From contig NZ_CAKTVX010000008.1 of assembly GCF_934630525.1 (NCBI RefSeq), positions 27,442-91,441 on the forward strand: a stretch of DNA of 64,000 bases, read 5' to 3'. The DNA comes from an uncultured Slackia sp. GTDB taxonomy: Bacteria > Actinomycetota > Coriobacteriia > Coriobacteriales > Eggerthellaceae. This document shows positions 1-64,000 of this stretch, in pieces. Numbering within the stretch: position 1 is the stretch's first letter; the number at the start of each line of letters is the position of its first letter. The position numbers and the translations under genes were made by a program. The notes under the pieces were generated by a model. That model ran no database searches. It was not told where the DNA came from and saw nothing but the letters and a program-made list of their open reading frames with translations.

Positions 1-303
1 AAGAACGCGGGCACTTCGGTATGCCCACTGCAAACTCTCGAGAGGGTCGTTTTGCGTCGACCTTCTCGAGATGCTCTTCGCCAATTGCAATATCGCAAGA
101 TTATTGTAAGCCGAATGAAACTTCAAGAAAAAAGATAGCCAAGGGTATCGGTTAGCCTTGGAAAACATTTTAAAACCACGATTGAATCCATGGAAGACGC
201 GACAGCCTAGGAAAGTCCATCATGCTAAAACGATCGAGATAAGACGCACGAAATGCGACGCCCGCTTCGTCGAATCCAATTGCCAGCCACGTGGCTGAGC
301 ATG

Positions 304-331
304 AAAAAAGCCGCTCTTTCGAGCGGCTTTT
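304..331 (-). terminator. Intrinsic terminator hairpin just downstream of tRNA-Phe. It is bidirectional in form, with an A-run and a T-run on the flanks.
   Basis: Stem agccgctc / gagcggct with loop tttc, flanked by aaaaa and tttt. Confidence 0.6.
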
Positions 332-340
332 GAATTCGAG

Positions 341-416
341 TGGTGGTCAGAGAGGGACTTGAACCCCCGACACGGGGATTTTCAATCCCCTGCTCTACCG
401 ACTGAGCTACCTGACC
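341..416 (-). tRNA. tRNA-Phe (anticodon GAA), CCA encoded
   Basis: The reverse complement folds as a cloverleaf. The acceptor is ggtcagg/tctgacc. The anticodon stem is gggga/tcccc with loop ttGAAaa. The T-loop is ggttcaagtcc-like and the 3' end is acca. Confidence 0.9.
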
Positions 417-653
417 GGTTGCGTCAAACGCAGGTACATATATTACAGACCGAACAACCCGAATGCAAGAACTTTTTTCGATATTTTTAAAGTAAGGCCC
501 TCACCTGGACTAATCTGCTAAACGCTGCGAGCATTTAACAGGTTTTGGACCGATCGAGGCCGAACCTCAATCATATCGCGCCTGGCACAATCTGCTACGA
601 ATGGCATTCCAGGCACGCATCGCGCAAAAACCCAAGCCGTCCCATAAACCAAG

Positions 654-688
654 AAACCTGCTAAACGCTACGAGCGTTTAGCAGGTTT
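654..688 (-). terminator. Terminator-like perfect hairpin downstream of the SPFH gene
   Basis: 12-bp stem cctgctaaacgc / gcgtttagcagg with loop tacga, extended by aaa/ttt. A degenerate second copy lies at 515-541. Confidence 0.55.
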
Positions 689-724
689 CGGCATCGGATG
701 TGACTATTAGATCACGAGGCTCGG

Positions 725-1648
725 CTATTTCGCCGACTCGTCGTTGGCGGCGCCTGCGGCGAGCATCTGCTCGAACATGCTGGCCGTCGATTTGAAATCG
801 TTCGGCAGCACGACGGTCGCCCCTTTGCCCGATTCCGCAAAGCGTCCCATCATGTCGGCCCACTGGGTGAACATGAACAGCTCGTTTGCCTCCTGGGGCG
901 TCACGCCCGATTCCTTAATGGTCTCGAGAGAATCTTTGATGCCTTGCGCAATAGCCTTGCGCTGATTCGCGATGCCCTCGCCGGCCTTTTCCATGCTTTC
1001 GGCCTCAGCGAGCGCCTCGGTGACCTTCTTAATACGATCGGCTTCTGCCAAATCCTGCGCAGCCAGGCGCACGCGCTGGGCGGAGTTGATCTGGTTCATA
1101 GAGTCTTCGACTTCCTTTGGAAGCGAAATACGCGTGATAAGCGTGCTCACCAGCGTGAAGCCGTAGGCGGCCATCTGCTCGCTCACCGTCGCGTTCACGT
1201 CTTTTGCGATGTCGTCCTTTTTGGCGAACACCTCGTCGAGCGAATACGTCGGAATGCTCGAGCGCAGCGCGTCGGTGATGAAGTCTTTCATCTGTTCGAC
1301 GGGCTCCTGCAGCATGTAGTAGCTCTTGAAGATGCCCGATTCCATGGGATTGTTGCCCAGCGAATAATCAACGTGATACTGGGCGGAAATATCAAGCCCG
1401 ATAGTAACGTTGTCCTCGGTTTTCACATCGATGCTGAAACCGTTCTTCATGGTTCGAAGGCTCACGGTCGTAGCCTTACGCTCGAAGAAAGGAATCTTTA
1501 CGTGGAAGCCGGCACCAACGAACCTGCTGAATTTGCCCAGGCGCTCAATGATCACCGCATGCTGCTGCTTCACGATGAACAGGCCGTCTTTGATGATGGC
1601 CGCGATAACCAAAATGAAAATGATGAAGAACACAAGACCGCCAACCAT
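725..1648 (-). CDS. SPFH/band-7 (stomatin/prohibitin-like) membrane protein
   Basis: 307-aa ORF. It has an N-terminal TM helix (VFFIIFILVIAAII) followed by an SPFH-like core (HAVIIERLGKF...VKIPFFE) and a coiled-coil tail. Confidence 0.75.
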   Translation of the reverse strand: MVGGLVFFIIFILVIAAIIKDGLFIVKQQHAVIIERLGKFSRFVGAGFHVKIPFFERKATTVSLRTMKNGFSIDVKTEDNVTIGLDISAQYHVDYSLGNNPMESGIFKSYYMLQEPVEQMKDFITDALRSSIPTYSLDEVFAKKDDIAKDVNATVSEQMAAYGFTLVSTLITRISLPKEVEDSMNQINSAQRVRLAAQDLAEADRIKKVTEALAEAESMEKAGEGIANQRKAIAQGIKDSLETIKESGVTPQEANELFMFTQWADMMGRFAESGKGATVVLPNDFKSTASMFEQMLAAGAANDESAK

Positions 1649-1873
1649 GGTGGCACCTTCCTCTTAGGAGACGATGCCACCATTCTAGCAGGCGACGGCA
1701 CCCACGCCGCATCAAGAGCACGCGAAATATCGCGACAAGCGCGACCAAACGAAACAGGCGAGCGCGGCGTCTCACGCCGAGCCGAAAGGCAACGACCCGC
1801 ATCCCCAATGTTCGCGGAATAGGCCGGCAGCCCCGGCGATCGGTTCCCTGCGCTCCACATTGCGCCTTAACGC

Positions 1874-1906
1874 AAAAAGACCCGGAATGAAGATTCATTC
1901 CGGGTC
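1874..1906 (-). terminator. Intrinsic terminator after the purD/HemN-like unit
   Basis: 12-bp stem gacccggaatga / tcattccgggtc, followed by TTTTT on the minus strand. Confidence 0.65.
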
Positions 1907-1944
1907 CAGCACGAGGCGCCCAGTTCAAAAGAGTGGCGCCCTCG

Positions 1945-3288
1945 TTATTCCTTCATCGCGCAGCCGGCCCCGAAAAGCAAGTCGCGCTCCTCTTTGGGAA
2001 GCACGCTGCGAGCCTGATCGCGTAGGTTGTTCACGCCAATGAAGAACTGGCGCATCATGACGACCATGAGGTAGCGGCCCTTCGGCGTGAGCGTGATTTC
2101 CTCATCGTTGTCCACATCGAACGCACCGCTCATCTTCATGAACAGATACTCAGCAGGCAAGCCCGCCGCGACGCTGCAGCCGAAATCGCGCTCCCACTGC
2201 TTTTTGTCGAGACGCAAACCGAACAGCTGCATCATAAAGCGGTAGCGCATGCGGTTGCGCTTGCTGAACTCGGCCTTGCCCATGAGCGACATACGACCCG
2301 ATTCGATGGCCTTGTTGTATTCGCGCACGCTGAACGTATTCACGTACTGCGTATGGCCCAAATACGTCATGCCGCCAGAACCAATAGCCGGGTATTCCTC
2401 GTAATCGACGATGTACTCATCGATCATTTGGCCATCGCCCGGCGTTTTTGCCGCAGGCGTCTCGTCTTCACGCTTATTGAACGTCCACGCGCTGCCATGC
2501 ACGTAAGGCGAATTCGCGCCGCCGGCGAGCGTCTCTGAGATAATCTCGTAGAAACGCTGCTCGCGCTCGTAGTCGACCTTGCCGACCGTGCGTGCGAGCG
2601 ATTTTTCAACCGAAGGCGACGCCATAAGCGGATAGAACGTGGTTTGGCCGCTGCCGCCTTCGATGACCATTTCCAAATCGCGACGCAAGATTTCTTCAGT
2701 CTGAGCCGGGAAGTTGAAGATCATGTCGACGTTGAGCGACTTGAAATACGGCGCAGCAACCTTGATGGATTCAAGAATGCTCTCGCCCGAGCCGTATTTA
2801 TCGTAGCGGTCCATCTGCTTAAGAAGGCCGTTGTCAAAGCTCTGAACGCCCACGCTCAAGCGGTCGACGCGCCCCTGCAGCTTATCGAGATACGACGGAA
2901 TAAGATGGTTCGGGTTGGTTTCGCACGAAACTTCTTTGATCGAAAACTCGCGCTTGGCCAAATCGATGAAATCGCACAGCTCGTCGATCATGATAGTGGG
3001 CGTGCCACCACCGATGTAGAGCGAGTCGAAGTCGTAGCCAAGTTCCTTCACCATCATGAGCTCGGCACGCAGGTTCTTGAAGTACGGCACCGCGCGCTTC
3101 TCGGAAAACGGAAAGCGGTTGAAGCTGCAGTACGGGCACAGGCGTTCGCAGAACGGAATATGCGCGTACAGCATGTAGCGCTGGCCAGCGTTCGGCCCGG
3201 GAATGCGGGGTTCGGTGCACGGCTTGATGTTCATAAACCGCGTAGCGCAAGAGCGCACGGCAGTGGTAAGCATGCGTTCACTCAGCAT
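1945..3288 (-). CDS. HemN/HemZ-family radical SAM protein (oxygen-independent coproporphyrinogen-III-oxidase-like)
   Basis: 447-aa ORF with the CxxxCxxC motif (CERLCPYCSF) and GGGTPT. The start codon lies 3 nt after the purD stop. The exact start is uncertain; an alternative Met is at codon 19. Confidence 0.75.
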   Translation of the reverse strand: MLSERMLTTAVRSCATRFMNIKPCTEPRIPGPNAGQRYMLYAHIPFCERLCPYCSFNRFPFSEKRAVPYFKNLRAELMMVKELGYDFDSLYIGGGTPTIMIDELCDFIDLAKREFSIKEVSCETNPNHLIPSYLDKLQGRVDRLSVGVQSFDNGLLKQMDRYDKYGSGESILESIKVAAPYFKSLNVDMIFNFPAQTEEILRRDLEMVIEGGSGQTTFYPLMASPSVEKSLARTVGKVDYEREQRFYEIISETLAGGANSPYVHGSAWTFNKREDETPAAKTPGDGQMIDEYIVDYEEYPAIGSGGMTYLGHTQYVNTFSVREYNKAIESGRMSLMGKAEFSKRNRMRYRFMMQLFGLRLDKKQWERDFGCSVAAGLPAEYLFMKMSGAFDVDNDEEITLTPKGRYLMVVMMRQFFIGVNNLRDQARSVLPKEERDLLFGAGCAMKE

Positions 3289-3291
3289 GAA

Positions 3292-4563
3292 TTACGCCTC
3301 CAGCGCACGAAGCGCGATGTCGTGGCGATATTGCTTGCCCTCGAAGTTGATTTTGTCGCACGCCTCGTAAGCAAGCTCACGGGCATCTTCGAACGTGTCG
3401 GCAAGCGCGACCACATTGAGCACGCGGCCGCCATTGGTCACGAGCTCGTCGTCTTGGTTGAACGCCGTGCCCGCATGGAACACCGTGACGCCGTCGAGCT
3501 CTTCGGCCTCTTCAATGCCCAAGATGACCTTGCCCTTTTCATAGCTGCCCGGGTAGCCATCGCTTGCGAGCACCACGCACACAGCAACCTGGTCGGTCCA
3601 GCGCAGATCGAGCGCATCAAGCTTGCCCGTGGCAACCATGTAGAACGCCTCAAGCGCGTCAGATTCCAAGCGCGGCATGATGACCTGGGTTTCGGGATCG
3701 CCGAAACGCGCGTTGAACTCGAGCAGCTTGGGGCCTTCGGCGGTAAGCATGAAGCCGCCGTAGAGCACGCCCGTGTAGGCGTCGTCGAATTCCTTCGCCG
3801 TGGCGGCGGCGGCATTCTGCATGATTTCCTGCATTGCGGCTTCGAGCTCGGGAGTTACGCACGGCACCGGAGAGTACACGCCCATGCCACCCGTGTTTGG
3901 GCCCAAGTCGCCATCAAAAGCGCGCTTGTGGTCTTGCGCGCAAGGCATGGCAAGAGCCTTGCCCTCGGAAAGGAACGCGAGCATGCTGCACTCGGGGCCT
4001 TCGAGCATTTCCTCGATAACCACCACGCTGCCCGCTTCGCCGAAGTCGCCCGCGAAGCAATCGCGAACGGCCTCTTCGGCTTCTTCCATATCTTCAGCAA
4101 CCACGACGCCCTTGCCGGCAGCAAGGCCGTCGGCCTTCACGACGATGGGAGCGCCCACCTCGTGCAGGTAATCCATAGCCTCATCCTGCGACGTGCACTT
4201 TTTGTAGCGCGCCGTGGGAAGGCCATGGGCCAGCATGAATTCCTTCGAGAAGCTTTTGGAGCCTTCGAGACGCGCACCCTGCGCGCCCGGACCGAACACC
4301 GCGATGCCCGCCGCACGAATGGCGTCGGCGACGCCGGCGACCAGCGGAGCCTCGGGGCCAATAACCACGAGGTCGATGTTCTCGCTGCGCGCGAAGCCGA
4401 TAACGGCATCGGCGTCGTTCATGTCGAGAGGGACGTTTTTCGCAATAGTCGCCGTGCCGCCATTGCCGGGGGCAACGAACAGCGAATCGAGGCGAGGCGA
4501 TTTCGCAATGGCCCATGCCAGGGCATGCTCGCGGCCGCCCGAACCAAGCACCAAAACGTTCAA
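3292..4563 (-). CDS. purD: Phosphoribosylamine--glycine ligase
   Basis: 423 aa. The N-terminus MNVLVLGSGGREHALAWAI and the ATP-grasp core are typical of PurD. Confidence 0.9.
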   Translation of the reverse strand: MNVLVLGSGGREHALAWAIAKSPRLDSLFVAPGNGGTATIAKNVPLDMNDADAVIGFARSENIDLVVIGPEAPLVAGVADAIRAAGIAVFGPGAQGARLEGSKSFSKEFMLAHGLPTARYKKCTSQDEAMDYLHEVGAPIVVKADGLAAGKGVVVAEDMEEAEEAVRDCFAGDFGEAGSVVVIEEMLEGPECSMLAFLSEGKALAMPCAQDHKRAFDGDLGPNTGGMGVYSPVPCVTPELEAAMQEIMQNAAAATAKEFDDAYTGVLYGGFMLTAEGPKLLEFNARFGDPETQVIMPRLESDALEAFYMVATGKLDALDLRWTDQVAVCVVLASDGYPGSYEKGKVILGIEEAEELDGVTVFHAGTAFNQDDELVTNGGRVLNVVALADTFEDARELAYEACDKINFEGKQYRHDIALRALEA

Positions 4564-4804
4564 GAATGTTCCTTTCCTAGATATGCATAAACCCGAACGC
4601 CGTCATGCGGCGCTCGGGTACGTATCGCAATTGCGGCCCCTATACAGGCCGAAACTTGTCAGCGAAGGCGACGACAACACGCCGCTTCCCATATGAAACG
4701 GCACGCAGCCGAACCGATTGAGCGAAAGCCGTAAGGCAAAACAACCGCCCGAAGGCGCCATCGCATCAAACACGCACGCCGGCCAAAAAGCCGGCGCACT
4801 GTGA

Positions 4805-6115
<1,311 letters not shown>

Positions 6116-6160
6116 AATGGTCCTTTCGTTTGCCGATTCAAATAAAGCAGAACTAAATGA

Positions 6161-8452
6161 TTATATATCTAAAACATGCACGTTCTGAGCCTGTTCGGTA
6201 AATGTGCTCACGACCTCCTTATGACAGGTGAAAACGATGACCTGTCGGCTTTCGGCGAGCTCGGCCAAAGCGCGAGCCGCGCCAGCACGGCGGTCGTCGT
6301 CGAAATTCACCAGAATGTCGTCGGCGAGCACGGGAATGGCGGTGCCAACCTCGGGTGCACATTCGAGCAGAGCGATGCGCAGCGCCAAGTAGAGCTGCTG
6401 GCACGTGCCAAGCGAGAGCAATCGCGGCGGAAATTGAGCGCCGAATGAATCGATAGCACACACATCGGAACCGCTCGACGCGACGCCCACCCAGGCTCCC
6501 GCGGTCATAAGCCCCATGAGATGTGATGCCCGCTCATATACCTTGGGCTGGCTTTCGGTTCCCCACGCCTCGATGGCGCCCGACACCATGCGTTTGGCGA
6601 GCAGAAGCCTCACGAGCTCATGTGCCGAGTCGGTTTGACGCGTGACGATTTGGGCGCGCTGGGTTTTCAGCAAATCGAGCTCGGACGCGCGTTCCCCATC
6701 GGAAAGAATTTGCCGCAGCTGGCCCACGCGCGAAATCATGCCCTCAAGCCGTTCGTCGAGGTTCGCGCGCTTCCGCGCAAGCTCAAACGCCGCCGTCTCA
6801 ACATCGTCGAGCGACAAATCACCGGCAAGGCCGACGGATCCAAGGCACTCGCAGCGATACCCTTCGCACCTTGCGAGTTCTTCGCTTGCATCGTCGAGCC
6901 CCGTTTGCGCTTGGCGGCGCGCACGATCGGCGCGAAGCTGGGCTTCACGAGCATCGTGCATGACGTCAAGCTCGCGCAATGCCGCGCGGGCCGTAACGAC
7001 ACGAGGGGGAAACCCGAGCTGCGCGAGCGATGCGCGCACCTGATCGGCCACGACCATGACCTCGCCCTCACGCGAGTCGTACGTCGATTTGCACGCAACC
7101 ATGGTGGCGCGAGCCGAATCGATGTCGACTTTTGAGGAAGGCGGCGCGGGCTTCGCCTTGGCAATAAGCAGAGCACCCACGCCTACGCAGCACACGCTCG
7201 CGACCATGGCGAAAATCGCCACGGGCAGGGCATCGGGCGCGGCAAGAGCCAGCGCGAACGCCGCCACAGCAAGCAACCCGGCTGCACAAAATGCCGCGAT
7301 AGGCGCCGTGCGCGAAGCGCGGGCCTCCGGCGCCTTTTCGGCTTGCGCCGCCGCATCGCGACGAGCCTCCCAAAAACCGCGCGCGTGCTCATACGCCTCG
7401 CGCGCCGCCGACAAGCGCTGCGCCGCAGCGTCTTCCTGCTCGGACAGCAATTCGAGCGAAGCGCGCAAGTGCGCTTCCTCCTCCGCCGAAACGCGCGGAG
7501 TCGCAGCATAAGCGGCGCGCTCCGCCTGCGCGTCGGCCTCGCATGCGCGCAACTCAGCCTGCGCGCTGGTTATTTCTTCACGCAGGCGGTGGCGCGCCGA
7601 ATCGATGCGCGAAAGCTCGCCTTTGCACGCCGCCAGCGCTTCGATTTTGGAATCGAGCACCGAGAGCTCGCGTTGCAATTGCTCGCGATCGTCAAGCAGC
7701 GAGCGCAACTCAACGTCTTCCGCCTTCAGCTCGTCAGCTTGGGCGCGCGTTTCCAGCAAGCGCTCTTTCACGCCTTCGAGCTCGCGCTTCAAATTGGGGA
7801 ACGATTCGGTCTCGGAAGCCGCACGACTCATAAGCGCCGCGATACGCGCGTCCAGGGCGGAAGCCACATGGGCGGGACTTTCCTTGGTTCCTGAGCCAGC
7901 CGTGAGCAATTTCGCCGAGATGTCGGGCGCCGCCTCGAGCGATCGAAGCTCATCAGCATCGAGCGAGAAAAGCGTTTGGAACGTTTCGCGATCGATGTCG
8001 CCGCACACCGCCGCAAGCCACGCTTCGTCGCCAATGAGGCCTTCCGCATTGCGGGCGCGCGAAACGCGGCCCACTTCACCCGTTGATGCGTCGCAGAACA
8101 GAAGCGAACCTTCGCGCGAAGCGGCGCGAGGCTTGTATGCATTGCGCGAGCCGCGCGCTTCGGGCCAGCCGAACAGCACGCCGCCCACGAATGCGCGAGC
8201 GGTGGTTTTGCCCGCCTCGTTGGGGCCATACACCACATTGAGACCCGGCTTGAAAGGCCCAAGCGCTCGGTCGATGAAACGCCCGAACGCCGCCATATGG
8301 GCTCGCTGAAGGTATATGCCCGCATGGCTTTCCGCTTGAGGGTCCTCAGGCGCGTGGGCGCTTTCCGATTGCATCAAATCGCGCGACGCGTCAATGCTCG
8401 ACTGCGCGGGCGCTTTCTTCTTCGAATGTTGAGCCACATGCTTCGCCGTCAT
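6161..8452 (-). CDS. AAA/SMC-like ATPase with a long coiled coil and a central transmembrane hairpin (YhaN-like)
   Basis: 763 aa. Features are Walker A GPNEAGKTT, long Ala/Glu/Arg-rich coiled-coil stretches, two hydrophobic helices in the middle (IAAFCAAGLLAVAAFALALAA, VAIFAMVASVCCVGVGALLIA) and a C-terminal Walker B-like VLADDILVNFD. An ATGA overlap joins it to the upstream nuclease gene. Confidence 0.65.
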   Translation of the reverse strand: MTAKHVAQHSKKKAPAQSSIDASRDLMQSESAHAPEDPQAESHAGIYLQRAHMAAFGRFIDRALGPFKPGLNVVYGPNEAGKTTARAFVGGVLFGWPEARGSRNAYKPRAASREGSLLFCDASTGEVGRVSRARNAEGLIGDEAWLAAVCGDIDRETFQTLFSLDADELRSLEAAPDISAKLLTAGSGTKESPAHVASALDARIAALMSRAASETESFPNLKRELEGVKERLLETRAQADELKAEDVELRSLLDDREQLQRELSVLDSKIEALAACKGELSRIDSARHRLREEITSAQAELRACEADAQAERAAYAATPRVSAEEEAHLRASLELLSEQEDAAAQRLSAAREAYEHARGFWEARRDAAAQAEKAPEARASRTAPIAAFCAAGLLAVAAFALALAAPDALPVAIFAMVASVCCVGVGALLIAKAKPAPPSSKVDIDSARATMVACKSTYDSREGEVMVVADQVRASLAQLGFPPRVVTARAALRELDVMHDAREAQLRADRARRQAQTGLDDASEELARCEGYRCECLGSVGLAGDLSLDDVETAAFELARKRANLDERLEGMISRVGQLRQILSDGERASELDLLKTQRAQIVTRQTDSAHELVRLLLAKRMVSGAIEAWGTESQPKVYERASHLMGLMTAGAWVGVASSGSDVCAIDSFGAQFPPRLLSLGTCQQLYLALRIALLECAPEVGTAIPVLADDILVNFDDDRRAGAARALAELAESRQVIVFTCHKEVVSTFTEQAQNVHVLDI

Positions 8453-9714
8453 AGCTGCTCACGCCCTTCCAAAAGCTCAAGGGCCATATCTTCGGCGCGT
8501 GCACACGCACCTTCGAGCGCTCGGTCGATGCCCGCCGACAACGTGAGGCCGCGAGCGGCAAATTCGCGCTGCAAGTATTCGATGGTTTCCTGTTTGTTTG
8601 AGGCGAGCTTCGCCGATTCGCGAAGAAGCGAAGCCTCGAAAAGGCCCGCAGCGCGCATCGCATCCCTGTCGAGAGGGGAAGTTGTCTCGTCGATAAGCGC
8701 GTCGCAGAAAAACGACGGATAGCGTTCGTTGAGTTCGTCGCGCATTTCATCGATATACCCCGGAGTCGCGAGCATGCCGTGCAGGGGCGTTGCTCCCACG
8801 AGCGTGACGCGCGCGATCATTTCCTCGCATATCACCTGGGAATTTGCATCGAACATAGCTCGAACGCAAGCGCCAAGCACATCCTCCGCACCTGCGCAGG
8901 CAGATACGTCGACGCGCAGCTGCTCCCACTCGACCGATTCGCACGCGATGAATTCAAGTTGGTTGGGCACGCCTTCCTCGAGCGTCACCGCATAGCAACC
9001 GCGGTCGCCGACTTCTTTAATGTCGCGGCCCTGCGCGCAGCCGCAGAAAGCGATTTTGGTCTCGGCGGCGTTTTTAGGAAAGCGGAAGTTTTTATGGATG
9101 TGCCCCAGCGCCCAATAGTCCATGCCCGACGCATACAGGACATCTTCGCTGGTAGGGGCCTTGTACGGATCCATCCACAACCCCGTGTGCAACATGCCGA
9201 CGACAAACGGCACCTGCACGCCGCACGCCGCTTCGGCCGCAGCGCGCGTCATGCCCGCAGCGATATCGCTTTCAGGCGCCTGATTCGAAAAGCCGCGCGC
9301 GGCAATAATCGCGACAGGTTCGCCATCGCGCTCATAGACGACATAGCCCGGCTCATCGGAGCCGAACATATGCACGTTTTCGGGAAGCTGGTCGCGCAAA
9401 CCCGCCCACGTCGCATAAGGGTCGTGATTGCCCGCAATGAGGTATACGGGGATCTGCGCATCGCGTAAGCGTTCGAGGCCCTGCAAGAAATGACGATAAT
9501 GGGCGTAGCTTGGCTTGTCGGTGTCGAATTCGTCGCCCGCAAACAGCACGAAATCGACCCCGCGCTCGATTGCCGCATCAACCACACGGTCGTACGCCTC
9601 GGGAATCGCGCGCGTGAGTCGGTCGGCCCATTTCGGGGAAAGGTCGCGCAAACCGCGAAAAGGCGCACCCAAATGGATGTCGCCCGAATGAATGAATGTA
9701 ATACGGTTTGTCAT
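8449..9714 (-). CDS. Metallophosphoesterase DNA-repair exonuclease (SbcD/YhaO-like)
   Basis: 421 aa with calcineurin-like motifs HSGDIHLG, AGDEFD, GNHD and GHIH. Confidence 0.75.
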   Translation of the reverse strand: MTNRITFIHSGDIHLGAPFRGLRDLSPKWADRLTRAIPEAYDRVVDAAIERGVDFVLFAGDEFDTDKPSYAHYRHFLQGLERLRDAQIPVYLIAGNHDPYATWAGLRDQLPENVHMFGSDEPGYVVYERDGEPVAIIAARGFSNQAPESDIAAGMTRAAAEAACGVQVPFVVGMLHTGLWMDPYKAPTSEDVLYASGMDYWALGHIHKNFRFPKNAAETKIAFCGCAQGRDIKEVGDRGCYAVTLEEGVPNQLEFIACESVEWEQLRVDVSACAGAEDVLGACVRAMFDANSQVICEEMIARVTLVGATPLHGMLATPGYIDEMRDELNERYPSFFCDALIDETTSPLDRDAMRAAGLFEASLLRESAKLASNKQETIEYLQREFAARGLTLSAGIDRALEGACARAEDMALELLEGREQL

Positions 9715-9840
9715 ACGCCGAGTTTAGCCCAACAAACAAAGAAATGCCGCGGAGTTCAAACAAGCTCGGCGAAAACACGATGGACAGCTATTCCAAACAG
9801 AAAAGAGTCCTTTTCAGCCAAAAGCTGCATTCGCACCAAA

Positions 9841-9990
9841 AGTCAGCGAGCAAGGCTTCCGGCGAGTGCGATTCGGGCGTTGCCGTGGCGAAGCGTACTT
9901 CGGTACGCGAGTCGCGGCATTAGCCCGAAGCGTGCCGCCAGAAGCCTGCGCAGCGTCGAGTCGTTACGCCGTTCGTAGAACGGCGTAACC
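9841..9990. repeat. Interspersed intergenic repeat, family A, copy 1
   Basis: It shares tcagcgagc...ggcgagtgc.attcgggcg, the core gcgaagcgtacttcggtacgcgag (9888-9911), gcgcagcgtcgag, and a terminal hairpin (gttacgccgttcgtagaacggcgtaac, 9963-9989) with the copies at 14548-14725 (inverted), 25058-25197 and 41628-41843. Confidence 0.75.
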
Positions 9991-11397
9991 CTATATTTGA
10001 GATGCGTCGATATAGTTGCCGAACTTGGTGTATTCGGGATTAAACGACAGGGTGATATCGCGGGTGGCGCCGTTACGGTGCTTAGCAACGATGAGTTCGG
10101 CGGTTCCCCAATCGGGGCGGCCGTCGGTCTCGGCCTCCATTTCGTCCATGGAGCGGTCGATGAACATAACGATGTCAGCGTCCTGCTCGATGGAGCCCGA
10201 TTCACGAAGGTCGGAAAGCATGGGGCGCTTGCTGCCACGCATCTCAACGGCACGAGAAAGCTGGGAAAGCGCAAGCAACGGCATGTCCATTTCCTTCGCG
10301 AGCACCTTCAGACCACGAGAGATTTCGGCGACCTCGACGGCGCGGTTGCCATCGCGGCGGTTCGACGGCGGCTGCATAAGCTGCAAGTAGTCGACGATGA
10401 TGAGGCCCTTCTTCTTGTCGCGCAGCTGACGACGAGCCTTCGCGCGCATTTCGAGCAACGAGAGGCCCGGGGTATCGTCGATATACAGTTCGAGCCCCGA
10501 AAGGGTAGCCGCAGCGTTCATGATGGCGTTCCAGTCGCCTTCCTGCAAATTGCCTGCACGCAACTGGCCCAAATTCACGCGCGCCTCAGCGCACAAAATA
10601 CGCTGCACGAGCTGATTGGCGCCCATCTCCAAGCTGAACAAGGCAACCGCGGCGCCGGCTTTCGCGGCGTTCGTAGCGAGGTTCAAGGCAAACGATGTTT
10701 TACCAACACCAGGTCGTGCGGCCAAAATAAGCAAGTCGCCGCCGCGCAAACCCCAGAATAGCTTGTCGACGTCAGTGAAGCCGGTCGGCGTGCCCGCCAT
10801 TTGGTTCTTGTTGTTCACGAGCTCGTCGATTTCGTCGAAAGCCTGCGTGAGCAAGTCGGTGATGTTTTGGAACGAAGAGGAAACGCGCTTCTGCGTAACC
10901 TCGAACAGCATCTTTTCCGCGTCCTCGATAACTTCGTTGGTATCGTCGGGTGCGTCGTACGCTAGGGCGTTGATATTGGTTGATGCGTACACCAAATCGC
11001 GCAGCACGCTGTTGCGCTTCACGATTTCGGTATGGTTCTTCCAGTTGGTAAGAGCGAGCGTATTGTTAGCCAATTCGACCAAATATGGCCGGCCGCCCAC
11101 TGCCTCGAGCTGGCCTTCGGCAGCCAAGCGATCGGCAAGCGAAATTTGGTCGATGGGAATATGGCGCGTGTTGAGCTCAAGGATGCCCGTATAGATAAGC
11201 TGATGGGCGGGGCGGAAGAAATTCTCGGGCACGAGCTTGGTCGCAATCTCGTCAACCGCATCGGGGTTGAGCATGCATGCAGCAAGAACCGATTTCTCGG
11301 CTTCAATATTATTCGGAAGCGGCCGGCCCGTCGTGCTTTGCAGCTGTGGCGCCTGATCGCTTCGCTCGTTCTGGTTACGGTTGTTCCTGTCTGGCAT
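9991..11397 (-). CDS. dnaB: Replicative DNA helicase
   Basis: 468 aa with PNNIEAEKSVLAA at the N-terminus, Walker A ARPGVGKTSF, and the DYLQLM motif. Confidence 0.95.
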   Translation of the reverse strand: MPDRNNRNQNERSDQAPQLQSTTGRPLPNNIEAEKSVLAACMLNPDAVDEIATKLVPENFFRPAHQLIYTGILELNTRHIPIDQISLADRLAAEGQLEAVGGRPYLVELANNTLALTNWKNHTEIVKRNSVLRDLVYASTNINALAYDAPDDTNEVIEDAEKMLFEVTQKRVSSSFQNITDLLTQAFDEIDELVNNKNQMAGTPTGFTDVDKLFWGLRGGDLLILAARPGVGKTSFALNLATNAAKAGAAVALFSLEMGANQLVQRILCAEARVNLGQLRAGNLQEGDWNAIMNAAATLSGLELYIDDTPGLSLLEMRAKARRQLRDKKKGLIIVDYLQLMQPPSNRRDGNRAVEVAEISRGLKVLAKEMDMPLLALSQLSRAVEMRGSKRPMLSDLRESGSIEQDADIVMFIDRSMDEMEAETDGRPDWGTAELIVAKHRNGATRDITLSFNPEYTKFGNYIDASQI

Positions 11398-11550
11398 GAT
11401 TTCGCCCTTTCGTCTATCTCGCCCATATTATAGAAGCCGCAAGGCGATCGCGGCCAACCCAAGAAAAGTTGTCGCTTCAACTCATCAAAACATACAGAGA
11501 TTGAGGGGGCGTCCTTTTAATGGATCGGTAAAGGCGCTTTTCAGCCCATG

Positions 11551-11578
11551 AAAAAAGGGAGCGCGAACGCTCCCTTTT
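11551..11578 (-). terminator. Intrinsic terminator after rplI
   Basis: Stem-loop gggagcg-ttcg-cgctccc followed by TTTTTT on the minus strand. Confidence 0.7.
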
Positions 11579-11608
11579 CAATAGCCATTGAGTTTCGCGA
11601 AACGAAAA

Positions 11609-12130
11609 CTACTCGGCGGCCTCTTCGGTGGCCTCGGCTTCGACAGCCTCAGCCTCGACGACGGCCTCTTCAACCTCTTCAACGGCCTTCACGCCGACCA
11701 TCAGCTGAAGGTCAACATGAATGTCGCGATAGATGTTGAGAGCAACGGTGTGCTCGCCAGCGGTCTTGATGGCCTTGCGGACATCGAGACGCTTGCGGTC
11801 GATTTCGACGCCAGTCTCAGCCAGAACCGCATCAGCGATCATGGAAGCGGTGACGGAACCGAACAGCACGCCCTCTTCGCCGACCTTGGCGTCGACGAAA
11901 ATCTTCTTGCCCTCGAGCGAAGCCTTCAGGGCCTCAGCGTCGGCGATACGCTTCTCCTCGCGCTTGGCAATGTTGCCACGGCGCTGCTCGAGCTGCTTGA
12001 GATTGCCAGCGGTAGCCAGCACGGCCTTCTTCTGAGGGCCGAGATAGTTGTTGAAGAAGCCACGAGCAACTTCGACGACGTCGCCTTCGCCGCCCTTGCC
12101 CTGGACCTCGGTAAGCAGGATAACCTTCAT
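11609..12130 (-). CDS. rplI: 50S ribosomal protein L9 (with an acidic C-terminal extension)
   Basis: The N-terminus MKVILLTEVQGKGGEGDVVEV is typical of L9. Confidence 0.9.
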   Translation of the reverse strand: MKVILLTEVQGKGGEGDVVEVARGFFNNYLGPQKKAVLATAGNLKQLEQRRGNIAKREEKRIADAEALKASLEGKKIFVDAKVGEEGVLFGSVTASMIADAVLAETGVEIDRKRLDVRKAIKTAGEHTVALNIYRDIHVDLQLMVGVKAVEEVEEAVVEAEAVEAEATEEAAE

Positions 12131-12139
12131 TGGTGCCTC

Positions 12140-12400
12140 CTAGCGATTGCGGCGGTCGCCGCGGCCGCTCACGGCCGGAACCGTGTAGGGCATGAGAGCC
12201 ATCTCGCGAGCGTTCTTGATCGCGCAAGCGATGTCGCGCTGGTGCTGCATGCAGGCGCCAGTCACGCGACGGGGCTTGATTTTGCCGCGGTCGGTAACGT
12301 ATTTGCGCAGCATAGCCGTGTCTTTGTAGTCGACGTACTGCGTGTCGTCCTTGCAGAACTGGCAGTACTTGCGGCGAGGCTGCTTGGTGTATTCAGCCAT
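12140..12400 (-). CDS. rpsR: 30S ribosomal protein S18
   Basis: 86 aa, with CQFC...YVDYKD...KIKPRRVTG. Confidence 0.9.
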
Positions 12401-12448
12401 TGATTTCCTCTTTCAGAACTGTGTCAATAATTGATTGACGGGAGCAGA

Positions 12449-12895
12449 CTAGAACGGAATGTCGTCGTCGTAAACGGACGTATCGATCGCAGGCGCGGCA
12501 GCGGGTGCCGGAGCATACGATTGAGCGGGCGCGGCCTGCATGCGCGGGGCAGCCTGTCCGCCGTCGCGGCTCGTCATGAATTCGAGCTCGTCGACAACGA
12601 CTTCAAGCTTGCTACGCTTGCTGCCATCTTGCGCTTGCCACTGGGACCAGCGCAATTTGCCCTCGATAGCGACCTTGCTGCCCTTGCTCAAGAAACGAGA
12701 CACGCTTGCGGCGCGGTTGCCGAACATCGTGCAATCTACGAAGTTCGCGTAATCTTCCCACTGCTGGGTCTGAGGGTTGCGGCGGCGGTCATTGACAGCC
12801 ACGCCGAACGAAAGGACCTGGAAACCGCTCGGGGTTTCGCGAAGCTCGGGGTCGCGCGTAAGATTGCCCGTGATAACCACTTTGTTGATGCTCAT
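12449..12895 (-). CDS. ssb: Single-stranded DNA-binding protein
   Basis: 148 aa with an OB-fold N-terminus (MSINKVVITGNLTRDPELR), a Gly/Pro/Ala-rich linker and a DDDIPF tail. Confidence 0.95.
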   Translation of the reverse strand: MSINKVVITGNLTRDPELRETPSGFQVLSFGVAVNDRRRNPQTQQWEDYANFVDCTMFGNRAASVSRFLSKGSKVAIEGKLRWSQWQAQDGSKRSKLEVVVDELEFMTSRDGGQAAPRMQAAPAQSYAPAPAAAPAIDTSVYDDDIPF

Positions 12896-12957
12896 GACAA
12901 AATCCTCAATTCTTGAAGTTTGAGAGCAGCTGCTCCCTGCCTACTGGTTGACCGAGA

Positions 12958-13251
12958 TTACTCGCGGTCGGTGCGAACAACGATCTTGTGGCGGACCACC
13001 GCGTCGGTGATGCGCAGCACGCGATCGAGCTCCGCGATGTTGGCGGGGTCTGCGTGGAAATCGATGAGGGTGTAGTCGCCCTCGGTCAGGCCGTTGATCT
13101 CGTAGGCGAGCTTGCGCTTGCCCCACTCCTCAACGTTGTCGATCTTGCCTTCGCCCTCGGCGATGGTAGCCTCGATACGCTTCATAACGGCGAGACGGGT
13201 TTCGTCGCTGATGGTGGGCGCGACGAAGAACAGCAATTCATAAGCCTTCAT
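12958..13251 (-). CDS. rpsF: 30S ribosomal protein S6
   Basis: I trimmed the 127-aa ORF to the internal Met (MKAYELLFFV), which is preceded by the RBS GGAGGTG. This gives 97 aa. Confidence 0.9.
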   Translation of the reverse strand: MKAYELLFFVAPTISDETRLAVMKRIEATIAEGEGKIDNVEEWGKRKLAYEINGLTEGDYTLIDFHADPANIAELDRVLRITDAVVRHKIVVRTDRE

Positions 13252-13731
13252 TGTGTCACCTCCTCTGGACTTAACGGTCCCGGGGCATATGAAGGCGCTG
13301 CCCGGGACAGGAAACCTGGCTATGATAACAGCCAAATCCAATCAGGGCAATTGTTGTTTTGCGCCTTTGCCTCAACTCCACGCGTGCGCCACAATTCCCT
13401 ACGAAGCATGCACGTATTAGGTAGATTAGCGCGCGAATCTTGTCGAGACCTTGCCCGATTCGCGGCGTTTTCCCCTGGAAAAGCCGTCAGATTGCGTCAA
13501 ATCAAACGAGTTTTCCACGCGTTTTCCTTTGCACTTCACTTCATTTCCCTCACGAAAAGCATCTCTCGATCCAATGAATACCTGTCATGCAACGTGTGTT
13601 TTCAACCGAAACGTTGCAATATCGCAGCTCGAGAGGCGCCTTTTGCTATGATTCGGCACGATTTGCAAAGCGCTAAAGGCGCATTGAGTTTCCCAACACG
13701 CTCGCGCGCGGGCGACAGAGAGGAGCAAACC

Positions 13732-14214
13732 ATGGCTGACCGCAACGTTGAGAGCGACGAGCTCGGCGTTCCCCAGATTGACGAAACCCTTGAGATCCTG
13801 CTGCTGCAGGCAATCGAGGAAGCCCAGGACCGCATGGAGGCGGGTTCTGAGGTCGTGCCGTTCACGGCACTGCTCAACGGCGAAACCGTGACGGAAGACA
13901 CCCACACCGGCACGACCGAAGAATGCTTCGAGTCGGCGCGCAAAACCGTCGAAGCCGCTACGGGCGCTCGCGCATACGTGCTGTGCTACGACGGCTACAT
14001 CGACACCGATGCCGGCCGCAAAGATGCAATCATCGCCGAGGGCGGCACGGCCGACGGCGGCAAGGGCGTTGCCGTGTGCCTTATGTACGAAGAGGGCAAC
14101 GACGTTCTGACGTTTGACGAAGAAGTCGTGTATCTCGCCGAAGCGCCGAATTTCCTGGCTGGAGACGAGGAAGTTCCTGCAATTATTGAAGACGAAGAAG
14201 TCGACGGGGAATAA
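13732..14214 (+). CDS. Hypothetical acidic protein (160 aa)
   Basis: The start ATG is preceded by GAGGAG. Only the 3' third of the 408-aa ORF 12988..14214 is used here, because its 5' part is antisense to rpsF. I do not recognise a family. Confidence 0.5.
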   Translation: MADRNVESDELGVPQIDETLEILLLQAIEEAQDRMEAGSEVVPFTALLNGETVTEDTHTGTTEECFESARKTVEAATGARAYVLCYDGYIDTDAGRKDAIIAEGGTADGGKGVAVCLMYEEGNDVLTFDEEVVYLAEAPNFLAGDEEVPAIIEDEEVDGE

Positions 14215-14228
14215 TTTTAAAAAATCTG

Positions 14229-14256
14229 TTTACCTTTGCGACTTTTTTGGTATACT
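14229..14256 (+). promoter_or_regulatory. Putative sigma-70-type promoter for the tRNA-Ser pair
   Basis: -35 TTTACC, 16-nt spacer, extended -10 TGgTATACT. The architecture matches the element upstream of tRNA-Ser(TGA) at 19602-19629. Confidence 0.45.
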
Positions 14257-14297
14257 CCTTTTTCGCTACGCGCAATACGCATAGCAATCGACGCAAT

Positions 14298-14389
14298 GGA
14301 GAGATGTCCGAGCTGGCCGAAGGAGCACGATTGGAAATCGTGTATGCGCCAAAAGCGTATCTGGGGTTCGAATCCCCATCTCTCCGCCA
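14298..14389 (+). tRNA. tRNA-Ser (anticodon GGA), long variable arm, CCA encoded
   Basis: Acceptor ggagaga/tctctcc. Anticodon stem cacga/tcgtg with loop ttGGAaa. T-loop ggttcgaatcc. Confidence 0.9.
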
Positions 14390-14398
14390 GATAACCTA

Positions 14399-14423
14399 AG
14401 CGCCGTTTCGCACGGCGCTTTTT
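14399..14423 (+). terminator. Hairpin plus T-run between the two tRNA-Ser genes
   Basis: Stem agcgccg / cggcgct followed by tttt. Confidence 0.5.
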
Positions 14424-14449
14424 CATACGACCTTCTTGGTCGCACCCTC

Positions 14450-14542
14450 GGAGGGGTGGCAGAGTGGTTGAATGCGGCGGTCTCGAAAACCGTTTGGCCC
14501 GCAACCCGGGTCACGGGGGTTCGAATCCCCCCTCCTCCGCCA
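14450..14542 (+). tRNA. tRNA-Ser (anticodon CGA), CCA encoded
   Basis: Acceptor ggagggg/cccctcc, anticodon loop ctCGAaa, long variable arm, T-loop ggttcgaatcc. Confidence 0.9.
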
Positions 14543-14547
14543 GTTGT

Positions 14548-14725
14548 TTATTTACGCCGTTCTAACGAACGGCGTTTTTTCTTTTGAGCCGACCTGACGC
14601 TGTGCGGCATTCAGGACGGCACCTTGCCTTTCAGTCGTCGCTCGCGTACCGAAGTACGCTTCGCTTCTCCTTCAAGGCAATCTGCTCGCCCGGAATGCCG
14701 CTCGCTGCCCTTCGTGCGAATGAAT
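14548..14725. repeat. Interspersed repeat, family A, copy 2 (inverted relative to copy 1)
   Basis: The terminal hairpin acgccgttctaacgaacggcgt (14554-14575) is followed by TTTTTT and acts as the tRNA terminator. The core is ctcgcgtaccgaagtacgcttcgc (14641-14664). Confidence 0.7.
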
Positions 14726-14795
14726 CGCTAAACATGGGCATGAAAAAAGCGTCCGCAGAAACGGACGCTTTCCTGTTTGGTTATGCAACGACGAT

Positions 14796-15344
14796 TTAGA
14801 AGGTCACCTTCGGAGCAACCTCCGCACCAGCCTGGGCATCGAAGCTCGAACGCTCTTTGAAGCCGAACATGCCGGCGAACAACACGGCGGGGAACGTCTG
14901 AATGGCCGTATTGTACTTCATGACCGTATCGTTGAAGCTCTGGCGCATGTAGCTGATCTTGTCTTCCGTATCAGCCAGCTGCGACTGGAGTTGCTGGAAG
15001 TTCGCATTCGCCTTCAGCTCGGGATAAGCCTCAGAAACTGCGAACAGCGACTTCAACGTGCCGCTCAGAGCGTTGTCGGCTTCCATTTTCGCTTCGGGAG
15101 TCGTTGCATTGGTAACGGCCGAACGTGCGGCAATCACCTTCTCAAGCGTGCCCGACTCATGCGCGGCGTAGCCTTTCACCGTTTCGACCAGATTGGGAAT
15201 AAGATCGCAGCGTCGCTGCAGCTGCACGTCGATTTGCGCCCAGGCGTTGTCGACCATATTGCGCATTTTCACGAGGTTGTTGTACAGCATAATCGCCGCA
15301 ATAACGAGCACGACGATAATCGCGAGAATAATTCCAAGTACCAT
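14796..15344 (-). CDS. LemA family membrane protein
   Basis: I trimmed to the internal Met (MVLGIILAIIVVLVIAAIMLYNNLV...). The TM helix plus the LemA-like core (DNAWAQIDVQLQRRCDLIPNLV) give 182 aa. Confidence 0.8.
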   Translation of the reverse strand: MVLGIILAIIVVLVIAAIMLYNNLVKMRNMVDNAWAQIDVQLQRRCDLIPNLVETVKGYAAHESGTLEKVIAARSAVTNATTPEAKMEADNALSGTLKSLFAVSEAYPELKANANFQQLQSQLADTEDKISYMRQSFNDTVMKYNTAIQTFPAVLFAGMFGFKERSSFDAQAGAEVAPKVTF

Positions 15345-15619
15345 GATTTCGCCTTTCAGACGGAAGTTTCGGCGCCCTGCGCGCCGTGTGTCATCATTAT
15401 ACGGAATCGGACGTTCGCGCAACGCCTACGCAAGCAACGTTCACCCAAGCGTTGCGTTGGCGCGCCGGCAAGCGACCACCCCCGAAAAGCCGACGCCAGA
15501 ACCCGAGCCCCAAAGCCCAAGTCCCAAGTCCCGAAGCCCCAAACGAGGACGATAATTCTCGCATCGCTTCCCTATGCGCCGCGCAATCCCGAACGAGCAA
15601 GGTTCGCCGCTCGCCGTCG

Positions 15620-16612
15620 CTACCAGATCTTGCGCGGAGCACCGAGGTTCGAACCTGTGCCTTGCCCATCGAGCACGCGCACACCAATGGGGGCAAACGA
15701 GCAGCTGCGCGCCCACATGCCCTTCAGTTTCGCCGCGGCCACAATATCGGCTGCCTTGCGAATCGAATCGCCGTCTTCCACAACCGCAAACGTCGCAGAA
15801 CCGCTTCCGCACAAAAGCACCTCGGCCTTGCCCGCCGCATCATGCGCAACGCCCGGCTGGGACGAGAGCCACTCGCGCGCCTCGGCAAGGGCGGGAAGCA
15901 CCTGCTCAGACGCCGCAGCAAGATTATTGAACAACGGCAATTCAGCAGCCGACTCAATTGCGTCGGTCGATTCGGCATGCTGCACAGCCGCCAGCTCGTC
16001 GAATGCGGCATATGCGGCTTTCGTAGACACACCCTCATCAATCTTCACGAGGACCACCGTGCCGCGCGTAGGCTCAAACGTACGCTCGAGCACATCGCCC
16101 TTCTCCCCCAGCTGCACACAGCCGCCATGAAGGAAAAACGCCACGTCGGCGCCCAATGCGCGCGCCACGTCAAGCGCGGCCTCGCTCGCGGCATCTTCGC
16201 CCCAAGCGCGGCACAGCCCGGCGATAACGGCCGCCGCATTCGACGAGCCGCCACCAAGGCCGGCCTCGAACGGAATATGTTTTTCGATATGGATGGAAAT
16301 ATGCCCCTGTTCATGGCCGAGCTTTTCAGCAAGCGCCGCCGCAGCCTTGTAGGCAATATTGCTTTCAGGAGCCACATCCAATTCGGGAATGCCCTCGAAC
16401 GTCGTGCACGTCACGTCGATCGCGAAATCGCTGAAGCCATCAGGATTCAAATACGCATCCACGCCATCGTCGAGAACAACCGTGACCATATCGTGCAGCG
16501 TCAACGCCTGCATAATCGATTTCGCCTGATGGAAACCGTCGGCGCGGCGCTCGCCAATTTCGAGCTGCAAATTCACCTTCGCAGGGGAAAACACCGTGAG
16601 AGTCTGTTTCAT
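15620..16612 (-). CDS. ispE: 4-diphosphocytidyl-2-C-methyl-D-erythritol kinase
   Basis: 330 aa with AKVNLQLEIG...RADGFH and the GHMP kinase motif PFEAGLGGGSSNAAA. Confidence 0.85.
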   Translation of the reverse strand: MKQTLTVFSPAKVNLQLEIGERRADGFHQAKSIMQALTLHDMVTVVLDDGVDAYLNPDGFSDFAIDVTCTTFEGIPELDVAPESNIAYKAAAALAEKLGHEQGHISIHIEKHIPFEAGLGGGSSNAAAVIAGLCRAWGEDAASEAALDVARALGADVAFFLHGGCVQLGEKGDVLERTFEPTRGTVVLVKIDEGVSTKAAYAAFDELAAVQHAESTDAIESAAELPLFNNLAAASEQVLPALAEAREWLSSQPGVAHDAAGKAEVLLCGSGSATFAVVEDGDSIRKAADIVAAAKLKGMWARSCSFAPIGVRVLDGQGTGSNLGAPRKIW

Positions 16613-16624
16613 GTCATTGCCTTC

Positions 16625-17143
16625 CTATTTCTCGCCGCGGCGCGCTTCGAAGAATTCCGAAAGCACGGCGACGCACTCACTCGCAAGCACGCCCGACTGA
16701 ACCTCGAACGTATGGTTGAGCCGTTCGTCGGCGTGTATCGAATACAGCGACCCCAATGCGCCCGCCTTGGCGTCGGGCGCGCCGTACACGCATCGACCAA
16801 TGCGCGCTTGGTGCATAAGGCCCGCGCACATAATGCACGGCTCGAGCGTGACATACACCGTGCAGTCGGGAAGACGCCAGCGTTCGAGCTCGCGCGACGC
16901 CTGCATGATGGCGGAAAACTCCGCATGCGCCGAGGGGTCGGCGTCGGCTTCCCTATGGTTGCGGGCCTCGGCGATAACCTCACCTTGGCACACCACCACG
17001 GCGCCTATGGGCACCTCGCCCTCGCATGCCGCGCGTTTTGCCTGCTCAAGAGCTGCACGCATGAAGCGCTCGTCATCTTCGGCAACATCGTCGGCCGACC
17101 GCCACGCTTCGGCGAGCGACATGCCCTCATAGCTCCATGCCAT
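16625..17143 (-). CDS. tadA: tRNA-specific adenosine deaminase
   Basis: I trimmed the 331-aa ORF to the Met preceded by AAGGAAGG. CDA zinc motifs HAE and PCIMCAG are present. This gives 172 aa. Confidence 0.85.
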   Translation of the reverse strand: MAWSYEGMSLAEAWRSADDVAEDDERFMRAALEQAKRAACEGEVPIGAVVVCQGEVIAEARNHREADADPSAHAEFSAIMQASRELERWRLPDCTVYVTLEPCIMCAGLMHQARIGRCVYGAPDAKAGALGSLYSIHADERLNHTFEVQSGVLASECVAVLSEFFEARRGEK

Positions 17144-17479
17144 GCAAGCCCCTTCCTTCATATATATGCAGTGTGCATTGTAGAGCATGCCCGCGCGCTG
17201 CGGAGGTTTTCGTGAATCGACCACCAAGCTGTGAACGTGGCGTGAATCTACGGTGCCGCCTTTCCGCAAAATCGCGCGCGACGGGCGAGTCGGTTTCGAG
17301 GCGTTCCTATAATGAAGGGGTCTCGCCTCCCGCTTGGAGGCATTTTTCTTTGGAACAGCATGTGTATTGAGGGCGACTGCGCCTCTAGCTTCGTGTGCGC
17401 TCAATCCAAATCGCTTCGCCGGAGCGCTACAACCGGCCCAAAAACGTTGCGGCACACGCCGCGGAGGGGAGCTTTTAAC

Positions 17480-19399
17480 TTGAAATTGGCTCGACATCAA
17501 ATAATTATGCTTGTCGTCATGATCTTCGGCACATTCGTGACCGTGCTGAACCAAACGCTGGTCACGCCCGCCTTGCCTTCCATCATGACGGAAATGAACG
17601 TCGATGCGGCAACGGCGCAATGGCTCACCACGGGCTTCACCCTGGTCAACGCCATCATGATTCCCATTACCGCCTACCTGATCGACCGCTATTCCACACG
17701 CAACCTATTCACGGTGTCGATGCTCATTTTCACCGCCGGTTCGGCGCTCGCGGGTTGGGGCCTCAATTTCCCCGTGCTGCTCGCCGGCCGTTTGCTGCAA
17801 GCAGCCGGCGCGGGCATTTTGATGCCTATGGTCATGACGGTGCTCATGCTCACCTTCCTGCCCGAACGCCGCGGCTCAGCCATGGGCCTGTTCGGCATCG
17901 TCATCGCATTCGCACCCGCCATTGGCCCTTCGGCGGCCGGTTTCGTGATCGATGTCTACAACTGGCACGTGCTGTTCTGGATTGTGGTGGCGCTTTCGGC
18001 GGTAGGCATTATCTGCGCCTGGTTCGCGCTGAAAAGCACACCGAAGAATGAGTCGAAGAACCTGCCGCTCGATAAGCCTTCGGTCGCGCTTTCGACCATC
18101 GGTTTCGGCGGCCTTCTGTATGGCTTTTCGACCATCGGCTCGAACGGGCTTAACATCGCCGATGCTGCGATCACGCTCGTCGGCGCCATTGTGGTGGTGC
18201 TGTTCTTCCGTCGCCAGTTGAAGATGGATCGCCCCATGCTCGAGGTGCGCGTGCTTGCGAACAAGAAATTCCTGGTGGGCACCATTATTGGTATGCTCGT
18301 GCAGGGCGCGCTTTTGGCGGCAGGCATTCTGATGCCTATCTACCTGCAGAGCTATCTGGGTTATTCGGCGACCATTTCAGGCCTGGTCATTCTGCCGGGC
18401 GCCATCGTGATGGGCGCGATGGGCCCCATTGCCGGACGCCTTTTCGACAAGCATGGCCCGCGCGCGCTGAGCCTCATTGGTACGAGCGTGCTCACTCTCT
18501 CGACGCTCGCATTCGCATTCCTGGGCGACTCGACGGGATTGATTTACCTCACCATTCTGTACACGGTGCGCATGTTCTCGCTTTCTCTCGTGAACATGCC
18601 CATTACCACATGGGCCATGAATGCGCTCGACAATAGCCTCATGAACCACGGCACCTCGGTAAACAATACCCTGCGCCAGGTGGCAGGCTCGTTCGGCACG
18701 GCGCTGCTCGTCTCTATCTCTTCTATCGCGACGAACATGAGCGCGGGCGCGACCGACCCCGTGCATGCGGGTATTTTCGGCGTGAATATGGCGTTCGCGG
18801 GCGCCACGGTGTTGTGCCTTATCGGTTTCGTGCTTACCGTGATTTTCGTGAAAGACAAACCGAGCGATGCAGCCGAAGCCGACCCCGACAACGCCAAGCG
18901 TTCTGTGCTCGAAAGCATCATGAAGCGCGACGTGTTCACCCTGCCTGAGAATGCAACGGTTTTCGATGCAGTGAAACTGCTGGTCGACCGTCATATTTCG
19001 GCGGCGCCCATCGTGGACGGCAACGGCAAGCCCATCGCATTCGTCTCGGACGGCGACGTGGCCCGCTTCCTCTCGAAGCGCCACAGCACCTACACCGACC
19101 CGGTGGCGCTCATTATGCTCACCGAATCGAGCAGCGACGACTTCGCCGTGAAGGCCGCGAAAATCATGAAGATGCGCGCGTACGACATCGCGACGCATGG
19201 CGTGATTTCGATTGACGTTCACACCGACATTCGCGAGGTGTGCCGCATATTGGGCGAGAACCACTTGAAGAAGGTCCCCGTGACCGACGAAGGCCAGCTC
19301 GTAGGCGTCATCAACCGAAGCGACATCGCACACTACTCCATGCGCAAATACTTGGAGCAAAACGAATCGGAGCTCGGCCAAACCGCCGCGACGGCATAA
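17480..19399 (+). CDS. MFS transporter (14-TM DHA2/EmrB-like) fused to a C-terminal CBS-domain pair
   Basis: The proposed TTG start lies 8 nt after GGAGGGGAG. The N-terminus (MLVVMIFGTFVTVLNQTLV, LLAGRLLQAAGAGILMP) is typical of MFS transporters. The last 140 aa or so carry two CBS-like repeats (VFDAVKLLVDRHISAAPIVD..., VCRILGENHLKKVPVTDEGQLVGVI). Confidence 0.8.
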   Translation: MKLARHQIIMLVVMIFGTFVTVLNQTLVTPALPSIMTEMNVDAATAQWLTTGFTLVNAIMIPITAYLIDRYSTRNLFTVSMLIFTAGSALAGWGLNFPVLLAGRLLQAAGAGILMPMVMTVLMLTFLPERRGSAMGLFGIVIAFAPAIGPSAAGFVIDVYNWHVLFWIVVALSAVGIICAWFALKSTPKNESKNLPLDKPSVALSTIGFGGLLYGFSTIGSNGLNIADAAITLVGAIVVVLFFRRQLKMDRPMLEVRVLANKKFLVGTIIGMLVQGALLAAGILMPIYLQSYLGYSATISGLVILPGAIVMGAMGPIAGRLFDKHGPRALSLIGTSVLTLSTLAFAFLGDSTGLIYLTILYTVRMFSLSLVNMPITTWAMNALDNSLMNHGTSVNNTLRQVAGSFGTALLVSISSIATNMSAGATDPVHAGIFGVNMAFAGATVLCLIGFVLTVIFVKDKPSDAAEADPDNAKRSVLESIMKRDVFTLPENATVFDAVKLLVDRHISAAPIVDGNGKPIAFVSDGDVARFLSKRHSTYTDPVALIMLTESSSDDFAVKAAKIMKMRAYDIATHGVISIDVHTDIREVCRILGENHLKKVPVTDEGQLVGVINRSDIAHYSMRKYLEQNESELGQTAATA

Positions 19400-19440
19400 C
19401 GGCTCCGAGTGGAGCCACGGGCACGGCACCAAAACAAGCG

Positions 19441-19499
19441 TTCTGGGGCACCCGCTGCGGCCGCAACAATGCTGCACGTCCGCAGCGGGTGCCCCAGAA
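19441..19499. repeat. Perfect 20-bp inverted repeat (hairpin) downstream of the MFS gene
   Basis: ttctggggcacccgctgcgg (19441-19460) and ccgcagcgggtgccccagaa (19480-19499), with a 19-nt loop. Confidence 0.8.
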
Positions 19500-19601
19500 A
19501 AAGGCCCCGCGAGAAAGCGCCGCGAGGAAACCCCACAAGCGTGTGTGCGCCATGCATGCGCCGCGCACTCACGCAATTTCAAGAAACGTCAACGCATTTT
19601 C

Positions 19602-19629
19602 TTGAAGGCAACGAGCTTTGTGGTATGCT
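19602..19629 (+). promoter_or_regulatory. Putative promoter of tRNA-Ser(TGA)
   Basis: -35 TTGAAG, 16-nt spacer, extended -10 TGgTATGCT. The tRNA starts 11 nt downstream. Confidence 0.45.
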
Positions 19630-19640
19630 TTCAGAGCTTT

Positions 19641-19728
19641 GGAGGAATGGCCGAGTGGTTGAAGGCGGCAGTCTTGAAAACTGTTGTGCCGCAAGGTACC
19701 GTGGGTTCAAATCCTACTTCCTCCGCCA
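19641..19728 (+). tRNA. tRNA-Ser (anticodon TGA), CCA encoded
   Basis: Acceptor ggaggaa/ttcctcc, anticodon loop ctTGAaa, variable arm, T-loop ggttcaaatcc. A terminator hairpin gcgccgtcc-ctcc-ggacggcgc plus a T-run follows. Confidence 0.9.
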
Positions 19729-19962
19729 TTGAATTATTGCGCCGTCCCTCCGGACGGCGCTTTTTCGTTTGAAGCATCCAAACGCCGCGCGTGAGCCCGG
19801 CGGCCGATTTCGCGCTCAGCCTTCGGCTTGCGCACTTGCAGTACACGACACCTGGGCTTCGGGCAATATCGGCTCACCAGGCCCACATTCGCTAACATAT
19901 GGCGTGAATGGAACGTTAAAAAAGTCGAAGGCACGAAGGCTGGAGCGTTGGTAGGAGGAACC

Positions 19963-20187
19963 ATGGAGCGCGATATTGTTCCAGGCGTATATCGCCACTT
20001 CAAAGGAAACGAATACGAAGTCATTGGCGTGGCGAAACACTCAGAGACCGAAGAACCCTTGGTCATTTACCGCGCGCTCTATGGCGAACGCGGCCTTTGG
20101 GCGCGACCGCTCGACATGTTTGCGGGCGAAGTCGACCACGATAAATATCCCGATGCCAAGCAACGATACCGATTCGAGAAAGCATAG
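19963..20187 (+). CDS. DUF1653-like small protein (74 aa)
   Basis: ATG after GGAGGAA. The sequence [32 protein letters not shown] resembles the DUF1653 family as I recall it. Confidence 0.6.
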
Positions 20188-20340
20188 CCCCCATCTTCTT
20201 CCCCAACCACAAAAGGCTCGAGCCGCAAAGCTCGAGCCTTTTCTAAAAAGGGGCCGATTCCTTGAAGGGAAGGTGGAGGGGTGGAATCGGCCCTCACGGA
20301 TTATCGTGTTGCCGCGCTGCGAAACGTCAGCACCAGCTCA

Positions 20341-22137
20341 TTATTTGCCGGCAGCAGCGTTTTCGCCAGCGATCTTGCCGTACACCATGCACATGCCGCA
20401 AGAAAGGCCCTTGAGCGAGATGGGGTACTGGACCGCGAAACGACCGCCCTGCGGAGCGCCGCAAGCGTACAGACCCTTGATGATCTTGCGATCGTTGTCG
20501 TACACATGGCACTCGTCGTCGGAATCGAAGCCGCCCAGGTTGCCCAGGGTAAGGGCGCAACCGCACTCGGCAGCGTAGAACGGGCCATTCTCCAGGGCGA
20601 ACAGGCGCTGAGAGCTCTTGAAGAAGTCGGTGTCTTCGCCAGCCTTGCACAGCTCGTTGTAACGCTCGATGGACTTCTTGGCCTCGTCGACGTCGATGCC
20701 CTCGATCTTGGAAAGCAGCTCGTCGATGGTATCGGCCTTCAGGCAACGGCCGTCAGCGACAGCGTCGTCGATGTCCTTCTGAGTACGCACATTGATGCGC
20801 AGGCCAGAGGCGGTGTACTCGGGAAGCTCCTCTTCGCGATAGATGCATGCAACACCGTGGGCAGCCGGGAAGTACTTGAGCTGCTCAGGCCAGTTGGCGT
20901 CGAAGAACTGGTAAGCCTTGCGCTCGGGCTGAAGCTCAACCTGATTCTCAAGCTGCTGACCAGGAATGTCTTCGTTCATGAAGCGCTTGCCGCGCAGGTT
21001 CAGCCACAGGTAGCCGTTGTTGCCAATAACGCCACGGCCGTCGGGGCCAGCGCCGCCACCCATGTGGTGAATGACGGGAGCATGCCACTGCTCGATATGG
21101 GCACCAGCCCATGCGCCCATCTTGTGGCCTTCGCCGATGTTGGTGTAGTTGCCCGCGGAGTCCATATCGAGGGACAGAATCTGAACGCCGTTCTCAACGC
21201 ACTGAGGAGCGTAGAACTTCATCATGTCCTCGTTGCCCAAGTAGTCGCCGGTCGCGATAATGACGGCCTTCGCGTTAATCTTGATGTACTTCTCAGAACT
21301 GGTCTTCTGAGCGAAAACGCCGGTCACGGTGCCGTCGGCGTCCTGAATGAGCTCGATGCCCTTGGTTTCATAGCGAACATCGGCACCTGCGTCGATAGCG
21401 CACTGCAGGTTGTCCTGCATGACGGTCGCCAGGCTGCTGAAACCAACAGACGTCGGGTAGCAGGGCAGGTCTTCCTTGGTGTAGTCATAGGTCTCGGGCA
21501 CGGGATACATATAAGGGAACATGTAGTTCTTCTGGCTCGCCTCGGGAATCTCGGCATAGCTTTCGGGGGCGATGTAGAGATCCTTGGAACCGGCCACGAA
21601 CCAGTCGAGGGCTTCGCCCGACTTGTCGTAGTAGGTGGAAATGATGGACTGGTTCACATGGTGGCTGCACTCTTCCATATGCATGTTGACGACCATCTTC
21701 TTATCGAGGAAGCCGTCGCCGCGGCCCCACTTGGCCTGCGTCTCGCCACCGAAAATAGCCATGTCGGAAGCAACGGAGTTGAGCTTCGGCGAAGACTCGA
21801 GCGCGACAACCTTCGCGCCAGCCTCAGCGGCGGCACGAGTGGCGGGAACGCCAGCGGCGCCCAGGCCAACAACGACAACGTCGGCGTCGACGGTCTCTTC
21901 AACGTCGGCGTCAGCGATTTCCGGCTTCTCGCCGAGCCAGGGCATAGCGCCCGTGCCGTCGAAGCCCATCGTGGTCTCGCCCGTAGCGGCGGCCTTGGTG
22001 TCGGCCTTGGCGTCGCTCTTGGAGCTGGAAGCAGACGGCGAGCAAGCGCTCAAGCCAGCCATGCCAGCAATCGCAGCACCCGCGACAGCAGCGCCGGACA
22101 AGAAGTTACGACGGCTCATACCATTCTCAATGCTCAT
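20341..22137 (-). CDS. Tat-exported lipoprotein FAD-dependent oxidoreductase (fumarate-reductase/flavocytochrome-c flavoprotein family)
   Basis: I trimmed to the Met preceded by GGGAGGA. Features are a twin-arginine signal (SRRNFLSGAAVAGAAIAG) with lipobox LSAC, and the dinucleotide fold VVVVGLGAAGVPATRAAAEAGAKVVALE. This gives 598 aa. Confidence 0.75.
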   Translation of the reverse strand: MSIENGMSRRNFLSGAAVAGAAIAGMAGLSACSPSASSSKSDAKADTKAAATGETTMGFDGTGAMPWLGEKPEIADADVEETVDADVVVVGLGAAGVPATRAAAEAGAKVVALESSPKLNSVASDMAIFGGETQAKWGRGDGFLDKKMVVNMHMEECSHHVNQSIISTYYDKSGEALDWFVAGSKDLYIAPESYAEIPEASQKNYMFPYMYPVPETYDYTKEDLPCYPTSVGFSSLATVMQDNLQCAIDAGADVRYETKGIELIQDADGTVTGVFAQKTSSEKYIKINAKAVIIATGDYLGNEDMMKFYAPQCVENGVQILSLDMDSAGNYTNIGEGHKMGAWAGAHIEQWHAPVIHHMGGGAGPDGRGVIGNNGYLWLNLRGKRFMNEDIPGQQLENQVELQPERKAYQFFDANWPEQLKYFPAAHGVACIYREEELPEYTASGLRINVRTQKDIDDAVADGRCLKADTIDELLSKIEGIDVDEAKKSIERYNELCKAGEDTDFFKSSQRLFALENGPFYAAECGCALTLGNLGGFDSDDECHVYDNDRKIIKGLYACGAPQGGRFAVQYPISLKGLSCGMCMVYGKIAGENAAAGK

Positions 22138-22466
22138 GGTGTTAATCCTCCCTTTGGATTGTGCAGCCCCCTCTGGCTGCGCCTTAACCATGCGGCCCCT
22201 ATGGGCCTTGCTTATGGTTCGTGGCGCCTCCTGCACCTCGAACCGATGCATTGCATTATGGAAAGTTTTGCCGAAAAAAGAACCATCCCCCATGGTTGAA
22301 TCAGGGGGGATGGCGAGTGTTTCAAGATATGGACCAAATGTGTTGATTTTATTGTTTACCCAGGTAAAAAGGCTCAACACTTATGGATGATGATGGATTT
22401 TACCGTCTCTTTGCCATTGGGCCACGCATGTTCAGCGAAGGAGCGAACCCCCACTGCACCGAAAAG

Positions 22467-23186
22467 CTAAAGCGTGCGAAGCGCGTCGACCAGAGCAGTT
22501 TTGCCCTCGGTTTTCGCATCCTTCATCTTGATGACCTTCGCGGGAACGCCGGCGACAACCGCGCCCGCGGGAACATCATTCACCACGACGGCGCCCGCGG
22601 CGACAACAGCGCCCTCGCCCACGCGGCAACCCTCGAGCACCACGGCGTTCGCGCCAATCATGACATTGTCCTCAACGATAACGGGGGTTGCGCTCGCAGG
22701 CTCAACCACGCCGGCCAGCACCGTGCCTGCGCCAATGTGGCAATGCTTGCCGACAATGGCACGACCGCCCAGCACCACGCCCATATCGATCATGGTGCCT
22801 TCGCCGATAACCGCGCCAATATTAATAACCGCGCCCATCATGATGACGGCGTTATCGCCAATCTCAACCTGATCACGAATAATCGCGCCCGGCTCGATGC
22901 GGGCGTTGATTTCCTTCATATCGAGCATGGGTACAGCGGAATTGCGGCAATCGTTCTCGACTTCGTAGTAATCGAACGCATCGGCATTGGCCTCGAGCAC
23001 GGGCTTGATGTCGGCCCAGTCGCCGAACACGATTTTGCCCTTGCGGCCGCCGAACACCTTCACTTCGCTCTTCGTGGCGTTGGCCTTATAGTTGATTTTC
23101 TGGCCAGGTTTCTCGCGAACATACACCTTTACCGGGGTTTTCTTTTCGGACGTAGCGATGAAATTGATGATTTCTTCAGCGTTCAT
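22467..23186 (-). CDS. dapH: 2,3,4,5-tetrahydropyridine-2,6-dicarboxylate N-acetyltransferase
   Basis: 239 aa after trimming. It resembles B. subtilis DapH/YkuQ closely, as I remember that sequence (EIINFI...TPVKVY..., [23 protein letters not shown], hexapeptide repeats). Confidence 0.85.
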
Positions 23187-23245
23187 GTTGATCCTTTCGA
23201 TTCTCGACACCATACGATGCCGAATGCCGCCTGGGGTCGCGCTAG

Positions 23246-23376
23246 ACCGTCGGCGCTCAAACTTGCTCTTGTTCCTTAGTTAAGCGCCGCCAAGCGGGCG
23301 CATAGTGAGCGATAGCGAACGGTAGTCCGGTGTGGTCTTGCGCGACTCCGGGCGACATTCGGCATCGCCGCCGTCG
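23246..23376. repeat. Interspersed repeat, family B, copy 1 (dapB-dapH spacer)
   Basis: It shares cttgctctt, gcgcatagtgagc (23298-23310) and gcgaacggtag (23315-23325) with the element at 44496-44652. Confidence 0.6.
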
Positions 23377-24093
23377 TTAAAACATCAGCTCGTCGAAACC
23401 GTAGAACCCAGGCTCACGTTCGACCAGCTTTTTCGCCGCAGCCACAGCGCCCGACGCGAAAATGCGGCGGCTCGTGGCGCGATGCGTAAGGGCGACCTCT
23501 TCATCTTCGCCGAAGAAGTGCACCGTGTGGGTGCCGGCAACCGTGCCGCCACGCAAAGCATGCACGCCGATTTCTCGAGCGGGGCGCTTGCCGCACATGC
23601 CTTCGCGGCCATACACCACATCGCAGGCGTCCTCGGGATTCACGGCCGAGAGCAACAGTTTCGCGGTGCCGCTCGGAGCGTCGACCTTCTGATTGTGATG
23701 GGTCTCGACGATTTCGATATCGAAACCGGGCAGCGCTTTTGCGGCCTCGGCGGCGAGGCGGCGCAACACCGCCACGCCAAGCGAATAATTCGCGCTATGG
23801 ATGACAGGCGCTTTCTCGCCGAGCGCGCGAATGCGACCCATTTCGGCTTCGTCGTAACCGGTAGTACCGCTCACAAGCGCCGCACCTGTGCGATTCACAT
23901 AAGCCTCGACCAAGCCGAGCATGCTCTTATGCGAGAAATCAATCGCGACATCGGCCGCGGGGGTGGTGTCGGCAAGCTCATCCTTGTTGTCGATGCCGAT
24001 AACGCCCGCAAGTTCGAGCGATTCATCGGCTTCAACAAGCTCGCGAATGATGGTTCCCATACGGCCATCGCCGATAACAAGTACTTTGGTCAT
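23377..24093 (-). CDS. dapB: 4-hydroxy-tetrahydrodipicolinate reductase
   Basis: 238 aa with an N-terminal Rossmann fold (KVLVIGDGRMG) and HHNQKVDAPSGTA. Confidence 0.9.
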   Translation of the reverse strand: MTKVLVIGDGRMGTIIRELVEADESLELAGVIGIDNKDELADTTPAADVAIDFSHKSMLGLVEAYVNRTGAALVSGTTGYDEAEMGRIRALGEKAPVIHSANYSLGVAVLRRLAAEAAKALPGFDIEIVETHHNQKVDAPSGTAKLLLSAVNPEDACDVVYGREGMCGKRPAREIGVHALRGGTVAGTHTVHFFGEDEEVALTHRATSRRIFASGAVAAAKKLVEREPGFYGFDELMF

Positions 24094-24130
24094 ATTCGTT
24101 CCTCTTCAATAATCAAAAGCGGCGGGCGGC

Positions 24131-25021
24131 CTAGATAATGCCGGCATTCTTCATGGCGGCGGCAATCGTCGCCTTCGCCGCGTCGCTCGGCTCGCACAGC
24201 GGCTGACGATACACCGCCTTGCCGAAGCCCATGAGCTCCAACGCATATTTCACCGGAATGGGGTTCACTTCGCAGAACAGCGAATCGACGAGCTCAATGC
24301 CCGCAAGCTGGGTTTTCAACGCAGCGGCATGATCGCCCGCAAGCCACGCATGGCACATGTCGTGCACTTCCTTCGGCTGCACATTCGCCCAAACCGAAAT
24401 AACGCCGCGGCTACCCAACGCCATCATGGGCACAACGATATCGTCGTTGCCCGAGAACATGCAGAAGTCGTCAGACAGGTAGCGCGCGATTTTCGTCGCA
24501 TAGCCAATATTGCCCGAAGCCTCTTTGATGCCGAAAGCATTGGGGTGCTTCGCCAAGCGCGCGACATTCTTCTCGGAAATAGAGCACCCCGTGCGACCAG
24601 GCACGTTGTACAGAATGCAGGGAATATCGACCGCATCGAGCACCGTAGTGAAGTGACGGTAGATGCCTTCCTCGTTCGACTTGTTGTAGTACGGCGTGAT
24701 GAGCAGCAAGCCATCGGCGCCCATCTTCTGGAAGCTCAGGCTCTTTTCGAGCATGGTCTGCGTGCTGTTCGAACCGCTGCCTGCGATAACAGGCACGCGT
24801 CCCGCAACGCGGTCGACGACGAACTTGCACACCTCGTCGTCTTCCTCGTGCGACATGGTCGACGATTCGCCCGTAGTGCCCAGCGTGAGCAGGGCGTCGG
24901 TCCCGTTTGCCAGATGGAAATCGACCAGGCGGCCAAGCGCCTCGAAGTCGACGCTGCCGTCTTCAGCGAACGGCGTGACGAGCGCCACGATGGAGCCGCT
25001 CAAGCCTTTCATATCTGCCAT
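24131..25021 (-). CDS. dapA: 4-hydroxy-tetrahydrodipicolinate synthase
   Basis: 296 aa with GTTGES, the YNVPGRTG motif and the catalytic Lys context (FGIKEASG). Confidence 0.9.
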   Translation of the reverse strand: MADMKGLSGSIVALVTPFAEDGSVDFEALGRLVDFHLANGTDALLTLGTTGESSTMSHEEDDEVCKFVVDRVAGRVPVIAGSGSNSTQTMLEKSLSFQKMGADGLLLITPYYNKSNEEGIYRHFTTVLDAVDIPCILYNVPGRTGCSISEKNVARLAKHPNAFGIKEASGNIGYATKIARYLSDDFCMFSGNDDIVVPMMALGSRGVISVWANVQPKEVHDMCHAWLAGDHAAALKTQLAGIELVDSLFCEVNPIPVKYALELMGFGKAVYRQPLCEPSDAAKATIAAAMKNAGII

Positions 25022-25057
25022 GTTCTTTCCTTTCGTCGTTTTAGGAAACGACGAAGC

Positions 25058-25197
25058 GCTCGGGGATGCGAGACCACCGGTCGCTTCGCCTAGCCCCTTA
25101 TGCGCTTACCCTCACGCATCGAAGTACGCTTGCCGCGCGGCGGGGCTCTTCGAAACACCGGGCGGCCTCTCGCTGGCCTTCGCCAGTCGGGCAACGC
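25058..25197. repeat. Interspersed repeat, family A, copy 4 (diverged; lysA-dapA spacer)
   Basis: The core ctcacgcatcgaagtacgcttgcc (25111-25134) and the ctcgctggccttcgcc segment align with the copy at 14548-14725. Confidence 0.55.
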
Positions 25198-26496
25198 TTA
25201 TTTCCCTTTAAGTTTCTCCTCATCATAAGGGGCGCCGTCCAGCAACTCATCGCAACCATACAGCGTCGCGAAGTAGTCGGCCGGCGTCTCGGCGCGGCGA
25301 ATGAGCTTCACGCTGCCGTTTTCCCGAAGCAGCAGCTCAGCGCTGCGCAACTTACCGTTGTAGTTATAGCCCATGGAGTGGCCATGCGCGCCGGTATCGT
25401 GAATCACGAGCACGTCGCCGTCTTCGATTTCAGGCAGCGCGCGGTCGATCGCGAATTTGTCGTTGTTCTCGCACAAGCCGCCCACCACGTCGTACACGTG
25501 ATCGCACGGCGCATCTTCCTTGCCCGCCACGGTAATGTGATGGTAGGAACCGTACAGCGCCGGGCGCATGAGGTTCGCCGCACACGCATCGACGCCGATA
25601 TATTCCTTATAAATATGCTTGTGGTGGATAGCCGTGGTAACCAAGCAGCCGTACGGGCCCATCATAAAGCGGCCCATTTCCGTAAAAATCGCCACATCGC
25701 CCATGCCAGCAGGCACGAGGATTTCCTCGTACACGCGGCGAACGCCTTCTCCAATCGCGCGAATATCGTTCGGCGTCTGGTCAGGCTCGTAAGGAATGCC
25801 CACGCCGCCCGACAGGTTGATGAACTCGACATGCGCGCCCGTTTCTTGCTGCAACTGAACGGCAAGCTTGAACAGCACGGCGGCGAGCTCGGGGTAATAA
25901 TCGTTCGTCACGGTATTGCTGCACAGGAAGGCATGGATGCCGAAATGTTTGGCACCCTTGGCTTTGAGCGTGCGGAATGCCTCGAACAGCTGCTCAGTCG
26001 TCATGCCGTATTTGGCATCGCCCGGGTTGTCCATAATGCCGTTCGAGATTTCGAAAAGCCCGCCGGGGTTGTAGCGGCAGCTGATGGTTTCCGGAATGCC
26101 GCCAATCGTTTGCTCGAGGAAATCGATATGCGAAATATCGTCGAGGTTGATGATGGCGCCCAGCTTCGCAGCCGCCTCGTAGTCGGCCGCGGGGGTTTCG
26201 TTCGACGAGAACATAATGTCGTGGCCCGAAATGCCCATAGCATCGCAAAGCTGCAGCTCGGTCGCCGAAGAGCAGTCGCATCCGCACCCATAATCGCGCA
26301 GGATATTGATAAGGAACGGGTTCGGCGTGGCCTTTACCGCGAAATATTCTTTGAAGCCTGGGTTCCACGCAAACGCGTCGCGCACGGCCTCCATGTTGCG
26401 GCGAATGCCCACTTCGTCATAGAGGTGGAACGGCGTAGGGTAATGCTCGATAATCTCATCGAGCTGGGCCTTCGAAACGAAGGGTTGTTTGTTCAT
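25198..26496 (-). CDS. lysA: Diaminopimelate decarboxylase
   Basis: I trimmed the 526-aa ORF to MNKQPFVSKAQLDEIIEHYPTPFHLYD. The PLP-binding context FAVKATPN is present. This gives 432 aa. The removed 5' part overlaps the riboswitch. Confidence 0.85.
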   Translation of the reverse strand: MNKQPFVSKAQLDEIIEHYPTPFHLYDEVGIRRNMEAVRDAFAWNPGFKEYFAVKATPNPFLINILRDYGCGCDCSSATELQLCDAMGISGHDIMFSSNETPAADYEAAAKLGAIINLDDISHIDFLEQTIGGIPETISCRYNPGGLFEISNGIMDNPGDAKYGMTTEQLFEAFRTLKAKGAKHFGIHAFLCSNTVTNDYYPELAAVLFKLAVQLQQETGAHVEFINLSGGVGIPYEPDQTPNDIRAIGEGVRRVYEEILVPAGMGDVAIFTEMGRFMMGPYGCLVTTAIHHKHIYKEYIGVDACAANLMRPALYGSYHHITVAGKEDAPCDHVYDVVGGLCENNDKFAIDRALPEIEDGDVLVIHDTGAHGHSMGYNYNGKLRSAELLLRENGSVKLIRRAETPADYFATLYGCDELLDGAPYDEEKLKGK

Positions 26497-26560
26497 GCGC
26501 GTCGCCTTTCTGAAAACCTGCGCGCGACTCGGCGGGAAGAACCCTCCCGAACCGCATAAT

Positions 26561-26596
26561 AAAAAAACGCCAGCAAGGCACGGCCTCACTGGCGTC
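26561..26596 (-). terminator. Riboswitch expression-platform terminator (attenuator) upstream of lysA
   Basis: Minus-strand hairpin acgccag...ctggcgt followed by TTTTTTT. Confidence 0.6.
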
Positions 26597-26636
26597 GCAT
26601 GCGCGGCATACACCAGCGCAAAACATTTCACAGCAA

Positions 26637-26791
26637 GATAGCGCACCTGCGATTTCGCAGACAGTCTTGCGGGTGTTCCCCGCAAACCCATTCGCGCGCC
26701 GTGCCCGGCAAAGCGAATTCGGCGGGTTTGCCTCGCTTTGGGATCAACGCCCGCCGACTCCCCCAAGGCCCATCGCACCCGCGCCTCTATC
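26637..26791 (-). promoter_or_regulatory. Lysine riboswitch (L-box) leader of lysA-dapA-dapB-dapH
   Basis: The minus strand reads GATAGAGGCGCGGGTGCG...GGGGGAGTCGGCGGG...CCCGCCGAA...GACTGTCTGCG...GGTGCGCTATC. This matches the conserved L-box blocks as I remember them from B. subtilis lysC (AGAGGTGCG, GGGGAGCGTCGCCGAAG, GGCTGTCA). The P1 arms GATAG/CTATC close the fold. Confidence 0.7.
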
Positions 26792-26884
26792 GTTCGAATG
26801 AAACTATCACTTTAGTGCGCTAAAGTCAAAGCACGAAGGCTATAATGCGCGAGAATTCAAGGAACTTTTAGACGAAGAGGCACT

Positions 26885-28021
26885 ATGAACGAATGCGAAC
26901 CTTGCAGCGGCGCGTTTGCCGAACCCACGCTGGCCGACCTCACGCAATACCGCCGCGACCTGCATCAAATTCCTGAAGTTGACTTCGATTTGCCGAAAAC
27001 CATCGCGTACGTGCATTCGGTTATTGACGAGCTGCCATGCGAAGTGTTCGAGCCGTGCCGCTCAACCGTGTGCGCATTTTTCGACCGCGGAAGCGAGCAC
27101 ACTACCGCCATTCGCACCGATATGGATGCGCTGCCCGTGACCGAAAAATCGGGTGTGCCGTTCTGCTCCACGCATGCCGGGCAGATGCACGCATGCGGCC
27201 ATGACGGACACATGGCCATGGCGCTCGGCCTCGCGCGCCACATTGCGGCGCATCTCGACGAACTCGAGCGCAGCGTGCTCATCGTGTTCCAGCCCGCTGA
27301 GGAAACGACCGGCGGCGCGCAGCTCATCTGCGAATCGGGCACATTCGAGAAATACCACGTCGATCGCATTTTCGGCTTCCACTTGTGGCCCGATTTGCCG
27401 AAGGGCCACATCGCGAGCCGCCCCGGCGCGCTGCTCGCCGCCACGAGCGAAAGCACATTCACGTTCTTCGGCAAGGCCACGCACATCGCCAAGGCCGAAG
27501 ATGGCGCCGATTCCATGGAAGCGGGCATGCGCTTCATTCTCGAGGCGTACGACTACATGGCAAAGCGCGCACAGGAAGAACCCTGCACATTCAAGTGCGG
27601 CCTGCTCGAAAGTGGCCAGGCGCGCAACGTGATTTCTTCGCGCACGTACATCGAAGGCACGCTGCGTACATTCAGTGAGAAAATGGGAGCCGAAGCGAAA
27701 GAGGCGCTGCGCGAGATCGCCGAGCGTCGTGCCGCCGAAGCGGGCTGCACGGTCGACGTCGATTTCAGCGAAGGCTACCCGCCGGTCGTGAACAACGAGG
27801 AACTGTTCGAGCTCGCCTCACGCCACATCGACGTGGCCGAGCTGCCCAAGCCGCTGCTCATCGCGGAGGATTTCGCGTTCTACCAGCGCCACTTGCCGGG
27901 CGTGTTCCTGCTGCTGGGAACGGGCACGGGCATTCCCCTGCACGCCGATACTTTTGATTTCGATGAAGAAGTGCTCATGGCCGGCCTGGAAACCTACAAA
28001 AAGCTGATTCGCATTCCGTAA
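26885..28021 (+). CDS. M20D-family amidohydrolase, probably N-acetyl-LL-diaminopimelate deacetylase
   Basis: 378 aa with metal-binding motifs HACGHDGH and FQPAEE. It lies divergent from the L-box dap operon that uses the acetylase branch (dapH). Confidence 0.65.
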   Translation: MNECEPCSGAFAEPTLADLTQYRRDLHQIPEVDFDLPKTIAYVHSVIDELPCEVFEPCRSTVCAFFDRGSEHTTAIRTDMDALPVTEKSGVPFCSTHAGQMHACGHDGHMAMALGLARHIAAHLDELERSVLIVFQPAEETTGGAQLICESGTFEKYHVDRIFGFHLWPDLPKGHIASRPGALLAATSESTFTFFGKATHIAKAEDGADSMEAGMRFILEAYDYMAKRAQEEPCTFKCGLLESGQARNVISSRTYIEGTLRTFSEKMGAEAKEALREIAERRAAEAGCTVDVDFSEGYPPVVNNEELFELASRHIDVAELPKPLLIAEDFAFYQRHLPGVFLLLGTGTGIPLHADTFDFDEEVLMAGLETYKKLIRIP

Positions 28022-28126
28022 GCGAATCGAACAGGCTGCTACCCAGCGGCCCAGCAACTCATTGCGACCGCATACCATGCAAAGGAAAAGGCCAGGCAGC
28101 AACGGCGCCTGGCCTTCAAAATATCA

Positions 28127-28202
28127 TGGTGCCCCCGGGCGGATTCGAACCGTCGACACCCGCTTTAGGAGAGCGGTGCTCTATCCCCTGAGCTACGGAG
28201 GC
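28127..28202 (-). tRNA. tRNA-Arg (anticodon CCT), CCA encoded
   Basis: The reverse complement reads gcctccgtagctcaggggatagagcaccgctCTCCTAAagcgg...ggttcgaatcc...cgggggcacca. Confidence 0.9.
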
Positions 28203-28412
28203 GTTTGAAAACTTTGTTATTCTAGCATGTCTTACACAGAATAGGACTCAGCCCTTACCAACGCAGTCGAAAACTACAGTCCCATTCAGGGAAAATTGAA
28301 GTTAAAGGCAGGCCGTCATATCATCAGGCGAGACATAGTCGACGATCTAGGGTAGATGGATGTTTCTGGTTTACGCTTAGAAAACGAAAGGGTGTTCCTC
28401 CTGCCGCAAGCG

Positions 28413-28453
28413 CATAATTGTTCATAATTGTTTTAGATTCATAAACAATTATG
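28413..28453. promoter_or_regulatory. Operator-like repeat cluster overlapping the RBS region of the ABC/FtsX gene
   Basis: CATAATTGTT occurs twice in tandem (28413-28422 and 28423-28432). After 11 nt comes its exact inverse, AACAATTATG (28444-28453), which ends 11 nt before the ATG. Confidence 0.5.
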
Positions 28454-28464
28454 AAAGGCGTTGT

Positions 28465-31400
28465 ATGCTGCAGCTTAAAGACGTGTGCAAGTCATACACT
28501 ACGGCCGACTTCACGCAAGTCGCGCTCGACCATGTGTCGCTTGCTTTCCGCGATAATGAATTTGTCGCCATCTTAGGCCCTTCTGGTTCGGGCAAAACGA
28601 CCATGCTCAATATCATCGGCGGGCTCGACCATTACGATTCGGGCGATTTGCTCATCGACGGCATTTCCACCAAGCAATATCGAGATCACGACTGGGACAC
28701 CTATCGAAACAATCGAATCGGTTTCGTCTTCCAGGCATACAACCTCATTCCCCACCAAACCATTCTGGAAAACGTGGAACTGGCCCTCACGCTTTCAGGC
28801 GTGTCGCGTGCAGAGCGACGCGGGCGAGCATGCGCGGCCCTTAAACGCGTCGGCCTTGGCGAGCACGTCAACAAAAAGCCCAGCCAGCTTTCCGGCGGCC
28901 AAATGCAGCGCGTCGCCATCGCGCGCGCCCTGGTCAACGAGCCGGAAATCATTCTGGCCGATGAGCCTACGGGTGCCCTCGACTCGAAAACAAGCGTGCA
29001 AATCATGGATCTGCTCACCGAAATCGCCGGCGACCGCCTGGTAATCATGGTGACGCACAACCCTGAACTGGCCGAACAATACGCTACGCGCATCGTGAAC
29101 CTTGCCGACGGCGTTATCAAAAGCGACACGCGCCCCTTCGACCCCGACGCAAGCAACGAGCCTCGCCGCGAAGCCAAAGCCGCACGCCAAACGAGCATGT
29201 CGTTTTTCACGGCGCTTTCGCTTTCACTCAAGAATTTGCTCACGAAAAAGGGCCGCACGCTCATGACCGCCTTTGCCGGCAGCATCGGCATCATCGGCAT
29301 CGCCGCCATCTTGTCACTCGCGAACGGCGTGAACCAATACATCGCGAACGTCGAAGAAAACACGCTTTCGGAATACCCGCTGCAAATCCAAGACCAGGGC
29401 TTCGACATGACCAGCATGATGACGATGGGCATGGGCGGCGCGGGCGCCGACGATTCTGCCGCCACCACCGACGCGCAAACGAGAGACGCGGACGCTGCGG
29501 GCAATTCAGACAAGCCGGTGCATGAGTCAAAGATGATCACGCGCATGTTCTCGAGCATCGGGAGCAATGACCTCGCATCGCTGAAGGAATATTTCGACAA
29601 CGGCGGCACCGACATCGGCAACTACGTGAATTCAATCGAATACGGCTATAGCGTTACTCCGCAGATTTTCAATTCAAACACCGACGACGGCGTACACCAG
29701 GTAAACCCCGATAAATCGTTCGCGAGCGTGGGATTAGGCGCATCGAGCAACGGCATCATGTCGTCGATGATGAGCACGAATATCTTCTACAAGCTGCCCG
29801 CGAACATGAACCAGGTCGATAGCCAATATGACGTCGTCGCAGGCCACTGGCCCGAAAATTACAACGAGGTCGTGGCAGTGCTCACGCCGAACGGCAACGT
29901 GAGCGATTTTATGCTGTACTCCATGGGCTTGCGCGACCATAAGGAACTCGAAGAAATGGTACGCGAATTCGCTAACGAGGAAGAAGTGCAGGTACCCGAC
30001 GGCACACTCGACCTCGACTACGACGATCTTACGAACGTGGAGTTCAAGCTCGTTAATGGCGCCGATTTTTATCAGTACGACAGCGATTACCAGGTTTGGA
30101 AAGACAAGAGCGGCGATGCCGACTATATGAAAAGCTTGGTTGACAATGGCGAAACGCTAAAGGTGTGCGGCGTGGTGAAGCCGAAAGAGGGCCAGAAGAT
30201 TACTTCGCTTTCAACAGGCCTGTATTACTCGAACGATTTGATCAACCACCTCATTGACGAGGCGGGCGATAAGCAAATCGTAAAAGACCAGCAGGCAAAC
30301 CCCACAACCAATGTGATTACAGGCAAATCGTTCGCTGAAGAAGAGGATGAAGCGAAAGATGGCAATGGGTTCGATATGTCGAGCCTGTTCACAATTGACG
30401 GCGAAAAGCTACAGAGTGCGTTCACATTTGACGAAAGCGCGCTGGCCGCAGGCCTCTCGAACGCCGACCTCTCGAGCAGCATGGATTTGTCGGGGGCCAA
30501 TATCGACTTGTCAAGCATGCCGGCCTTTGACGCTTCGGGCATTCAAATCGACCCGAGCAAGATTGACATGAGCCAGCTGAATTTGGACTTCAGCAACATC
30601 AAGCTCAACCTCGATGGCGCCCAGCCCGATATTAAAATCGACGTTCTTACCCAGGGCATTATGAATATCATGGAGGCGTACCCCTCTTGGCTCCAGGAGC
30701 AAATCAAGGACCACCCCGAATACGATACCAATCAAAATGCGGCAGTCGAGGCATACCTCGCAGACCCCGCCACGAAAGCCGCCATGCAGAAGGTCATTGC
30801 CGACAGCATCGATTTCAGCGGCGTGAGCGAGCAAATCCAACAGCAGCTGCAAGAGCAGCTTTCACAACAACTGCAAGCACAGCTTTTGCCCGCACTTTCT
30901 GCAGCTATTTCGCAGCAGCTGCAAGAGCAACTTTCCGCCGCTATGCAGTCGTATATGCAAACAGCAATGACGCAGGTCATGATGCAATACGGAACAGCGA
31001 TTCAAAACCAAGTCTCATCCGCGATGACCGCCTATATGTCCACCCTTTCGGCAAATATGTCAAAAGCTATGGGCATTAACGAAAGCGCCTTCGCCGACGC
31101 ATTCCAAATGAACATGAGCGAGCAGGAGCTTTCCGAACTCATGGCGAGCCTCATGTCGACCGAGCAGAGCAGCTACGATAACAACATGAAGAAATTCGGC
31201 TGGGCCGATTACTCGAAGCCGGCAAGCATCGACATTTACCCGAAGGATTTCGAAAGCAAGCAAAGCGTGATTGATATCCTCGACGGCTACAACGACAAGA
31301 TGAATGCCGCCGGCGACGAAGATAAAGTCGTGAGCTATACCGACATCGTAGGCGCGCTCATGAGCAGCGTGACCACAATCGTGAATATGATCAGCTACGT

Positions 31401-31791
31401 GTTGGTGGCGTTCGTCGCGATTTCCCTCGTGGTGAGCTCAATTATGATTGGCATCATCACCTACATCAGCGTGCTTGAACGCAAGAAAGAAATTGGCATT
31501 TTGCGCTCCATTGGTGCGAGCAAGGGCGATGTCAGCCGCATATTCAACGCCGAAACCTTTATCGTCGGCTTCACCGCGGGCATTATCGGCATCGCTCTTA
31601 CAGCCTTGGCCTGCATTCCCGCAAATGCAATTGTGTACTCGTTATTTGACGTGGAAAACGTCGCGATTCTGCCGTGGCAGGCCGCAATTGCCCTGGTTGG
31701 CATAAGCGTGCTGCTCACATTCTTGGCAGGCCTCATTCCTTCAAGCGCAGCGGCGAAAAAAGACCCGGTCGAAGCTCTGAGAAGCGAATAA
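28465..31791 (+). CDS. Fused ABC transporter ATP-binding domain plus FtsX/MacB-type permease with a very large extracytoplasmic domain (1108 aa)
   Basis: The N-terminus carries Walker [10 protein letters not shown], the signature LSGGQMQR and Walker B ILADEPT. One TM helix lies around aa 270-295, followed by about 680 aa of hydrophilic sequence that includes a Gln-rich repeat ([15 protein letters not shown]...QQLQEQL). Three C-terminal TM helices of FtsX type follow ([14 protein letters not shown]). Confidence 0.85.
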
Positions 31792-31974
31792 GGAAGCGAC
31801 GGGGGCTTCCCCAACAACCGCTAAAAGCAAGAAGCTCGTAACTACCACAGCTGCGAGCTTCCTAGCGACTATTTGAAAGAGAAGGTGCGATAACCCTGCT
31901 TCGTGCGCTTTAAGACGACCCTCAATCCCCTTGTTGCTGCAGAAGGGGATCGAGGGTCGTCTGTTAAATGATCA

Positions 31975-33639
31975 CTAGGCAAGACCCAGATCCTTGCAAG
32001 CTGCGTTCGCAGCAACATATCCCGTCGTGCAAGCAGCACCCTGCCCCGATCCTCCATGCAGCCCATAGGGATAGTCGTTAAACTGCATGGAACCGTTATC
32101 GATGCCGCACACAAACAAGCCTTTGATGGGGAGATCGTCGTGTCCGATCGCCCGCGCCTCATGATCTCCTCGCACGCCGCCACAGGTGCTATAGGCGCAA
32201 GCCTCGACCTGAACCGCATAAAATGGCTTCTTTTCTAGAGGAGTCATGAGCGCGGGGTCGGCTCCAAAGGGGTCATGAGAGCCGTCCCCCTTCGCTCTAT
32301 TATTGTAATCTTCCATCGTTGCAGCCAATGCTTCCGAGTCAACCCCCATAAGCTCGGCAAGCTCCTCGAAGCTATCGGCCTTCCAAACAAAGTCGCTGCC
32401 TTCAACCAAGGATCGGAACTCTCCGCTCCCAACACCCATGAAGGCAACGAACTCATTGAGTTTATCCTCGCCCTCGTAGGCTTCAACATGCGCCTCATCG
32501 AACAAGGTAAAGACCTTCGACTGAGAAGCGATTGCCGTGTTGAGGCGGGAGGTGTCGGCGTCTTCTGCAAGTGTCTCGTTATAAAAGCGCACGCCGCTCT
32601 GATTGACCATGGGGAGCGTTTTGCCTATTTCTAGCGGATACCGATAAGAGGGCGGCCACTGAGTGAAAATCGACAGCATGCTACTCCAACTTTCTCCGCA
32701 CGCCTTCGAAAGTCCGTACATTACCGCAGACGGCGCCTGGGGAAGCGCGCCTGCCGTCAGCGCCATATTGATTCCGTCGCCATCTTGACCATCGAACCCC
32801 AGAAATACAACTCGTTCACTAGGAACGCGAAGCCGCTCGGCGCACATTTCCGGGTTTTTCCCGAATCCACCCGTAGCGAGCACCGTCGCTTTGGCATTAA
32901 TGCGCACGAGATCGCCGCCGCTTTTTGCGTAGACACCCCCAACTCCCTCATTGTCGAGAATGATATTCACGGCAGGAGACTCTAGGCGAAAATCCAAATT
33001 ATCGAGCGTCTCCCCATAGGCCCAAAGCGGCTTGAGCATACCCTCGCCGTTGTTTACCCAATTGCCTGCCTCGTCAAAGCAGCTCAGAAGGGCACCCTGG
33101 CCACCAGTTGACATCGAAGCCCCATGGCTTATGGCCCAATCGAGGGCTTCTCCAGAATTGTCCAGGTAGCACCAAATCCCTGGTGCATAAGCACCCCAAT
33201 TGTGCCACTGCATGTAAGTTTCGAACTCGGTCTGCAAGTCTGTGGGCCCCTGCGCATCAAGCTGCTCTTGAGTGTTGTACGCAAGCGTACCCTCCGTTAT
33301 CGTTGAAGTTCCTCCCTTGAGACTTGTCTTCTCAAGCCAGATTACACGAGCACCAAGCTCAGCTGCTCTAATGGCGGCATAGGTTCCAGCGGATCCTGAG
33401 CCGCACACTACGACATCGCACTCCTCCGTGCGGACCACATCCCCTTCATCCACTTCGACAAGCCGCGAAGAAAGAGGGCGATCTGCGCCCTTATGCGTAC
33501 TGGTGCCCGATGCGTCGGTATCAGTCGACGGCAGGCCACCATTTGAAGGAGCGCATCCCGCGAGGCCGACTGCTGCCATGCTCGCACCAAATACTCCACC
33601 CCCAACAATAAAATCTCTGCGCGATATCGCCTTGTCCAT
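31975..33639 (-). CDS. Tat-exported lipoprotein FAD-dependent oxidoreductase (second flavin reductase paralogue)
   Basis: 554 aa with a twin-arginine signal (SRRDFIVGGGVFGASMAAVGLAGC, including a lipobox) and the FAD fold VVVCGSGSAGTYAAIRAAELGARVIWLE. Confidence 0.75.
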   Translation of the reverse strand: MDKAISRRDFIVGGGVFGASMAAVGLAGCAPSNGGLPSTDTDASGTSTHKGADRPLSSRLVEVDEGDVVRTEECDVVVCGSGSAGTYAAIRAAELGARVIWLEKTSLKGGTSTITEGTLAYNTQEQLDAQGPTDLQTEFETYMQWHNWGAYAPGIWCYLDNSGEALDWAISHGASMSTGGQGALLSCFDEAGNWVNNGEGMLKPLWAYGETLDNLDFRLESPAVNIILDNEGVGGVYAKSGGDLVRINAKATVLATGGFGKNPEMCAERLRVPSERVVFLGFDGQDGDGINMALTAGALPQAPSAVMYGLSKACGESWSSMLSIFTQWPPSYRYPLEIGKTLPMVNQSGVRFYNETLAEDADTSRLNTAIASQSKVFTLFDEAHVEAYEGEDKLNEFVAFMGVGSGEFRSLVEGSDFVWKADSFEELAELMGVDSEALAATMEDYNNRAKGDGSHDPFGADPALMTPLEKKPFYAVQVEACAYSTCGGVRGDHEARAIGHDDLPIKGLFVCGIDNGSMQFNDYPYGLHGGSGQGAACTTGYVAANAACKDLGLA

Positions 33640-33952
33640 TTTTGATCCTCCTCTTTCCTAACTGAGTTATTGCATGTGCGATTTTGGGCTCATGGACCAT
33701 CGCCCAACTCGTCTATCGACAAAACGTTGACGGCGCCTATTCGAAATCGCACTTACGTATGAAAACGCAGGTATTGGATTTTGAGGATGCAGATTGAGGT
33801 TGATTGCAGGCAAGGAAGGATTGAAAAAACGGTTGATGAAGCGCATTGCGCACTTCAAGCTATTCCTCGCCTCCGCACTCCACTTCCTCAAAGTGCGATT
33901 ACCTCGGGTTTTCCAGGCTTAATCGGTATAAAATAGACCGAGAGGCAGTTCT

Positions 33953-35421
33953 ATGATGCGAAACCATTCGGGGGGGTCGAGCGTGGCCAAGGCGGTGACG
34001 GTAAATCAGATTCGCAACGTGCCTTTTGCTCTCGCTCTGGCTTTTGCTTGCGCTTGGATGCTCGACCCTTCTGCTGCAATTCCGGCAGGATTCGCTTCAC
34101 TCGTATCCTTTTCCCAATATTCCCATCTCCTTGTAACGTCGCTCGCATTCGGCGTCTTGGCCCTGTTTCACCGCCAAGCCAGCACTTTCCTCAGCAGTAA
34201 AGCGTTCGTTGTTGCCTCCTGCTCACTGTGCTTTCTCGGTTTTTTTGGCGCCTGGGCGTGCTCATTGCAGCCGGAAACTTTCCAGGGAGTTCTACCCTTC
34301 GCTTGTCTTTGCGTAACGGCGCTCTGCCGAGCCTCTCTGCTCATCTCGTGCCTCAAGGCGCTTGCGGGGCTCCCCCTCGTCGACTGCCTTTTAACGCTCA
34401 TTGCTTGGCAGTTTTTTTGTAGGCATACTGCGGGCACTCTCCACTTTGCTTCCGCCACTTGCCATATCCTGTATTGCGCCCCTCGCAATCGCCCTCTGCC
34501 TCACGAGAAAAACCTCTATTGCGCTCTAGCGCGAAAACCCTACGGCTACTTCGCCCTCAGAAGAGGCCGGCAAAATTGAGCCGCGCAGTTTCTTTCTCAT
34601 TGCGCGCTTGCTGCTCATTTATTCGCTTATCATCTTCACCATTCAAACGCTACAAGGCTTTGCCCCCACGCCCGTAGCTAGTGTTTCCTACTTCGGGCTC
34701 TTTATCGCCATTGCGGTTACCTCAATCGCCCTCGCGGTAAACGGAAGAATCGTTCGCATCAAGCAGCTCTATGACGCATCGCTCGCCATTCTGGAATTGG
34801 CAATCATAGTTTTCGCTATAGGAGCTGGGTGTTCCTACGAAATTGCTTCGATTCTTCTCGATGCCTCCTATATGACTTTTTCGACATTCTTCTTCACCAT
34901 ACTGTGCAATCTCTGCCAAAGAAGAGGAAAACCCAGTCTTTGTTTTCTCGCTTGCCTATCTTGCAGAGCAACTCGCCGCTTTTCTAGGAGAAGCTTTCTC
35001 GGGCATGATAGGGCCTGGCGTGCATGCGTTGCCCCTCGTCCTACTCGCAGGATTAGGAGCCATTGCGTTCGTCTATCTTTCTCCTCTCAGAGATGGAAGT
35101 CTCGAGAGGAGCACCGATCCAGCAAAGGCGCAGTACGTCGATCCGGCACGTTATTACACCATACTCGCCGAAACCTGCACATCGGTCGCCATGCAGTGCT
35201 CTCTGACTAAGCGCGAGGGAGACGTACTCCTTCTCCTCGCCCAGAGAAAAACGTTAGCGCAAATTAGCGACTATCTGGTGGTAGGCCTCGCTACGGTGAA
35301 GACCCACACTCACAACATTTATAAAAAACTGGATGTCCACAGCAAACAGGAGCTGTACCAGTTTCTTGGCCTGGAAAACCTATCCTATTCCGCCAAATCC
35401 TCCACGAAGCCCACGCGGTAG
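33953..35421 (+). pseudogene. Membrane-anchored LuxR-family transcriptional regulator, disrupted (two or more frameshifts and one in-frame stop)
   Basis: The multi-TM N-terminal region is spread over three reading frames (ORFs 33953.., 34608.., 35005..). The frame switches at the T7 run 34412-34418. There is a TAG at 34527-34529, and a second shift near 34900-34925. The C-terminal LuxR HTH is intact (LTKREGDVLLLLAQRKTLAQISDYLVVGLATVKTHTHNIYKKL). Confidence 0.65.
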
Positions 35422-35858
35422 TTCTTGAAGATGACCTCGCCTTCCTCCTGGGTGGCGTCCAGGTTCACGTCAGCCTCGATGCGGAAGTCGCCGTCGGCGT
35501 TCTCGTCCAGGAAGATCTGGCGCACATGCCAGAGGTGCTGTTCGGCTTCGGGGCTCTCGTCGATGGAGAGGTAGGCGGCCGACCGCGCGTCACCGTCCAG
35601 GCGACTCTCGTTGTGCTCGGCGAAGTAGTCGTCGAGCGCCGCCTCCCAGGCGCGCTCGCCGTGGCCCCAGTTCTCGTCCAGGTTCCCCAGCTCGCGGGTG
35701 TGTTCCAGGGCGGCCAGGCGCACGCGGGCGAAGAGCGCCTTGATGGGGGCGGTGTAGTAGGCGGTGCGCCCCGTGGCATGAGGAATAATCGAACAGAAAG
35801 CGTTTCCGCAGGTAAAAGATGCGAAACACTTGCAAACCGCGTTGTTTCTTGGTGACAT
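35385..35858 (-). pseudogene. Remnant of a DEAD/DEAH-box helicase with a DUF3516-type C-terminus (internally deleted fragment, foreign composition)
   Basis: A Ski2-like motif Ia (YYTAPIKAL) is joined directly to a C-terminal tail (WGHGERAWEAALDDYFAEH...LWHVRQIFLDENADGDFRIEADVNLDA) that resembles the ends of actinobacterial DUF3516 helicases, as I recall them. The 35385 to about 35780 segment has very G/C-rich third codon positions, unlike its neighbours. Confidence 0.5.
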
Positions 35859-36098
35859 TCTTTGTCGTCGATGACGCCATTTTTCTGTAATACAAGCAGT
35901 TTATTTGAGCGTAAAACCAAAAGGAGAACCCTCTTGAGCTGGTGTTTTCAGGAGGGTTCTGTTTGTCACAAACCGATACGTTATTGTATCGCTATCTATT
36001 CCCGCTCAATAAGAAAGGGTGGCAGATTACCCAGCCACCCCATAGCGCTCATTTTCGCCGCGCCCCATATGAGCCCGTTAAGTATAATGGCGCATCGT

Positions 36099-37166
36099 TT
36101 AGTCGGCATACCCGTTCGGGTTCATCAACTGCCAACGCCACGAATCGGCGCACATGCGATCGAGGTCGTATTCCGCAACCCAACCGAACACGTCTTTGGC
36201 CTTCTGCGGGTCGGCGTAATTTTCCGCAACATCGCCAGCGCGGCGCGGCTGAATATCGACCGGGAGCTCTCGACCGCACGCACGACTGAACGCGGCCACC
36301 ACATCGAGCACGCTCGAACCTTTACCAGTGCCGAGGTTCACGACTTCGACGCCCGTCTTGCCATCCATCCAGTTGAGCGCCGCAACATGGCCGCGTGCCA
36401 GGTCGACTACATGGATGTAATCGCGCACGCCCGTGCCATCGGGCGTGGGATAGTCATTGCCAAACACGCGAACGGCCTTCATTTTGCCAATCGCGACCTG
36501 TGCGACATACGGCACGAGGTTGTTGGGGATACCCTTCGGGTCTTCACCGATAAGGCCGCTTTCGTGCGCGCCAATGGGATTGAAGTAACGAAGCAACACG
36601 ACATCCCATTCGAGGTCGGCGGTGTGCAAGTCGGTAAGAATCTGCTCGATCATCCACTTCGTCCAACCGTAAGGGTTGGTGGCCGGCTTCTTTTCCGCAG
36701 CTTCGCTCAAAGGCACGCTATCGGGCTCGCCATACACCGTTGCGCTCGAGCTGAACACAATGCGCTTGCAGTCATGCTTGCGCATAACGTCGCACAGAAT
36801 GAGCGTGTTGGTGATGTTGTTGTAGTAATACTCGAGCGGCTTTTCGACGCTCTCGCCCACAGCCTTGAAGCCCGCGAAGTGAATAACGCCGTAAATATCG
36901 TTTTCAGCGAAGATGCGCTCGAGCGCGTCGCGATTGAGCACGTTGTCCTCATAGAACTTCATGCGCTCGGAAGCACCCGCCGGAGCTTTGCCGTCAGCTT
37001 CCGCCTGCTTCACAATTTGAGCGATGCGATTAACGGCCTTCTCGCAGGAATTCGACAGGTCGTCGATAATGACCACGCCATAGCCAGCCTGGAGCAGCTC
37101 AACGCACGTATGGCTGCCAATGAAGCCAGCGCCGCCGGTGACCAGGATGTTCTTAATATCAGACAT
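36099..37166 (-). CDS. galE: UDP-glucose 4-epimerase
   Basis: I trimmed to MSDIKNILVTGGAGFIGSH. The YxxxK context is present. This gives 355 aa. Confidence 0.9.
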   Translation of the reverse strand: MSDIKNILVTGGAGFIGSHTCVELLQAGYGVVIIDDLSNSCEKAVNRIAQIVKQAEADGKAPAGASERMKFYEDNVLNRDALERIFAENDIYGVIHFAGFKAVGESVEKPLEYYYNNITNTLILCDVMRKHDCKRIVFSSSATVYGEPDSVPLSEAAEKKPATNPYGWTKWMIEQILTDLHTADLEWDVVLLRYFNPIGAHESGLIGEDPKGIPNNLVPYVAQVAIGKMKAVRVFGNDYPTPDGTGVRDYIHVVDLARGHVAALNWMDGKTGVEVVNLGTGKGSSVLDVVAAFSRACGRELPVDIQPRRAGDVAENYADPQKAKDVFGWVAEYDLDRMCADSWRWQLMNPNGYAD

Positions 37167-37310
37167 ATATGTCCCCTTCTTGGTTGGAAACCGCCGAGCG
37201 AAACCGCGCGACGGCATTACGCACAACCACCTCGATACGCGAGATTGTGAACGACGTTATTCTACACCGCATTTGAGGGAGCGACCCCTATCCACGGGAA
37301 ACCCGTTCCA

Positions 37311-38483
37311 CTATGCGGAACGCTGTTCCAAGGTTTGGACAAAGGCCGCCAAGCGGTTCAGGCCTTCTTCGAGATTCTCCATGCTGCAACAATACGACAG
37401 GCGCACAAATCCTTCGGCGGCAAAGCAAGAGCCCGGCACAAGCGCAACGCCCTTCTCCGCGATGAGGCGCGTGCAGAATTCATCCGAAGACATGCCGAAT
37501 TTCTCGATAGAGGGGAACACATAGAAGGCGCCATCAGGCTCGACGACATCCAAGCCGATTTCCTTCAAGCGCGCGAGCACGTAGTTACGGCGGCCGCGAT
37601 ACACTTCCCGCGCCGGCGCAACGTCTTCTTTCAACGCCCGAATCGCCGCGCGCTGCACGAACGAAGGAACCGACGACACCATGTACTGGTGCATTTTCGC
37701 GATTTGCGCCGAAATCGGAGCATCGGCCGCAACCCAACCAAGACGCCAGCCGGTCATGGCGTAAGGCTTCGAAAAACTGTCGCACACGATGATGCGATCG
37801 CGCAGTTCGCCATAGCAGCTCGCAAGGCCAAGGTGTATGCCTTCGTCACTCTTGTATACACCCTCATAGACAAGGCTCGTGTACACATCGTCGCAGATAA
37901 CGAACACGTCGTGCGCCTTGGCGAATTTCGCAACCGCATCCAAGGAACGCGGGTTGAGCACACAGCCTGTGGGATTGTTCGGGGACGTAAGCACGATTGC
38001 CTTCGTGCAATCGGTAGCGACTGCCTCGAGCTGCTCCAACGTGAGCTGGAATTTCGTTGGGCGCGTATCGACAGGAACGAACGTCGCACGATTCACCGCG
38101 ATGATTGACTCATATAAGCCAAACGCAGGCGTGGGAACAATTACCTCATCGCCAGAATTCAGAATGCTCGAAAGAGCCGCGAACAACGCTTCGGTTGCAC
38201 CGCAAGTCACGACGATTTCGTCTTCGCCGTAAGCGAGATTGCGCTTTTCCATATGAGCCGAAATCGCACGCCTCAATTCCACCGTACCGTTGTTGGGCGG
38301 ATAGTGCGTTTCGTTTGCGGCAAGGGACTTCGCAACTTCCTCCTTCACGGCATCGGCGGTATTGCCGTCGGGTTCGCCGAGCGTAAGCAAAATGCACCCA
38401 GGCGTCTGCTTCGCAAACGCCGTAATGCGGCGAATACCCGAAGGTTGCAGCTGCGCAAGCGCGGTATTGGTGGTCAGGGCCAT
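37311..38483 (-). CDS. Class I PLP aminotransferase, PatA-like (candidate N-acetyl-LL-DAP aminotransferase)
   Basis: 390 aa with SGIRR, the SKPYAMTGWRLG PLP-Lys motif, and a C-terminal block (LDVVEPDGAFYVFPSIEKFGMSS...GVALVPGSCF...VRLSY) that closely resembles B. subtilis PatA as I recall it. Confidence 0.7.
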   Translation of the reverse strand: MALTTNTALAQLQPSGIRRITAFAKQTPGCILLTLGEPDGNTADAVKEEVAKSLAANETHYPPNNGTVELRRAISAHMEKRNLAYGEDEIVVTCGATEALFAALSSILNSGDEVIVPTPAFGLYESIIAVNRATFVPVDTRPTKFQLTLEQLEAVATDCTKAIVLTSPNNPTGCVLNPRSLDAVAKFAKAHDVFVICDDVYTSLVYEGVYKSDEGIHLGLASCYGELRDRIIVCDSFSKPYAMTGWRLGWVAADAPISAQIAKMHQYMVSSVPSFVQRAAIRALKEDVAPAREVYRGRRNYVLARLKEIGLDVVEPDGAFYVFPSIEKFGMSSDEFCTRLIAEKGVALVPGSCFAAEGFVRLSYCCSMENLEEGLNRLAAFVQTLEQRSA

Positions 38484-38592
38484 AAGATTCCTTCCGTACG
38501 CACATCTTCCAGCATTGTACGCGCCCTTTCCGCAGACGCGACGAAGCCTTAAGAAAGAAATAGGCCGCCGAAGCGGCCTTTCTGGCAGAGAA

Positions 38593-38724
38593 TTGCGGTT
38601 GTGAACGGTTGTTTTGGCGCTCTCGCATTCTCCTTAAATAGCAACACTGGTTTGACCTGGGGTTATGCGAAATGCTTTTCAGAACACCCGCTATATCGAG
38701 CGCTTGAATCGTTCACAACCGCAA
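38593..38724. repeat. Perfect 15-bp inverted repeat flanking 102 nt in the citrate synthase/aminotransferase spacer
   Basis: ttgcggttgtgaacg (38593-38607) and cgttcacaaccgcaa (38710-38724). Confidence 0.8.
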
Positions 38725-38752
38725 ATTCGTGCCAAAATTCAGCAAAACGGGA

Positions 38753-40090
38753 CTAATTTCGGTCAGCGATGTCGACATACTCGCGTGCGTGGCCCGTCTT
38801 CTTAAACGCGGGGCGCATGATGCGCTTGCCCGAGACGATTTCCTCAAAACGGTGCGCGCTCCAACCTGCCATACGAGCGCTTGCGAACATCGGCGTGAGC
38901 AATTCGCGGGGAATGCCCAGCGTAGAGTACACGCAGCCACTATAAAGGTCGACGTTCGCGCAAATATCTTTGCTCTTGCCAGCCTCGGCGAGCAGCTGCG
39001 GCGCCAGGCGCTCGATAATCTCAAGCAAGCGGAATTCCGCTTCGTGCTCAGTGCCCGCAACCAAGCGTTCCGCATATTTATGGAGCAACTCGGCGCGCGG
39101 GTCGGAAAGCGTATACACCGCATGGCCCATGCCATAGATAAGGCCCGTGCGATCGTAAGCTTCCTTGCGCACGATTTTGCGCAGGTAATCGGCCACCTGA
39201 CCTTCGTCGGTAATGTCGGCGACGTGCTGCTTGATGTCGTCGGTCATGCGAAGCGTGCGATTGTTCGCACCGCCATGGCGCGCACCTTTCAAGCTACCGA
39301 TTGCCGCAGCGTAAGCGGAATATGGATCGGTATCGGCGCTCGTAACAGCGCGGCAGGTAAACGTCGAATTATTGCCGCCGCCGTGCTCAGCATGCAGCAT
39401 GAGCATAATGTCGAGCGTTTTCGCCTCAGTATCGGTGAACTGCCGATCGGGACGAAGCATCGACAGAATGGTCTCAGCGGTCGACTGGCCCGGAATGTAA
39501 TGATGGATGAACATGGAGTCGCCGAAGAATTTGTCGCGCATCACATGATAGGAAAGCACCATGATGCGCGGAAGGCGCGAAAGCAGCATGATAGCCGTGT
39601 CGATTTCATGCTCCGAGCTGCGGTTTTCCGCTTCATCATCGAAGGCGTACAGCTGCAGCACCGCGCGGCTCATAGCGTTCATCAAATCGCGCGTGGGCGG
39701 CTTCATGATGTAATTCGCCGTGAAGCCATCGGGCAGGTCGCGCTGGGCGGCGATAAGGTCGTTGAAGGTTTTCAATTGCTCGGCCGTAGGAAGCTCGCCC
39801 GCCATAAGCAGGTACGCCGTTTCCTCGAAGCCGAAACGGTTTTCAGCAACAGCATGGTCGACCAAATCGGAAATGCTGTAGCCGCGATATGACAAACGTC
39901 CGCGGTCGGGAACTTTATCGCCCTCGGAAACAACGTAGCCATGCACGTTCGAGATATTTGTAACGCCAACCACAACGCCCGTGCCGTCGGCATTGCGCAA
40001 GCCTCGCTTGATATCGTAAGTGGTGTAATAACACGGATCGATTGAATGGCATTTCTCAAAGTCGGTGTAAAGCGGCAAGCTTTCCTTCAT
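38753..40090 (-). CDS. Citrate synthase
   Basis: 445 aa from MKESLPLYTD (RBS GGGAGGG). The citrate synthase signature regions HAEHGGGNNSTF and GHAVY are present. Confidence 0.85.
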   Translation of the reverse strand: MKESLPLYTDFEKCHSIDPCYYTTYDIKRGLRNADGTGVVVGVTNISNVHGYVVSEGDKVPDRGRLSYRGYSISDLVDHAVAENRFGFEETAYLLMAGELPTAEQLKTFNDLIAAQRDLPDGFTANYIMKPPTRDLMNAMSRAVLQLYAFDDEAENRSSEHEIDTAIMLLSRLPRIMVLSYHVMRDKFFGDSMFIHHYIPGQSTAETILSMLRPDRQFTDTEAKTLDIMLMLHAEHGGGNNSTFTCRAVTSADTDPYSAYAAAIGSLKGARHGGANNRTLRMTDDIKQHVADITDEGQVADYLRKIVRKEAYDRTGLIYGMGHAVYTLSDPRAELLHKYAERLVAGTEHEAEFRLLEIIERLAPQLLAEAGKSKDICANVDLYSGCVYSTLGIPRELLTPMFASARMAGWSAHRFEEIVSGKRIMRPAFKKTGHAREYVDIADRN

Positions 40091-40266
40091 GAGCATCAAC
40101 CCTCCCGGCGCCAGAAGCGCCCACAATTTACTGCGAAAGAAAAGTGTATGACGAGCTTAGCGCAGTTCAGACGGCATATCGGTAAACGAAATACACTTGT
40201 AACGTAGCGGTGCGCCACCGCTTGACCCCACGAATGGGAAAGCGGCGGCGAGTCGTCTCGCCACGT

Positions 40267-41547
40267 TTAAATCAAATGAGCGAACAGACCGCTGCGAAGC
40301 TTCGGTTCAAACCACGTCGACTTCGGCGGCATGAGGCGATCGGCGTCGGCCACATTGAGCAGCTCGTCAATCGACGTGGGGAACATTGCGAACGCCACAG
40401 CGGGGCCATCGCCGCGCGCATCGATGCGGTTCACCTTGCGTTCGAGCTCGCGCAGGCCACGAATTCCGCCCACGAACTCAATGCGCTCGTCGGTACGAGG
40501 GTCGCCGATTCCCAGAATGGGCGCGAGCACCTTTTTCTGAAGAATCGAAACATCGAGGCCGTCAACGGGGTCGCTGCTCTCGAATTCGGGCTTCACGCCA
40601 AGGCCGTACCACTCGCGGTCGAGATACATTCCCACTGCGCCCTTATCGATTGGCTCGAGCTGGGATTCTTGCGTATGGATAATCTCGAACGGGCCGTTTT
40701 CGCCAGCGAGGGCATTCAGGAATTCATCCTTGGTGAGGCCGTTGAGGTCGCGCACCACGCGGTTGTAGGCAAGAATCGAAAGCTGCGACGCAGGGAAGAG
40801 CACGCTCATGAAGTAATTGAATTCTTCGGTTCCGTCGTAACCCGGATTCGCCTCACGGCGCGCCAAGCCGACTTTCACGGCTGACGCCGCTCGATGATGG
40901 CCGTCGGCAATATACGCGCACGGCACCTTGGCAAACGCCGCAACCAAACCAGCATACGCTTGAGAGCAGGCGACTTCCTCCGACGCTGCAGCCATGCGCC
41001 ATACGCGATGCGTGACGCCATCTTCACCGGTGAAATCGTAGAGCGGCGCGGTTTTCTTCACGGCCGCGACCAAAATATCGATCGCATCGGAATCGCGATA
41101 CGTCAGGAAAATAGGGCCCGTTTGCGCATCGAGGGCATCGATGTGGCGAATGCGGTCGAGCTCCTTCTTCTCGAGCGTGTTCTCATGCTTCTTGATAACA
41201 TTCTCGAGGTAATCATCAATCGCGCAGCACGCAACGACACCCGTTTGCGAGCGCCCGTTCATCGTGAGCTCATACAAATAGAAGCACGGCGCAGGCTCGG
41301 TCACGAACGTGCCATCGGCGCGGCGTGCATCGAAGAGCTCACGAGCTTTCGCATACACCTCGGGGGCATACATATCGGCATCGGCCGGAAATTGCGTTTC
41401 AGGGCGATCGATATTCAGGAAAGAAAGCGGCTCACCATCAACGGCGGCGACGGCCTCGGCTCGGTCGTACACGTCATAAGGAAGCGCCGCGACCTGATCG
41501 ACGACACTTGCAGTTGGTCGAACAGCAGCAAACGGTTTAACAATCAT
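40267..41547 (-). CDS. DUF1015 family protein
   Basis: 426 aa from MIVKPFAAVRP. The PYDVY and ADGHHR motifs are typical of DUF1015 as I recall it. Confidence 0.7.
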   Translation of the reverse strand: MIVKPFAAVRPTASVVDQVAALPYDVYDRAEAVAAVDGEPLSFLNIDRPETQFPADADMYAPEVYAKARELFDARRADGTFVTEPAPCFYLYELTMNGRSQTGVVACCAIDDYLENVIKKHENTLEKKELDRIRHIDALDAQTGPIFLTYRDSDAIDILVAAVKKTAPLYDFTGEDGVTHRVWRMAAASEEVACSQAYAGLVAAFAKVPCAYIADGHHRAASAVKVGLARREANPGYDGTEEFNYFMSVLFPASQLSILAYNRVVRDLNGLTKDEFLNALAGENGPFEIIHTQESQLEPIDKGAVGMYLDREWYGLGVKPEFESSDPVDGLDVSILQKKVLAPILGIGDPRTDERIEFVGGIRGLRELERKVNRIDARGDGPAVAFAMFPTSIDELLNVADADRLMPPKSTWFEPKLRSGLFAHLI

Positions 41548-41627
41548 AGGAAAACTCCCTTGCCTCAAATGGATCGGAGGACAGTCCTCCGATCTATAGT
41601 TGCATTAAAACGCTGGACAAACGAAAA

Positions 41628-41843
41628 TCAGCGAGCTTGGGTTCTGGCGAGTGCAATTCGGGCGCGGCCGAGGCGAAGCATACTTCGGTACGTGAGCTGT
41701 TTAATACGCCTCATGGCATATTCAATCCCAAACTTCTGAGCACGAGCGGGCGCCGCCCAGCTTAGCTGGGCCATCACCGCCCGAAGTGCGCCGTCAGAAC
41801 CCGGCGCAGCGTCGAGCACTTGCGTCGTTCGGCAGAACGACGC
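41628..41843. repeat. Interspersed repeat, family A, copy 3 (with an internal insertion of about 70 nt)
   Basis: It contains tcagcgagc..ggcgagtgcaattcgggcg, the core gcgaagcatacttcggtacgtgag (41673-41696), gcgcagcgtcgagc, and the terminal hairpin gcgtcgttcggcagaacgacgc (41822-41843) directly after the serA stop. Confidence 0.75.
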
Positions 41844-41846
41844 AAC

Positions 41847-43010
41847 CTACTTAATAACGCGCACGCGATAAATGCTCGGAATCTGCTTCAGGGCTTCGAT
41901 GGTCTCGTCGTCGAGATGCTCATCGGTGTCGAACATGGTGTAGGCATTCTCGCCAGCGCTTTCGTTCGTCATACGCTGCACATTGGCGTTGTCTCGGGCG
42001 AGCACTGCCGTAATTTGGCCGATCATATTCGGTACATTCGCATGCAGGCACGCGACACGGCTCGCCGCGCGCGCCTTGCCCATGGAGCAGGTGGGGTAGT
42101 TCACCGAATTGGCGATATTGCCGTTTTCCAAGTAATCCTTGAGCTCAGAAATGGCCATATCGGCGCAATTCGCTTCAGCCTCGCCCGTGCCAGCACCCGA
42201 GTGGGTGGTAATGAACGTGTTCGGCATAAGCACGGTTTTCTGAGTCGCGAAGTCGGTCGCGAACCATGCGATTTTGCCGGCACGCAGGGCGGCATCGACG
42301 GCATCCTCGTCAACGATGGTCTCGCGAGAATAGTTGATGAGCACGGCATTCGGGGCAAGCAGATTCAACTGCTCCTCGCCAATCATATGAATCGTGTCGG
42401 CCTTCGAGGGCACATGCAGCGTGAGGTAATCGCGGTCGCGGCACGCGTCTTCGAGCGTCGATACGCGCTGAACTTTTTGGGAAAGTGCCCACGCATGCTC
42501 GACCGAGATAAACGGATCGTAGCCATACACGTCCATTCCCAGATCGGCGCAGGCGTTGGCGACCTTCGAGCCAACGTTGCCCAAACCGATAACAGCAATG
42601 CTCTTGCCCTTCAACTCGCGGCCGACGAACGCCTTCTTCGCCTTTTCCGCGTTCACGAAAATATCGGGGTCGGCAGCATTTTCGCGCACCCAATTCATCG
42701 ATTGCACAACGCCACGGCTCGAAAGCACGAGCATCGCCAAAACGAGCTCTTTCACGGCATTGGAGTTCGCGCCCGGCGAATTGAATACCACGACGCCCTT
42801 CTTGGCATATTCCTCGATGGGAATATTGTTCACGCCGGCGCCGCAACGCGCGATAGCGCGAATGCCTTCAGGCAGCTCATAGCCGTGTAGGTCGGTCGAG
42901 CGCATGAGAATCGCATCGGCCTTTTCAGCTTCGGGCACGAACTCGTAGCCGTCGCCAAAGGTAACCTGGCCGTCTTTCGTGATGTCGTCGATGGTTTTGA
43001 TATAGCGCAT
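41847..43010 (-). CDS. serA: D-3-phosphoglycerate dehydrogenase (with a C-terminal ACT-like domain)
   Basis: 387 aa with the NAD fold GKSIAVIGLGNVGSKVA and catalytic-region motifs. Confidence 0.85.
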   Translation of the reverse strand: MRYIKTIDDITKDGQVTFGDGYEFVPEAEKADAILMRSTDLHGYELPEGIRAIARCGAGVNNIPIEEYAKKGVVVFNSPGANSNAVKELVLAMLVLSSRGVVQSMNWVRENAADPDIFVNAEKAKKAFVGRELKGKSIAVIGLGNVGSKVANACADLGMDVYGYDPFISVEHAWALSQKVQRVSTLEDACRDRDYLTLHVPSKADTIHMIGEEQLNLLAPNAVLINYSRETIVDEDAVDAALRAGKIAWFATDFATQKTVLMPNTFITTHSGAGTGEAEANCADMAISELKDYLENGNIANSVNYPTCSMGKARAASRVACLHANVPNMIGQITAVLARDNANVQRMTNESAGENAYTMFDTDEHLDDETIEALKQIPSIYRVRVIK

Positions 43011-43273
43011 GGAAATCTCCTTTTAGATTATCGAACCCATATGCCGAATCTAACGGAAGCCTTCGATTCTCGAAGGCCGTGGCGACCCGTCGATTCCCCG
43101 GCAGATTCAAGGTTCGTATTGCAACAATGATTATATGGTCGAGCTAACCACCCACTGAACGCCCGACCAGCCAAAAGGCGGCGGGCGTGCGCCAAGAGGC
43201 GTACGCGGGTGTGCGAATCAAGCCTGGCGACGCCACGCTTGAAAAGAAAATGAATTTGGGGCGAGATCTCGCC

Positions 43274-44374
43274 CTAGATAGATCGCGAACCCGCGGGGTT
43301 GCGCAATTCGAAGTCGCGCATGAAGTCAACGAGCGCCTGCACGCCCTCGATAGGCATGGCGTTGTAAATGCTCGCACGCATGCCGCCCACGCTGCGGTGG
43401 CCCTTGATATTCTTCAGACCGGCAGCATCGGCTTCCACAATGAATTTTGCATCAAGTTCAGCGTCGCCCGTAACGAACGGCACGTTCATAAGCGAACGGT
43501 CCTCCTCGCGTGCGGTGCCATGGAACACATCACTTTCGTCAAGCGCGTTATAAAGCAGCTGGGCTTTGGCGACATTGATGTCGCGCATACCTTCGAGACC
43601 GCCTTGGGCCTTAATCCACTTGAAGACTTTTCCGCATACATAAATCGCGTAGCACGGCGGCGTGTTATACATACTGCCACCGTCGACATGCGTTTTGTAT
43701 TGCAGCATGGTGGGAACGCTGGGCAGATCATCGGTAGGAATAAGGTCATCGCGAACGATAGCAATCGTGACGCCCGCAGGACCCACGTTCTTCTGAGCGC
43801 CACCATAAATAAGGCCATACTTGGCCACATCGATGGGCTCGCTCAAAAAGCACGATGAGACATCGGACACCAGCGGCACGTCGCCCGTTTCGGGCAGCGC
43901 ATGATATTTAGTGCCATAGATGGTCTCGTTTTCGCAAATGTAGACGTAATCGGCGTTCGGATTCACCTGCAACTCGGCCATATTAGGCACGTAGCTGAAA
44001 TTGTCGTCGGAAGAATCGCCCAGAATGCGAGCATCGCCGAAGCGCTTCGCCTCCTGGTAGGCCTTTTTACTCCAAGAGCCGCTCACGATATATTCGGCAA
44101 AACCGCCGCTCATCAGGTTCAGAGGCACCATGGCGAACTGCGTAGAGCCACCGCCCTGCAAGAACAGCACCTTATAGTTGCTAGGAATGCCCATGAGGTC
44201 GCGCAAATCGGCTTCGGCCTCTTCAATAATCGCCTTGAAAGCTGAAGATCGGTGGCTCATCTCCATTACCGACATACCGCAACCGCGATAATCGAGCATT
44301 TCTTCGGCAGCTTCGCGAAGCACGCTCTCGGGCAGCACCGCGGGACCCGCGGAGAAGTTGTAAACCCTACCCAT
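43274..44374 (-). CDS. serC: Phosphoserine aminotransferase
   Basis: 366 aa with MGRVYNFSAGPAVLPE, MEMSHRS and GAQKNVGPAG. Confidence 0.9.
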   Translation of the reverse strand: MGRVYNFSAGPAVLPESVLREAAEEMLDYRGCGMSVMEMSHRSSAFKAIIEEAEADLRDLMGIPSNYKVLFLQGGGSTQFAMVPLNLMSGGFAEYIVSGSWSKKAYQEAKRFGDARILGDSSDDNFSYVPNMAELQVNPNADYVYICENETIYGTKYHALPETGDVPLVSDVSSCFLSEPIDVAKYGLIYGGAQKNVGPAGVTIAIVRDDLIPTDDLPSVPTMLQYKTHVDGGSMYNTPPCYAIYVCGKVFKWIKAQGGLEGMRDINVAKAQLLYNALDESDVFHGTAREEDRSLMNVPFVTGDAELDAKFIVEADAAGLKNIKGHRSVGGMRASIYNAMPIEGVQALVDFMRDFELRNPAGSRSI

Positions 44375-44495
44375 GTCGATGACCCCCTTTTCTTCAACGA
44401 GAGATTTTTAGCGTCTAAGTACGATATTGTAGTTCAAATGCGAGCGAAACAGTGCACTTTATTTGACTAGAGTGAAGAATTCACCGAATCATCCC

Positions 44496-44652
44496 GTTCC
44501 TCCCGGCTGGCAGACGCCGCGCCGATGCGGCTCTGCGTTCATCCTTGCTCTTCATTTCAAAACGAAACGCAGCGAGGTGAGCGCATAGTGAGCCGAAGGC
44601 GAACGGTAGCGAACCGTCCCCTTCGGCGCGGCGTCTGACAGCCGGGAGGAAC
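44496..44652. repeat. Interspersed repeat, family B, copy 2: highly structured element bounded by a 30-bp inverted repeat
   Basis: The arms are gttcctcccggctggcagacgccgcgccga (44496-44525) and tcggcgcggcgtctgacagccgggaggaac (44623-44652), with one mismatch. Nested hairpins are ctgcgtt/aacgcag and gccgaagg/ccttcggc. The core is shared with 23246-23376. Confidence 0.7.
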
Positions 44653-44831
44653 AGGGGAATGGGTGGCACAAAGCGACGAATGGGCGGAAGGAAAGTCCAT
44701 CCCAAAGCTTTTCATCACACCGCAATAAGCGCTTGTGCCGATTTCGCAAGAGCGGGATGCAAGTTTGGGTCGCATCCCCAGAACCATCCAAAAGAAATCG
44801 CCCCCGGATTTCCAGGGGCGACCGATCAGAC

Positions 44832-46211
44832 CTATTCGATTCCAAGCACCTGCATCACAAGCAGCGCAACGGTGAGTATCGTAACGATAGCGACGGTAAA
44901 CCAAATGATTCCCCGTCCGACGATTCCGCTCGCATATTTGCCCATGATGCGCTTGTCGGCAGCGATAAGAGCCATGAACACGAGCAGCACCGGCAGAACA
45001 ACACCGTTGATGAACTGGGCGGTGAGCATGATGTTCATAAGGTTGAGGCCCGGAATAAGCACCACGATCGCCGAGAACACGATGACGGAAGTGAAAATAC
45101 CCTTGAACATGGGCGCTTCCTTCCAGGTGAAGTCGACGCCGGCCTCCCAACCAAACGCTTCGCAAATAACGAACGATGTCGTGAGCGGCAGCACGCACGC
45201 AGCCAAGAAACTCGCGGCGGTAAGGCCAGCCGCGAACAGGATTTGCGCGTATTCGCCCGCAAACGGAGCAAGCGCGGTAGCGGCGTCCTGCGCGGAATCG
45301 ATCGAAATGCCCTGCGGATAGAGCACTGCGCCCGTGGTAACAATGATGAACCAGGCGACCAAGCAGGCGACAACCGTGCCAGCCGTCACATCGACCTTCT
45401 GCAGGAACATTTCCTCGTGGTCGGTTCCAACGCCCTTATCGACGACGTTGCTTTGTGCGAAGAACATCATCCACGGCGCGATGGTGGTACCAATCATCGA
45501 AATAACGAGCGAAACGAAATGCACGTTCGCGGGAATCTGCGGCACCACGGTCGCATAGGCAACATCGCCCCAGTTGGGACCAGCCAAAAAAGCGGCGACG
45601 ATATACGTCACGAACACGAGGGAAATCGCGAGGAAGATTTTCTCGACGCTTTTATAGCTTCCCTTCACCACGAGCAGCCACACAATCACAGCGGAAATAG
45701 GCACGCTCACCCAGGTAGGCACGCCGAAAAGCCCCATGCCCGATGCAATACCGGCAAATTCGCTGAACGTCGTGGCGACGTTGCCAATTAGCAGCGCGCA
45801 CATGGCGAAAGCAGTAAGGCGAATGCCGAAACGTTCACGAATAAGTGCAGCGAAACCTTTGCCCGTTACCGCGCCCATACGGGCAGCGGTCATTTGCACA
45901 ACGAGCAACAGCACGCACATCACGGGGATAACCCAAAGCGCGGCATAGCCGAAATCGGCACCTGCTGTGGAATACGTCGAAATGCCGCCAGCATCGTTGC
46001 CGGCCATGGCGCTTACGACGCCAGGACCCATAGCTGCAAGCACGAGCAGGAAGAACGGCTTCTTCTTCTCGTCGGCCGACCCCTCCGTGGCGGGGGAATC
46101 GGAAACGGTTTCCGCAAGCTCCGGCTTTCCCGCCTTGCGCGCGACGTATTCAGCCTCGCGGCGTTCCTGCATGACCTCGTCATACGTCGCATCGCGACGT
46201 ATGACGGCCAT
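44832..46211 (-). CDS. NRAMP-family transporter of the NRMT (NRAMP-related Mg2+ transporter) type
   Basis: 459 aa with an SLC11 fold. The canonical DPGN motif is replaced by NDAGG, and the A-x-x-MPH motif by TTIAPW. The start ATG abuts the stop of the upstream gene (TAAATG). Confidence 0.8.
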   Translation of the reverse strand: MAVIRRDATYDEVMQERREAEYVARKAGKPELAETVSDSPATEGSADEKKKPFFLLVLAAMGPGVVSAMAGNDAGGISTYSTAGADFGYAALWVIPVMCVLLLVVQMTAARMGAVTGKGFAALIRERFGIRLTAFAMCALLIGNVATTFSEFAGIASGMGLFGVPTWVSVPISAVIVWLLVVKGSYKSVEKIFLAISLVFVTYIVAAFLAGPNWGDVAYATVVPQIPANVHFVSLVISMIGTTIAPWMMFFAQSNVVDKGVGTDHEEMFLQKVDVTAGTVVACLVAWFIIVTTGAVLYPQGISIDSAQDAATALAPFAGEYAQILFAAGLTAASFLAACVLPLTTSFVICEAFGWEAGVDFTWKEAPMFKGIFTSVIVFSAIVVLIPGLNLMNIMLTAQFINGVVLPVLLVFMALIAADKRIMGKYASGIVGRGIIWFTVAIVTILTVALLVMQVLGIE

Positions 46212-47561
46212 TTACAGCACCCCCGCGATTTCGAGCACGATGAGCGTATACACGGCAAGAGCCGCCGCGCCGCCGATAATGCCGGCGACCACCGTAAGGG
46301 CGCGAGACGTATTCTTCTCGCTCTCGGTGCTTTCTTCCATGACTTCCATGGCGTCGTCGACGGTAACCAGGCCAAGCATGCGTCCCGATTCGTCAACGAC
46401 GGGCAACGCGACCATGTCGTATTTCGAGATATCGGCCGCAACCTCTTCTTCATCCTCATCGGGCGGCACAGAGATGATCTCGGTATACATGATGTCTTTG
46501 AGCTGCGATTCGCGATGCGCCAGCACCAGCGTGCGCATCGACAGCACGCCGACGAGCTTCTCGGAGTCTTCCTCGAGCACGTACACGAAGTGAACGGTCG
46601 GGAAGTCCTCATCGAGGGCGCGGAGCACTTCAACCGTATCGAGCACGGTATCGGTTTCTTTCATAGCGACGAACTGGGTGGTCATCATGCCGCCGGCAGT
46701 GTCGTCTTTGTAGCCGAGCAAGGAACGAATCTCGGCCGCGTCTTCGACGCCCATCAGGCGAAGCAGCGTTTCAGCCTTTTCATAAGGAAGGTCACGAATA
46801 ATATCGGCCGCATCGTCAGGGTCCATTTGGCCCAAAAGGCCGGAAGCCTCGCGGTCGCCCAAGTCGTCGAGCGTTTCAGCCTGGTACTCATCTTCCAACT
46901 CGGCGATAACCTCGGCCGAACGCGCATCGTCAAGGTGCTTGAATACCTCGGCACGCTGCTTGGGATCGAGCTGCTCCAGAATATCTGCGACGTCGGCAGG
47001 GTGCATCTCGTTCAAACGGCGGTGCGTCACGGAAAGCTGCACTTTGGACAAGTCGCGATCGAGCAGGTCCATATAGTTCCAGGCGATAATCTTTTCATCG
47101 ATTTTCTTGCCGAAGAGCTTCGCCGCGCCCACAACGGCTTTCTCGAGAAGCGGATGAAGGCCGCGCAGGATGCCGCGCACGCCAACCTCGGCGCCCAGAA
47201 GACGCAGCTGCGTGCCAGAAGGGGAGAGCTTCAAGTCGTTAACGCGCACGAGCTTAAGGCCTTGCGTGTCAACAATTTGCTGATCAAGCAAATCACGGGC
47301 AAGCAAGACTTCGTCGGGCTGCAGATAACTGAAGCGAATGTTGTACGACTCGGTATTAAGGCGAACTTCGTCTTCGGAAAAGCTGTCGACGTACTTGCGC
47401 CAACTAATCATGAACGGCGTGCGGCCGGGGCCTTTAAACGCCAAGGAAGTAATGCGTGGAAACATCTCGCCCGTGGAAATAGCGAGATCAGACACAACAC
47501 CGAGCTTTTCTCCCGTTGAATCGTATACGGGATTACCCAGCATGTTGGACAAGTAGAGCAA
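46212..47561 (-). CDS. PRC-barrel + MgtE N-terminal domain + CBS-pair protein with a single C-terminal TM helix (no MgtE channel domain)
   Basis: The proposed TTG start lies 6 nt after GGGGAGG; an alternative ATG is at 47543. MgtE_N-like helices are present (HPADVADILEQLDPKQRAEVF, DDAADIIRDLP), as is a CBS pair (VGVLSMRTL, MLGLVTVDDAMEV). The protein ends in one hydrophobic helix (LTVVAGIIGGAAALAVYTLIVL). Confidence 0.75.
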   Translation of the reverse strand: MLYLSNMLGNPVYDSTGEKLGVVSDLAISTGEMFPRITSLAFKGPGRTPFMISWRKYVDSFSEDEVRLNTESYNIRFSYLQPDEVLLARDLLDQQIVDTQGLKLVRVNDLKLSPSGTQLRLLGAEVGVRGILRGLHPLLEKAVVGAAKLFGKKIDEKIIAWNYMDLLDRDLSKVQLSVTHRRLNEMHPADVADILEQLDPKQRAEVFKHLDDARSAEVIAELEDEYQAETLDDLGDREASGLLGQMDPDDAADIIRDLPYEKAETLLRLMGVEDAAEIRSLLGYKDDTAGGMMTTQFVAMKETDTVLDTVEVLRALDEDFPTVHFVYVLEEDSEKLVGVLSMRTLVLAHRESQLKDIMYTEIISVPPDEDEEEVAADISKYDMVALPVVDESGRMLGLVTVDDAMEVMEESTESEKNTSRALTVVAGIIGGAAALAVYTLIVLEIAGVL

Positions 47562-47747
47562 TGCTTGCCTCCCCTCGAACAATGCGGCCTGAGGCCCACG
47601 AAGGAAAGCGGAGGACCTCAAGGTTAGCGAACTATGTGTTTTCGAACCTTCAAAATGGCCCTTTTCTCCTAGACAATAAAAAAGCCGCTCTCGCGGCGCA
47701 ACTGCTTATCGGCTAATTTTGAACCGATTTTGCAATCGGCGAGAAAG

Positions 47748-47824
47748 TGGTGCGCCGTGAGGGATTCGAACCCCCGACGTACTGATTCGTAGTCAGTCCC
47801 TCTATCCAGCTGAGGTAACGGCGC
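47748..47824 (-). tRNA. tRNA-Arg (anticodon ACG), CCA encoded
   Basis: The reverse complement reads gcgccgt...actgaCTACGAAtcagt...ggttcgaatcc...acggcgcacca. A downstream hairpin gccgcgagagcggc plus a T-run lies at about 47681-47700. Confidence 0.9.
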
Positions 47825-47947
47825 ACTTCATAAGCAGCTCGATAATAATAACCCATACACCCTAGAAGTCAACGGGTTTTAGAAAAATTTTTCAAAAATT
47901 AGCGGCCGACCGGGTTTGCCCCGATCGGCCGCCATTCTCACGAGCGA

Positions 47948-50551
47948 CTATTCGTCGTCTTCGGTTTCGTCGAGTTCGTCTTCGACATCGGCCTCGTCTT
48001 CAATATCGACATCAGCTTCGACCTCGTCGGCGTCGACGTCATTCGAATCGGCGGTTTCGACTTCATCGAAATCGTCGTCTTCGTCGCCGTCTTTCTTCTT
48101 ATCCTCGGTCGCGATAGCGCAGGTGCATACCTTGTCGGAATCGGCAACGTTCATCACGCGCACGCCTTGAGCGGAGCGTCCCAACTGGCTAATGCTCTCG
48201 ACGGAAGTGCGAATCACGACGCCTTCCTCCGAGATAATCATGAGCTCATCGCTTTCCTCGACGACCTTCATGGCCGTAAGCTGGCCCTTCTTCGCCGTCA
48301 TGGTAATGGTGAACACGCCCTGGCCGCCGCGGTGGTGCAGCGGATAGTCGGCAACGGGGGTGCGCTTGCCATAGCCCTTCTCGGTAATCACGAACAGCTC
48401 GGTGCCCGGGCGGGCGATTTCCATGCCAAGCACGCGCACGCCGGCGGGAACTGTCATGCCGCGCACGCCCATGGTATCGCGGCCCATCGAGCGAACCTCG
48501 GATTCATCCCAGGTAATCGCTTTGCCGGCGCTCGAAACCATCATCACGCGCTCGCCTTGCTTCACGCGGCGCACGGCGATGAGGTTATCGTCTTCCTTCA
48601 GGTTGATGGCGATAAGGCCATCGCGGCGGCTGCGATCGTACAGGCTCATGGAGGTCTTCTTCACCATGCCCTGCTCGGTGCCGAACATGAGGTATTCGTC
48701 CTCGGGGAAGTCTTTCGTCGCGATAATCGCCGAAATGGTCTCGCCCTTCTCGAGCGGCAACAAGTTCACGATCGCCGTGCCGCGAGCTTGGCGGCTCGCT
48801 TCGGGAATCTCATAAACCTTCAGGCGATAGACCTTGCCGCGCGTCGAGAAGAACAGCATATAGCTATGGGTCGACGCAATGAACAGGTGCTCAACGAAGT
48901 CGTTGTCCTTCAAGCTCACGCCCTGCATGCCCTTGCCGCCGCGTTTTTGCTGGCGATAGGTCGCAACGGGCAAGCGCTTCACGTATCCGGCCTTCGTCAC
49001 CGTGATAACCATGTCTTCCTCGGCGATGAGGTCTTCGACATCGATATCTTTGGCGGCGGCGGAAAGCTGCGTGCGGCGAGGCGTGTTGTATTTCGCCTTG
49101 ATCTCGAGCAGCTCTTCCTTGATGACCTGACGCATGAGGTTCTCGTCGGCGAGAATGCGCTTGAAGTAATTAATCTTCTCTTTGAGTTCCTTCAACTCGG
49201 CCTCGAGCTTGTGGCGCTCCAAACCAGTGAGGCGGCGCAGGCGCATTTCCAAAATGGCCTGCGTTTGCGCGTCGGTAAGGCCGAAGCGCTCGGTCAGGCG
49301 GGCAGACGCCTCTTTGTCGGTCTCGCTGCTGCGAATAATCTGGATAACCTCGTCGATGTTATCCAGAGCGACGAGCAAACCTTCGAGAATATGGGCGCGC
49401 TCTTCAGCCTTGCGCAGTTCGTACTTGGTACGACGCGTGACGACGTCTTCCTGATGGAGAATGTAGTAATGCAGCATTTCCTTCAGAGAAAGCGTACGCG
49501 GCACGCCATCGACCAGGGCCAGCATAATGACGCCCCAACCGACCTGCAGCTGGGTGTGCTTGTAGAGCTTATTGAGAACGACCTGGGGAATCGCATTCTG
49601 CTTGAGCTCGATGATGATGTCGACCGGCGAATTGCGGTCGGCGCCGTCGTGCACATTCGAAATCTCGGGCAGCTTCTTATCGCGAATGAGCTCGCCAAGC
49701 TTCTGCATGAGGTTCGTACGATTCACCTGATAAGGAATCTCGGTAATCACGATGGAGTGCTTGCCGTTCTTGCCCTCGATGATCTCGTGCTTCGAACGAA
49801 TCGTGAGATTGCCGCGGCCGGTCTCGTACGCATCGAGAATGCCCTTTTTGCCCATGATGACGCCGCCGGTTGGGAAGTCGGGGCCAGGCATCACGGTCAT
49901 GAGTTCTTCAGTCATGCAGTCGGGGTTGTCAAGCATCATGCACGTCGCGTCGATGGTTTCGCCCAAGTTGTGGGGCGGAATATTCGTCGCCATGCCAACA
50001 GCGATGCCGTTCGAGCCATTCACCAACAGGTTAGGGAAGCGCGCGGGGAGCACAGAAGGCTCTTGCAGGCTTTCGTCGTAGTTGGGATTCCAGTCGACCG
50101 TTTCCTTTTCGAGGTCGCGCAGCAATTCCATGGCGGGCTTGGCCAAACGAGCCTCGGTGTAACGCATAGCTGCAGCAGAGTCGCCGTCGATGGAGCCGAA
50201 GTTGCCGTGGCCGTCGACCAGGGGCACGCGCATCGAGAAGTCCTGAGCCATGCGAACCATGGTGTCGTATACCGCGGAGTCGCCATGCGGATGGTATTTA
50301 CCAATAACGTCGCCAACCGTACGCGCAGACTTGCTATGCGGGCGGTTGGGCGTGATGCCGCTGTCGTACATTGCATACAGAATGCGGCGGTGAACCGGCT
50401 TCAAGCCGTCGCGCACATCAGGCAGCGCGCGAGCGACGATAACGCTCATCGAGTATTCGAGGAACGACGAGCGCATCTCATGGCCGAGTTCGGCCAATTT
50501 GATGCCCGAAGCCCCCGAATCAGAGCTTGCAATAATATCCTGATCAGCCAC
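47948..50551 (-). CDS. gyrA: DNA gyrase subunit A (with an acidic C-terminal tail)
   Basis: 867 aa with [23 protein letters not shown] and C-terminal beta-pinwheel repeats. Confidence 0.95.
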
Positions 50552-50580
50552 TTTTGTCCTTTCGTAAGAACGGCTTAATC

Positions 50581-52599
<2,019 letters not shown>

Positions 52600-52749
52600 T
52601 CAACCGCCAATTTCACATAGAACAGGACGCCGAGGAGCGCACCAGCTGGATGAGGTGCGTAAAAACTCAAGCAATCCAACTAGCGAATTTTACCATATTC
52701 AGGGTTTTATACCGCGCTTCAGCACGCGATTTAAGATAGTCCACACGGC

Positions 52750-53424
52750 CTACAAGGCCCCATTGTCGCCTTTTTCGACTGCAGCAGCGTTTTTTACCTC
52801 TAAATCGGAAATCATGGCGCGTTTAAGCGCTTCTCGCACCTTTTTATCGGGAATCGCGGACAGCTCCTCGTCAATCTGGGCTATACGCGCCTCAGAAAGC
52901 GCCACACGCCGCGCTTTCTCTTGAGCGGCCGTTTTTTCGGCTTCTTCACGGTAAGGATGAGAGAGTTTGTACTTGCCGCGCGAGACACGGATGCGGAACT
53001 CGTCGATTTCTTCGCCGAACAGCTCAAGGAACTTCAACTTGATCATCTCGCGGCGCGCGTCGACCTCCGCCGCGATAAGGCTATCTTCCACATACACGAT
53101 GAGCTCGCCCGCGGGCGGCTTTCGACGAACGAACGCGCCACCTGCCGAACGGGGCGCGGAGGGCGACGTGCGCGAGGTTTCATTCCGTTCCGATGTTTCA
53201 CGTGAAACATCGGTTTCCTCTTCAGCCTTGCGAATGATGTAAATCGAATTCGTGTGGTCGAGAATTACTGCGGCGGCGGGGCCGGCGCACGCTTCAAGCG
53301 CCGACTTCCACATGCGCTTCACCTTTGCGGCGCGCGCCGCTTTAGCCGCAAGCACGTCCGAAGATGCCTGCCCACGCAAAGTCTTTTGGAGGGCCATGGA
53401 AAACGATTTCATGGAATTGCTCAT
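52750..53424 (-). CDS. DUF721/DciA-like protein in the conserved recF-gyrB position
   Basis: 224 aa from the ATG that overlaps the recF stop (ATGA). The position matches actinobacterial DUF721 (DciA). It contains a parS palindrome in frame (peptide DVSRETS). Confidence 0.6.
   Translation of the reverse strand: MSNSMKSFSMALQKTLRGQASSDVLAAKAARAAKVKRMWKSALEACAGPAAAVILDHTNSIYIIRKAEEETDVSRETSERNETSRTSPSAPRSAGGAFVRRKPPAGELIVYVEDSLIAAEVDARREMIKLKFLELFGEEIDEFRIRVSRGKYKLSHPYREEAEKTAAQEKARRVALSEARIAQIDEELSAIPDKKVREALKRAMISDLEVKNAAAVEKGDNGAL
53194..53209. promoter_or_regulatory. parS site 1 (TGTTTCACGTGAAACA), inside the DUF721/DciA-like CDS
   Basis: Perfect 16-bp palindrome matching the ParB-binding consensus tGTTNCACGTGAAACa. 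Confidence 0.85.
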
Positions 53425-54563
53425 GCGCGAACACCCGCCTTCGACAAATCGAGCACAGACGCGCGATCGACGATATCGTCTTCGAAACACGTCAAATCGG
53501 TAGCGGTCATGAACGTCTGGATATCTTCATGCAACAAATCAACGAGCGCGCCGCGGCGGCGGGCATCGAGTTCGCTCATCACGTCGTCGAGCAGCAGCAC
53601 AGGTTTTACGCCAAGCATCTTCTTCACCAATTCAACCTCGGCGATTTTCCACGCAAGCGCAATTGAGCGCTGTTGGCCCTGCGAAGCAAACGTGCGGGCG
53701 TTGCGCCCGTCGATGAAGAATTCCATATGGTCGGCGTGCGGGCCCACGACCGCACGGTGGCGCGCACGTTCCTCGAGGCGGCGCGAGAACATCGCATTCG
53801 CCGTTGCCTCAAGAACCTCGTCTTTCGACATTTCCACGTCGTATGGGCGGCTCTCGGCCAGCTCCGCCAAATCCTCCGAAAGCCACGAGGGAATGTACGA
53901 ATACGAGAGCTCCTCCGCGCCGTCGGTGATATCGCCATATACGCGAGCCATGCGGCCACACAGATTGCGGAACAGCGCGACGCGATACATATGGAGGCGA
54001 GCGGCTACGGGAATAAGAGCGTCGTTCACGCTGTCGATAAGCACATCGGTCGCTTCATCTTTCAGAAGCGCGTTCTTATTGCGCAGAAGCTTCTCGTAAT
54101 CGCGGCGAATAACGCGATGGTTCTTCGAAAGCTGGCTGCCAAGCAAATCGATTGCAGAACGCTTTGGCGTTTGAGAGCCCTTCGCAAGCTCAAGATCGTC
54201 GGGAGAGAACGCCACGGCGGGCAGAATTCCCTGCAAATCTTGCGCTGCGCGGCGTTTCCCATTGAGCGTGTACGACCTCGATGCCGGCTCAATCACCGTC
54301 GCAACGCTCAAGTCGCGCGAGTCGGATACAAATCGCGCTTCGAGGCGGGCAAATGGCGCACCCCACATAATGAGGTCGCGCCCGCGGGCCGAGCGAAACG
54401 ACCCATGGGCGCACAAAAGCTGGATTCCCTCGACGACGTTGCTTTTGCCCGTGGCATTAGGGCCCACGAAAATCGTGAGTCCGCCAATGTCGCCCAATGC
54501 GAGGCTTCGATAGTTGCGAAAACCTGCCAGGCGCACTTCCTGAATGCGAAGATCATTTGCCAC
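53421..54563 (-). CDS. recF: DNA replication/repair protein RecF
   Basis: GTG start 10 nt after AAGGA, just downstream of the dnaN stop. Walker A GPNATGKSN and the signature/Walker B LLLDDVMSELD are present. This gives 380 aa. Confidence 0.9.
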   Translation of the reverse strand: MANDLRIQEVRLAGFRNYRSLALGDIGGLTIFVGPNATGKSNVVEGIQLLCAHGSFRSARGRDLIMWGAPFARLEARFVSDSRDLSVATVIEPASRSYTLNGKRRAAQDLQGILPAVAFSPDDLELAKGSQTPKRSAIDLLGSQLSKNHRVIRRDYEKLLRNKNALLKDEATDVLIDSVNDALIPVAARLHMYRVALFRNLCGRMARVYGDITDGAEELSYSYIPSWLSEDLAELAESRPYDVEMSKDEVLEATANAMFSRRLEERARHRAVVGPHADHMEFFIDGRNARTFASQGQQRSIALAWKIAEVELVKKMLGVKPVLLLDDVMSELDARRRGALVDLLHEDIQTFMTATDLTCFEDDIVDRASVLDLSKAGVRA

Positions 54564-54576
54564 GGAGAGCACGTCC

Positions 54577-55674
54577 TTAAGATACGCGAACGGGCATAAC
54601 GAGATACAGGAAGTTCTCGCCTGCGCCCGCACGGAAAATGCCGGGCTTCATGGGCGACGTGGTCTCAAAGAACACCTGGTCGGTCGAAACGGACATAAGG
54701 CCGTCGAGCACGTACTGGTGGTTCAGGGCGATTTGGATGCTTTCGCCCGCAACCTCGCAGCCGACGATTTCCTCGGCCGAACCGACGTCCTGCGTGGCCG
54801 CGTTGATGATAGCGTTGCCCGCTTCGGCATTGATATCGATTTTCACAGGCGACGAGAGAGCGCTCACCAAGCCCACGCGCTTAACCGCGGTAATGAGCTC
54901 TTGCGTGGTGAAGCACGTCTTCGTTGCCCACGACTGCGGGATGATCTGACGATAGTTCGGGAAATTGCCCTCGATGCGGCGGTTGATGAGCACCATATTC
55001 TGATAGGTGAACACGATCTGGTTCGCCGTAAGGCCGATGGTGATGTTCTCTTCCATCTTCGGCAGACCGGCAACCTCTTGGAGGAACACGCCAGAAACAA
55101 TCGCCTCAAAATTCTCCTGAACGCCCTCAAGCGCGATATCGGCCACGGCAAGGCGATACGAGTCGGTCGCAACCATGCGCAAGCCTTCTTCGGACGTAGA
55201 AATAAGCACGCCCGTGAGCACTGCGCGGCTTTGGTCCTTCGAAACAACCTTCGCCACACGTTTCACCATAGAGCAGAATTGCGCGAACGGCACCTCGATG
55301 GAACTCGAAACGTCAACGTTGGGGAAAGGAGGAAAGTCTGCCGCGTCGAGCGTTTTGAGCGTGAACGACGATTTGCCGCACGATACCGTGACGGTCGAAT
55401 CGTTCGTTTGGAACTCAACGGCTGCCTCGGGAAGGTTCTTTACAATATCGAGAAGAAGCTTCTCGGGAATAACGGTTGTTCCCTCTTCTTCGACGAGCGC
55501 AGGAACGCTGTAACGAATAGAGCGTTCGAGGTCGGTGGTTTCCATAACCAACCCCATACCCTCTGCTTTAATGTAGACGCCAGAAAGCACAGGGATGGTA
55601 GAGCGCGAAGCTGTGCCCTTGGACACGATGGTCAATGCATTAAGGAGTTCGCTCTTGTTGATGTTGAATCTCAC
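54577..55674 (-). CDS. dnaN: DNA polymerase III beta sliding clamp
   Basis: 365 aa with a GTG start. The three-domain clamp sequence begins MRFNINKSELLNAL. Confidence 0.9.
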   Translation of the reverse strand: MRFNINKSELLNALTIVSKGTASRSTIPVLSGVYIKAEGMGLVMETTDLERSIRYSVPALVEEEGTTVIPEKLLLDIVKNLPEAAVEFQTNDSTVTVSCGKSSFTLKTLDAADFPPFPNVDVSSSIEVPFAQFCSMVKRVAKVVSKDQSRAVLTGVLISTSEEGLRMVATDSYRLAVADIALEGVQENFEAIVSGVFLQEVAGLPKMEENITIGLTANQIVFTYQNMVLINRRIEGNFPNYRQIIPQSWATKTCFTTQELITAVKRVGLVSALSSPVKIDINAEAGNAIINAATQDVGSAEEIVGCEVAGESIQIALNHQYVLDGLMSVSTDQVFFETTSPMKPGIFRAGAGENFLYLVMPVRVS

Positions 55675-55693
55675 TTTTTTGCCCTTCTGCTCT

Positions 55694-55850
55694 TAAGTAA
55701 ATAATTAATGATTGTAGTAGTAATAAGGACGGTGGAAAAGTGGAAAAGGTTGCATCATGCCTGTTCAATCATTGTTTTTGATGACTGAAGAATGTTTGAC
55801 AATCTGCATCTGCTTTCCACTGCTTTTATTGCTTATATTATCTTTCCACC
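55694..55850. other. oriC module in the dnaA-dnaN spacer: AT-rich stretch, DnaA-trio repeats, GC spacer and DnaA boxes
   Basis: The AT-rich stretch taagtaaataattaatgatt lies at 55694-55713. TAG TAG TAA TAA is at 55715-55726, then ggac. Tandem GTGGAAAAG boxes follow at 55732-55740 and 55740-55748. Two more boxes are cTTTCCAC (55813-55820) and cTTTCCACC (55842-55850). Confidence 0.65.
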
Positions 55851-55869
55851 GCTTTCCTCAAGTTTTCGA

Positions 55870-57477
55870 CTAGTTTTCCCGAATGTTTTTAATAATAATC
55901 TCGAGCTCTTCTTGAAGCTCTCGACTCTCTTTGGTCTTCTTCTCGATCTTCTCGACGGAGCTCATGATGGTCGAGTGATCGCGATTGAACCGCTTTCCGA
56001 TGTCGTTGTAAGGAATGTCGATCATCTGGCGGCACAAATAGATCGCTACGTGGCGCGCGTAAGCGATATTGCGCGATCGCTTCGTGCCAATGAGGTCGGC
56101 ATGGCTCACCTGGTAGTACTGCTCGACTTCGTGCTGCACGGCTTCGACGGTGATTTTCTTCAACGCGCCGGCTGAGAAGTGGTTCTCGAGCAGCGATTTT
56201 ACGTCGGAGAGCGTGATGTTGGGGTTTCCGAACGCGGTCATTTGCGAAATGACCTTCGTTACGGCGCTTTTGAGCTCACGCACGTTAGAGCTCGATATTT
56301 CGGCGATATACATTTGTATATCTTCGGGAACATATAAATCCCAGCTGCCCTCGGAGCGCTTGTATTCCTCGATGAACGACTTGATAATGCCGAGTTTCGT
56401 TTCAACCTCAGGCGGTTGAATGTCGTAGGTACCGCCCGAATTGAAGCGGCTCTTGTATCGTTCGTCGATATCGATGCTCTTCGGCGAACGGTCGGCCGAA
56501 AGCACGACTTGCTTGCCGGCGTCGGTGAGGCGGTTGAACAGCTGGAACACGATATTGACCGTGGCTGATTTACCCTGGAAATATTGCACGTCGTCGATGA
56601 GCAGCGCGTCAGCGTCGAGGTAGCGGCTCTGGAACGCCTGGAAGCTCGACTTGTCTTTGCTGTGGTCGATAGCGGCGATGGAATATTCCGTGATGAACTC
56701 CTGCGCGTCGATATACACCACACGCATATCGGGCCGCGTTTCCAGGATGTAGTTCTGGATAGCTCGCAGCAAGTGTGTCTTGCCCAAACCGCTTTTTCCG
56801 TAGATGAACAGGGGATTCAAGGTTGACTTGCCGGGCGATTCCGCTACCGATACGGCCATCGAATAGGCTAAACGGTTCGAGTCGCCGATGATGAAATTCT
56901 CGAAGGTAAGCGCGGCCGCTCCCGTGTCCATACCATTTGCGCGCGCGATTTGGCTGCCCGTGAGGTGGCTCGTTGTCGCGGGCTGCTGCGAGCTTTGCTG
57001 CGTTGCGGCGGCAGGCTGGACCTGCGGCGCGACCTGGGGTTGGGGCTGAATCGACTGTGCGGTTGGTGCTGCGGGTTCGGAATGTGCGGGCGCGATGGGC
57101 GCGGCACCCGTCTGTGCTCCCGCCGCCTGAGGGACTGCCGTCGGTTGCGCGGCTGGCATGTGGGCCGGCGCTTGCTGGGCATTGTGCGTGGCGATTTGCT
57201 GCATGAATGCCGAAGAACCCGGGTCAACCTCGATTTCTACTACATATTCGGTTTCGAACAAATCGCGCAACGCCTGCTCGATTTGCGAAAGAAAACGCTT
57301 TTCAATTTGGCCTTTAATGAAGTCGGTATCGACGGTGGCGAGCAGGAAGCCCACGCTCGACGCCTGCGGCTGCATGCGCCCTAAAAACGCATCGACCTGC
57401 GCTGAGTTCACCGTGCCATACGATTTGACCTTTTCGATAACGGCTTGCCAAGTTTCATAGGGGTTGTTTGGATCCAT
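55870..57477 (-). CDS. dnaA: Chromosomal replication initiator protein DnaA
   Basis: 535 aa with a Gln/Pro/Ala-rich linker, AAA+ Walker A GKSGLGKTHL, and C-terminal DNA-binding helices (RNIAYARHVAIYLCR, DHSTIMSS). Confidence 0.95.
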   Translation of the reverse strand: MDPNNPYETWQAVIEKVKSYGTVNSAQVDAFLGRMQPQASSVGFLLATVDTDFIKGQIEKRFLSQIEQALRDLFETEYVVEIEVDPGSSAFMQQIATHNAQQAPAHMPAAQPTAVPQAAGAQTGAAPIAPAHSEPAAPTAQSIQPQPQVAPQVQPAAATQQSSQQPATTSHLTGSQIARANGMDTGAAALTFENFIIGDSNRLAYSMAVSVAESPGKSTLNPLFIYGKSGLGKTHLLRAIQNYILETRPDMRVVYIDAQEFITEYSIAAIDHSKDKSSFQAFQSRYLDADALLIDDVQYFQGKSATVNIVFQLFNRLTDAGKQVVLSADRSPKSIDIDERYKSRFNSGGTYDIQPPEVETKLGIIKSFIEEYKRSEGSWDLYVPEDIQMYIAEISSSNVRELKSAVTKVISQMTAFGNPNITLSDVKSLLENHFSAGALKKITVEAVQHEVEQYYQVSHADLIGTKRSRNIAYARHVAIYLCRQMIDIPYNDIGKRFNRDHSTIMSSVEKIEKKTKESRELQEELEIIIKNIREN

Positions 57478-57566
57478 ATTTATTCAAGCCGCCTTCCCTC
57501 CGTAGATGGTATCGAAATTATAGCGGCCAATCCTCCAATTGTGGTGTCTTCAGCGGGGTGTGGAAA

Positions 57567-58373
57567 TTAAAACAACGCGTCGATGACGCGCAGGCCCTCG
57601 TCGGTGACCTGTCGCATTTTTCCGACGGTGGAAATGAGGCCTGCTTCCTCGAGCTTTTTGAGCGCGCGATGGGCGCTGCTCGCCGCAAGGCCAAGCTCTT
57701 CGACGATGTCGGTCACGCGCAGCGTTGGCTGGTCCAGGAACAAATAAAGCACGTCTTTCTCGCGGTCGGAAAGTGCGGGCACCATTTGTTTGCGCTGTTC
57801 ACGTGTGGGCGCGCCCTTCGGCGCGTCGAAATCTTCCTCGGGTTTCACGCTGATGGTAACCACGGAGCCGCATTTGATGTTGTCCTCGATCGTGATGCGA
57901 CCGTGCGAGAACGAAAGGTATTCCTTTACCAGGGGCAATCCGCTGCCAACGCCGCGGATGTAGCGCTTCATGTCGCTTGTGGCCGACGAAAAGCCAGGCA
58001 TTTGCGCCTTTTCCTTTTGGGGAATGCCGGGGCCTTGGTCGGTGAAGCGAATCGTGTTGCCCTTATCGAAAATCGAAACCACGATTTCCTTGAATTGGGC
58101 ATGGATGAAGTTCTCGCTGACTTCGCGAATCGCGGTATAGGGAATGCTGCCGCCGGCCTGTTGGGCCTGGGTGTAGATAGTGGAGGCAAGATTCTCGATG
58201 AACTCCGCCGTGGTGGTGGGAGCTATTTCAGTCACGCGTGGCGCGCTTCGGAAGTCGTCATAGCAAGCGATTCGTGCGCTCGCGATAGCGCGAGAGTAAT
58301 CCTCGTTGACTCCAGATGCGGGCTCGGGTGCGTTTTGTGCTGTGTTTAGTGTAGGTTCCAACGCTTTTCCCAA
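57567..58373 (-). CDS. GHKL (HATPase_c-like) ATPase fused to a C-terminal winged helix-turn-helix domain; function unknown
   Basis: 268-codon ORF with a TTG start and a weak RBS, so the start is uncertain. Bergerat-fold motifs are an N-box (EVSENFIHAQ), G1 (DQGPGIP) and G2 (GVGSGLPLV). The C-terminal HTH is LRVTDIVEELGLAASSAHRALKKLEEAGLIS. There is no His-phosphotransfer domain and no TM segment. Confidence 0.7.
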   Translation of the reverse strand: MGKALEPTLNTAQNAPEPASGVNEDYSRAIASARIACYDDFRSAPRVTEIAPTTTAEFIENLASTIYTQAQQAGGSIPYTAIREVSENFIHAQFKEIVVSIFDKGNTIRFTDQGPGIPQKEKAQMPGFSSATSDMKRYIRGVGSGLPLVKEYLSFSHGRITIEDNIKCGSVVTISVKPEEDFDAPKGAPTREQRKQMVPALSDREKDVLYLFLDQPTLRVTDIVEELGLAASSAHRALKKLEEAGLISTVGKMRQVTDEGLRVIDALF

Positions 58374-58384
58374 GTTATTCCAGG

Positions 58385-59014
58385 TTTTCCGCTAATTTTC
58401 ACTCGCTTGGAAAATTGTAAAAACTTTTTCACGAATGAGTTCCACCATTCTAGAGGTGGAAAGTCATGTTTTTCAAGACTCTTTCCACTCATGGTGGAAA
58501 TTTCCATAGCCAACAACCTCATGTTTTCCGAGTTTTCCACTTTTTATTCAAGGAATGTGGAAAACGGTGGAAATGATTGGAAACCAATGCGGAAAACCTT
58601 GAAAAACAGCTTGACTTACTGGAAAACAAGGGGGAGAGAATGGAAAAACGCGACGTTTTGTACGCTTTCCTGAAAAGTCCAGAGCAAGTTTCGAATTTAT
58701 GCTGGAAAAATTGGCTGAAACATTGAAAAGCCCAGGTCATAGTAGCTTTTTGAGATTTCTGCAAAGCGGTTTCCTCGGTGCTGGAAAACATTTTTCCAAA
58801 GTGTGTTTCACGGTTTTCCGCGTAGTTTTCCACCGGAAAAACCGCGTAATGCCTGGGTTTTCCTCATTTTCCACATTTTTAGACAGTGAATAAGCTTAGT
58901 TTTCCACAATAGGGTGCATTTAACCCTCGATTACGCGGTGGAAAGAGCCGGAATCGCGCTTCGGTGGTTTTCCGCGGTTGGAAAACTCCTTGCTTTCCGT
59001 TCGTTTTTTCCACT
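58385..59014. other. oriC DnaA-box array (dense cluster of TTTTCCACA-type motifs)
   Basis: Perfect TTTTCCACA occurs at 58556-58564 (minus), 58867-58875 and 58900-58908. TTTTCCAC[C/T] occurs at 58533-58541, 58826-58834 and 59006-59014. I counted about 12 TTCCAC cores and more than 25 TTTCC[A/G]-type motifs by eye in about 640 bp. GC is low, and the long ORFs called here are low-complexity artefacts. Confidence 0.8.
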
Positions 59015-59145
59015 CGTGAAGAATTCGTCGTGAATTGAAACCTATATATAGTGTTGAAAACACAAGCGAGCCTACTAGTAGCGGTTTTTCGCGTGAAAGC
59101 GCCGATTTCTTTCGAAAATGCTTTATGAACTGCGTGAAAAGGGGG

Positions 59146-59173
59146 TTTACATCCGATTTCGCTACGTTATACT
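59146..59173 (+). promoter_or_regulatory. Putative rpmH promoter
   Basis: -35 TTTACA, 16-nt spacer, -10 TATACT, about 55 nt upstream of the rpmH ATG. Confidence 0.45.
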
Positions 59174-59227
59174 TGTACGGCTATTCATTGAGAAACACAT
59201 GCTGCAATAACGTGAAAGGGAGTCGAA

Positions 59228-59362
59228 ATGAAGCGCACCTATCAGCCGAATAACCGCAAGCGCGCCAAGACCCACGGTTTCCGCGCACGCATGGCGACCA
59301 AGGGCGGCCGTGCCGTTCTCGCTCGTCGTCGCGCCAAGGGCCGCAAGCGTCTGACCGTGTAA
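59228..59362 (+). CDS. rpmH: 50S ribosomal protein L34
   Basis: 44 aa: [44 protein letters not shown]. It is below the ORF-track length cutoff. The RBS is GAAAGGGAG. Confidence 0.95.
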
Positions 59363-59379
59363 AAACCTCGGAGGTCGGC

Positions 59380-59733
59380 GTGAAATCGACAATTAGGTCG
59401 AGCGCCGACGTTTCGCGGCTTTTTTCGCAGGGAAAACGCTTCAGCACGCCGTTCGCAACGGTGCTTGTGCTGAAGAGAACTGAGCAACACGACCATGATT
59501 TGCATGGTCGTGTTGCTTTTATAGCGGGAAAAAAGCTCGGCAACGCCGTTTGGCGCAATGCCGCGAAACGCCGGCTCCGTGCAATCGTGTGCGATCTTGG
59601 GGGCCCGTGGGAGGGTTGGGACGTCGTAATTTCGGCACGCTCCACCATTCTGAAGGCTTCTTATAGTAAAGTGAGCCACGCATGCGAAAAGGCCCTTGAA
59701 AAGGCCGGTTTAATCAATCCTGCTTCGCGATAA
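59380..59733 (+). CDS. rnpA: Ribonuclease P protein component
   Basis: 117 aa with a GTG start after GGAGG. The basic RNR-like region ([17 protein letters not shown]) and the position after rpmH support the call. Confidence 0.85.
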
Positions 59734-59770
59734 TGCTCCGGGCGGGAGTTTGTGGAAGAAGGCATATTCG

Positions 59771-60022
59771 ATGAATGCCGTGTTTGCGTTTGTGCGCTCG
59801 CTGCCGAAGCGGGCCGCCTTGCTCGCGATTCAATTCTATCGTGCTGCCATTTCCCCAATTTTTGGCCCCTGCTGCCGCTATGTTCCCACGTGCTCGGAAT
59901 ACGGGCTCGAGGCGATTCGACGTTTCGGCTTGCGCAAGGGAGGCTGGCTCGCCATAAAACGCATCGCAAGGTGCCACCCTTTTCATGAGGGCGGCTATGA
60001 TCCTGTTCCCGACAAGCTCTAG
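59771..60022 (+). CDS. yidD: Membrane protein insertion efficiency factor YidD
   Basis: ATG 8 nt after GGAAGAAGG. The conserved [10 protein letters not shown] and [13 protein letters not shown] motifs are present. Confidence 0.9.
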
Positions 60023-60036
60023 AAAGGCAGTGCCGT

Positions 60037-60807
60037 ATGTGGGACGTGTTTAAGGACTGGATATTCGATTGCATCGCATTCTTCGCCAATTTCCTTGGCG
60101 ACTGGGGTCTTGCGATCATCGTTATCACGGTTATCTTCCGTTTGCTTGTTGCTCCCATCATGCACAAGCAAATCAAGTCGACCTTCCAAATGCAGAAGGT
60201 CCAGCCTCTTATGCAAGAGATCCAGAAGAAGTTCGCCGACGATCCCATTCGTCAGAACGAGGAAATGCAGAAGCTCTACGCTGAAACCAAGTTCAACCCC
60301 TTGGCCGGCTGCGTGCCCATGCTCATTCAGATGCCGATTTTCTTGGCCATGTTCCAAACGCTGCGCGAGATTGGCTACTCGCACCCCGACGAGGTGTACA
60401 GCTTCTACGGCATGGTTGCCGACCTTACGAAAACGCCTGCAAACGTGATTTCCGACGGTTTCGGCGCGTTCTTCCCGTACTTGGTGCTCATGCTCGTGTT
60501 CGCTCTGGCCACGTTCTTGCCAATGGTTCTGCAGAACATCAAGAGCGATTCCGCCCAGCGCAATCAGATGCTTATCATGGGCGGCGTTATGACGATCTTC
60601 ATGCTCTGGATTTCCTGGAGCTCGCCCGCAGGCGTTCTGCTGTTCTGGGGTGCCTCTTCCGTTATCGGTATTCTGCAGCAGCAGCTTACCATGCATCACC
60701 TGAAGAAGGTTGAGGCCGAAGCCGAGGCTGCCCGCATCGAGGTCGAGCCCGTCAAGGTTGATGTCGAGCGCAAGGCCAAGAAGAAGCGTCCGACCAAAAA
60801 GCACTAA
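60037..60807 (+). CDS. yidC: Membrane protein insertase YidC (short Gram-positive type)
   Basis: 256 aa, including GLAIIVITVIFRLLV and NPLAGCVPMLIQMPIF, with a basic C-terminal tail. Confidence 0.9.
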   Translation: MWDVFKDWIFDCIAFFANFLGDWGLAIIVITVIFRLLVAPIMHKQIKSTFQMQKVQPLMQEIQKKFADDPIRQNEEMQKLYAETKFNPLAGCVPMLIQMPIFLAMFQTLREIGYSHPDEVYSFYGMVADLTKTPANVISDGFGAFFPYLVLMLVFALATFLPMVLQNIKSDSAQRNQMLIMGGVMTIFMLWISWSSPAGVLLFWGASSVIGILQQQLTMHHLKKVEAEAEAARIEVEPVKVDVERKAKKKRPTKKH

Positions 60808-60870
60808 TATCGATCCGACCATGCCGCGCGCCACATCTGGCGCGCTTGCATATACAGAAAGGATTGAACC

Positions 60871-61443
60871 ATGTCCGACGAAATCATGGACGATCAGGTT
60901 AATGAGGAAGCGGTCGAGGAAACCACCGAAGACCAGCTCAAGGGCGATGAGCCGCACAGCGAAGAGCACGATGTGAGTGAAGAGGAGCTCGACGAAATCG
61001 CCGACACCGCTATTGCCGCGTTGAAGGGCATTCTCGAGCACTTCGATGTGGGCGAGGTCACCATCGACGAATACGAAGGCGACGAAGGCGAGCTTATTCT
61101 GGATATCACGGGCGACAACCTGGCTATCCTCATTGGCCGTCACGGCAAAACGCTTGACGCGCTGCAGTTCATCATTTCTGCCATCACGACGCGCACGATG
61201 GGCTTCCGATACCCGGTTATCGTTGACGTTGAGGGTTACAAGAATCGCCAGCGTCAGAAAATCGAGTCGGTGGCATACTCCGCCGCTCGTCGCGCGAAGT
61301 CGCAGCATCGCAGCGTGAAGCTGCGCCCCATGACGCCCTACGAGCGTCGCCTGGTTCATCTTGCCCTGCGCAACGAGCCCGACGTTGAAACCGCTTCCGA
61401 AGGCGAGGGTGCTGCCCGCCACGTGGTGATTATCCCCCGCTAG
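60871..61443 (+). CDS. jag: Jag/KhpB-like RNA-binding protein (KH + R3H)
   Basis: 190 aa with an acidic N-terminus, a KH-like segment (ILIGRHGKTLDALQ) and an R3H region (ERRLVHLAL). Confidence 0.85.
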   Translation: MSDEIMDDQVNEEAVEETTEDQLKGDEPHSEEHDVSEEELDEIADTAIAALKGILEHFDVGEVTIDEYEGDEGELILDITGDNLAILIGRHGKTLDALQFIISAITTRTMGFRYPVIVDVEGYKNRQRQKIESVAYSAARRAKSQHRSVKLRPMTPYERRLVHLALRNEPDVETASEGEGAARHVVIIPR

Positions 61444-61572
61444 GAAACAAGCTTATATGCATGCTTTTAAGGCCCTTCTTCTGAAGAAGGGCCTTTCTTT
61501 ATGGCGCGCCTTGGCCAACACGGTACAATTGCAGGCATTGAACACGCGCACCGCGCAACGAGAGAGGTTTCC

Positions 61573-62325
61573 ATGGGCACGCTTCGCGATATATTGGCCA
61601 CGCGTCACGGCATTGATATCACCGAACAGCAGGAGCAACTCCTGTTTGACGACCTGCATGCCATTATGGAAATCAATAAGACCATGAACCTTACGCGTAT
61701 CCTCTCCGAGGAGGATGGTGCGGTGCTGCATTTGGAAGACAGCGTGCTCGGCTTGCCGTACGTGAATGATGCGCCAGTTGGCCTGTATGGCGACCTGGGT
61801 ACCGGTGGTGGTTTCCCCGGCATTCCCCTGTGCGTGCTTACGGGCCGCGAAACTCTGCTCGTCGATTCGGTTAAGAAGAAGGTTCGCGCCTTGGAGCCGG
61901 TCGCTGAAGAACTCGGCGTTGGCGATCGCCTCTCCACGTATGGCGGTCGTATCGAAGACCTCGCCCTTGAACGCCCGAAGGAGTTTTCGGTGCTTACGGC
62001 CCGTGCTTTGAGCTCTCTCGGGTCGCTGCTCGAGCTGGCTTCGCCCCTTTTGCGTAAGAGCGGTCGCTTGGTGTGCTATAAGGCGCAGCCGACCGAAGAG
62101 GAGCTTGAAATCGCCTTCGGCATTATGAAACCGCTTGGCTTCGAACTCGTATGCGACGACAGCCATGAGCTCAGTGACGGTTCCACGCGCCGTATTTTCG
62201 TATTCCAGAAGGTGGCAAACCCGCGCATTGCGCTTCCTCGCCGCGTCGGCATGGCGCAGCGCAATCCCCTTACGCCCGCCGATTTCGTTCAGAAGAGCAA
62301 TCAGAAGAACAAGAAGCGTCGATAG
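61573..62325 (+). CDS. rsmG: 16S rRNA (guanine527-N7)-methyltransferase
   Basis: I trimmed to MGTLRDIL. The SAM motif DLGTGGGFPGIPL and the position after jag support the call. This gives 250 aa. Confidence 0.85.
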   Translation: MGTLRDILATRHGIDITEQQEQLLFDDLHAIMEINKTMNLTRILSEEDGAVLHLEDSVLGLPYVNDAPVGLYGDLGTGGGFPGIPLCVLTGRETLLVDSVKKKVRALEPVAEELGVGDRLSTYGGRIEDLALERPKEFSVLTARALSSLGSLLELASPLLRKSGRLVCYKAQPTEEELEIAFGIMKPLGFELVCDDSHELSDGSTRRIFVFQKVANPRIALPRRVGMAQRNPLTPADFVQKSNQKNKKRR

Positions 62326-62456
62326 CAAACTCGACCCCTCCGTCTCAAGACTGCTCACGAGAAGCGTCGCCCACGCGGTTGGATATTCTCGTCTCGGGGG
62401 TTGTTTCAGGAAGCGTCGATATCGTGTTTGGGTCCTTCCGCATCATAGCTGCCGAT

Positions 62457-62491
62457 GTGCCAAAAATTGGCGAACCAGGAATTTTTGGCAC
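62457..62491. promoter_or_regulatory. Perfect 12-bp inverted repeat in the rsmG-parA spacer (operator-like or hairpin)
   Basis: GTGCCAAAAATT (62457-62468), then 11 nt, then AATTTTTGGCAC (62480-62491). Confidence 0.5.
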
Positions 62492-62622
62492 GGCTGTGGA
62501 TTGCTGCGGCTAATTCCCTTACTGAATATATAATGGAACAACCTAGCGACAGAAATGCGCTCGACGGCTCGCCTGCGAGATTCGCAATGGCTTGAGCCTC
62601 GCGTTTTTACCGTCGGTTTCGA

Positions 62623-62638
62623 TGTTTCACGTGAAACA
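62623..62638. promoter_or_regulatory. parS site 2 (TGTTTCACGTGAAACA), upstream of parA
   Basis: Perfect 16-bp palindrome. Confidence 0.85.
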
Positions 62639-62706
62639 TCCTTCATCTTCGCTCTACATTGGCTATAAGCCTCGCATATACACGCAGTATCAATGAAGGA
62701 GGACGC

Positions 62707-63744
62707 GTGGGACTGTTTGATGGTTTGAAGAACCAGAGTCGTAAGCCTAAGAATCAGGAAGGCAACGCCGTCGAAAGCGAACAGGTCGGCTACAACCCTG
62801 AGAATGCTCCGGTTATCGAGCGCGACCCAAATGTTTCACGTGAAACATCCGTCGTTTCTTCCACCCAAGATGACCTTCAGGCTGATGCATATACGAATGA
62901 ACCCGCTCCTTCTGAGGCGGTATACACCGCAACCCCGCTCCGCTCGTATGCGGAAAAGAAACCCGTGAGGCACGTCGTGGGCACCACGAAGGTTATCGCG
63001 ATTCTTAACCAGAAGGGTGGCGTCGGTAAATCCACGACGACCATCAACCTTGGTGCGGCATTGGGCGCCATGGGGAAACAGGTGCTGCTTATCGACCTCG
63101 ATCCGCAAGGCAATACCTCGAGCGGCTTGGGCATCGAAAAGAACCTTTTGAATGAATGCATTTACGATGTGCTCATTAGCGACACCCAGCTTACCGACAT
63201 CATCATTCCCGATGTGTGCGAAGGCCTCGATGTTGCTCCCGCGACCATCAACCTTGCAGGTGCCGAAGTCGAGCTCGTTTCCGAAATGGCTCGCGAAGGA
63301 CGCCTGAAGGAAGCGATTGGCCATGTGCGCGGCAAATACGATTACATTTTCATCGACTGCCCGCCTTCGCTCGGCCTGCTTACGGTGAATGCGCTTGTTG
63401 CTGCCGATAAGCTGCTCATTCCTATCCAATGCGAGTTCTATGCGTTGGAAGGCGTGACGAAGCTGCTAGATTCAATGAAACGCGTGAAGAGCCTTCTGAA
63501 TCCCGGTTTGGAAATCTACGGCGTGCTGCTCACGATGTATGACGGACGCACCACGCTTTCGAAGCAGGTTGCTGCTGAGGTGCGTAATTTCTTCGGTCGC
63601 ACGGTTTTCGACACGGTGATTCCCCGTACAGTTAAAATCTCTGAAGCGCCGAGTTTCGGCCAACCGATTAACGAATACGACCCGACTGGTAAAGGCGCGG
63701 AAGCGTACTGCGCCCTTGCAAGAGAGGTGAGCCAGCGTGGCTAA
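62707..63744 (+). CDS. parA: ParA/Soj chromosome-partitioning ATPase (with a long N-terminal extension if this start is correct)
   Basis: The deviant Walker A NQKGGVGKSTT lies at about aa 100. I propose the GTG start after AAGGAGGA, but the true start could be further downstream, near 62950. Confidence 0.85.
   Translation: MGLFDGLKNQSRKPKNQEGNAVESEQVGYNPENAPVIERDPNVSRETSVVSSTQDDLQADAYTNEPAPSEAVYTATPLRSYAEKKPVRHVVGTTKVIAILNQKGGVGKSTTTINLGAALGAMGKQVLLIDLDPQGNTSSGLGIEKNLLNECIYDVLISDTQLTDIIIPDVCEGLDVAPATINLAGAEVELVSEMAREGRLKEAIGHVRGKYDYIFIDCPPSLGLLTVNALVAADKLLIPIQCEFYALEGVTKLLDSMKRVKSLLNPGLEIYGVLLTMYDGRTTLSKQVAAEVRNFFGRTVFDTVIPRTVKISEAPSFGQPINEYDPTGKGAEAYCALAREVSQRG
62832..62847. promoter_or_regulatory. 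parS site 3 (TGTTTCACGTGAAACA), in the parA 5' region
   Basis: Perfect 16-bp palindrome. It reads NVSRETS in the parA frame. Confidence 0.85.
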
Positions 63745-64000
63745 AAATAAGAAGGCCGGTCTCGGCCGTGGTTTGAATTCTCTGCTTGGCGGGTATGAAG
63801 CACCTGCCGAGCCTGCTCGCGTAGCGCCCGAGCGTCAGGTTGAACGCGTTGAGAAGCAGGCGGCATCGGTTGCGGAGCCCGCGCCTGCTGCACCTGCTCC
63901 TGTTGTCGAACGCGAAGTGATTCGTGAGGAAGACCTCGCTCCCGAAGATCGCGAAACGCTCGATGGCGAGAAGTATTCCGCGCCGAAGCAGTATGCGAAG
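63737..64000 (+). CDS. parB: ParB/Spo0J chromosome-partitioning protein (5' partial; runs off the window)
   Basis: The GTG start overlaps the parA stop. The N-terminus VAKNKKAGLGRGLNSLLGG is typical of ParB. Confidence 0.8.
   Translation, partial: MAKNKKAGLGRGLNSLLGGYEAPAEPARVAPERQVERVEKQAASVAEPAPAAPAPVVEREVIREEDLAPEDRETLDGEKYSAPKQYAK

Follow-up and report, generated by a model that had tools for sequence, protein, structure and literature searches.

The window, that is, the whole 64-kb stretch of DNA analyzed here, derives from a gut Slackia-like bacterium and contains a two-gene operon, in which the gene of a protein derived from the sensor part of MgtE lies 5' of that of a magnesium transporter of the NRAMP family (Table 1). 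Both open reading frames are on the minus strand, with the boundaries originally predicted, and the sequence of the junction, GTGCTG TAA ATG GCC, confirms that the stop codon of the upstream gene (hereafter the partner; 46214–46212) directly abuts the ATG of the transporter gene (46211–46209). The same abutting genes, of 449 and 459 aa, are found in the public gene calls of an identical contig (L082). The start codon of the partner is a TTG at 47561 and not an ATG, the first in-frame ATG being codon 7, and a GGGGAGG Shine-Dalgarno sequence precedes the TTG by 6 nt. At the opposite end, the downstream operon boundary is given by a hairpin located 9 nt past the stop codon of the transporter gene. 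The view that the two genes form a tight operon is supported and, since stop and start codons abut, both proteins would be made together. Similar purifying selection acts on both genes (dN/dS 0.12–0.17).

Table 1. Features of the partner–transporter locus, in positions of the window.
Feature	Position	Strand	Remarks
tRNA-Arg(ACG)	47748-47824		
Terminator-like hairpin GCCGCGAGAGCGGC, then T run	47684..47697	(-)	After tRNA-Arg; upstream operon boundary
5' leader, ~120 nt	47562..47683	(-)	GGGGAGG Shine-Dalgarno at 47574-47568; without M-box or other Rfam element
Partner gene, 449 aa	46212..47561	(-)	TTG start; PRC-PRC-MgtE_N-CBS-CBS, long helix, single TM anchor at the end
PRC-barrel 1, residues 2-68	47358..47558	(-)	Pfam PF05239; beta-rich, pLDDT >95
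PRC-barrel-like unit 2, residues ~84-166	47064..47312	(-)	Helical insertion at 128-149; hhalign, model
MgtE_N helical domain, residues 186-287	46701..47006	(-)	Carries E217, D249, D253
CBS pair, residues ~295-400	46362..46679	(-)	Pfam; Foldseek match to MgtE cytosolic domains
Acidic plug-like helix leading to C-terminal TM helix, residues 401-449	46215..46361	(-)	Carries D403, E406
TAA/ATG junction	46209..46214	(-)	GGGGG run 9-13 nt upstream
NRMT-type SLC11/NRAMP transporter gene, 459 aa	44832..46211	(-)	11 hydrophobic segments
Helix-1 site N72-D73-A74-G75-G76	45984..45998	(-)	Canonical NRAMPs: D-P-G-N
Helix-6 site T242-T-I-A245-P-W247	45471..45488	(-)	Canonical NRAMPs: A-x-x-M-P-H
Strong terminator-like hairpin	44796..44823	(-)	12 bp, 8 GC, T run after

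NRMTs, which work as uncoupled uniporters, are the fourth type of Mg2+ importer known in bacteria. The downstream protein had been assigned to this type, and it is indeed an ortholog of EleNRMT from Eggerthella lenta, with 75% identity over 429 aligned residues (E = 1.6e-196) and the same binding-site residues, D55, G58, T224, A227 and Q379 of EleNRMT being all identical in a residue-for-residue alignment. It covers positions 1–355 of the 357 of the Pfam Nramp model (PF01566; 287 bits, E = 2.7e-85) and scores only 145 bits against the MntH subfamily model, whose cutoff is 430, while every MntH/DMT structure is far more distant than EleNRMT, with E values of 3e-24 or weaker. Helix 1 reads G71-N-D-A-G-G76 and helix 6 reads T242-T-I-A-P-W247; the predicted Asn-to-Gly, Ala-to-Thr and Met-to-Ala substitutions are present, as in the site of EleNRMT, and correspond to the NRMT site described as N54G/A232T/M235A in EcoDMT numbering (PMC8806188). 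According to Ramanadane et al. (2022; PMC8806188), EleNRMT transports Mg2+ as well as Mn2+, with no proton coupling, and, because of the high identity to this protein, in which transport was measured, the transporter of the window probably also moves Mg2+ uncoupled from H+. Both proteins come from Eggerthellaceae and have eleven hydrophobic segments, but that of the window is from another genus (Slackia-like), and its N-terminal tail extends slightly further. The published structures of EleNRMT (PDB 7QIA, 7QIC, 7QJI, 7QJJ) and the transport assays dealt with the transporter on its own, and the upstream partner is unmentioned in this structural work.

The partner had been described as the cytosolic module of MgtE deprived of its pore and ending in a single transmembrane helix, and the domain analysis bears this out. 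Pfam detects a PRC barrel (PF05239; residues 2–59, E = 7e-12, 45.6 bits with the cutoff at 21.2), an MgtE_N domain (PF03448; residues 186–287, E = 5e-29, 101 bits) and a CBS pair (PF00571; E = 2e-16, 60.6 bits), and no MgtE membrane domain (PF01769). The second PRC unit has only a weak Pfam match (E = 0.11); it is beta-rich, confidently modelled by AlphaFold, and hhalign matches it (~residues 89–131) to the first unit with 88.5% probability (E = 2.7e-6). The AlphaFold model obtained with a diverse 94-sequence alignment has a pLDDT of 92, the one from a shallow alignment of 78–86%-identical homologs (pLDDT 59) being unusable. Foldseek superimposes the former on MgtE cytosolic domains (TM-score 0.87–0.93, rmsd 1.6–1.8 Å), and the search with the full model was dominated by MgtE and CBS matches, with no independent fold match for the PRC region. 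A single hydrophobic segment is present, which begins at residue 419 (core ~419–447 by hydropathy, nt 46221–46307), within a helix that AlphaFold places at 401–445. In comparison with the MgtE of Thermus thermophilus (TtMgtE; PDB 2YVX, 2ZY9, 5X9H), the N domain, the CBS pair and the next helix are homologous (E = 8e-39; rmsd of the predicted fold ~1.6–2.0 Å), whereas the five-helix pore with its PX6GN motif and pore Asp (D432) is absent and the N-terminus has gained a PRC barrel and a probable second one. By homology, the upstream gene derives from that of an MgtE channel and has kept the sensing apparatus, behind the two PRC units, while losing the pore.

NCBI labels close homologs of the partner "magnesium transporter MgtE", and its 449 aa mimic a full-length MgtE. 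The public annotation as a true MgtE channel is nevertheless rejected on the basis of the one TM helix, the missing PF01769 domain and a score against the mgtE equivalog (TIGR00400) of 196.6, below the cutoff of 232.75, with an alignment confined to positions 16–258 of the 450-position model, i.e., the cytosolic half. On the same grounds it is highly improbable that the partner conducts Mg2+ as a small channel of its own or that its gene is an mgtE pseudogene in decay; the low dN/dS and the near-invariant sensor residues (see below) speak against decay.

The pairing was originally thought to be uncharacterized, but Shin et al. (2014; PMC4072509) had reported "mgtE-nramp operons" for most NrmT members, with most NrmT genes adjoining a gene for an MgtE cytoplasmic domain, and had proposed a cytoplasmic feedback regulation. 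In their operons (C. acetobutylicum Ca_c0685; A. capsulatum) the gene order is the same as in the window, with the MgtE-domain gene directly upstream, although the partner of C. acetobutylicum is split into two genes while that of the window is a single one. They describe a small MgtE-domain protein, whereas the window partner has a C-terminal TM anchor, and neither CBS domains nor a PRC–MgtE link are mentioned in their study. In the literature searched, no PRC-barrel/MgtE link and no later work on the partner were found.

The partner–NRMT pairing is far more conserved than previously known. A gene with the NRMT signature adjoins the partner in 70 of 75 partner-seeded species-level genome loci and, in the reverse direction, the partner lies directly upstream of the NRMT gene in 71 of 75 NRMT-seeded metagenome loci. 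Conservation of the adjacency in other genomes, on which the original prediction had been made to depend, is thus observed at ~93–95% in both directions and in more than 10 phyla, archaea included. The helix-1 NRMT site is kept in all of the 70 partner-adjacent NRAMPs, and the two genes commonly overlap by 4 nt (–4) or are separated by a gap of 1–15 nt. Partners or NRMTs occurring alone account for ~5–7%.

As predicted, no M-box lies upstream of the operon: RF00380 gave no match at E ≤ 1 in 44000–48500 and none anywhere in the 64-kb window, a feature that the locus shares with the A. capsulatum pair. Of the 54 related loci scanned, 8 instead have an M-box ahead of the partner gene, and Shin et al. 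(2014; PMC4072509) reported this riboswitch in many, not all, members of the mgtE-like/nrmT operons. The suggestion of a purely protein-level regulation can therefore be kept for the lineage of the window only, and does not extend to the relatives with upstream M-boxes.

The membrane part of the family is variable, consisting of no helix, one helix (in the clade of the window) or a five-helix MgtE domain without pore motifs. Partners from Coriobacteriia have kept a membrane part, be it an anchor or a TM domain with a dead pore. Among them, the PRC-MgtE-like proteins of ~600–640 aa from Collinsella and other Coriobacteriia, also encoded upstream of an NRMT gene, have a cytosolic module 56–61% identical to that of the window partner but keep a five-helix MgtE-TM homolog in place of its single helix. 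In 32 of the 33 long-form members examined, the TM domain has neither the GN motif nor the pore Asp. A Pfam search of the Collinsella-type TM tails gave no match; their homology to the TM domain of MgtE was established by a motif alignment and by way of one family member (L004), whose alignment with TtMgtE extends to residue 472. Fusions of the module also occur, with a genuine MgtE channel (P0211) and, in one relative (P0126), with an MgtA-type Mg2+ pump, the latter fusion being encoded in an M-box operon that also contains a partner–NRMT pair.

These data bear on the possibility that the two proteins never touch, the partner being an independent Mg2+-responsive protein, possibly with another target reached via its PRC barrels, merely co-transcribed as part of a Mg2+ stimulon. 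When other transporters were sought beside a few lone partner genes (L037, L055, L065, L073, L078), the neighbors proved to be unrelated (SMC, tRNA synthetases, an ABC permease and an acyltransferase), and in two loci (L051, L074) the partner and NRMT genes are convergent rather than co-directional. Yet co-regulation alone would be hard-pressed to account for a ~95% two-way adjacency that reaches from archaea to Actinobacteria and in which stop and start codons overlap, and the fusion of the module in cis to two other Mg2+ importers, together with the membrane anchor or pore-dead TM domain kept in Coriobacteriia, makes this explanation improbable.

With regard to what the partner senses, its residues E217, D249 and D253 correspond to E59 (Mg7), D91 (Mg4) and D95 (Mg6) of TtMgtE, and D403 and E406 to D247 (Mg4) and D250 (Mg5), so that the sites Mg4, Mg5, Mg6 and Mg7 keep acidic residues. 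Among 94 diverse family members, 90–93 share the counterparts of D91, D95 and D247, and those of E59 and D250 remain acidic across the family; overall, conservation of the acidic residues of the MgtE Mg2+ sites is ~95%, while the ATP-contact residues are mostly changed. In the window partner, four out of five ATP-contact side chains are replaced with respect to TtMgtE (Y170F, D188T, N203Y, F227M), the position of F227, without which TtMgtE no longer binds ATP, being occupied by Leu in 78 of the 94 family members. Of the Mg2+/ATP-sensing module initially proposed, the Mg2+ part is therefore upheld by the site residues, whereas ATP sensing by the window partner is unsupported. The residues of the plug helix that in MgtE couple sensing to the pore, E258 and D259 (sites Mg2 and Mg3), are not conserved in the family.

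The partner might instead respond to another ligand, such as Mn2+ or a metabolite, for instance an adenine nucleotide, occupying the CBS pair, and tune the NRMT accordingly. The A. capsulatum pair seems linked to Mn2+, the behavior of its transporter having been closer to that of a Mn2+ importer (Shin et al., 2014; PMC4072509). Binding of adenosine ligands is common among CBS pairs, nucleotide-bound examples of which were matched by Foldseek; R187 is conserved, and Y170 is found in 84 of the 94 family members. These observations have to be weighed against the replaced ATP-contact side chains, Met at the F227 position here and Leu in most relatives included, against the Mg2+-bridging acidic residues being the best conserved ones, and against the association of the family with M-boxes and MgtA, and we regard a different ligand as rather unlikely.

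Taken together, the preferred reading, to which we assign a probability of roughly 60%, is that the partner is a Mg2+-sensing brake on the uncoupled NRMT uniporter and that the operon is a system for regulated Mg2+ uptake. The partner, held at the membrane by its one C-terminal helix, would dock on the cytoplasmic face of the NRMT, so that uptake would be blocked or slowed; docking might involve the PRC barrels, for which such a role is a guess, the TM helix, or both. The module, which in MgtE acts in cis on its own pore, would here act in trans. A brake would be useful because unrestrained uptake by a uniporter driven by the membrane potential would burden the cell with an excess of Mg2+ or Mn2+. 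Only one pair has been tested, that of A. capsulatum, in which co-expression of ACP2976/ACP2977 gave no better rescue, and the partner was dispensable for NrmT transport (Shin et al., 2014; PMC4072509), as is expected of a negative regulator. The null outcome of this co-expression also counts against a brake, as do the unconserved Mg2/Mg3 residues and the ~5–7% of genes occurring alone.

The opposite role, that of a positive factor acting either as a Mg2+/Mn2+ chaperone or as an assembly or activating subunit for uptake by the NRMT under scarcity, would fit the conserved operon with its tight gene spacing and the M-box control, by which both genes are induced at low Mg2+, and the chaperone idea was raised by Shin et al. 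(PMC4072509). It is, however, at odds with the ability of NRMTs to transport on their own, in living cells as well as in proteoliposomes, with the unimproved rescue and with the homologous module in MgtE, which shuts the channel on Mg2+ binding; it is unlikely, if somewhat less so than the other alternatives.

Beyond the brake proposed for the window, the chances appear about even that the whole PRC-PRC-MgtE_N-CBS family branched off from MgtE, with its pore lost or dead, and now provides other Mg2+ importers with a portable Mg2+-sensing gate on the cytosolic side, in trans for the LeuT-fold NRMTs of bacteria and archaea and in cis in the fusion with the MgtA-type P-type ATPase, with docking by the PRC barrels or by what is left of the TM domain.

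While the pairing itself was already reported in 2014, the breadth of its conservation, the M-box counts, the sensor residues, the range of membrane parts and the MgtA fusion are new here. For annotation, partners of 410–450 aa are widely named "magnesium transporter MgtE", yet they are unable to form an MgtE pore. The near-constant adjacency and the kept Mg2+-sensing residues make the partner a concrete and testable candidate for the missing regulator of NRMTs, in a context to which the pore-dead MgtE forms and the one MgtA fusion of related genomes lend support. If the reading of the family as a portable gate is true, a sensor subunit derived from a channel would regulate an unrelated carrier, which would explain how an uncoupled Mg2+ uniporter can be safe for the cell.

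The transporter encoded by the downstream gene of the pair matches the Pfam Nramp family with an E-value of 2.7e-85 and shares 75% identity across 429 aligned residues (E 1.6e-196) with the deposited chain of EleNRMT, the structurally solved NRMT of Eggerthella lenta (7QIA and three more entries), while the best Mn2+/Fe2+ NRAMP structure reaches only 3e-24. The NRMT binding site has been defined by the substitutions Asn-to-Gly, Ala-to-Thr and Met-to-Ala, and in EleNRMT T224 is required for Mg2+ transport, which proceeds without proton coupling (eLife, PMC8806188). Since D73, G76, T242, A245 and Q399 of the window protein correspond to EleNRMT D55, G58, T224, A227 and Q379, all identical, the NRMT-type helix motifs of the original prediction were read correctly and the gene is, as judged from its sequence, an ortholog of the characterised Mg2+/Mn2+ uniporter.

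The operon structure is established as well. The partner and NRMT genes abut (TAA ATG, zero gap) and follow gyrB-gyrA and a tRNA-Arg gene, with serC and a serA-like gene beyond them. The partner starts with TTG at 47561, with a GGGGAGG Shine-Dalgarno sequence 6 nt 5' of it, and its N terminus, (M)LYLSNMLG, begins at the same point as MFYLSNMLG in its homologs. Slackia piriformis and S. equolifaciens supply the best named homologs (82-83% identity), which places the window in a Slackia-like member of the Eggerthellaceae. The gene calls of a public contig encoding an identical transporter (L082) give the same abutting 449-aa and 459-aa pair. A tRNA also occupies the equivalent position (3740-3813) in another Slackia locus, L001.

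Features of the operon and of other parts of the window
Feature	Position	Strand	Remark
NRMT ORF	44832-46211	minus	459 aa
Partner ORF	46212-47561	minus	449 aa
Terminator-like hairpin	44823-44796		downstream border of pair
Terminator-like hairpin	47697-47684		upstream border of pair, 3' of tRNA-Arg gene
tRNA-Arg(ACG)	47748-47824	minus	stand-alone gene between gyrA and operon
Promoter-like site	47872-47845		at the tRNA-Arg gene
gyrA C terminus	47948-48100	minus	GyrA tail of ~45 residues, nearly all acidic
Lysine riboswitch RF00168	26631-26797	minus	73 bits; elsewhere in window

In the partner, Pfam identifies a PRC domain (2-59), MgtE_N (186-287) and two CBS domains, and in the PDB its sequence matches MgtE cytosolic domains best (E 8e-39). 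An AlphaFold model built on a diverse 94-sequence alignment (pLDDT 92, pTM 0.74) superposes at residues ~180-415 on crystal structures of these domains with TM-scores of 0.87-0.93 and an rmsd of 1.6-1.8 A. Residues 1-166 form two beta-rich units which match each other in a profile-profile comparison (88.5% probability, E 2.7e-6), so that their earlier description as PRC-barrel-like repeats is fair. The C terminus is a single long helix (401-445), and the sole hydrophobic segment lies in the last ~29 residues; the cytoplasmic part of MgtE is thus present with one C-terminal TM helix and no pore, as had been proposed. The NCBIfam mgtE model matches only at positions 16-258 of 450, with a score under the cutoff, and the annotation 'MgtE transporter' is excluded for this protein. 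Close homologs are publicly named 'magnesium transporter' or 'magnesium transporter MgtE' despite having no pore, which is probably a systematic mis-annotation to which the similar length (~450 aa) contributes.

The partner was aligned to the Thermus thermophilus channel TtMgtE, with residue assignments from Maruyama et al. 2018 (PMC5882242) and Tomita et al. 2017 (PMC5529423), and conservation was counted in 94 diverse family members. The Mg2+-bridging residues are retained: at Mg4, D91 and D247 of TtMgtE correspond to D249 and D403 (conserved in 90/94 and 92/94), at Mg6 D95 corresponds to D253 (93/94), at Mg7 E59 corresponds to E217 (acidic in 84/94), and at Mg5 D226 and D250 correspond to D382 and E406 (N or D, and D or E, across the family). 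The plug-helix Mg2 and Mg3 sites (E258, D259) show no conservation in the 94 members. Among the ATP contacts, R187 alone is retained, with Y170 replaced by F, D188 by T, N203 by Y and F227 by M; the last position is Leu in 78 of the 94 relatives, and in TtMgtE the F227A mutation abolishes ATP binding (PMC5529423). Of the Mg2+/ATP-sensing module originally envisaged, the Mg2+ part is therefore plausible from the retained acidic residues, whereas ATP sensing is overstated and not supported. The rival reading at this point is that the partner senses a different ligand.

When 1.8 billion cluster representatives were searched exhaustively by HMMER with the partner, the large majority of the top 150 clusters were full-length matches, and these align from residue ~1, which makes PRC-PRC-MgtE_N-CBS a coherent family. 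The synteny expected by the original prediction is near-obligate in both directions. A partner-seeded scan of species-representative genomes gave at least 80 loci, 75 with downstream sequence and redundant in that 33 are Collinsella-type; among the loci listed an NRAMP gene adjoins the partner in 70/75, co-directional and downstream in 68 and convergent in 2, and all 70 NRAMPs carry the NRMT signature [DG]-N-[DE]-A-x-G plus G-T-[TS]-[IV]-[ATS]-P-[WY]. Conversely, in an NRMT-seeded scan of metagenome contigs the partner lies immediately 5' of NRMT in 71/75 informative loci. Hosts among the partner-seeded loci listed include Coriobacteriia, Nitrospirota, Chloroflexota, Acidobacteriota, Desulfobacterota, Firmicutes, Saccharimonadales, Dormibacterota, Eremiobacterota and Methanobacteriaceae; the spacing, which rests on heuristically chosen start codons, is a 4-nt overlap in 13 and -1 to +15 nt in most others. 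The partner has a dN/dS of 0.12-0.17, against 0.12-0.15 for NRMT in identical comparisons.

Single loci depart from this arrangement. The convergent pairs belong to two deltaproteobacterial genomes, in which NRMT directly follows the partner on the opposite strand (L051:7283-8551 and L074:7303-8565). At L144:5463-6041 an NRMT without an upstream partner is followed by a 192-aa ORF matching the PRC-PRC part only (profile positions 5-170). A contig labelled Acidaminococcaceae (L003, CAVAWX010000018.1) bears a Coriobacteriia-like partner-NRMT pair that matches the window proteins at 57% and E 1e-167, and may be mis-binned or reflect horizontal transfer of the pair.

The membrane part varies across the family. 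Outside Coriobacteriia the partner is soluble (~405-450 aa, often with a W-K/R-K/R tail), the window's close relatives (NRMT at least 61% identical) have the one-TM-helix form, and Collinsella and other Coriobacteriia have a five-helix form of ~600-640 aa. Most soluble members, P0147 and P0152 among them, end in a conserved basic/aromatic P-x-x-W-K/R-K/R tail in place of the acidic helix and TM anchor of the window partner; this tail may serve for binding to the membrane surface or to the transporter. The five-helix form of L004, with an M-box 5' and NRMT 3', aligns with TtMgtE through the entire TM domain (E 1.8e-63) and has lost the pore features, with Ala at the position of the pore Asp D432 and no PX6GN motif. 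Both pore motifs are retained in one of 33 multi-TM members, P0211 of Nitrospirota, in an alignment whose reliability is lower for the tails that diverge most; P0211, the multi-TM member that was scored against the mgtE equivalog model, lies above its cutoff. P0126, 53% identical to the window partner, joins the module to an entire magnesium-translocating P-type ATPase (TIGR01524, 1120 bits), and contigs of two samples carry it in an operon that runs M-box, fusion, five-helix partner, NRMT. This MgtA-type fusion is a singleton cluster from two sequencing runs (L164:1423-8382, also L165), with a 1314-aa fusion and a 621-aa five-helix partner.

The pairing had been put forward as previously uncharacterised, but mgtE-nramp operons, described for most NrmT members, and the hypothesis of cytoplasmic feedback regulation were already published by Shin et al. 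2014 (PMC4072509), and the window locus is a further member of this known two-gene system; the observation is confirmed and its interpretation reasonable, but not new. The partner is not taken up in the structural paper on EleNRMT, and in our literature search no later paper on it, and none linking PRC barrels with MgtE, was found. Many mgtE-nramp operons are under M-box regulation (PMC4072509); an M-box precedes the partner gene in 8 of the 54 loci scanned here, among them a Pelosinus genome with two in tandem (163 and 161 bits) 5' of the pair (L062:5278-5767). Mere co-regulation of partner and transporter is another rival explanation. In complementation the MgtE-domain gene was dispensable, and co-expression of the A. 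capsulatum pair gave no better rescue (PMC4072509), which is consistent with a negative regulator; the competing proposal is an activator or chaperone. As a negative regulator, the partner would bind Mg2+ in the manner of the MgtE cytosolic domain and, once bound, would restrain NRMT. As an uncoupled Mg2+/Mn2+ uniporter driven by the membrane potential, NRMT would need such a brake. Candidates for the docking element are the PRC barrels and the TM helix; in the photosynthetic reaction centre the cytoplasmic face is capped by a PRC barrel. What is added here is how widely the pairing is conserved, the tandem of PRC units, the MgtA fusion, and a series that runs from pore-dead MgtE through a single helix to soluble forms; these points sharpen the regulatory hypothesis and make it directly testable.

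Follow-up and report, generated by a model that had tools for sequence, protein, structure and literature searches.

The window, meaning the whole 64-kb stretch of Slackia DNA analysed here, which resembles Slackia isoflavoniconvertens, has the gene order parA, gidB, jag, yidC, yidD, rnpA, rpmH, DnaA-box array, X, dnaA, dnaN, recF, a 246-aa ORF, gyrB, and gyrA (Table 1). The gene that we call X has a TTG start in the ORF list and encodes 268 residues, in agreement with the original prediction of a 268-codon reading frame on the dnaA strand. However, RefSeq prefers the second TTG (58361) as start, resulting in a protein of 264 residues (WP_183907135.1, "ATP-binding protein"). Because the TAA stop codon of X is located at 57567-57569 and the ATG of dnaA at 57477, the gap between the two genes comprises 89 nucleotides, which is also the distance that had been predicted. 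An Rfam scan of 55500-59400 gave no RNA match.

Table 1. Features of the X-dnaA region in window coordinates
Feature	Position	Strand	Evidence
rpmH, divergent from X, at the other edge of the box array	59228..59362	+	ORF list, synteny
GC-poor array upstream of X with about 20 DnaA boxes of the TTTTCC(A/G) type, present in both orientations	58385..59014		Motif counts, GC, conservation
Inverted DnaA-box pair, 15 bp apart, around the conserved core TGAATAAAAAG	58533..58564		Cross-locus comparison
Promoter-like element for X (predicted), TTGAAA-18-TAGAAT, with DnaA box TTTCCAC in the spacer	58447..58476	-	Promoter scan, conservation
Gene X, GHKL ATPase-winged helix protein	57567..58373	-	ORF list, Pfam, homologues at 54-99% identity, RefSeq
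GHKL/HATPase_c domain of X, residues ~30-178	57840..58286	-	AF2 model, Foldseek, invariant residues
C-terminal winged helix-turn-helix of X, residues 200-268	57570..57776	-	Pfam, profile matches, Foldseek MarR matches
3' end of X and X-dnaA spacer: weak terminator-like hairpin (57591..57575), DnaA box ATTTCCACA (57567..57559), TATAAT (57522..57517)	57478..57591	-	Motif and promoter scan
dnaA, 535 aa, long P/Q/A-rich domain II	55870..57477	-	Pfam Bac_DnaA and Bac_DnaA_C
Downstream half of oriC, two further DnaA boxes (~55813-55850) and basal-unwinding-system signature	55690..55850	-	Motif scan, conservation

DnaA boxes, promoters, and the unwinding element

The motif TTTTCC/GGAAAA is found 20 times in 58374-59227 compared to 68 times in the entire window, which corresponds to a 22-fold enrichment. 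TTTTCCAC is present in 11 copies in the window versus 1.85 expected, a number not reached by any shuffle, and six of these copies are located in the upstream array and two in the dnaA-dnaN spacer. The GC content drops to 39-47% over 58300-59200, and an AT-richer spacer of 0.6-1.15 kb precedes X in all loci measured. In a footprint comparison of four Slackia species the array boxes appear as invariant blocks. Thus, box enrichment, GC dip, and footprinting agree with the DnaA-box array that had been proposed upstream of X. The promoter of X, which had been expected inside this array, is indeed predicted there as a conserved sigma-70-like element, whose pattern CTTG(A/G)AAA-N17-TA(G/T)AAT is kept in Slackia and in other Eggerthellaceae loci.

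K-mer and footprint analysis of the array yielded mainly the DnaA-box variants TTTTCCACA and TTTTCAACA, and an operator specific for X was not identified by this analysis. The sole non-box element is TGAATAAAAAG, which occurs once in the window. In Slackia and Raoultibacter, both the element and its spacing are maintained at a distance of about 170-195 nt from X on the upstream side, and in two other Eggerthellaceae loci (L019 and L024) it is found farther upstream, at 253-356 nt, while the flanking boxes vary. The box pair with this core is a candidate for a third-factor site, and all other strongly conserved elements of the array can be explained by DnaA itself.

A basal unwinding system consists of tandem DnaA boxes, a short GC spacer, at least three DnaA-trios (3'-NAT-5'), and an AT-rich region (PMC8287927). 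Such a signature is found downstream of dnaA and comprises tandem boxes at 55747..55732, CGTCC, the trios TTA TTA CTA CTA CAA TCA (55726..55709), and subsequent AT-rich DNA. Judged by sequence, 55747..55690 together with the separate upstream box cluster has the features described for bipartite origins with a basal unwinding system (PMC8287927). A single (YTA)x4 is present in the 64 kb, and a second run of DnaA-trios, which we searched for in the upstream array, was not found. In most of the class the unwinding element is likewise conserved on the downstream side of dnaA, and in no case was it located upstream of X. With the unwinding site in the dnaA-dnaN spacer the origin would thus be bipartite, with X and dnaA, together about 2.6 kb, embedded between its two halves. 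The prediction that X lies inside the replication origin therefore holds in the bipartite sense, but the DnaA-trio element is found downstream of dnaA and not in the upstream array. The arrangement resembles the bipartite oriC of Bacillus subtilis (incA/B - dnaA - incC), in which a box cluster precedes dnaA, and tandem boxes, GC spacer, trios, and AT-rich DNA follow it. In contrast to B. subtilis, which to our knowledge does not have any protein-coding gene between the upstream box cluster and dnaA, gene X is located at this position in the window.

The gap between X and dnaA contains the TATAAT that had been put forward as an internal promoter element for dnaA, and a TATAAT-like -10 element recurs in the gap of several relatives. 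Given this separate -10 element and the weak hairpin in the gap, X and dnaA may be expressed independently in Slackia. In two loci (L028 and L114), the X stop codon is only 2-3 nt away from the dnaA ATG, the Shine-Dalgarno sequence is inside X, and X is predicted to be translationally coupled to dnaA in this sublineage. The suggestion that X is the first gene of the dnaA transcription unit is thus clear for one sublineage, but less so for Slackia, where dnaA has retained a conserved -10 element of its own.

Domain composition of X and its relation to known protein families

X is a soluble protein built from a GHKL domain, a disordered linker, and a winged helix. HATPase_c (PF02518) matches residues 79-178 above the gathering cutoff (E 1e-10), and this family is matched by 114/114 members of the X family. 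The AF2 model computed from the 114 sequences has a pLDDT of 88.8; it replaced a first model from 21 sequences, which had a pLDDT of 66 and a disordered lid. In Foldseek searches with the AF2 model many CA domains of histidine kinases were found (E 1e-6 to 1e-4) in addition to 3LMM, and sequence searches against the PDB, single-sequence as well as profile-based, gave only weak matches to CA domains, MutL, and winged helices. The key residues of the ATP site are E84, N88, D112-G114-G116, and G141-G143-G145, of which E84 is kept in 90% or more of the 114 sequences and all others are invariant. In an alignment to the window's own GyrB, for which the hhalign probability is only 10%, E84, N88, and D112 correspond to the catalytic Glu, the Mg-binding Asn, and the adenine-binding Asp. 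The match to the N-terminal domain of MutL in the profile search is weak (E 0.012), and position +3 of motif I is a His and not an Asp. Residues 1-24 are variable and disordered, the GHKL domain begins about 25 residues into the protein, and the GHKL core including the ATP lid has a mean identity of 66% and a minimum of 46%. X belongs to the GHKL/Bergerat-fold ATPase superfamily, and its ATP-binding domain is complete and probably catalytically competent. The motifs EVSENFIHAQ, DQGPGIP, and GVGSGLPLV, on which the proposal of a complete Bergerat fold had been based, are all present in the translation, and the HATPase_c match and the AF2 fold, which corresponds to CA domains, are in accordance with this proposal.

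At the C-terminus, residues 200-250 are matched by HTH_IclR, MarR_2, HTH_24, and HTH_5 with E-values of 1e-8 to 1e-6 (HTH_IclR 1e-8, MarR_2 3e-8, HTH_5 7e-7). Lrp/AsnC and MntR domains were found with PDB profiles and MarR and OhrR structures with Foldseek, so that the MarR/ArsR-like winged helix expected at the end of X is supported by three types of search. However, only the core of about 70 residues matches, and X has neither the N- and C-terminal helices of MarR nor the effector domain of IclR, which distinguishes it from MarR/IclR/ArsR regulators. The winged helix is the least conserved folded part of X (mean identity 40%), and this low conservation would fit poorly with a single conserved operator. 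The disordered linker between ATPase and winged helix is variable, rich in A, P, and Q, and ranges from 8 to 313 residues across the family, being short in the X of the window.

The CA domains of histidine kinases (HK853, CpxA, EnvZ, PhoQ) are the nearest sequence relatives of X outside the family, with about 30% identity, and the G1 (DxGxG) and G2 (GxGxGL) motifs and the lid of X are similar to those of histidine kinases. Unlike these, X does not contain a HisKA/DHp domain, a phospho-acceptor His, a sensor, or a transmembrane segment, is fused to a DNA-binding domain, and has a Glu at N-4 in motif I, which is the spacing of GyrB and MutL. The lack of dimerisation, sensor, and transmembrane parts had been noted before, and HisKA-type families are absent among the Pfam matches listed for X and the 114 members, as are sensor families among those listed for X. 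In addition, the AF2 model does not contain a helical hairpin, residues 30-178 corresponding to a CA domain alone, and X was thus rejected as a two-component sensor kinase. A gene for a cognate response regulator was not found beside X in the loci examined.

The spacing of motif I including the catalytic Glu, at the hhalign probability of 10% given above, and the long flexible linker are reminiscent of ATP-dimerising GHKL clamps like MORC and MutL. Loaded at sites in the array, such a clamp could connect the two origin halves by bridging or looping, or could contribute to origin positioning or segregation, and the bipartite layout with about 2.6 kb between the halves would be in agreement with this. 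However, X differs from the GHL ATPases (GyrB, MutL, Hsp90, MORC) in that it does not have an S5-fold transducer (ribosomal S5 domain 2-like) or a conserved N-terminal strap, the linker following directly after the GHKL domain, and its fold is nearer to the CA domains of histidine kinases than to MutL or GyrB. Furthermore, parA is encoded nearby (62659-63744) and parA and parB are found beside related loci, so that segregation may already be covered. We consider a function as origin organiser very unlikely.

The SpoIIAB/RsbW anti-sigma Ser kinases also consist of a GHKL domain of about 150 residues without DHp, and the E-x-x-x-N-x-x-H motif of X resembles that of anti-sigma kinases, which we take as a lead only. 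It could be imagined that X is a kinase or partner switch of this type, in which the winged helix only tethers the protein at the origin and the GHKL domain acts on DnaA or a different replication protein by phosphorylation or sequestration, thereby controlling the activity of the initiator and not transcription. This would be in accordance with the stand-alone CA-type domain, with DnaA as obligatory neighbour, with the ATP lid, whose extreme conservation suggests a conserved protein partner, and with the COG-based JGI name "anti-sigma regulatory factor (Ser/Thr protein kinase)" given to X members. However, X carries a winged helix, HATPase_c_2 (PF13581) is absent among the Pfam matches listed for X and the 114 members, and SpoIIAB or RsbW structures are not among the top 50 Foldseek matches. 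Neither a STAS nor a sigma-factor gene is found at the locus, and a candidate phospho-acceptor was not identified. A kinase-type function seems doubtful to us.

The best structural match of X is 3LMM (DIP2311 of Corynebacterium diphtheriae), an AlbA_2 protein that corresponds to X through its C-terminal HATPase_c_4-winged helix module. The top Foldseek matches are the 3lmm chains A-D (E 2e-8 to 3e-7), with alignments of 258-271 columns spanning the GHKL-like domain and the winged helix, but TM-scores of only 0.42-0.45. The original prediction had named the C-terminal half of AlbA_2/HATPase_c_4 regulators as an example of a widespread, scattered family to which X should not belong, and this caveat applies in part. 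The likeness is present at the fold level, with the ATP-binding domain followed by the winged helix in both proteins, but does not extend to membership at the sequence level. X does not have the N-terminal AlbA_2 domain of the 3LMM type, and HATPase_c_4 (PF13749) and AlbA_2 are absent both from the Pfam matches of X at E<=1 (best 25 of 29) and from those most frequent among the 114 members (best 25 of 83). We know of no report of 3LMM-type genes linked to dnaA. For X, no NCBIfam family scored above cutoff, and PADLOC only matched the winged helix as Csa3/CasR-like and no GHKL protein of a defence system.

The X family and its linkage to dnaA

The X family is discrete and comprises about 361 clusters at 50% identity with E<=1e-30, and 1568 with E<=1e-3, in a search of 1.84 billion representatives. 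All named members belong to the Coriobacteriia, namely to the Eggerthellaceae and the Atopobiaceae, which are families in different orders; all compared loci were gathered via X, and Collinsella and the Coriobacteriaceae sensu stricto were never among the named matches. The database labels are only "ATP-binding protein" or "histidine kinase". Some annotations of X have been mis-extended into the box array and are called "membrane protein".

X is located immediately upstream of dnaA and on the same strand in 98/98 testable loci of Eggerthellaceae and Atopobiaceae, which include 24/24 genome loci, 8/8 look-ups of divergent members (L025, L028-L032, L113, L114), and 66/66 testable metagenome loci. 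The adjacency is also retained where local inversions have moved rpmH and dnaN away from dnaA. For example, in Raoultibacter-type loci the flanks are rearranged, yet array, X, dnaA, and unwinding element remain one block. X copies at other loci were not found, paralogues are not present among the fetched loci, which have a single copy each per genome locus, and the plasmid and phage collections do not contain family members. Thus, two findings that would have spoken against a role at the origin, absence of the gene from this position in relatives and a family scattered at random loci, were not obtained. For the locus L016, the identity is 54% for X compared to 47% for DnaA, and 45% each for DnaN and RecF. 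X is thus as conserved between genera as DnaA, DnaN, and RecF, which points to purifying selection.

Nevertheless, synteny alone cannot separate a role in replication from a mere benefit of co-expression with dnaA. X could be an ordinary ATP- or ligand-responsive transcription regulator with a regulon apart from replication, which has been kept next to dnaA as a fixed ancestral insertion or because origin-proximal, growth-rate-coupled expression is useful. X has the domain make-up of a one-component regulator, the closest structure, 3LMM, comes from a broad class of putative regulators, and the Slackia dnaA has its own -10 element. However, such a regulator would not be expected to stay adjacent to dnaA across two named families and through local inversions, to be present in single copy, to be translationally coupled to dnaA in a sublineage, or to have DnaA boxes within its promoter. 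We regard this explanation as unlikely.

Possible role of X in replication initiation

Taken together, the observation behind the original prediction was confirmed and its interpretation is partly supported. In X we see a strong candidate for a so far undescribed replication regulator of the Coriobacteriia. Our leading, still tentative reading, to which we give slightly less than an even chance, is that X serves the dnaA/oriC module as an accessory factor specific to Coriobacteriia and acts as an ATP-gated, transcription-factor-like regulator of initiation. DnaA would control the expression of X via the DnaA boxes within and next to the promoter of X, and the winged helix of X would bind, probably as dimer, to the upstream box array or the dnaA promoter region. 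ATP binding or hydrolysis by the GHKL domain could then switch the DNA-bound state of X or its contact to DnaA, and this switch would tune dnaA transcription, the assembly of DnaA oligomers at the origin, or both. A more far-reaching possibility, which we consider rather improbable, is that X represents a new class of initiation factor, a GHKL ATPase whose winged helix targets the origin, and an obligatory partner of DnaA in Coriobacteriia, which through ATP binding or hydrolysis remodels or licenses DnaA oligomers or bridges the origin halves. In this case a second nucleotide switch would govern initiation alongside DnaA-ATP.

As an accessory regulator, X would be comparable to Spo0A, CtrA, MtrA, HP1021, AdpA, IciA/ArgP, and SeqA, which are lineage-specific proteins modulating initiation at origin or dnaA-promoter DNA, and also to the regulators directed at DnaA itself, YabA, SirA, Soj, Hda, and DiaA/HobA. 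Homology to YabA, SirA, Soj/ParA, Hda, DiaA, HobA, SeqA, DnaD-like proteins, or CtrA/MtrA/HP1021 was not found among the listed Pfam, NCBIfam, and PADLOC matches. A description of the X family was also not found in the literature on dnaA/oriC in Coriobacteriia or Eggerthella, on GHKL proteins with DnaA, and on HATPase_c_4/AlbA_2, so that, as had been supposed, a match to a described DnaA or oriC regulator was not found. We know of no such regulator that contains a GHKL ATPase or whose gene invariably adjoins dnaA within a bipartite origin.

Regulators of replication initiation are lineage-specific and known for only a minority of phyla. As far as we know, none has been described for the Coriobacteriia, a class with gut bacteria of medical relevance, among them Eggerthella, Slackia, and Olsenella. 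Because X is as conserved as dnaA, is never separated from it, is linked to DnaA boxes, and unites an ATP switch and a DNA-binding domain in one protein, it is a concrete and testable candidate, and genetic tools are now at hand for Eggerthella lenta. For annotation, the labels "histidine kinase" and "ATP-binding protein" are open to correction, and for origin prediction the unwinding site of Coriobacteriia is to be expected in the dnaA-dnaN spacer. Should DnaA or oriC prove to be the target of X, we would know of no earlier GHKL-type ATPase in the control of initiation, and X would show that a bipartite origin can accommodate an additional gene.

Conserved linkage of X and dnaA

The window is close to Slackia isoflavoniconvertens (99% protein identity to the matching locus, L002). 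X, the 268-residue GHKL ATPase and winged-helix protein, is encoded on the same strand as dnaA, dnaN and recF, and about 850 bp of low-GC non-coding DNA separate it from rpmH, which is followed on the plus strand by rnpA, yidD, yidC, jag, gidB and parA. The TAA stop of X (57567-57569) lies 89 nt from the dnaA ATG (57477); the open reading frame, this spacing and the ATP-site motifs of the original prediction were all borne out in the window sequence and its translation. RefSeq starts the protein (WP_183907135.1, 'ATP-binding protein') four codons further in, at TTG 58361, which gives 264 residues. Downstream of recF, a 246-residue ORF without Pfam or NCBIfam match precedes gyrB and gyrA. In other Actinobacteria the slot between recF and gyrB is occupied by DUF721/DciA (Rv0004), and the ORF could be a divergent helicase-operator homologue. 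The parA/soj ORF is listed with 361 residues and its ParA domain starts at about residue 110, pointing to either an internal true start or an N-terminal extension.

Features of the X-dnaA region and its surroundings, in window coordinates
Feature	Position	Strand	Basis or remark
246-aa ORF	52750-53490	-
recF	53421-54632	-	ORF list/family matches
dnaN	54577-55674	-	ORF list/family matches
BUS signature, dnaA-dnaN spacer	55690-55850	-	two tandem TTTTCCAC boxes 55747..55732, CGTCC, TTA TTA CTA CTA CAA TCA, AT-rich run
dnaA	55870-57477	-	ORF list/family matches
DnaA domain II linker	56900-57200		dnaA codons ~95-190
-10-like TATAAT, X-dnaA gap	57522..57517	-	TATAAT-like -10 recurs in several relatives' gaps
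DnaA box, X-dnaA gap	57567..57559	-
X	57567-58373	-	ORF list
Weak hairpin and short T-run	57591..57575	-	over X 3' end
Invariant 23-nt block	58374-58396	-	ahead of X TTG start
X promoter, sigma-70-like, TTGAAA-18-TAGAAT	58476..58447	-	promoter scan; ~75-100 nt upstream of X
TGAATAAAAAG core	58550..58540		single copy in window
rpmH	59228-59362	+	ORF list
parA/soj ORF	62659-63744	+

The decisive comparative result is the synteny. In 24 of 24 genome loci (Slackia, Raoultibacter and Eggerthellaceae MAGs), X is the gene immediately ahead of dnaA and has the same orientation. So it is in all eight of the most divergent members reachable (L025, L028, L029, L030, L031, L032, L113, L114) and in all 66 metagenome loci that extend far enough downstream for the test. 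All of these loci were found through X, and in each of them X has its place beside dnaA. The divergent upstream neighbour is rpmH in 54 of the 62 testable metagenome loci. The order is rearranged in Raoultibacter (L015, L018) and five metagenome loci (L087, L090, L105, L108, L112), where dnaN-recF are found upstream, on the other strand, rpmH follows dnaA, and X and dnaA are still adjacent. In Raoultibacter the basal unwinding system (BUS) stays beside dnaA, now facing rpmH, and the DnaA-box array stays beside X. Therefore, the inverted block comprises array, X, dnaA and BUS in this order, and it is intact in the rearranged loci. In one divergent sublineage (L028, 6683-6686; L114, 4195-4199) the X stop is only 2-3 nt from the dnaA ATG and the Shine-Dalgarno sequence lies within the 3' end of X. 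A check of the ORF that follows X identified it as DnaA, and the X proteins have 455-560 residues with very long P/Q/G/Y-rich linkers. At least for this sublineage, the arrangement implies an X-dnaA operon with translational coupling. That X is a generic regulator merely hitch-hiking beside dnaA is improbable, given an adjacency that outlives rearrangements and the coupling of the two genes. Between genera, X is conserved to the same degree as the surrounding replication proteins (identities for L016: X 54%, DnaA 47%, DnaN 45%, RecF 45%, YidC 56%).

Architecture and family of X

Pfam places HATPase_c at residues 79-178 (E 1e-10). For residues 200-250 it lists winged-helix families of a generic kind (HTH_IclR, MarR_2, HTH_24, HTH_5), and it lists nothing beyond these; NCBIfam gives only sub-threshold likeness to sensor-kinase CA parts and small wHTH regulators. 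A first AlphaFold model, built from 21 sequences, was poor (pLDDT 66), and a second, from 114 diverse family members, was confident (pLDDT 88.8, pTM 0.67). The latter has a disordered N-terminus (1-24), a complete alpha/beta GHKL domain (about 30-178) with two N-terminal strands and a helix ahead of the Pfam match. Behind the GHKL domain, residues 179-199 make up a disordered linker and residues 200-268 a winged helix of three helices. The top Foldseek match in the PDB is 3LMM, DIP2311 of C. diphtheriae (four chains, E 2e-8 to 3e-7, about 260-270 columns covering both domains), followed by many histidine-kinase CA domains (CpxA, EnvZ chimera, HK853, PhoQ, WalK; E 1e-6 to 1e-4). MarR-type winged helices were among the matches of the first Foldseek search. 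By sequence alone, PDB matches are weak (KinB and HK853 CA domains, MutL N-terminus, Lrp/AsnC and MntR wHTH domains). Pfam, model and Foldseek thus agree with the domain reading predicted originally, an ATP-binding fold with a winged helix and no kinase dimerisation part. X belongs to the GHKL superfamily and has a MarR/IclR-like winged helix, and at the fold level it is most like the HATPase_c_4-wHTH part of 3LMM. By sequence, the Pfam matches listed place it in neither HATPase_c_2 nor HATPase_c_4. With no DHp domain, no phospho-acceptor His and no response-regulator partner, X is not a histidine kinase.

N88, H91, A92, D112, G114, G116, G141, G143 and G145 are invariant in the 114 sequences, and R83, E84 and E87 are kept in at least 90% of them. 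A profile alignment to the window GyrB has a low overall probability and a clear motif register, in which E84, N88 and D112 correspond to the catalytic Glu, the Mg-binding Asn and the adenine-binding Asp. Therefore, the ATP site of X is intact. The general-base Glu is present in X; classical histidine-kinase N-boxes usually lack it. X is under strong purifying selection. The GHKL core including the ATP lid has a mean identity of 66% to the window protein (minimum 46%), compared to 40% (minimum 22%) for the looser winged helix, and this difference hints at a conserved protein partner. A partner of this kind leaves room for another explanation, which we consider unlikely: X would act on DnaA as a kinase or partner-switch like SpoIIAB. 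An origin-bridging GHKL clamp is very unlikely; transducer and strap, elements that true GHL ATPases have, are absent from X. The linker is A/P/Q-rich and varies from 8 to 313 residues across the family. A similar composition is seen in domain II of DnaA, a long linker of low complexity that is P/Q/A-rich and has a local GC of 68-71%.

A first homologue search gave 2784 matches, of which the few named ones ('histidine kinase', 'Predicted transcriptional regulator', 'ATP-binding protein') came from Slackia and Arabiibacter. Divergent-member seeds added Olsenella, Tractidigestivibacter, 'Atopobiaceae bacterium', 'Coriobacteriales bacterium' and 'Coriobacteriia bacterium'. Because Collinsella and Coriobacteriaceae sensu stricto are not among the named matches, universality in the class is not claimed. 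A profile of the family, run against 1.84 billion cluster representatives, matched only 361 clusters at E<=1e-30, 509 at E<=1e-10 and 1568 at E<=1e-3. HATPase_c is so common a domain that these few clusters mark X as a discrete family. It is not a widespread family scattered over random loci, and the plasmid and phage collections searched contain no member. JGI labels some members 'ArsR family regulator/anti-sigma regulatory factor (Ser/Thr protein kinase)'. The gene calls of two relatives (P0216, P0375) run upstream through the DnaA-box array, and the resulting F/H-rich N-terminus, named 'uncharacterized membrane protein' by JGI, is an annotation artefact.

Origin DNA and expression signals

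The upstream array is real: the region 58374-59227 contains 20 TTTTCC cores (22-fold enrichment), and eight of the 11 copies of TTTTCCAC in the window (1.85 expected) lie in the two spacers flanking X-dnaA. Its GC content is 39-47%, and in every locus measured X has an AT-richer spacer of 0.6-1.15 kb in front of it. In an alignment of four Slackia species most of the invariant blocks, for example GTGGAAAATGAGGAAAACCCAGGCA and GTGGAAAACTACGCGGAAAAC, combine DnaA boxes with weaker GGAAAAC sites. The element in the dnaA-dnaN spacer, with two further boxes upstream and triplets whose complement is 3'-AAT AAT GAT GAT-5', reads as the published BUS signature, in which two boxes are followed by some 4 bp of GC spacer and by DnaA-trios with central A (PMC8287927). 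The dnaA-dnaN spacer has the only run of at least four YTA triplets in the 64 kb. Across the class, most of the fetched loci keep the element behind dnaA, and none has it upstream of X. Most likely, the origin unwinds at this element. On these features the origin is bipartite, like that of B. subtilis, with X and dnaA embedded in it and X obligatorily linked to dnaA. The position of X within the origin, as originally predicted, thus holds in the bipartite sense only, the unwinding element being in the dnaA-dnaN spacer and not in the array.

The X promoter was expected within the array, and a sigma-70-like element is indeed found there. Its form, CTTG(A/G)AAA-N17-TA(G/T)AAT, is common to Slackia species, and similar elements exist in other genera. 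Several species, the window included, have a DnaA box within the promoter spacer, and therefore DnaA likely regulates X. The TATAAT proposed as a separate dnaA -10 is present, and Slackia dnaA probably has its own promoter besides read-through from X; X as first gene of the dnaA unit fits the L028/L114 sublineage and needs this qualification in Slackia. The 23-nt block TTATCGGAAAACCTGGAATAAC(T) is invariant in the four Slackia species, the rest of the X upstream spacer differing at 27% of aligned columns on average. It contains no obvious Shine-Dalgarno sequence and may have a control function, either in translation or dependent on DnaA. The core TGAATAAAAAG sits within an inverted DnaA-box pair exactly 15 bp apart (58533-58564). 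Slackia and Raoultibacter have this arrangement about 170-195 nt ahead of X; in two other Eggerthellaceae loci (L019, L024) the distance is 253-356 nt. The boxes on either side vary (TT[A/T]TC[C/A]AC), core and spacing are kept, and the element may be a site for a third factor, either X or a nucleoid protein.

A possible role in initiation

X would be expressed under DnaA control, its winged helix would bind DNA in the array or the dnaA-promoter region, and ATP binding or hydrolysis by the GHKL domain would change its DNA-bound state or its contact to DnaA, whereby X would tune dnaA expression and/or DnaA assembly. This scheme as a whole is tentative, if the likeliest of the explanations considered. 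As anticipated, X has no homology to described DnaA/oriC regulators, and the literature searched contains no description of the family. By its proposed function, lineage-specific origin-binding transcription factors and DnaA-binding regulators are the nearest concept. As a candidate origin or dnaA regulator, X has survived both comparative tests, its place in relatives and the discreteness of its family, and the case is strengthened by synteny. X may represent a lineage-specific initiation regulator in which known domains are combined in a new way and placed in a new context.
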